Shown: positions 1 to 24,205 of the stretch, piece by piece
How the letters are laid out: each line of letters opens with the position of its first letter
Numbering within the stretch: position 1 is the first letter of the stretch
Source of the DNA: a virus
Taxonomy: Duplodnaviria > Caudoviricetes
Virus record (IMG/VR): IMGVR_UViG_3300027659_000206
Span: 1-24,205 of that record
Direction: 5' to 3' (one strand)
DNA length: 24,205 nt
Program-made: the position numbers and the translations under genes
Notes under the pieces: model-generated
The model's input: the letters and a program-made list of their open reading frames with translations, nothing else
Told to the model about the DNA's origin: nothing
Database searches by the model: none

Positions 1-942
1 CGGCCGACTATGGAAAAAATCGGTCATATTGTTTCCGAGTAATTCTTCATCAAACCATACTGTCTTTGAGAGCAGCTCTTGATCTATATCTACGAATGGC
101 GCTGGCATTGAGATTTGTTTCATGGACTCATTGATACGATTCTTGATAAACTCTTTTAGAATAGGTGCTGACAAAGATTTTTCATCTATACCATTCACCA
201 TCCAATCCACAATCTTACTCTCAGCCGAGAAAGCCTCTTGGGCTGCACCATGAATACGCTCTTCAAGTTCAGCATCAAACAATTCAGGATGCTCTTGACG
301 AATAGTATTAATAATTTGAACACCAACCAATGCATGAATGTTTTCTTCATTACGAGTATATTTTACCTGTTGATCAGTATCCTTCATCACATTCTTAAAA
401 CGAGCAAAGTGATTAATTACATAGAATTGAGAGAAGAGCGAAACATTTTCAACAAAGAGCGTAAAGAGGATAATCGCATACAAGTATTGCTTTTTAGAAT
501 CCTTATAGAAGCGATGAGTGTATTTACGAAGATACTTAACGCGCCCTTGAATCCACTCAAGCTTAAGATTTTCCTCGAAAATATCCTCTAATTCCAAGAC
601 TGAAAGGAGGCGTTCATATGCGTTGTTATGAATTACCTCAGTATTTGCCATAACATAACCAAGATCTTGAAGGGCAGGATGTGGCAGGTTCTCGCCAAGT
701 TTAGCCCAAAACGTTTTTACCGCAACTTCAATTTGACCGATAGCCGAAAGGGTACGTACAACAATTTCACGCTCTTGATCGCTTAAGTCAACTTTAAACT
801 GCTGAACGTCACTCTTAAAATTAAACTCTTTGTCGGTCCAAAAACCGTTGTGCATGGCCTCGATAAACTGTTCTGTCCATGGATAATAGTTGGGTTTACG
901 ACTTATTTGTTCTTCAAAGATGCTGTGTTGTGTGGTATTCAT
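1..942 (-). CDS. nrdB: Ribonucleotide reductase class Ia small (R2/beta) subunit, 3' end runs off the window
   Basis: Not in the ORF track (no stop in window). Manual translation from ATG at 942: MNTTQHSIFEEQISRKPNYYPWTEQFIEAMHNGFWTDKEFNFKSDVQQF...GQIEVAV...MANTEVIHNNAYERLL. The window edge reads WFDEELLGNNMTDFFHSRP. It has the R2 W-x-x-x-E motif, the ExxH iron ligand followed by the radical Tyr, and the C-terminal DFF motif. Confidence 0.95.
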   Translation of the reverse strand, partial: MNTTQHSIFEEQISRKPNYYPWTEQFIEAMHNGFWTDKEFNFKSDVQQFKVDLSDQEREIVVRTLSAIGQIEVAVKTFWAKLGENLPHPALQDLGYVMANTEVIHNNAYERLLSVLELEDIFEENLKLEWIQGRVKYLRKYTHRFYKDSKKQYLYAIILFTLFVENVSLFSQFYVINHFARFKNVMKDTDQQVKYTRNEENIHALVGVQIINTIRQEHPELFDAELEERIHGAAQEAFSAESKIVDWMVNGIDEKSLSAPILKEFIKNRINESMKQISMPAPFVDIDQELLSKTVWFDEELLGNNMTDFFHSRP

Positions 943-976
943 ATTGGAAAATGTTTATGCAGTGTTGCATATATGT

Positions 977-1005
977 ATTATATACAAAAAAAGGTAACGT
1001 GTAAA
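977..1005 (-). promoter_or_regulatory. Sigma70-type promoter for nrdB (TTTACA-17-TATAAT)
   Basis: Minus strand TTTACA (1005-1000), 17 nt spacer, TATAAT (982-977), about 35 nt upstream of the nrdB ATG. Confidence 0.75.
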
Positions 1006-1021
1006 TCTTTTTTTTACACGT
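985..1021 (-). terminator. Possible intrinsic terminator ending the late cluster, overlapping the nrdB -35 box
   Basis: 9-bp inverted repeat ACGTGTAAA (997-1005)/TTTACACGT (1013-1021) spans the stop codon of 1014..1310. It is followed on the minus strand by TACC and then a T7 run. Confidence 0.45.
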
Positions 1022-1310
1022 CGTGTGATTCATTCATAGCACGCTTACGTATACTACGAAGTGCGCCATTTGTAGAGTCACGTAGCACAATTGTATGTTT
1101 GCTATTATTTTTAGCATAACTATACAGCGCCTGCTGTTCTTCATCTTCCATATTTAGATACTTACTCCAACGTTCAAATTTATTTCGTCCCGTTTCGAAA
1201 CGCCTAAAAATATCAGTGGGTACATTAAACAGTCTCCATGTTGCTCCACTTTTAGGATAGTTTGACGCTGGCATTGCAACGTCACCAGTAACTACTTCTT
1301 CATTTTTCAT
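1014..1310 (-). CDS. Hypothetical protein (T4-like phage late cluster)
   Basis: 98-aa ORF with a 4-nt ATGA overlap with the upstream ORF, co-oriented with the cluster. Confidence 0.75.
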   Translation of the reverse strand: MKNEEVVTGDVAMPASNYPKSGATWRLFNVPTDIFRRFETGRNKFERWSKYLNMEDEEQQALYSYAKNNSKHTIVLRDSTNGALRSIRKRAMNESHDV

Positions 1311-1891
1311 TGAGTAATATCGTGTTGAGTTATGAGTACCTTTTGCTTTGTTTTACAATGTGTGGCGCAAAATACATTTACGCCAAAAATATTTCCAACT
1401 GGAGTCGAGTTTTCCTCTACAAATATTGACGTTTTCTTATAGGCCAATACTTCTCCAGTTAATCTTAACGGCAGGTCTCGTACAAGTGTGTATGTTCCAG
1501 ACCGCAAGCTGTTGTCTTCATTTAGATACCACATGGACTCTTCAAGTTGCATAGCACGAGGATCAACCCCGGTGGTTTCCTTTAAAGCTTTCGCCAGCGC
1601 TCTATCAGAAATTCCAGTGGTTTCTTTTATTAGGTAGAGTGCCGCAAAATATGAAGCAAGTGTAGTTTTACCAAATGGAAGTACATTAAGCATTCGCTTA
1701 AGATTAAACACTAGCTTATGAAAAATGTTATACTTGCTTTTCTCTTCACTAGTTTCGGGCTTTCGTAATACTTTACCGTCCGCATCTATAAGTCCCATTT
1801 TATAAGCTCCAGTTTTTATCCATGGTGTGGTGAGTAGACGCAAAAATCTAAATGCGTAAACTGTGTCTGTTGTGCGTGTTAGGAGTCCCAT
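1307..1891 (-). CDS. Conserved T4-like phage hypothetical protein
   Basis: 194 aa. The FRFLRLLTTPW..AYKMGLIDADG..FHKLVFNLKRML motif resembles conserved ORFs of aquatic T4-like phages. TATAAATA lies at 1940-1947 upstream. Confidence 0.8.
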   Translation of the reverse strand: MGLLTRTTDTVYAFRFLRLLTTPWIKTGAYKMGLIDADGKVLRKPETSEEKSKYNIFHKLVFNLKRMLNVLPFGKTTLASYFAALYLIKETTGISDRALAKALKETTGVDPRAMQLEESMWYLNEDNSLRSGTYTLVRDLPLRLTGEVLAYKKTSIFVEENSTPVGNIFGVNVFCATHCKTKQKVLITQHDITQ

Positions 1892-1895
1892 ATTT

Positions 1896-2264
1896 TTAAA
1901 TTCTTTGAAGTGTTCGAGCTACGTATAGGTCAATAGGTATATTTATATACTCTCCTTCTGGAATATAATTTAAGTATAGCAAGAAGGTTTTTAATGCGGG
2001 CCAGCTGTGTTCATTTACTCGGTTAAAACACATACGAGTTGCAGCTTCAGGATAAAACATATTATGAAATATAATAATATGGTTTAATATTAATCTTTCT
2101 TGAAGTATGTTCTTGTCCTGATACTTCTTAAATAATTTTTTAATATACTTTAAATGAGATAGGTCATCATGAAACTCCTTTATGTCTAAGCAACGGGGGT
2201 TGTTATAATGTTTAGCCGCATAGACTAAAAAATTTTTATCATTTAACTCATTTACCAACTGCAT
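1896..2264 (-). CDS. Conserved T4-like phage hypothetical protein
   Basis: 122 aa. YAAKHYNNPRC..EFHDDL..KYIKKL..ERLILNHIII..LKTFLLYLNY is a recognisable conserved ORF of cyanophage/pelagiphage-type T4-likes. Confidence 0.85.
   Translation of the reverse strand: MQLVNELNDKNFLVYAAKHYNNPRCLDIKEFHDDLSHLKYIKKLFKKYQDKNILQERLILNHIIIFHNMFYPEAATRMCFNRVNEHSWPALKTFLLYLNYIPEGEYINIPIDLYVARTLQRI
1940..1947 (-). promoter_or_regulatory. T4-type late promoter TATAAATA
   Basis: Exact gp55 consensus on the minus strand, about 50 nt upstream of the ATG at 1891, inside the 3' end of the preceding gene. Confidence 0.5.
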
Positions 2265-2284
2265 ATTATAATTTATATCGCTTT

Positions 2285-2599
2285 TTATTTCGACAATAAA
2301 TCAGTCACAGTCTGTCCCTTTTCCCAAAATTTGCAACTCCAATAACGAGCTTTCCACTTTGGACCGATATCAGTGTCGCACTGATGCCGGGCACGAAAGT
2401 TTTTTAATCTCTCTGGGTCGTCTCGTTTAATTTCTGCCTTTGGATCACCAAACCCAAGTTTAATTACATTGCCCTTTTCGTTACGCACATAGACATAAAA
2501 CTTATGCTTTTCGTCATCACTACGAAATGGGTTGTTAAGGCTTACCTTTCGGCCATCATACTCAGCCTCTTCAAATATATATTGCTTAAAACTCTTCAT
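2285..2599 (-). CDS. Small basic phage protein (FRARH-x-C...ARYWSC family) with capsid-targeting-like N-terminus
   Basis: 104 aa. Begins MKSFKQYIFEEA. The FGDP..RLKNFRARHQC..KARYWSCKFW motif is common in T4-like phages. Confidence 0.8.
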   Translation of the reverse strand: MKSFKQYIFEEAEYDGRKVSLNNPFRSDDEKHKFYVYVRNEKGNVIKLGFGDPKAEIKRDDPERLKNFRARHQCDTDIGPKWKARYWSCKFWEKGQTVTDLLSK

Positions 2600-3855
2600 A
2601 CGACACTATTCCAATTAAGAATGCCATAGACATTGCCACCAGTAACAAGTGCTCGGGCAGCAAGAGTGACCGTATCAGAAACTCCAGCTATGCTACGACC
2701 AAGCTGTTGGTCTAACACATACCCAAGTTGTGTATTTACTAGTGATGCCGCCTGGTTAGAACTAGCAAATAATCCGCCATCTTCTACATTTCCTCCCGAT
2801 ATACTTGTCGAGGTTATATTATATTCCACTGCACCGCCACTGGCTGAATGAGTCTCCCAATTTCCGCCAGTAATTGTAGAGTTTCGAAAAATACCATACT
2901 CATATATTGCATTGTTTCCAGTGCCGACAATATGAACTTGTGATGGTATAACAATGCTATCGAGTCGAGTTGAAGCAAGCCTTATACTTACAACGGGGAC
3001 CCAGGTTCCTACTTCAGTTGCTGCGATTGTAGTTGATCGTGTTGCTGCCCACTGCTTTGTTATCTGGTCATAGCCTCCTTCTGAAATAACTGTTGAGCAT
3101 ATTTGCTTCATTGTACCACCAGACCCATTAGTATTTTTAATCTCGTATCGAAGTGGCAAGCAAGCAGTGGTCATGTATGCCGTAGTCCGAACATTATCAT
3201 TATGAAAAATATGTGCAACAGTTGGCCTACCATTTACTACAAATCCACAACGTAAGTCTCCCACGCCGAGCCATTCAATGTCTATCCAAAATATTTGAGT
3301 TTTAGTAACATCCATGGTTCTGTCAGAAAGACCAGAGCCGTCACACTTATCAACGTTCCAATTGTCCTGACGAACTCTAAATTCGGTAGCTAAGCTTGCT
3401 GAGCGCAGTACAAAATAGTTATGCTCACCGTCATTTTCTAAAAATATCCCATTCTCTGCTCCAAAATAACCAACGCGCTGTCTTAATCCAATTGCTGGAG
3501 TTGCCATTGCAAATGTTGACATAATCAACAAGCTTTTACCAGGTTGATATTGCATTACGCGGCGAGACTCTCGAATTACCTCGCTATTTGTCGTTGAAGT
3601 AACAGTTAAGTTTACAGCACTCTCTATTGGAATGTGAGTCTTGGTGCCGCCATTTGCAGTAGATGTATCCCATTTGTCGTTTTCTACATATCGATGCTGA
3701 CTATCAAATAGTGTATGCGGAGTTGAGATACGCAGGCGTCCAAATGCGTCAGTAATACTTCCACTTGGAGTAATTCGATCTGAAAGCATGCCAACCTCAT
3801 ATCGAGCCGCCTTGCGAGTTAGCGTGCTATCAGTTGTTAAAAATTGGGTTGGCAT
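2596..3855 (-). CDS. Putative virion structural protein (beta-rich, Thr/Ser/Gly-rich)
   Basis: 419 aa. Carries DAFGRLRISTPHTLFDS, YQPGKS and IDIEWLGVG motifs typical of a widespread viral protein family. The structural role is inferred from composition and late context. Confidence 0.65.
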   Translation of the reverse strand: MPTQFLTTDSTLTRKAARYEVGMLSDRITPSGSITDAFGRLRISTPHTLFDSQHRYVENDKWDTSTANGGTKTHIPIESAVNLTVTSTTNSEVIRESRRVMQYQPGKSLLIMSTFAMATPAIGLRQRVGYFGAENGIFLENDGEHNYFVLRSASLATEFRVRQDNWNVDKCDGSGLSDRTMDVTKTQIFWIDIEWLGVGDLRCGFVVNGRPTVAHIFHNDNVRTTAYMTTACLPLRYEIKNTNGSGGTMKQICSTVISEGGYDQITKQWAATRSTTIAATEVGTWVPVVSIRLASTRLDSIVIPSQVHIVGTGNNAIYEYGIFRNSTITGGNWETHSASGGAVEYNITSTSISGGNVEDGGLFASSNQAASLVNTQLGYVLDQQLGRSIAGVSDTVTLAARALVTGGNVYGILNWNSVV

Positions 3856-3864
3856 ATTTTATTA

Positions 3865-3892
3865 TTTACATTTTAGATTTGTTTGATATAAT
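3865..3892 (+). promoter_or_regulatory. Plus-strand sigma70-like promoter (TTTACA-16-TATAAT) with no downstream ORF
   Basis: TTTACA 3865-3870 and TATAAT 3887-3892. Same motif as the minus-strand promoters at 977, 17161 and 18704. Confidence 0.45.
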
Positions 3893-3996
3893 AATATAGA
3901 TTCCATTCAATAAAAGCTTCCTAAATATCCTATATAAAACCAGCATCCCAACGGTTCCGGAACGGATGATCTAATACTTATTAAGGCAAGATAGGA

Positions 3997-4725
3997 TTAA
4001 TTATTAGCAATGTTACTTTTTACCTTTGTAAGAATACTAGTATCGCCAGTTATAACGGCAATGAGAGATTGAAAAGTTGAATTTATAAGATCTTTTTGCA
4101 ACAATGATAGAGGCTTATCAGCATCCAACGAACGCATAGCAAGTATAAGTTTAGGAAGATCCTCCTTTGATACAAGTCCAGTTGATGCCAATTGCTTAAA
4201 GCGATTCATATCAATTTCTTCGTCGAGGGACTCAGCCTCTTCAGCAGCAATGCTTTCAGAAACTTCATAGTCATCATCTACTTGTATGTCATATTTAGCA
4301 TCAATTGATGCATACGCATTATCAATTGACATATAGATTTGAGAAACTAGGGCATGGGTTTCGTCATCAATCTCTTCATACTCAGAGAGGGTATTATAGA
4401 TTTCATCAATCATTTCGCCGATATCTTCTAGAAATGTAAGCGTTTCGCCAGTTTTGTCACTTGGCTCCATATCTTCAGCTTCTCTTAAACCGTGAAATAC
4501 TGCTTTCCAAGCGTTGGCTCTCGCGGTGCGATCAACCTTATCTGCTGCGCGAATCGATGCAGTGGTATCAGCATTTGAATATTTTTCCCATGCAGCCTTT
4601 ATTTGTACTTCGGTATGTGAAGGATACATCTTTTTGTGCTGGGTACTAAAATCATTATAATTAGTATACACCTTTTCAGTAATGACTGCGTCGTTCGACG
4701 CTAATATTTCAGATAATTTTTTCAT
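3997..4725 (-). CDS. Acidic hypothetical protein, possible prohead-core/internal protein
   Basis: 242 aa with a very D/E-rich centre and several (I/L)-x-E motifs (ITE, LRE, LDE) resembling gp21 protease sites. Confidence 0.7.
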   Translation of the reverse strand: MKKLSEILASNDAVITEKVYTNYNDFSTQHKKMYPSHTEVQIKAAWEKYSNADTTASIRAADKVDRTARANAWKAVFHGLREAEDMEPSDKTGETLTFLEDIGEMIDEIYNTLSEYEEIDDETHALVSQIYMSIDNAYASIDAKYDIQVDDDYEVSESIAAEEAESLDEEIDMNRFKQLASTGLVSKEDLPKLILAMRSLDADKPLSLLQKDLINSTFQSLIAVITGDTSILTKVKSNIANN

Positions 4726-5657
4726 GCGTCTTGAATGTATTTATTAAAGTTTTCCTTTAGGTCTACCAATGATGAGTATGTAGGAGAAGTGAGTGCATAC
4801 TCATAGAGTGCGTCAGCGTCAGTATTTCCAGTTATGAGGGCAACTATCTTCATCATGCGACGTGTTTGAAGACTAATTTCTCGTTGGTCCTCTTTAAGCT
4901 CAACATCTTCAGTAAAACTAATTCTACGACGCTTAGCTTCTTTTTTAGCAGCCAAGATTTGGGCTCCAAAGACGGGAGACACGCTATCATCGGTATCATT
5001 TTTACTTAACCATTGCTTAAGACTGTCATCTTTCATAGTACGAAAATCGACGGCTTCTCCAAGGTCAACTGACTCGTTCTTGCTAGCTTTATCATTACTT
5101 ATCATTTCTTCTGTCATCCACTTAAGACCGCGTTTCTTGGCCTCAGCAGCAGCAGCTTTAAGCTCCTTTGCAAACTGATCACCTACACGAGCGGTTGTCC
5201 AGTTTATATTTAACCACATCTTAAGGTGTTTATCATCAAACGTTTCAAAACTACGAGCTTCACAAATATCAGACTCGTCCATTTTACCTTCTTTAACATA
5301 TGTACCCTTAACTGGAACCCTAGGCTCGCTAATACCACGAGCATACTGATCCAAGTAGTTTTCAGCATGTTCCTTGGCTTCAGCTGGAGTGTTATAAGAA
5401 GCTGCTCCAAGATACGTCGTTTTACCGGTCCACTTATTAGTAATAAGCGGACGATAACCGCCAAATTGAGATTTTTCTGAACTACATTTATAATCCGTAG
5501 GACTAATTTTAAATGTTGATTTCATTTTAAATGTTGATTCGTTTTTATCCATATATTTTATTATTTTTTGACCTGGTGTATCTTTTAGATATTTATACAA
5601 TAATGCTTTTGTGCCCTCAAAGCCAGCACCATATTCTTCAGCGAGTTCCGAATTCAT
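4722..5657 (-). CDS. Hypothetical protein with a duplicated ~50-aa module, possible internal head protein
   Basis: 311 aa. N-terminal GAGFEGT..KY..DTPGQ motif. Residues 133-184 and 201-251 are similar to each other. Confidence 0.75.
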   Translation of the reverse strand: MNSELAEEYGAGFEGTKALLYKYLKDTPGQKIIKYMDKNESTFKMKSTFKISPTDYKCSSEKSQFGGYRPLITNKWTGKTTYLGAASYNTPAEAKEHAENYLDQYARGISEPRVPVKGTYVKEGKMDESDICEARSFETFDDKHLKMWLNINWTTARVGDQFAKELKAAAAEAKKRGLKWMTEEMISNDKASKNESVDLGEAVDFRTMKDDSLKQWLSKNDTDDSVSPVFGAQILAAKKEAKRRRISFTEDVELKEDQREISLQTRRMMKIVALITGNTDADALYEYALTSPTYSSLVDLKENFNKYIQDA

Positions 5658-6696
5658 GACCTGCTACTCTTTTCATTTGTGCTGTATATTCTGTAAAGTC
5701 TGGCTTTTTCTCGTAATATTTGATTGTACGAGCAGAGTCGTCTTTACCCTTAATTCTCCATTTGTGACCCATTTTAATATGTTCTGGGTCTGTAACTTTT
5801 ACAACACGCCGATCATAACCTGCTTCCCAGGTTTCAGACTTCTCGTCTAATGCTGTTTCCATAATGTCATGTATAAAAAATTTAACGCTTTTTTCAGATT
5901 CAGACAAAACACATGTTACATAGTTTGGGCCGCGACTTTCAATTGTATATCTGCAGTTATCCTTTTTATAAATTACAACGTCACCAACATTAAAAATTTT
6001 ACCAGAGATGTAACGTTCACGCTGTTCGCTTAATGTATCAAATTGAACATGCTTTCTAAAGTTATGGCTTTCTTTAAGTCCCATACCTTTACGAACAGCA
6101 TTAAAAAGTTCTTTAGCATCGCCAAATGTTTTCGGTAATCCCTTTGCAAATGTTTCAAGATCATTTTCAGCAGCTGCACTTCTCATTTTACTAGCACTAA
6201 CAGCAAACGTACTTGTACCAGTACGGGAGTCAACATCAGGGTCACGTTGTCCAGTTGATACTACATTTATGCCATCAGGAAATTTATAGTAGCCATGAGT
6301 GCCTTTTACTCCGTCATACTTACGCAGCAGGCCTTTAAACTCTTCAACGCGGTCGCTTCCAACAGCAACAGTGAAACGCGTGTATCCCTCATCATATGTG
6401 CTTGTAGCCACATCAAATATATTTTTAACAGATCGATCAAGTATAATGTTACGCCCATACTGAGGAAACATTTTACGCATAAACTTAACCTTTTCTTCGT
6501 AACCAAGTGGATTTTTCTTTGGATCTTCACTTTGAGACGCATATATTCTAAACGGTTTCCCCTTAGCAAGCTTTGCTATAGCCTCAATATTTTCTTCATG
6601 GCCCTTTGTAGGTGGGTTAAAGCGACCAAAGGACACTATAATTTCTGAAGTCTTTTCTTCAGTATATGTCTTAAACGATTTTAATTGAATGCCCAT
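5638..6696 (-). CDS. Cytidylyltransferase-like (HxGH-superfamily) nucleotidyltransferase
   Basis: FGRFNPPTKGH, KNPL, VGSDRV, G-x-RDPD and SASKMR motifs. The start was moved from 6894 to the ATG at 6696 (MGIQLKSFKTYTEE, 352 aa) because the longer ORF overlaps the neighbour by about 190 nt. Confidence 0.85.
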   Translation of the reverse strand: MGIQLKSFKTYTEEKTSEIIVSFGRFNPPTKGHEENIEAIAKLAKGKPFRIYASQSEDPKKNPLGYEEKVKFMRKMFPQYGRNIILDRSVKNIFDVATSTYDEGYTRFTVAVGSDRVEEFKGLLRKYDGVKGTHGYYKFPDGINVVSTGQRDPDVDSRTGTSTFAVSASKMRSAAAENDLETFAKGLPKTFGDAKELFNAVRKGMGLKESHNFRKHVQFDTLSEQRERYISGKIFNVGDVVIYKKDNCRYTIESRGPNYVTCVLSESEKSVKFFIHDIMETALDEKSETWEAGYDRRVVKVTDPEHIKMGHKWRIKGKDDSARTIKYYEKKPDFTEYTAQMKRVAGHEFGTR

Positions 6697-6700
6697 AATA

Positions 6701-7387
6701 TTATTTTTGACTAAAACGTTTAGCTTCGCGAGCCCGTATTTGAGGTAGTAGTTTTGAAGCCATTGCCTGTATAAGATTTTTTCTATTTTTAAGCGCCTTT
6801 TCCACTCGTGCCCGAGCGGCAAATGAAACTTCTGATTTGCTTTTTCCGCCAAGCAAGCGCTTTGCAATTTCAGCGCGCGCTGCACGGTTGGCACGTGCTC
6901 TTAAAACTGCAAGTGAAGCCCGTCGGCGAGACGCCCTGATACGACCCATCTTTATACGACTCTTAAGTCGCTTCATTATTTGACGACGCTTTAAGCGTTG
7001 CTGAGGAGTTAACTCTTCAGCTACCACGTCTTCCTTTAACATACTTAAAACTGAGTCACGAGCATTTGTTAAAATACTAATTTTATTAGCGTTTGCTTTG
7101 TCATCATCTTGCTTTTTAAGAGCTTCAATTTCTTTGTTAATGCGACGTAGTTCTGCACCTAACTCATACTTTGACATTGTATCATAGACGGACTCTTCTA
7201 TGTTATGACATTCACATTTACAGTCGCAGTCTTCTGGGCATTCACACTCTGGGTCAGTTTCACTTATCATCCAGTCACGTTTACGTTTCTTGTATGCAGT
7301 GACCATAATGTCAAGAGGATCATAGTCATATGAACCGTCTGTCGGGTCAACAGTTAACAAATCTTTTAAACGTAATTCTTTTTTCAT
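6701..7387 (-). CDS. Protein with Cys-rich linker and Arg/Lys-rich C-terminal domain (putative DNA-binding head-internal protein)
   Basis: 228 aa. CECPEDCDCKCECH at residues 48-61. Residues 126-228 are extremely basic. Late promoter directly upstream. Confidence 0.75.
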   Translation of the reverse strand: MKKELRLKDLLTVDPTDGSYDYDPLDIMVTAYKKRKRDWMISETDPECECPEDCDCKCECHNIEESVYDTMSKYELGAELRRINKEIEALKKQDDDKANANKISILTNARDSVLSMLKEDVVAEELTPQQRLKRRQIMKRLKSRIKMGRIRASRRRASLAVLRARANRAARAEIAKRLLGGKSKSEVSFAARARVEKALKNRKNLIQAMASKLLPQIRAREAKRFSQK

Positions 7388-7399
7388 ATGTAGATTATA

Positions 7400-7407
7400 T
7401 ATTTATA
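7400..7407 (-). promoter_or_regulatory. T4-type late promoter TATAAATA
   Basis: Exact consensus in the intergenic gap, 12 nt before the ATG at 7387. Confidence 0.75.
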
Positions 7408-7412
7408 CTTAT

Positions 7413-7691
7413 TTAACCCTTATGCTGTGCCCACAAGTCAGCGTCTGTAGTAGTACGCGTTTTGCCACCATCTATAAAACTGTTAACACGTGCAAATGCC
7501 CATTGATGTTGGCCTATGCCAGGACGATGGCTGGTTTCCCATGCGCCCATGCCGCGATCATATACCTTTTTAAGTATAGCATATGAGATGCCACTTTCTT
7601 CCGCTTTATTTACAAGACCAACAATCTTTTCTTCAAGTATCGTGCGTGCAATCTCGACTAATTTGTCGTCTTGTATGTTGTATGTTTGCAT
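7413..7691 (-). CDS. Small conserved viral protein (DUF5824-like)
   Basis: 92 aa. SGISYAILKKVYDRGMGAW..HRPG..QWAFARVNSF motif recalled from T4-like phages and algal viruses. Confidence 0.75.
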   Translation of the reverse strand: MQTYNIQDDKLVEIARTILEEKIVGLVNKAEESGISYAILKKVYDRGMGAWETSHRPGIGQHQWAFARVNSFIDGGKTRTTTDADLWAQHKG

Positions 7692-7695
7692 ATGT

Positions 7696-8934
7696 TTATT
7701 TCTCCCACCCTTTCAATATTCCGGGGTCAAAATTATTCTTTGAAAAGGTCATACGATCCACAAGTTTAACAACGTTTTGTTTGATATGGTCGTTGATAGC
7801 AAAGCCTTCCTGTCCAGACACCCTAAATCCATCAGTCGTACGCACAAATGTTGCCATCTTTTTAAGTGTTTCAAGCTTGCCTATAATCATAAGCTTTGCT
7901 TCAACAATTGCATTTTGCAGTGCATAGACAAGCTCTAGATTTTTCTTATTTTCATCAGAGAAAAACTTCAAAAATTCGTCACGCTTTGACGTTGCACTTG
8001 CTTTTCCTGCTTCACTCTTTTTAGACTCAATGTCCTTTGCATACTTGTCACCTATCCACGTTAAAAGGTTACGAACGTGAGCAACTGGATCTGTTATAGT
8101 TTCACCTCGACGAACAAGTGTATTATTAAATGTTTCTAATGTTTGTGCGAGAGTTTGGTCTGACTCAATTTGACGAAGAGTTGATCCACTTATCTTTTGA
8201 AAGATTGTTCCGGCGCGGCTTAACGCGGCAGACAGTGCAGTCGTTTCTTGCGCAGTCAGGGTAGCCTTGCCAGACAAGTCACGTATATATGTATCAGAAA
8301 ACCAGACGCTAGGTGTACGTTTAAGTGTGCTTGAGTCAAAACCATAGGATGCTCTCATGCTTTCAAAAGTATCTCCAGTGTATTGTGTGTGAAACATCAC
8401 ACCTATCTTTGAAGCCTTTATAGTTTTTGCGAGAACACTGTCTGCTGGAATTGCATAGACGATTGTGTTTGGTTGAAATGTAAGATATTCAACACCATCA
8501 AAGCGTTCAACCTTTAAATCTTTTTGGGTGTATGCAAGGTCACCTTGTAAGACACCCTTGATGCCCAGCTTTTTAAATTCGTTGAATGCTACAGTTAGTT
8601 TTTCTGCAAGGTCGCCACTGGTATCAGCCTTTATATCACTTTCGCTCTTATAGACTTTTGGATTTTTATTAAATATTCCCTTTTTAGCTACAAAAAATGC
8701 TCCATCCGTTGGGTCAGTGCCAACAAAGATTGCTGGGGCGCCGTCAAACTTTGCAGCGACGTCATATGACTGCGCGCTGTTTCCTGCCAACATATCTCTC
8801 ATGCTACGAAGCGCAATAATTGCTTCACGAGCACCCTTGATACCACCATAAAGCACCTGATCGTCGATATGCACCATGTGTAAATTTTTGCCTTCAGTTG
8901 AGGCTTCGTTTAAATATTGTTTAAATGATTTCAT
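7696..8934 (-). CDS. DUF6267-like protein with ATP-dependent ligase/nucleotidyltransferase-like motifs and capsid-targeting-like N-terminus
   Basis: 412 aa. Begins MKSFKQYLNEA. KFDG (motif I KxDG), LQGDL (III-like), QEGFA (IV-like) and VKLVDR (V-like) occur in the expected order. Confidence 0.7.
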   Translation of the reverse strand: MKSFKQYLNEASTEGKNLHMVHIDDQVLYGGIKGAREAIIALRSMRDMLAGNSAQSYDVAAKFDGAPAIFVGTDPTDGAFFVAKKGIFNKNPKVYKSESDIKADTSGDLAEKLTVAFNEFKKLGIKGVLQGDLAYTQKDLKVERFDGVEYLTFQPNTIVYAIPADSVLAKTIKASKIGVMFHTQYTGDTFESMRASYGFDSSTLKRTPSVWFSDTYIRDLSGKATLTAQETTALSAALSRAGTIFQKISGSTLRQIESDQTLAQTLETFNNTLVRRGETITDPVAHVRNLLTWIGDKYAKDIESKKSEAGKASATSKRDEFLKFFSDENKKNLELVYALQNAIVEAKLMIIGKLETLKKMATFVRTTDGFRVSGQEGFAINDHIKQNVVKLVDRMTFSKNNFDPGILKGWEK

Positions 8935-9989
8935 ATAAGTTTTAACTCTTTACCAGTTGAAGATATTTTATCGACGATAACAATTCGTAAATTTGGTTTG
9001 TTATTATTTGGGTTTACAAATAGCAAAGGATAGCCTTCTTTATTTTTCTTAGAATATGTAATTTTAATATTATTACTATTATCAATATCTCTTTTACGTA
9101 TTCTAAAAAAGAAATTTGGTATTTTTTTCATATATTCTGATATTGAATAAAATTTACCATTAATTTTTAACTCACCAGTTTTTTCCAACGTAGATGTTAC
9201 ATCCATTTTACCTATATACATATAGTCAACCGGTCCGCCCATCTGTTTATTGCCGATTAATATTTTTTTGACATATTCGTCAGGTATGCGTATAAAAATA
9301 TCTGGAATAAAGTCCGCGCTAATTACAGAATTTTCTTTTAGCTTTAATGTAGTTTTTAAATACTTGTCAATAGTTGAATATAACCTTTTCATTAAATCTG
9401 GAACGGTTACATTTAAACCGACAAGTCCACCACCAGCAAGCGATGGCGCGCTTTCTCCTTTATTTGAAATTCCATATTTTTTACCAGCCTGTGTTTCAAT
9501 AAAAATATCAATATATGGTTCTTGACCGGCAGGACTCAGTCCTTCGTTTTTGTAAGCAGATTTTATGTGAATGTTTTTTCCTAATGACGATACAAATGCT
9601 TTTGAATTTTTAAACGCAGCTGCGTTTAGTGCAGCTATTAAGCCTAACTCTTGTCTCTCTGAACCCAATCCAGTAGACTTTCCAGCAACTCCACCAAAAT
9701 CTTTATCTTTATAGAGGTCCGATAATTTATAAAGTTTTTTATCAAGTTCTATTTGTAATGTAGCCTGTGAAGTGCTATTTACAAATAGTCTTAAAGCAGC
9801 ATCGGTTAATTTATTTTTACCATCATACTTTATTATAGAATTACCAATCTTTATTATTACTTTGCCATTGCATGCATGTAATTTAGACTTTTCATCCTTT
9901 ATTTTAAAAGAGCCGCCGTTATTAACGCGCTCAACAAAAACAGAAATATTATTTCTCTTTAGTAAATCATTTTTGCTTATTACGGCCAT
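8931..9989 (-). CDS. Putative PD-(D/E)xK-fold nuclease
   Basis: 352 aa, basic and AT-rich. ERQE...YIDIFI...YGISNK matches the E...D...(S/E)xK variant of the restriction-endonuclease fold. Confidence 0.55.
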   Translation of the reverse strand: MAVISKNDLLKRNNISVFVERVNNGGSFKIKDEKSKLHACNGKVIIKIGNSIIKYDGKNKLTDAALRLFVNSTSQATLQIELDKKLYKLSDLYKDKDFGGVAGKSTGLGSERQELGLIAALNAAAFKNSKAFVSSLGKNIHIKSAYKNEGLSPAGQEPYIDIFIETQAGKKYGISNKGESAPSLAGGGLVGLNVTVPDLMKRLYSTIDKYLKTTLKLKENSVISADFIPDIFIRIPDEYVKKILIGNKQMGGPVDYMYIGKMDVTSTLEKTGELKINGKFYSISEYMKKIPNFFFRIRKRDIDNSNNIKITYSKKNKEGYPLLFVNPNNNKPNLRIVIVDKISSTGKELKLI

Positions 9990-9994
9990 AATAT

Positions 9995-10459
9995 CTATTT
10001 ATAACTATCTAACAATGCACTGCAATTGAAAAAGCGCAAGTAGAGCTCAATTTCTCGCCCGTCTGCTTCCTTTTCCCATGGCGCGAGTTCATAGTCATAG
10101 TCTGGGCAGTATACTCTTTTCCAGCGAACTGCTGAATGATTGTGTACATAAAAGGATAGCTCTTTACGCACATACTGTTTCAAGTGGACAAATTCGTGTG
10201 CAAGTGTGGTAAGCATCATATGGTATGATTCGCAGTTATCAAGGCGTATTATATAGTCAAAGTCTGGCTCTTCTTCTCCGCAATATCCACAATCACCATA
10301 TACATTTTCTTTTTTGAGTAAACCTGGAATGCATTGTACCTTTATACGTATTTTACGTACTCGTGGAAGTAACTCCTGCAAATAATTTGCGGCTGCTGCA
10401 CTTAAAAGTTTTTTTAGGCGAAGATCTGATCGTGGCCCATAAATTTTTATCTTTATCAT
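9995..10459 (-). CDS. Zincin-like metallopeptidase (HExxH)
   Basis: 154 aa. TLAHEFVHLKQY followed by PWEKEA, which supplies a third-ligand Glu. Confidence 0.8.
   Translation of the reverse strand: MIKIKIYGPRSDLRLKKLLSAAAANYLQELLPRVRKIRIKVQCIPGLLKKENVYGDCGYCGEEEPDFDYIIRLDNCESYHMMLTTLAHEFVHLKQYVRKELSFYVHNHSAVRWKRVYCPDYDYELAPWEKEADGREIELYLRFFNCSALLDSYK
9996..10003 (-). promoter_or_regulatory. T4-type late promoter TATAAATA
   Basis: Exact consensus 6 nt before the ATG at 9989. Confidence 0.7.
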
Positions 10460-10468
10460 GACTGCTAT

Positions 10469-10476
10469 TACTTATA
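10469..10476 (-). promoter_or_regulatory. Late promoter variant TATAAGTA
   Basis: One mismatch from consensus, between the 10482-10517 hairpin and the ATG at 10459. Confidence 0.5.
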
Positions 10477-10481
10477 GACAA

Positions 10482-10517
10482 CTCTGGGGTCTTAATACGA
10501 TTACCAAGACCCCAGAG
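10482..10517 (-). terminator. Strong hairpin downstream of the AAA ATPase (terminator or processing/stability stem)
   Basis: Perfect 12-bp inverted repeat CTCTGGGGTCTT/AAGACCCCAGAG, extendable with G-U pairs. The U-tail is weak (UUGUCU). Confidence 0.6.
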
Positions 10518-10538
10518 ATTTAAATTTATATCAGCAGA

Positions 10539-12071
10539 TTACGCGTATGAAGCAATCATTCGAGCAAGGTCGCCATCGGAAACATCAACGCCAGCGGCAA
10601 GTGCTCCTGCAGCCATGTTTAATCCGCGTGATAATTTACGAAGGTTAGCACTTTGAGCGCTTTTACCTTGACGAAGTAGATCGACAACGTGGACGCGTGA
10701 CTTTTGATCAAGTGTGAGTCCGCCTTCAAGTTTCATATCGCCTACAATCTTTTCCATAAAGTCGTAGATTTCTACTTCGGTAGGGTCAATGTTGATAATA
10801 AATGCACGTGTACGAAGTGCACCGTCTGGATCAAGTTTATCAAGGTTCAGGTTTGAGATAAAGATAATCTTACCAGTAAATTCGAAATAGCGAGGAATTA
10901 ACCCTTGATCAAGTATTTCTTCGTCACTCATGTCATCCTCAGGATCAACAACGTTTTTACCCATCTTGTTCCATACAAGCTTACGAATCTTTTTCGTATC
11001 GGTAGCAGCCTTTAGTAGGTTACGAGCCTCTTGATCGCCGAGGGCGTCGTCACTGTCATCAAAGAAAATAATGTCATTCTTATATCTAAAGAGAAGCGAG
11101 TATAGACCAGCCGCACTCGCAGAACCAGTATTTTTAAAGTATCCATTGCCGTCACGAAGTCCCATATCAGCTAAGATTTTTTCGGTTGTATGGGTCTTTC
11201 CTACACCACCTTTGCCGGATACAAAGAGTGCATTTGCCGAGCCGCTTATAGTAAGTTTAACGAGGTTTTCAAGGTCTTTTAATTGGGCCTCGAATGACAG
11301 ACGCTCTTTGTCTGCTTCAATTTGTTGTACTTCTGGGGAATAGGTATATTTTTCCTTTGCAGCTCCTTTTGAAACAATGCCAGACACAACTCCAATACGA
11401 GCCATAATCTTACCCTTTTCAGACTTTATTTGCTTTAAGTCTTTTGCCTTGCCAACCCAGACATACTTGATGCCTTGCTTTTCAATAAAGTTTGGATATG
11501 CAGTTGAAAGAGCATCAAAAATCTTAACGCCTGGACTGCCATACATGTTATAGATTTTGCTTTTTACAAAGTTTGGGTCAGTCAAATAATCTGCAATTTC
11601 GTCAAAAATTGCTTCAAAGTCATGTTTATTTGCTGCTTCATTTAACACCCCTTCATAGAGTGCAACTTCGTCAGGCATTGACATAATCTTTCCAAGTGTG
11701 GCAGTGCCGGCACTTATAATATCAGCAACGATTGGTAGAGTTTTTACGAGTGATACGCTCTCATCAAATTCAATGTGAAAAGGAACTTCACTTTTTCCAT
11801 TCCAATAATCAATCGAAGTTAAGTTATTTAGGCCAACGAGGGAGCTTTGCACCCAGTTGAAACGAATACTTTGATTGCGCTTTGTCGTATAGAGACGCAA
11901 GCCAAAACCAGTGCCATTTGAATTTGTATATTTTTCTAATCCAGGATATTGGAAAAATGTAGTTCCAGTCTTTTTCTTAAGATAGCGCTGAATAATAAAT
12001 GCAGCTTTTTCTACAGATGACGTAGAGAGTGCCTCGGTTAGGTAACTTTTAAATTCGGTTAGTTTTGACAT
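10539..12071 (-). CDS. AAA+ ATPase with N-terminal extension and capsid-targeting-like peptide
   Basis: 510 aa. Walker A GKGGVGKT, Walker B IIFFDDSD, sensor-1 IFISN, Arg finger ALRTR. Begins MSKLTEFKSYLTEA. Confidence 0.85.
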   Translation of the reverse strand: MSKLTEFKSYLTEALSTSSVEKAAFIIQRYLKKKTGTTFFQYPGLEKYTNSNGTGFGLRLYTTKRNQSIRFNWVQSSLVGLNNLTSIDYWNGKSEVPFHIEFDESVSLVKTLPIVADIISAGTATLGKIMSMPDEVALYEGVLNEAANKHDFEAIFDEIADYLTDPNFVKSKIYNMYGSPGVKIFDALSTAYPNFIEKQGIKYVWVGKAKDLKQIKSEKGKIMARIGVVSGIVSKGAAKEKYTYSPEVQQIEADKERLSFEAQLKDLENLVKLTISGSANALFVSGKGGVGKTHTTEKILADMGLRDGNGYFKNTGSASAAGLYSLLFRYKNDIIFFDDSDDALGDQEARNLLKAATDTKKIRKLVWNKMGKNVVDPEDDMSDEEILDQGLIPRYFEFTGKIIFISNLNLDKLDPDGALRTRAFIINIDPTEVEIYDFMEKIVGDMKLEGGLTLDQKSRVHVVDLLRQGKSAQSANLRKLSRGLNMAAGALAAGVDVSDGDLARMIASYA

Positions 12072-12078
12072 ATACGTA

Positions 12079-12111
12079 TATTTATAATAATATTTATTAT
12101 TATTATTTATA
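12079..12111 (-). promoter_or_regulatory. Two tandem T4-type late promoters TATAAATA
   Basis: Exact consensus at 12079-12086 and 12104-12111, between the gp41 stop and the ATPase start. Confidence 0.75.
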
Positions 12112-12115
12112 CAAT

Positions 12116-13912
12116 TTACACCTTTATGTCGCTATAGTCTCGACTTTTTCGTTGGCTACTAAACGGGGTGTGCACAGCTGGAGAGGAGTCGCTGTCATTT
12201 GTAATGTTTGCCATTGGATCAGAAATATCATATAGTCTCATTTTAGAAAGGTCAATGCCAACAGTAAACCGTTTATTTGTTGTGGGGTCATTATATCTAT
12301 TCTTTAGCTGTTTGACCATAATCTGATTCATCTTATCAAGTTGCTCGGTGCGTATAAATGCAAGCATGAGGTCGGCAGTAGCCGGCAATCCGAAACTTTC
12401 TGAGGTGTCAGTAATTTCGACATCCGACGAATTAAATCCCCCACGAGTAACTTGAGTCGCGCTCCAAATTGGAACATTAAACTCCACGGCAAGTCCACGA
12501 AGTTCTTCAGCAATACTCTTAATAAAGCTATAGGTATTAACACTTCCACTTAATCCTTTAATTCGCGAACTTGCACAAATATTAAGATAATCAACATAGA
12601 CAATATCAGGCTCAAACTTCTTTTTAAGTTTTAGTTCAAGTAGCAATGCGCGAAAGTGACCAACATGTGCAGCTGCTGTAGGATATTCCTTCACGATTAG
12701 TTTACCACGGGTACGTTTAGACACGCCTTCTACTTTAGACTTAAATTCATGCTGAGAGAGATCTTTAATCTTATCAATACGAATATCAAGTAGATTTGCA
12801 TCAATACGTTCTGCGATCTTTTCTTCAGCCATTTCAAGCGTAATATAGAGTACATTTCGCCCTTGAGCAAGGGCTGCAGACGCCATATGACACATTCCAA
12901 GACTTTTGCCGCAACCAGTATTATGCGAAGAAACTCCATCAGTATAATAACGGTGATTTTCATGATCAACTGTGATATCTACAATTGGAATTTGCTTTCC
13001 AGTTTTCGTAACGATACCAATTTGATACCCGTCTTCAGTTAAGTATTCTTGTTTTTTATGTACGAGATCTTTAGCATATTGCCAACCATCAACGGTTTCA
13101 AACAAATGATTTTCATTAACTCTGATAACTTTGCCGCTATTGAGAAGTAGAATATACTCTTCCCACATTCCTTTATCAACGAATGCTGATACTGGAACAA
13201 ATCCATCTGGAGAATCTACTTCTATAGTATATCCTTCATTTAGCAAAGTTTCAACTTCTTTAATTTTAATAGTTTCCACTTTGCAATTTGAATGTCTTAC
13301 TCGAATTGGAGTCTCAGGGTGAACACAACCAGCGAGGATAATATTTAACGTTTTACGAGGTATGCCGCCACCAGTAATTGTGTTAAACATTTCCAAGTCA
13401 AATGGAATTTTATCCTCAGTCTTGTGATAAAACTCATATCTCTGATTTATATTTTCGAGATAGTCATGACCTACATTTGTATCAAACGTTACGCTTAGTG
13501 CCTTACTAAGTATGCTTGGAATTGCTCCTTCAGCCTGGTCTGGGGAGCGACCATCAATAATAGAAACTGCCTCTATAATCGCGAGATGAACTGCGCGGTC
13601 TTTACACCACTTTTCCGTCTGCGTTAGCAGCCACTCGTGCTCTACAGAATAATTCTCGTTTAGTGTAGTAATTGTGTGGGCAATCGCGCCAGAGTCTCCA
13701 CGATTAACATGCTCAGACTGTTGAAACTCGATTGCAAGTGCTGAAGAGTTTGGTAACTTATTATACTTTGTAATAAATTGTAGTACGAGGCCGTATATTG
13801 CTTTATGATGCCCTTCAAAATATTCTGGTTTTAGGTGTGGTAATGTTTTACGACAAAATGGTTCGTTGTTTACTAAATTTTTAATTATGATGTCTTGAAG
13901 GCTATTCTCCAT
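12116..13912 (-). CDS. 41: Replicative helicase (T4 gp41/DnaB-like) containing a mini-intein
   Basis: 598-aa precursor. Motifs LNIILAG|TGCGKS (Walker A after splicing), YITLEMAEE, VDYLNI, SATQVTR, SESFGLPATAD, QLKNRY. The spliced product is 462 aa. Confidence 0.95.
   Translation of the reverse strand: MENSLQDIIIKNLVNNEPFCRKTLPHLKPEYFEGHHKAIYGLVLQFITKYNKLPNSSALAIEFQQSEHVNRGDSGAIAHTITTLNENYSVEHEWLLTQTEKWCKDRAVHLAIIEAVSIIDGRSPDQAEGAIPSILSKALSVTFDTNVGHDYLENINQRYEFYHKTEDKIPFDLEMFNTITGGGIPRKTLNIILAGCVHPETPIRVRHSNCKVETIKIKEVETLLNEGYTIEVDSPDGFVPVSAFVDKGMWEEYILLLNSGKVIRVNENHLFETVDGWQYAKDLVHKKQEYLTEDGYQIGIVTKTGKQIPIVDITVDHENHRYYTDGVSSHNTGCGKSLGMCHMASAALAQGRNVLYITLEMAEEKIAERIDANLLDIRIDKIKDLSQHEFKSKVEGVSKRTRGKLIVKEYPTAAAHVGHFRALLLELKLKKKFEPDIVYVDYLNICASSRIKGLSGSVNTYSFIKSIAEELRGLAVEFNVPIWSATQVTRGGFNSSDVEITDTSESFGLPATADLMLAFIRTEQLDKMNQIMVKQLKNRYNDPTTNKRFTVGIDLSKMRLYDISDPMANITNDSDSSPAVHTPFSSQRKSRDYSDIKV
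12920..13327 (-). mobile_element. Cis-splicing mini-intein (136 aa, no endonuclease) in the gp41 Walker A
   Basis: Starts CVHPETPI (residue 196), block B NENHLF, block F IVDITVD, ends SSHN followed by Thr+1. Confidence 0.92.
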
Positions 13913-14228
13913 GTTTTCCTATTTTGTATTCTTGATTTGAAAGTATATCAGACAATACGTCTCCAATGTAATTTTTAAAGACGCTGTCGCGATGTAAAGA
14001 TTCTTTGCTATGCTTCTCTGTTGTAGATATTATATTATATGCATACGATAATGTACACACGTCTTTTTGCGAGTCTTCATTTAGTTTTATTTTTGCATAC
14101 TTGTATACTGTGCCAACATACGGCCCACTAACGAGTCGTATTGCATACACCTTATCATTTGTTGAGTCGTCTACAAATATATAGTCAGTTATTTCGCTTG
14201 GCATAAATTTAGTCGCATGAATTTCCAT
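13902..14228 (-). CDS. Conserved T4-like protein at the gene 40 position (possible gp40 analogue)
   Basis: 108 aa directly upstream of gp41, matching the T4 order uvsX-40-41. Similar size to gp40. The assignment is positional only. Confidence 0.55.
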   Translation of the reverse strand: MEIHATKFMPSEITDYIFVDDSTNDKVYAIRLVSGPYVGTVYKYAKIKLNEDSQKDVCTLSYAYNIISTTEKHSKESLHRDSVFKNYIGDVLSDILSNQEYKIGKHGE

Positions 14229-14808
14229 ACTTCTGTGGCAACCAGACGTATGATGAAATTACATATTTGGGGTTAGAGATTGGAGTCGCTCCTTTATGTG
14301 GATACATATAGTAGGGCGGAAAACATAACACATTGCCGGCTTCTGGCTTTATAGCAATCTCGGTACCAATATCAAACAGGGTCTCGCCGCCCTCAGCTAC
14401 GTCATTAAGGTACCAAAACATTACAACTGCGCGCTTGCTTGATGGAACATCGCAGTGATCAGTATGCCAATCAAATATACCAGTTCCAGGTTCATACCGT
14501 TTTATACGCGGTGCCTCGTAATCTTTTAGAGGTTCATAACATGGCAGTCTGTCACGCAGTATATTACATGTCTTTTCTAGGTAATGGTTATTTACAGCAG
14601 ACATCAATGCTCCCATCGGGGCCCTGAACTCTTCAAACCCCGGGTGGTCGAGCATATTAATCTCGTCAAAATCGAGAATCTTATTTTTACGACGCACCTT
14701 TAGCGGGTCATTTTCTGATATTGAATCATATCGAGAGATCAAAGCCTGACACATATCAAGGGGCATTGCGCCCCTCAATAGGAGTATATAGTCAGCCAGG
14801 GTTTTCAT
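14209..14808 (-). CDS. 2OG-Fe(II) oxygenase (prolyl-4-hydroxylase-like)
   Basis: WHTD (HxD), WYLNDVAEGGETLF, FPP..YPH and KY motifs. The start is probably the ATG at 14808, just after the uvsX-C stop (TAA-T-ATG), rather than 14844. Confidence 0.88.
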   Translation of the reverse strand: MKTLADYILLLRGAMPLDMCQALISRYDSISENDPLKVRRKNKILDFDEINMLDHPGFEEFRAPMGALMSAVNNHYLEKTCNILRDRLPCYEPLKDYEAPRIKRYEPGTGIFDWHTDHCDVPSSKRAVVMFWYLNDVAEGGETLFDIGTEIAIKPEAGNVLCFPPYYMYPHKGATPISNPKYVISSYVWLPQKYGNSCD

Positions 14809-14809
14809 A

Positions 14810-15340
14810 TTATTCGGCATCGCCAACCTCTTCAACGCCGTCACTAATCATGTCTCGCAGTCCAATCGTATATTTTTTCTTAATATGCGCAGCAAATGTA
14901 GTTTTAGTAAACACAGTTTCCCAAAATTCCTTTGTCATTGTTTGTGCCGCGCGGGTATTTCCAGTCAATTCAGTTTTTGTTGCGGGATCATAGGCGACAT
15001 ACCAACCATTTTTAGGCTTAATTACAAACCCCCCTTCCGTGGCAATATCAAGTAGGCCACTCCATTTTTGGACGCCACCTTCCCAACTTACGCTAATTGG
15101 AATCTTACTTTTTTCTTTTACAAACCGAGACTTTTCAACATTAATAATAAAGTGATACCCTTGGATTTCAGTGCCATCTTTATCTTGTTGACGACCAATA
15201 ATCCAAACATTGTCGGCACTATACATAATTCCGGTATTTGATACCACAAGCCCATTACTAAGAACATATTCATGATTTCCCGCAACGGTTATGTCATAGA
15301 CTTTTTTCTTACCTACTTTAGTTATTGATTTTAGTTTCAT
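14810..15340 (-). CDS. uvsX: Split intein C-fragment (35 aa) fused to the UvsX C-terminal extein (141 aa)
   Basis: MKLKSITKVGKKKVYDITVAGNHEYVLSNGLVVSN (blocks F/G) is followed by TGIMYSADNVWIIGR..NVEKSRFVKEKSK..SGLLDIA..KPKNGWY, which matches the C-terminal part of T4 UvsX. Confidence 0.93.
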   Translation of the reverse strand: MKLKSITKVGKKKVYDITVAGNHEYVLSNGLVVSNTGIMYSADNVWIIGRQQDKDGTEIQGYHFIINVEKSRFVKEKSKIPISVSWEGGVQKWSGLLDIATEGGFVIKPKNGWYVAYDPATKTELTGNTRAAQTMTKEFWETVFTKTTFAAHIKKKYTIGLRDMISDGVEEVGDAE

Positions 15341-16187
15341 TGTATATTTTTCTAATTTGATGCTTCGTTAAATTTAAATCGAGTTGAGCCTGACGTAATG
15401 ATTTGTATTCTTTTCCCTTTATTGTTATTCTTATTGCCTTTTTGCCCGTTTTTCTAATTTTTGATGAATCTATATAAACACCTGTTTCTTTATACTTACA
15501 GTTATCATTATGCCAACGAATAATGTTAGATAATCCTGTTGTCTTTAAACCACAATGTTTACATTCATATCTTTTTCCATTTTCTTTTACTGATAATGAA
15601 TATGGGTTGACCCATTCATCCATATTATATAATATTAAATCGGTTTTGTAAATACGAATTGTTTCATTTGTATGAATGTTTTTAAGCATCATCATACCTT
15701 TTCTCCCCATTTTCTTTTTCTGTTCTTCTGATTTTGGAACACCCTTAAATATAGCTGAAACTAATTTTTTATGTTCTTCGGTACAAATTCGACCTGAATT
15801 TTTTTCCGAAATTTTTCTTTTAGTTTCATCGCTATGTTTTTTACCATAAAAATTATTACCCGAACCTTTCATAGTTTCTTTTAATGCTTCAATATGAGCT
15901 TTTTTAGCAATTTCATATTGAGTAGTAGTTACATTTCTTTCTTGACCCGAACTGCATCTTAACATTGAAAAGAATGCATGTGCAAGTTGCGGTGTTCTAT
16001 AATGTTTCCACAATAACTGATGCGCTAAAAAATGTTCACGAAAAGATAATCTTATAATATTAGATTGATCATCATTTCCACCCAAACATCTTGGTATTAT
16101 ATGATGATTTTCACCGTATTCGGATTTACTTAATGGTGTATTTTTTCTTTTTTCGATTAAATTGTTGTATATTTTAATATGATCCAT
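15318..16187 (-). CDS. HNH homing endonuclease (Mob-like) with NUMOD3 and C-terminal CxxC module
   Basis: 289 aa. ENHHIIPRCLGG..N..L..REHFLAH (HNH), GNNFYGKKHSDETKRKIS (NUMOD3), CKHC..RWHNDNC. Visibly more AT-rich than uvsX. Confidence 0.92.
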   Translation of the reverse strand: MDHIKIYNNLIEKRKNTPLSKSEYGENHHIIPRCLGGNDDQSNIIRLSFREHFLAHQLLWKHYRTPQLAHAFFSMLRCSSGQERNVTTTQYEIAKKAHIEALKETMKGSGNNFYGKKHSDETKRKISEKNSGRICTEEHKKLVSAIFKGVPKSEEQKKKMGRKGMMMLKNIHTNETIRIYKTDLILYNMDEWVNPYSLSVKENGKRYECKHCGLKTTGLSNIIRWHNDNCKYKETGVYIDSSKIRKTGKKAIRITIKGKEYKSLRQAQLDLNLTKHQIRKIYNETKINN

Positions 16188-16222
16188 ATAACCTATTTAT
16201 ATAACAGATAACATCTGGATCA
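16180..16222 (-). promoter_or_regulatory. Late promoter TATAAATA (16194-16201) within a hairpin that would sequester the HNH start
   Basis: On the minus strand TGATCCA (16222-16216) pairs with TGGATCA (16186-16180, covering the AUG). An inner ATCTGTT/AATAGGT stem covers the AGGU. Confidence 0.7.
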
Positions 16223-16229
16223 AAATATT

Positions 16230-17141
16230 TTAAATAATGTCACATTCAATGCCAACGGTAAGATCCTGTGCTTGAACCCACTGACCATTAACAGCAAATG
16301 GGTGAGTATCAGAGCAAACAACCTTATGTCCATCTTCAAATTCCAATTCGTAACAATCTGGCTCTCCTTCCAACAGAGTATCCGGATCCCAAGTATGAGT
16401 GACATCTCGCACACCATCACGAGTAATCACAAGATCACCAACCACAATTTCATTAATTGGTTTATTGGTACCATCGGCAAAACGAACTAGTGTTCCTTCT
16501 TCAAAGCAGCCACCAGACACCACTGCTTTGCTAAACATTTCTTGAGTCTGATAGGTATGGTTAATTGCAAGAAGTGGAATGTTTTTCATTGTCAGGTATG
16601 GAGTTACCATACGAAACAATCCTTTGAGTGCTTTGGCGCGAGTCATATCGGCCACGCTCTTTTCATTCATTGCATCTTCCAATTCCTTCTTAGAAGCAAG
16701 GTTACCAACGCTGTCAATAACAATAATTACCTTGTCCTTACGCTCCATCTGCTCAAGCTGATTGACAATATCAAATTTGAGTTCTTCAATGTTTTTAATT
16801 GGAATATGCAGCACTCGTTTAGTGTCAATACCAAAGCTTTCAAAATATTGCTGAGGCGAACCAAATTCGCTATCATAAAACATAAGGCAAGCGTCTGGAT
16901 GTTTTTTGAGGTATGCACCTGCCATAAGCAGCGCAAAGCTCGTCTTAAAGTGCTTTGATGGACCAGCAAGTACTGTAAGACCACTTGTTAATCCGCCGTC
17001 AATACTGCCACTTAGTGCGACATTAACCATTGGTACGCTTGTACTGGTAATATCTTTTTCAGCATAAAAGTCGCTATCAGCGAGGACGTCGGCTTCTTTA
17101 ATTCGGCAATTCTTTTTTAGTTTTTCAAGTACAGATGACAT
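16230..17141 (-). CDS. uvsX: UvsX (RecA-like) N-terminal extein (211 aa) fused to a split intein N-fragment (92 aa)
   Basis: Walker A AGPSKHFKT, FYDSEFG, Walker B IVIDSVGNLAS, DMTRAK and INHTY, then GG|CFEEGTLV (block A), SDTHPF (block B), AQDLTVG, stop. Confidence 0.95.
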   Translation of the reverse strand: MSSVLEKLKKNCRIKEADVLADSDFYAEKDITSTSVPMVNVALSGSIDGGLTSGLTVLAGPSKHFKTSFALLMAGAYLKKHPDACLMFYDSEFGSPQQYFESFGIDTKRVLHIPIKNIEELKFDIVNQLEQMERKDKVIIVIDSVGNLASKKELEDAMNEKSVADMTRAKALKGLFRMVTPYLTMKNIPLLAINHTYQTQEMFSKAVVSGGCFEEGTLVRFADGTNKPINEIVVGDLVITRDGVRDVTHTWDPDTLLEGEPDCYELEFEDGHKVVCSDTHPFAVNGQWVQAQDLTVGIECDII

Positions 17142-17160
17142 AGTTTGTTTTCTTTTGTAT

Positions 17161-17189
17161 ATTATATATTGTTCGTGCTAAAAAGTAAA
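17161..17189 (-). promoter_or_regulatory. Sigma70-type promoter for uvsX (TTTACT-17-TATAAT)
   Basis: TTTACT at 17189-17184 and TATAAT at 17166-17161, about 20 nt upstream of the ATG. Confidence 0.7.
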
Positions 17190-17196
17190 TAAGAAA

Positions 17197-18237
17197 TTAC
17201 GCATTTAGCACAGCATTTAGTTCTTGACGCGCAACATCCTTATCAAGGGGGTGATTACGATAAATCGCTTCTCGTTGTGCCTGTGCAATTTCTGTTAGTT
17301 GGGAGTCGCTGAGGTGTGCGATATCAACTGCACGAATGTTTGCAAGTGACTCGTCACGATAATACAACATCATTTCTTTAGGCTCACCAATGAGAATAGA
17401 CTCAACGTCTGCAATTTGTAGTGGGCGAGCTCTCCACCAGCCAGAACCAGCATGGAAATAGCCCGGCATAAGAATCCCCCATTGAGATGCATAGACATTC
17501 ATCATTTCGCCCTCAACGACCCGATCTTGACCGTCTTTACGGGAGCCATATTGCTTGAGTGACCAATCAGTAGATTCAACCCCTTGTTTTGCAAGCCACT
17601 TTTTAGTTTTGTCCTGCATAAGTCCAGCAAAATTAAATACGCGCTGTTTCGGATCTGGGAAAAGTGTGAGTGCTGGTTGACGATTAAGGTGATATGGATT
17701 TGGGTTATATCCAAACAACAACTCCTTTGGCCAATCTAGTAGCAGACTCAAGTCTCCTCCTGAAAAGGCTGGCATACACATTCTGTTTGTCTTACTCTTT
17801 ATTTTTTGAATCGATCCAATAAAGGTGTCAGCATACGACTCAATGTTTTCTGGAATATGTGTATGACTGTCTACTACAAATTTTCTAAACAATTTGGTTG
17901 GGTCATCAAGTGCAGAGAGACCAGCAAAAATACTATCAGTTTGCCAGTCGTCAAATGCAAAGATGCAGTTTGGCTTTTGCGAAATTGCCCATAGCGCATT
18001 GTATACATAACCGGCAAATCCAGCCGGGTTGTGTAGAAACACAAACACTTCATCATATTCATCTAAGCTTTCACCAATAACAGTCGGGCGCATATCAACG
18101 ACGTGACCCATGTCTCGAAGTATTCTTGGCAAACTATATTGGCACATTGCAACCTGCAGTTGTTGCTGCAAGTAAAAGTCATAGGTGCACTGCGCCTTAT
18201 TACATCCGGTAATTAAGATTCTCATATTATGATTCAA
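17197..18237 (-). CDS. Putative GT-B glycosyltransferase (DNA-modifying, beta-glucosyltransferase position)
   Basis: 346 aa. Rossmann-like start MRILITG, LRDMGHVVD, FNFAG and GWWRAR..ILIG. It lies between gp42 and uvsX like T4 beta-gt and has a similar length. No close identity could be confirmed. Confidence 0.6.
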   Translation of the reverse strand: MNHNMRILITGCNKAQCTYDFYLQQQLQVAMCQYSLPRILRDMGHVVDMRPTVIGESLDEYDEVFVFLHNPAGFAGYVYNALWAISQKPNCIFAFDDWQTDSIFAGLSALDDPTKLFRKFVVDSHTHIPENIESYADTFIGSIQKIKSKTNRMCMPAFSGGDLSLLLDWPKELLFGYNPNPYHLNRQPALTLFPDPKQRVFNFAGLMQDKTKKWLAKQGVESTDWSLKQYGSRKDGQDRVVEGEMMNVYASQWGILMPGYFHAGSGWWRARPLQIADVESILIGEPKEMMLYYRDESLANIRAVDIAHLSDSQLTEIAQAQREAIYRNHPLDKDVARQELNAVLNA

Positions 18238-18568
18238 AACGTTTACGATTCAAAAAGTCGCGGGTGCTATCTTGACCTTCAATTCCTTCGCGACACCATG
18301 CAACAAGAAAGCTGCCATAATTGATCAAATCTTTTCCGCTGTCTTCAATACTCTCAAAGTTTGGGACATAGTTTGGATCATTTTCCATAGCTTCAAGCAC
18401 ACTTTGCATACGAAGTACCTTTGCGTGTATAACATCAAGTATACTTGCTGCGCCGCGAGGATAATAGTCCGCTTGACGAATCCTACTATGAGGATTCTGA
18501 TAATCATTCGATTTTTTGAGTTGCAACTCTGCGCACTCTTCAAGAACTGTGATAGATACTTTTTTCAT
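18227..18568 (-). CDS. Nucleotide-modification-associated alpha-helical protein (Nmad1/DUF1599-like, possible NTP pyrophosphohydrolase)
   Basis: 113 aa. KKSNDY...KVLR...EDSGKDLINY pattern, located in the base-modification block. Confidence 0.65.
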   Translation of the reverse strand: MKKVSITVLEECAELQLKKSNDYQNPHSRIRQADYYPRGAASILDVIHAKVLRMQSVLEAMENDPNYVPNFESIEDSGKDLINYGSFLVAWCREGIEGQDSTRDFLNRKRFES

Positions 18569-18571
18569 ATA

Positions 18572-18697
18572 TTAACCTTGGCCGCGGGAAAGCTTTTTGT
18601 AATTTTTGCTTTGTTTCAAATGCGAAGTTTTGCTTTTTGCATGAATTCCCTTACGCTTAATTTTCTTTGGTTTTACCTTGGGGTTGTTGTTTTTCAT
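18572..18697 (-). CDS. 41-aa basic microprotein ending in RGQG
   Basis: Below the ORF-track cutoff. Manual translation gives MKNNNPKVKPKKIKRKGIHAKSKTSHLKQSKNYKKLSRGQG*. It fills the gap exactly and has a promoter just upstream. Confidence 0.8.
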   Translation of the reverse strand: MKNNNPKVKPKKIKRKGIHAKSKTSHLKQSKNYKKLSRGQG

Positions 18698-18703
18698 ATG
18701 TTT

Positions 18704-18731
18704 ATTATATATCGAATATAGTTTTTGTAAA
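18704..18731 (-). promoter_or_regulatory. Sigma70-type promoter (TTTACA-16-TATAAT)
   Basis: TTTACA at 18731-18726 and TATAAT at 18709-18704, 6 nt before the ATG at 18697. Confidence 0.6.
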
Positions 18732-18735
18732 TGTT

Positions 18736-19365
18736 TTATTTTTTATTTTTGCAATTATCAAAATGATATCTTGTCATATTTGGACCCTTACCAATTTTAT
18801 TGCAATGTGGACATTCGACACTATTCCAATTTTTTTTCTTTCCTCTATGTATATTAGATAATTTTGTTTTTATTTCTTTAGCAAATTCTTCTCCATGAAT
18901 TTCTTCATATGTTTTATTAAGATTGTTATTAGAATATTTTTTTAAGCCATGAGTATGATCATTTTTCCCAAACATCGGATTATTTTCTCCACTCATTTTT
19001 TCAGAATGATCTGGTCTACTTTTTCCTCTAAATCCTTTACCACATTTATATTTTTGTTCTTCGGATAATTTTTTACCCCACATTCCATTTTTATCTCCGG
19101 AAAATGATCCTCCCATTGCTTCATTTTTCATATTATATGACATTGGATCATTTGCCGCATCATATTCTTTTAATATCATTTCTTCAACAATTCTATAATC
19201 TTCTCCAGTATATAGAATTTCTTTTATAAAGGAATCTAATCCATATTTAATTTTAGCTTTAGCGAATAGTAAACCGCTTCCAGAATAATATGGTTTATTT
19301 CCATTATGACTTCCTATGTACCATTTTCCCGTATGTTTATTTGTGTATTTGTAAACGTATCCCAT
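18736..19365 (-). CDS. GIY-YIG homing endonuclease (Seg-like)
   Basis: 209 aa. GYVYKYTN..GKWYIGSH, YSGSG, E..L..YN motifs, NUMOD3-like SGENNPMFGK, C-terminal CPHC..RYHFDNC. AT-rich. Confidence 0.92.
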   Translation of the reverse strand: MGYVYKYTNKHTGKWYIGSHNGNKPYYSGSGLLFAKAKIKYGLDSFIKEILYTGEDYRIVEEMILKEYDAANDPMSYNMKNEAMGGSFSGDKNGMWGKKLSEEQKYKCGKGFRGKSRPDHSEKMSGENNPMFGKNDHTHGLKKYSNNNLNKTYEEIHGEEFAKEIKTKLSNIHRGKKKNWNSVECPHCNKIGKGPNMTRYHFDNCKNKK

Positions 19366-19390
19366 GTAAAGTATTTATACCAAATACTAC
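19366..19390 (-). promoter_or_regulatory. Late promoter TATAAATA (19372-19379) within a hairpin upstream of the GIY-YIG gene
   Basis: Minus-strand AGTATTTG-GTA-TAAATACT stem-loop containing the exact late consensus, 6 nt before the ATG. Confidence 0.65.
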
Positions 19391-19391
19391 G

Positions 19392-20159
19392 TCATTGATT
19401 ATATAATTTATTATAGTCTTCTTTACTAATTGCAAAATCGGTTTTTCCTGATTTTATGTAATGATCAATCAAATAAAATTGTCGATCGTACACGTGTAAA
19501 TTTCCAACTTGCCAAGTAATATTGCCCGCAACAATTTTATCGGCTTTTTTAGTGCCGCAGTTATAATCATAGACTAGTTTGTTCTGAACATACTTTTGCC
19601 ATGCATAGTCATTGCGATATCCTGCCCATGCATCATTGCTGCGCATCTGTACAATAACTTGCAACTCTCCATCGCGAATAAGATATTGAACCGCATTTGT
19701 ACAAATAAAGTCGCTCATACCACCCTTGTGCCAATCGTCATGCATAGTAGGACGAGTATAGATCATAATCGCACGGCGCGAATTTGGATTGAGGACAAGT
19801 TCGTTTAGAGTGTTTTGATACTGATTGTGATTCTTAGAATCGAGGGTAAGATAACCGTAATTCGAGTTGATAAATCCGGCTGGAGTTGCCACTGATTTCC
19901 AAATTGCTGGAACTTTACCTGGAATGTCATTGACGTTCAGCGAACGCGATAGGTACCAATCCAACTCATGTTGAATATACTCATGATTGAGTTCACCAAA
20001 AATGCTTGGCTCATCTGCACAAAAAGAAGCGCCTACTAGTTCTAGAGTAGACACCCCAGTTTTATCAACTACAAAGGCCTTCGCATTATATTGTTCAACA
20101 AAGTAATTTCTGATTTGATTGATTGTCATATTATCCAAAGATGATTTTGCGATGTTCAA
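19392..20159 (-). CDS. 42: dCMP hydroxymethylase (T4 gp42-like, thymidylate synthase superfamily)
   Basis: INSNYG, SRRAIMIYTRP, GMSDFICTNAVQYLIR, MRSND..GYRNDYAWQ and GNLHVY closely follow T4 gp42. The Asp in RND is the dCMP-specificity residue (Asn in thymidylate synthases). Confidence 0.9.
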   Translation of the reverse strand: MNIAKSSLDNMTINQIRNYFVEQYNAKAFVVDKTGVSTLELVGASFCADEPSIFGELNHEYIQHELDWYLSRSLNVNDIPGKVPAIWKSVATPAGFINSNYGYLTLDSKNHNQYQNTLNELVLNPNSRRAIMIYTRPTMHDDWHKGGMSDFICTNAVQYLIRDGELQVIVQMRSNDAWAGYRNDYAWQKYVQNKLVYDYNCGTKKADKIVAGNITWQVGNLHVYDRQFYLIDHYIKSGKTDFAISKEDYNKLYNQ

Positions 20160-20490
20160 TGATTAGTTTAAGGTAGTAATTGTCTTGTGTGTCTAACTCA
20201 CACTCAAGTTCAGTAGAGTCTGCGTCTTGAAGCAATTCGGCTTCAATAATTTTATTCACTTGGAGTTTACGGTCATTAGAGATATAGATATATGCATCTG
20301 AAATACAATCTTTAATACTGTGCCCGTTTTCGAATGATGACCAAGAAAGTGTATTAAAACAATCATCGCATTCCACAAAATTTACAAGTTGGGAAAATAG
20401 GGCATGCCGGAGTGGATCACTAATATTGTCGGCCGGCGCGGACGTAAACATAGAATGTAGACGATTAATAATTGGAATTGCAGTTGTCAT
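20131..20490 (-). CDS. Hypothetical protein
   Basis: 119-aa ORF filling the gap between the terminator and gp42. No motif recognised. Confidence 0.6.
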   Translation of the reverse strand: MTTAIPIINRLHSMFTSAPADNISDPLRHALFSQLVNFVECDDCFNTLSWSSFENGHSIKDCISDAYIYISNDRKLQVNKIIEAELLQDADSTELECELDTQDNYYLKLIIEHRKIIFG

Positions 20491-20518
20491 AATACGATTT
20501 ATACTGAGATTTAGATGT

Positions 20519-20553
20519 AAAAAAGCCGAGGCAATATTTTCTATTGCCTCGGC
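20519..20553 (-). terminator. Rho-independent terminator
   Basis: GCCGAGGCAATA-GAAAA-TATTGCCTCGGC (12-bp stem) followed by T6 on the minus strand, just after the stop at 20561. Confidence 0.9.
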
Positions 20554-20560
20554 GAAGTGT

Positions 20561-21028
20561 TTAGGAAACTTTTACCTTACGTTGTTTTGGCGGAGCCTTT
20601 CGCTTTGGAGGGGCTTCAACCTCAAAGTCTTCAGCAATTTCTTCGGGGCTCGCAATAAAGCAGCAACCATCATCGCTACTTTCAGGGGCTTCAACTGCTT
20701 CAAAGTCTTCAGCAATTTCATCCTCAACTTCAGGCTCAATTGCCTTTGCGAGCTTTTTAGCAGTTGCCTTTTTAGCTGCGCCAGGTTTGCGACCGCGTTT
20801 GGTCGGGCCTGCCGTAAGAGCCGCTGTGATCACCTCAAGCGGGAGGTTTTGCGGCAAGTAGCGGCTGTAGCCAATACACTTGGCCTTTCCAAGGAAATTT
20901 TGGCCAATTTCGCGGCAAGTCAAGCCATATTCGCGGCCGACCTCATATACTTCTTTAGCAGTAAACCCAGCAGTGGCATTAGTGCGGGAATGCAAGTCGT
21001 CAATCATTTCTTCTACTCGTGTTAGCAT
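20561..21028 (-). CDS. Putative DNA-binding, histone-like early protein
   Basis: Likely start at ATG 21028 (MLTRVEEM, 155 aa), because the longer ORF would contain the promoter. Has AT-hook-like KRGRKPG, AKKATAKK, a duplicated acidic EIAEDFE motif and a basic tail. Confidence 0.65.
   Translation of the reverse strand: MLTRVEEMIDDLHSRTNATAGFTAKEVYEVGREYGLTCREIGQNFLGKAKCIGYSRYLPQNLPLEVITAALTAGPTKRGRKPGAAKKATAKKLAKAIEPEVEDEIAEDFEAVEAPESSDDGCCFIASPEEIAEDFEVEAPPKRKAPPKQRKVKVS
20609..20719. repeat. Imperfect direct repeat (~33-36 nt x2) within the CDS
   Basis: aggggcttcaac..tcaaagtcttcagcaatttc at 20609-20641 and 20684-20719, encoding EIAEDFE(A)VEAP twice. Confidence 0.85.
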
Positions 21029-21064
21029 AATTATATTATTTGTGTTGTTTAGCTGTACATAGTC

Positions 21065-21131
21065 ATTATAGCATGAATCTCGGCACTTGTACACAACATA
21101 ATTCACTTTTTTTCACTTTTTTTCACTTTTT
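21065..21131 (-). promoter_or_regulatory. Strong early promoter with extended -10 and phased A-tract repeats
   Basis: TGTACA-17-TATAAT with a TGn extension (21093-21065). Upstream are three 10-bp repeats of ttcacttttt (21102-21131), i.e. A-tracts in helical phase, like an UP element. Confidence 0.7.
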
Positions 21132-21196
21132 ATGTCTCTGGAACGTAAAAAAGGCACATTTTAAACAAATTTTTGCATCTATCGAATGTTTATGGT

Positions 21197-21604
21197 CTAC
21201 TTCAGAATATAAACATCCATCCAAGTGTGAGTGGATGCTACAAGCTGACGCAACGTTGCGCGTGAAGGCACAAATACGTCGAATACGTATCCATTACCCC
21301 CAGCGGCACTTTTGCGAGTAACTGCCGAACCACGGTCTTGAACGACGAAACTCCCGTTTCCTAATTTATTTTCTAATTCGGGAATAAAAATTTTAGTCCC
21401 GAATGCAAAATCTGGATGCGCTGCTACAGTCACACCAGATTTTGCTTCATTTGTTTTTGAACACGCAACCTGTCTCCACCATGGAGCTTCAGGATAGTAA
21501 TATGTAATGCGTGCTCTTATTTTAGTAGCGTTCTGTGGAGCAAGTGCATACATGTCTCCACAGAATAATAATGATAATAGTATTATATACGTAATTTTAT
21601 TCAT
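21197..21604 (-). CDS. 3D (Asp-Asp-Asp) domain protein with signal peptide, putative peptidoglycan-active enzyme
   Basis: 135 aa. Hydrophobic N-terminus, ARITYY, VAAHPDFAFGTKIFIPEL, VVQDRGSAV, FDVFV. Confidence 0.8.
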   Translation of the reverse strand: MNKITYIILLSLLFCGDMYALAPQNATKIRARITYYYPEAPWWRQVACSKTNEAKSGVTVAAHPDFAFGTKIFIPELENKLGNGSFVVQDRGSAVTRKSAAGGNGYVFDVFVPSRATLRQLVASTHTWMDVYILK

Positions 21605-21677
21605 TATGTTTGTTTCCTTTCTATCTTTAGTATTTTTTATATCTTCGATAGATGCAAATTATTATAGGCAAATGCCT

Positions 21678-22364
21678 TTAAGCTTTTCGATGCTCTTTTA
21701 TTTCTTCAATCGCCAAAATTGTAGAATAGCATTCAGCAAAGTCAACCCAGTGACTCGCATGAAAGTGTCCGTGATACGATTTTGACGGCTGGCAGAGTTT
21801 AATCAATTCACTATGTTCAATACGCTCTTTATAGCATAAATCCCAGAGTGTTGGATCTTTTTCACACCAACTGCCAATACTCTCTTTATCAAAAGGCCCA
21901 ATCCAACTTGGTGCAGAATGCGTAATAAGAACGTCACATTTTTCAACCAACTCTGGTTTTAGTACAAACCCCTCATCACTCCAGTAGCTTAAGCCTTCCT
22001 TTCGCCATGCTCGATCAATACTTACTGCACCTCCAACAAACAAAAACTTTTCTCCGTTGATGGTTTCAGTGTAGTAGTCAGGCAGCAATTTAAAGTGGCT
22101 AAGATCAATTTGATATTCTCCACTAAAATAGATTGGGTCATCATGATTGCCACGAATCGACATAAACACAATATTTCGCTCACTGAAAAATTCATTCATA
22201 CGAACGCACCCCTCACGTTCACCATCAGGTGAAAAGTGAAATCCCATACCAAGATCACCGACACAAATAAGTGTGCAGTCTTTTAAATCGAGATCGCTTA
22301 CCTTTTTCATCAGGCGATTAAATGCTCCGTGAATGTCTCCGATAATGTAGATTGGGTTGTTCAT
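21678..22364 (-). CDS. Calcineurin-like metallophosphoesterase
   Basis: GDIHG, VGDLG, RGNHD, ITH and GHFH motifs in the expected order. Confidence 0.92.
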   Translation of the reverse strand: MNNPIYIIGDIHGAFNRLMKKVSDLDLKDCTLICVGDLGMGFHFSPDGEREGCVRMNEFFSERNIVFMSIRGNHDDPIYFSGEYQIDLSHFKLLPDYYTETINGEKFLFVGGAVSIDRAWRKEGLSYWSDEGFVLKPELVEKCDVLITHSAPSWIGPFDKESIGSWCEKDPTLWDLCYKERIEHSELIKLCQPSKSYHGHFHASHWVDFAECYSTILAIEEIKEHRKA

Positions 22365-22552
22365 GATGTGATGTATTTTTGTTCTTTTAAATAGTGGATG
22401 ATGTCATCCTGTTGTGATTTTGTATAGCTCCTTTTTAGCTTTCGTCTAGCGTTTATTGTAGAATAATTGCGGTATGCTTCTCCAAAACTGCAATGAAAAA
22501 CAAAGCCATGTTTTGGAAAAACAATGTTATTACCTTCTACATAGTAGCGCAT
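22361..22552 (-). CDS. Hypothetical protein
   Basis: 63 aa with overlapping stop/start junctions on both sides. Confidence 0.65.
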   Translation of the reverse strand: MRYYVEGNNIVFPKHGFVFHCSFGEAYRNYSTINARRKLKRSYTKSQQDDIIHYLKEQKYITS

Positions 22553-23271
22553 TACATATTATAGTATTGTTCCTTCGCTACAGAAAACCCAAGTCGCTTT
22601 GCTTCTTTCGGGGATAGTGTTGCCCACCAACTACCTTTATTAACTGGAGATCCTGCTTTACCAGTATTTTGACATGTCTTTGAACTGAGATATTCTGCAA
22701 AGCGAATCATACCTTCTACATTTTCATCTCCGCCATCAACATAGAATCGCAGAGTACCAAACTTTTCTTTGTATTGGGAGATCTTAACATCTGGCGGTCT
22801 TTGAGTGGTGTAAAGTCCTTGTTTATAAAAGAAGCTAGTAATTCTAGATGTAAAGATGCGGACCTTCTTGGAAAACTTTTTATCGATTTCTTCCTGTTGT
22901 TTTGATGTTGGTGAAGCAAATTTTCGAATGATAAATGTACCTTTATACGGGTCAAATTGTCGATTAATTTTAGCTGCGATATATGTCCATACTTTTTGTA
23001 AAAAGCGCATAGCTTTCTTATTCGGATTAGGAATCGAACGAGAAGTATTTTTGGTATAGTTTACAATTGATCCACACAGATTGTCTATAAGAGGCTCCCA
23101 ACCTTTAGGGCAATCATTCCAACATCTTTGAAACTGCGGCAGCAGTTCTCCATCTTCTCCTTTATAGAAAAGATCGGGATACTTCTTAAATAGGTGTTGC
23201 TCAAAGTCAAAATCTTGTTTTGCTTCGGCTTCGATCTTTTCTTTTAGTTCTTTTACAGTTTTAGATTTCAT
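22552..23271 (-). CDS. Conserved phage hypothetical protein (KEKFG-x-LRFY family)
   Basis: GW..LID.LC and QYKEKFGTLRFYV..AE..S..TC..TG..G motifs. The start is probably 23271 (TAA-T-ATG coupling) rather than 23289. Confidence 0.75.
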   Translation of the reverse strand: MKSKTVKELKEKIEAEAKQDFDFEQHLFKKYPDLFYKGEDGELLPQFQRCWNDCPKGWEPLIDNLCGSIVNYTKNTSRSIPNPNKKAMRFLQKVWTYIAAKINRQFDPYKGTFIIRKFASPTSKQQEEIDKKFSKKVRIFTSRITSFFYKQGLYTTQRPPDVKISQYKEKFGTLRFYVDGGDENVEGMIRFAEYLSSKTCQNTGKAGSPVNKGSWWATLSPKEAKRLGFSVAKEQYYNM

Positions 23272-23272
23272 A

Positions 23273-23902
23273 TTATTGTTCTTTTTCAAATAAAGCTTTT
23301 AATCTCTCATATTCAGAACGATCTCGTGTCATTCGATCCTCCAACTTTTCTTTTTCGTATATTAATCTGTTTTCATATTCAAGATCAGTTTCAAATCGTT
23401 TACCACGAAGCTTGAGATGATACCCACCTTCATAGCAAGGATCTTCGTAGATTTGTAGATCGGTCCAATCTTTTGAATATTTTTCTTGTAGTGATTGAAG
23501 ATATTCAATTGCTTCTTCAATACTCATCTCGTCTAAATCAAGATCAGTAGTATCTATTTTGTGAATTAATTTTTTTTCTTCCCATCTTCTAAGTGTCCGC
23601 AAGAATGCTTCGGCGCGTTGGGCAGCGGTTGCTTCTGTTGCTTCCGAATACCCATTCAGGGAAATTGCACCGCTGACAACAGCGCAAAAACAATCAAAGT
23701 AACGATGCTTGAGATTTTGCGGTAAACTTTTTACGGCTTCGTGAGTCGCGTTGATGTCATTGAGGTAGTCTGGGACTTCTTCATCAAATGGAAAGTTTTT
23801 GAAACCAGTCATAACTTTGATAGTTCCCCCAGTTAAGCGAATCGCTACATCTTTATAACCACACGCTTCAGCGATGGCGATTCTTTGTTGTTCAGGACTC
23901 AT
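23273..23902 (-). CDS. Hypothetical protein, apparently two fused phage domains
   Basis: 209 aa. N-terminal half RIAIAEACG..PDYLND..ATAAQRAEAFLRT. Acidic C-terminal half ending RFETDLEYENR..EYERLKALFE. Confidence 0.7.
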   Translation of the reverse strand: MSPEQQRIAIAEACGYKDVAIRLTGGTIKVMTGFKNFPFDEEVPDYLNDINATHEAVKSLPQNLKHRYFDCFCAVVSGAISLNGYSEATEATAAQRAEAFLRTLRRWEEKKLIHKIDTTDLDLDEMSIEEAIEYLQSLQEKYSKDWTDLQIYEDPCYEGGYHLKLRGKRFETDLEYENRLIYEKEKLEDRMTRDRSEYERLKALFEKEQ

Positions 23903-24203
23903 TTTCGTTTCTTTTGGATTCGGTTAGCAGAGAATTGATTCGGTCCATGTCGTGCATCTGGCTGCGGCAGCTATCCGCGATCTCGAACGATTGGCACTCA
24001 TTGCAGAATTGTGCGTGACCGTAGATTTGCATCACGGTTCCCATTGCTTTCCGTGCAATCTTGATTGCCTCGTCCCGCTCGCGTTCCAGCTTGCGGGCAT
24101 GGTCGTAGCCGTCGTACGGGAACACGGCGTCCGGCCCGTAGCTCTCGATGTATGCCGCTATTGACTCGCGCTCGGCTTGGTCTGTCTCTGGTGTGTCGCT
24201 CAT
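23892..24203 (-). CDS. Hypothetical phage protein (MSDTPETD...ARKLERERDEA type)
   Basis: 103 aa, clearly GC-richer than the rest of the window. Confidence 0.7.
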   Translation of the reverse strand: MSDTPETDQAERESIAAYIESYGPDAVFPYDGYDHARKLERERDEAIKIARKAMGTVMQIYGHAQFCNECQSFEIADSCRSQMHDMDRINSLLTESKRNENES

Positions 24204-24205
24204 GT

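Follow-up and report, generated by a model that had tools for sequence, protein, structure and literature searches.

A uvsX gene of a T4-like phage divided by a predicted split intein and a free-standing HNH endonuclease gene

The DNA examined here (24,205 nucleotides of IMG/VR virus record IMGVR_UViG_3300027659_000206, hereafter the window) is a piece of a T4-like virus record, and its order of uvsX, a 2OG oxygenase gene, an ORF at the gp40 position and the gp41 helicase gene is that of T4-like phages. Sequencing runs that contain most of the window are freshwater or lake metagenomes. The recombinase gene uvsX lies on the minus strand in two parts, with the following features in the order in which they would be read.

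16509..17141, minus strand: UvsX N-extein, residues 1-211 (PHROG 97/8337), with Walker A and B, L1 and the L2 region as far as the conserved GG
16230..16508, minus strand: intein N-fragment (IntN), 92 aa and stop, with Cys1, block B Ser66-x-x-His69 and a net charge of -15
16180..16222, minus strand: predicted RNA hairpin in which the HNH start codon is paired
16194..16201, minus strand: T4 late promoter TATAAATA, 6 nt upstream of the HNH start codon
15318..16187, minus strand: free-standing MobE-like HNH homing endonuclease, 289 aa, with HNH, NUMOD3 and a CxxC...RWH module (PHROG 655, E 8.5e-54)
15236..15340, minus strand: intein C-fragment (IntC), 35 aa, with its own Met, block F Asp16 and His23, Ser34-Asn35 and a net charge of +4
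14810..15235, minus strand: UvsX C-extein, 141 aa (Pfam T4_UVSX_C), whose first residue is the predicted Thr+1 nucleophile

The first ORF (17141-16230, 303 aa) encodes 211 aa of UvsX and runs on into the 92-aa IntN, which begins with Cys (codon at 16508), contains SDTH in block B and ends at a TAA stop. The last ORF (15340-14810, 176 aa) consists of the 35-aa IntC, ending in VSN at 15236, followed by 141 aa of UvsX. Between these two lies the 289-aa ORF with HNH and NUMOD3 matches (16187-15318). The halves of uvsX are 889 nt apart and in different reading frames. An original prediction made from the letters alone had divided the gene in precisely this way, and the ORF check reproduces its lengths exactly, together with the independent endonuclease gene between the halves and, by count, the opposite charges of the intein fragments (20 D/E against 5 K/R in IntN, 6 K against 2 D/E in IntC).

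The arrangement is not peculiar to one assembly. Five other IMG/VR contigs (L088-L092) have the same layout, with 96% identity in IntN, 100% in IntC and 82% in the HNH protein where this was compared. Logan contigs from three separate studies bridge both boundaries of the endonuclease gene (X2, X3 and X4 that of uvsX-N, IntN and HNH; X3 and X4 that of HNH, IntC and uvsX-C), as far as boundaries go, since no single Logan contig covers the whole cassette stretch. From this comparison we excluded a run flagged as a possible source of the window DNA, and the IMG/VR locus L012, with 0 mismatches in 2332 nt, was not taken as independent. Because five contigs match and the junctions are bridged in three studies, we reject both chance and the assembly chimera that the original prediction had offered as a way of being wrong.

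Removing the intervening DNA restores an ordinary recombinase. Among 190 relatives of the N-part in IMG/VR, the best 80 comprise 66 in which the two exteins abut without a gap and 14 that are split like the window. The N-extein reaches 99% identity with intein-less alleles (L018-L020) and aligns to residues 4-186 of the solved UvsX chain 3io5 (E 1.6e-73), while the C-extein alignment begins at residue 187 of that chain, placing the join at 186|187. The predicted product of 352 aa therefore holds, being contiguous both in intein-less relatives and in 3io5: the host gene lies in two ORFs whose exteins rebuild the full protein. The insertion site is directly after GG, which we take, from what is known of RecA, to be the end of the UvsX L2 region. 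In excerpts of PMC3239194, L2 of RecA is assigned a role in binding ssDNA and is named as a site of earlier inteins.

A scan with an intein alignment recovered 132 IMG/VR loci. The best 80 of these comprise 71 split loci, 6 contiguous mini-inteins and 3 that are cut by contig ends; thus intein-less, contiguous and split alleles, for which a search had been proposed, all occur at this site in IMG/VR. Cys follows the same GG directly in 80/80 of these loci. All 71 split loci have a terminal Asn in IntC, followed at +1 by Thr (69) or Ser (2), and the net charge is negative in every IntN (71/71) and positive in 56/71 IntCs. A metagenome scan yielded 71 loci on contigs partly shared with the IMG/VR set (48 split, 7 contiguous, 16 cut off), with the automatic boundary placed wrongly in 4. 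Invariant residues are Cys1, Ser66 and His69 in IntN (41 aligned alleles) and Met1, Asp16 and Asn35 in IntC (36 aligned alleles).

Class 1 inteins require Cys or Ser at position 1, a block B His, a terminal Asn and Cys, Ser or Thr at +1, and they usually, though not universally, also have a block B Thr and a penultimate His. The window has the complete core (Cys1, His69, Asn35, Thr+1) and neither of the usual residues: block B reads SxxH instead of TxxH, and Ser also stands at the penultimate position. This His is kept by 64/71 split loci and replaced by Ser in the window's lineage (7/71), which lies on the longest of the well-supported inner branches in the intein tree. The original prediction had overlooked its loss. 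In the window IntC, His23 occupies the block F position that serves Npu DnaE.

The C-fragment scores 28.9 bits to TIGR01443, against a cut-off of 15.6, and matches the Npu DnaE IntC in a PDB search. IntN gives sub-threshold Hint matches in Pfam and NCBIfam, below every curated family cut-off, and its best PDB matches by both sequence and fold are to the gp41-1 intein. A model of IntN alone (pLDDT 73, pTM 0.44) retrieves only Hint domains in the top Foldseek ranks, gp41-1 first, although the best of these matches stands at E 1.3e-3 and TM 0.61 and none reaches E<=0.001.

Purifying selection on IntN and IntC is strong. In 11 hand-chosen pairs, some of them mutually dependent, dN/dS is 0.04-0.16 for IntN in 9 of 11 pairs, the other 2 being saturated, and 0-0.16 for IntC in 7 of 11. 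The intein values are comparable to those of the exteins and are also low in scorable pairs that include an endonuclease-less allele. The window's closest pair gives about 0.05 for the exteins and for the intein. These values are difficult to reconcile with a pseudogene or chimera whose task has passed to the host RecA, a reading that would find some encouragement in lesions at 2 of the 151 intein-query loci (overlapping sets): a stop codon at the expected intein start in the metagenome locus L227 and N-extein frameshifts in L120. Those two loci may have died or been misassembled, or they may show that splicing can be dispensed with. With the junctions bridged in three studies and the same split in at least 19 cultured phages, however, decay or chimerism of the locus is largely refuted, and we give it almost no credence.

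Another possibility is that the halves are rejoined at the RNA level, by a self-splicing intron or by ribosomal bypass over the HNH gene, to give a precursor that would splice in cis. There is a precedent close by, in that uvsX of the relative L121 carries a group I intron, which Rfam finds at 77 bits and which served as a positive control. In the window, by contrast, Rfam reports no match at the gathering score, and at the locus no intron even at E<=10; a group I or group II intron was accordingly set aside as a candidate, no conserved intron RNA core being detected there by Rfam. Moreover, the spacer between the intein halves ranges from 35 to 2034 nt across loci and contains unrelated endonucleases, the IntC Met is invariant in the 36 aligned alleles, and the halves are out of frame. 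Rejoining of the RNA is therefore extremely unlikely.

Another alternative is that the intein halves only hold the two chains tightly together as a dimerisation clamp, whether or not they cleave, and that UvsX works as two chains without ligation. The break falls where a loop ends, the window's lineage has dispensed with the penultimate His and L227 with Cys1, and the intein-less NrdA of phage Aeh1 is described in the relevant parts of PMC2677866 as functioning in two chains. A clamp, however, needs none of Cys1, His69, Asp16, the terminal Asn or Thr/Ser at +1, all of which are invariant across the aligned alleles, and a Hint domain kept on the L2 loop would probably prevent ssDNA from binding, given the role of L2 set out in excerpts of PMC3239194. 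We regard a clamp as improbable.

The best reading, supported by comparison of sequences, is thus a naturally split class 1 intein that would rebuild UvsX in trans, since the join is exact, the catalytic residues are invariant, selection is purifying, contiguous alleles exist in nature and no intron is found. We put at roughly 88% the probability that uvsX is split by a cassette of IntN, HNH gene and IntC and that the two precursors trans-splice to a normal 352-residue UvsX. A single early transcript would supply both precursors, with IntC translated from its own Met inside the 3′ end of the HNH gene. The oppositely charged fragments would then bind each other and fold into one Hint domain, and splicing would follow the class 1 route of Cys1 thioester, attack by Thr+1 and cyclisation of Asn35, with His23 of block F presumably substituting for the missing penultimate His.

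The endonuclease between the halves is MobE-like. The window's protein has an intact HNH catalytic motif and NUMOD DNA-binding modules (in Pfam, NUMOD3 scores above and HNH below the cut-off), and H28, H29, N43, H52 and H56 are invariant among 18 aligned sequences. Its best phage matches adjoin nrdA or carry the name mobE. The dN/dS of the gene is 0.16 (0.14-0.25 across 4 pairs), and its GC content is 28%, against 40% for the exteins. Other loci have other occupants: a rough motif sort of 45 distinct split alleles gives 25 with HNH, 6 with GIY-YIG-like and 3 with other endonucleases, and 11 with a remnant only.

Three signals surround this free-standing gene, namely a 5′ hairpin, a late promoter and a 3′ overlap, and the same three are listed as features of fractured genes in the relevant parts of PMC2677866. 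The late promoter motif TATAAATA matches the window 8 times, 8/8 on the coding strand, where 2.9 matches would be expected over both strands, and it is present in 24/34 distinct endonuclease-bearing alleles and 0/11 of those lacking an endonuclease. The hairpin (-14.2 kcal/mol) is of modest significance, with a z of only -2.0 and 7/200 shuffles equally good; the HNH start codon is fully or partly paired in 11/12 chosen loci, the window's copy included, a count with no shuffle control. Such a structure, if formed as modeled, would block translation of the HNH gene from an early uvsX transcript. The last 23 nt of the HNH gene overlap the start of IntC, and an overlap of endonuclease and IntC occurs in 20/33 alleles. 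No Shine-Dalgarno sequence precedes IntC, which is uninformative because only 3/24 starts checked in the window have one. Among RNA data, a single run contains 7% of the window's words, and its one contig, of 215 nt, lies inside the HNH gene, too little to inform on the transcripts.

These signals are consistent with an endonuclease silenced early by the hairpin and expressed later from the late promoter. In mixed infections it would cut intein-less uvsX, and repair would copy the whole 1.27-kb cassette. The intein would thus make the insertion harmless, and the endonuclease would make it mobile.

Allele comparisons bear on this mobility. The intein nucleotides of L139 and L155 are 98-100% identical, whereas their extein nucleotides are only 79% and 74% identical. 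Conversely, the N-exteins of L010 and L013 are 95-96% identical to that of the window, yet their inteins are only about 52% like the window's. The window-type intein is found on three separate extein branches. Judged by these relationships between alleles, the cassette moves between uvsX genes. The split locus L007 and the empty locus L025 are nearly identical: apart from differences at -1 and +3 of the site, just 6 positions differ from -1000 to +400. This pattern would be expected of recent homing with short co-conversion, though loss by recombination could also account for it.

The cassette also seems to decay. Within the L139 family, which shares a nearly identical intein, the spacer is 732 nt long and contains an HNH gene in L155 and L166, measures 52 nt in L157, L158 and L161, and 36 nt in L185, and the series ends with an in-frame fused intein (L139-L141, L180-L182). 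The fused allele has a 9-nt linker identical to the 9 nt that immediately precede IntC in the split allele; there they code for part of the HNH protein and are conserved among related HNH genes. Because the linker is thus an HNH coding remnant, the fusion was most likely derived from the split form, and this mini-intein most likely arose by re-fusion. Contiguous alleles in general join at the window's IntN/IntC break point, and 3/5 distinct ones keep the IntC Met. A careful tree needs three changes for the contiguous alleles, but the AU test allows one clade (p 0.149); we therefore did not adopt the view that the three contiguous alleles in IMG/VR arose independently, and only the L139 family is firm as a re-fusion. 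L184 looks like a recombinant.

Two lineages (L039/L040 and L134) have a second split intein, dividing UvsX into three pieces. In L039/L040 this second intein is at Walker A, and its N-fragment is 12 aa. Atypically split inteins of the VidaL type have N-fragments of about 15-30 aa; such a short fragment is seen in the second intein of L039/L040 and not in the window, where IntN has 92 aa. Searching PDB with the IntC of the Walker A intein in L039 gave no intein match, and hence no tie to VidaL. We lean slightly toward a combined picture in which the uvsX site would host a reversible split-intein life cycle (cassette homing, swaps of endonuclease family, stepwise loss and mini-intein re-fusion), and in which some phages would assemble UvsX from three chains through two trans-splicing reactions, the additional one carried out by an orthogonal split intein at Walker A. 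The allele series thereby bears on whether splitting in intein evolution is one-way or reversible.

A split at this uvsX site is common, as seen in the 71 split loci among the best 80 of 132 in IMG/VR and in at least 19 cultured phages. Among the 60 of 67 INPHARED matches listed, IntN matches at least 25 records at 45-50% inside uvsX, which leaves at least 19 phages after removal of 6 RefSeq duplicates. The C-part with IntC is separate in 18 of these phages, and also in EniLVp02. In the 8 records that were fetched, 8/8 are split, with an endonuclease or an unnamed ORF between the halves, and Cys1, His-Asn and Thr+1 are intact in 8/8; a Hint domain is noted in the VmeM-32 record alone. PHROGs already has both halves as separate families (8337 and 18112). 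The novelty implied by the original prediction was therefore too high, the same split being present in GenBank for these cultured phages, mostly unannotated as an intein.

Fractured genes have so far been described mostly from metagenome fragments. Here the split is carried by cultured phages that include coliphages listed on E. coli K-12, ELT1 and SYGD1 among them, so native trans-splicing, cassette homing and the need for ligation are genetically testable. The value of the locus lies in this tractability, in the allele series with its re-fusion and in the three-piece UvsX of L039/L040 and L134. Recognition of the intein also corrects annotation, in that databases list the UvsX halves as two recombinases, and for protein engineering the family supplies dozens of diverse split-intein pairs, canonical in type and with Thr+1 at the junction.

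A naturally split VidaL intein, UvsX-2, with a 16-aa N-fragment, has reportedly been described by Neugebauer et al. in 2017 (Biol Chem 398:57), and a split intein in UvsX is for that reason probably not unprecedented. UvsX-2 is reportedly split atypically, with a very short N-fragment, unlike the canonical 92 + 35 aa of the window. A search of main texts, few of them from subscription journals, turned up no publication describing a split intein at this position in uvsX.

Several known systems share parts of the design. The Npu and Ssp DnaE inteins have the canonical split point, with an acidic N-fragment and a basic C-fragment, and they lack the penultimate His, reportedly so in Ssp; the Npu IntC ends in Ser-Asn, like that of the window. 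The DnaE halves are unlinked, however, with no endonuclease between them, whereas those of the window flank the HNH gene. The gp41-1 intein structure (6qaz) is the top match of IntN in sequence and fold. Identity to both the DnaE inteins and gp41-1 is nevertheless only about 26%, and the window differs in its Thr+1. The M. leprae RecA intein and the I-Bth0305I intron likewise point to L2 as a region of RecA-family genes that is a hot spot for insertions (excerpts of PMC3239194), but these are a contiguous intein and a group I intron, both in recA. The Aeh1 nrdA/mobE locus and the T4 MobE HNH family offer a MobE-like HNH gene within a host gene, a late promoter and a translational hairpin; in contrast to the window, Aeh1 nrdA has no intein (parts of PMC2677866).

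The closest likeness is to the fractured genes of Dassa et al. 2009 (main-text parts of PMC2677866), as the original prediction had proposed. In gp41-1, gp41-8, IMPDH-1, NrdJ-1 and NrdA-2, the host N-part with IntN is followed by a free-standing endonuclease and then by IntC with the host C-part; IntN spans 88-105 aa and IntC 33-54 aa, ranges that include the 92 + 35 aa of the window. A hairpin with TATAAATA ahead of the endonuclease, overlap with the downstream gene and opposite charges of the fragments are also common to both, and gp41-7 is an endonuclease-less derivative, as are some uvsX alleles. In those parts of the paper, however, UvsX is named only as a neighbor of gp41 and not as a host, and the endonucleases are GIY-YIG and Vsr-like, with HNH only predicted, whereas that of the window is HNH. 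The model given there includes loss of the endonuclease and in-frame capture of one, and no re-fusion to a contiguous mini-intein. The uvsX locus is thus a fractured gene of the Dassa type, with a host and an endonuclease family that those main-text parts do not list, to which the present analysis adds movement of the cassette, endonuclease deletion ending in re-fusion and a second split intein that leaves UvsX in three pieces.

Related loci from other records (L-numbered below) present four states of one intein allele, which run from a split form with the HNH gene to a re-fused mini-intein (L139-L141 and L180-L182 versus L155, L166, L157, L158, L161 and L185). The 9-nt linker of the re-fused mini-intein derives from the 3′ end of the HNH gene.

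UvsX can also be encoded in three pieces. Loci L039 (2092-5463) and L040 carry, in addition to the L2 split, a split intein within Walker A, with an N-fragment of 12 aa, a C-fragment of 128 aa and, between these halves, a 425-aa endonuclease that is probably Vsr-like. A second lineage, L134 (796-2510), likewise carries both the Walker A and L2 inteins, its first uvsX piece being truncated by the contig end, and L169-L171 have the Walker A split alone. Two other loci, L227, with a stop codon where the intein starts (2001-2030), and L120, with frameshifts in the N-extein (2365-3000), are apparently broken uvsX/intein copies. Within the uvsX of L121, which also holds the split intein, a group I intron (1092-1384; RF00028, 77 bits) lies in the L2-coding region a short way upstream of that intein, and the endonuclease ORF of this locus is 579 aa.

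Another intein of the window phage lies in its helicase gene:

13327-12920, minus strand: gp41 helicase mini-intein, contiguous, 136 aa, in Walker A

It retains Cys1, His-Asn and Thr+1 and lacks an endonuclease. In Vibrio phage vB_VmeM-32 (L002:1-2875), the DNA polymerase, annotated as several pieces, adjoins a split uvsX, and an IntC-like match falls in the polymerase region (2147-2230).

A Shine-Dalgarno-like motif precedes only 3 of the 24 gene starts checked in the window, and the T4 late promoter motif TATAAATA lies within a few bases upstream of the start codon in several late genes. This pattern suggests that the host of this phage does not depend on Shine-Dalgarno pairing. The same motif (19372-19379) stands ahead of the endonuclease gene listed here with its neighbors:

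20159-17197, minus strand: thymidylate synthase-like gene (PHROG 160), small hydrolase-like gene and 346-aa gene (PHROG 14998, function unknown)
19365-18736, minus strand: free-standing GIY-YIG/NUMOD3 endonuclease, directly after the thymidylate synthase-like gene

The PHROG 160, hydrolase-like and PHROG 14998 genes lie immediately upstream of uvsX. In T4-like phages, DNA-modification genes are kept at the position just upstream of uvsX.
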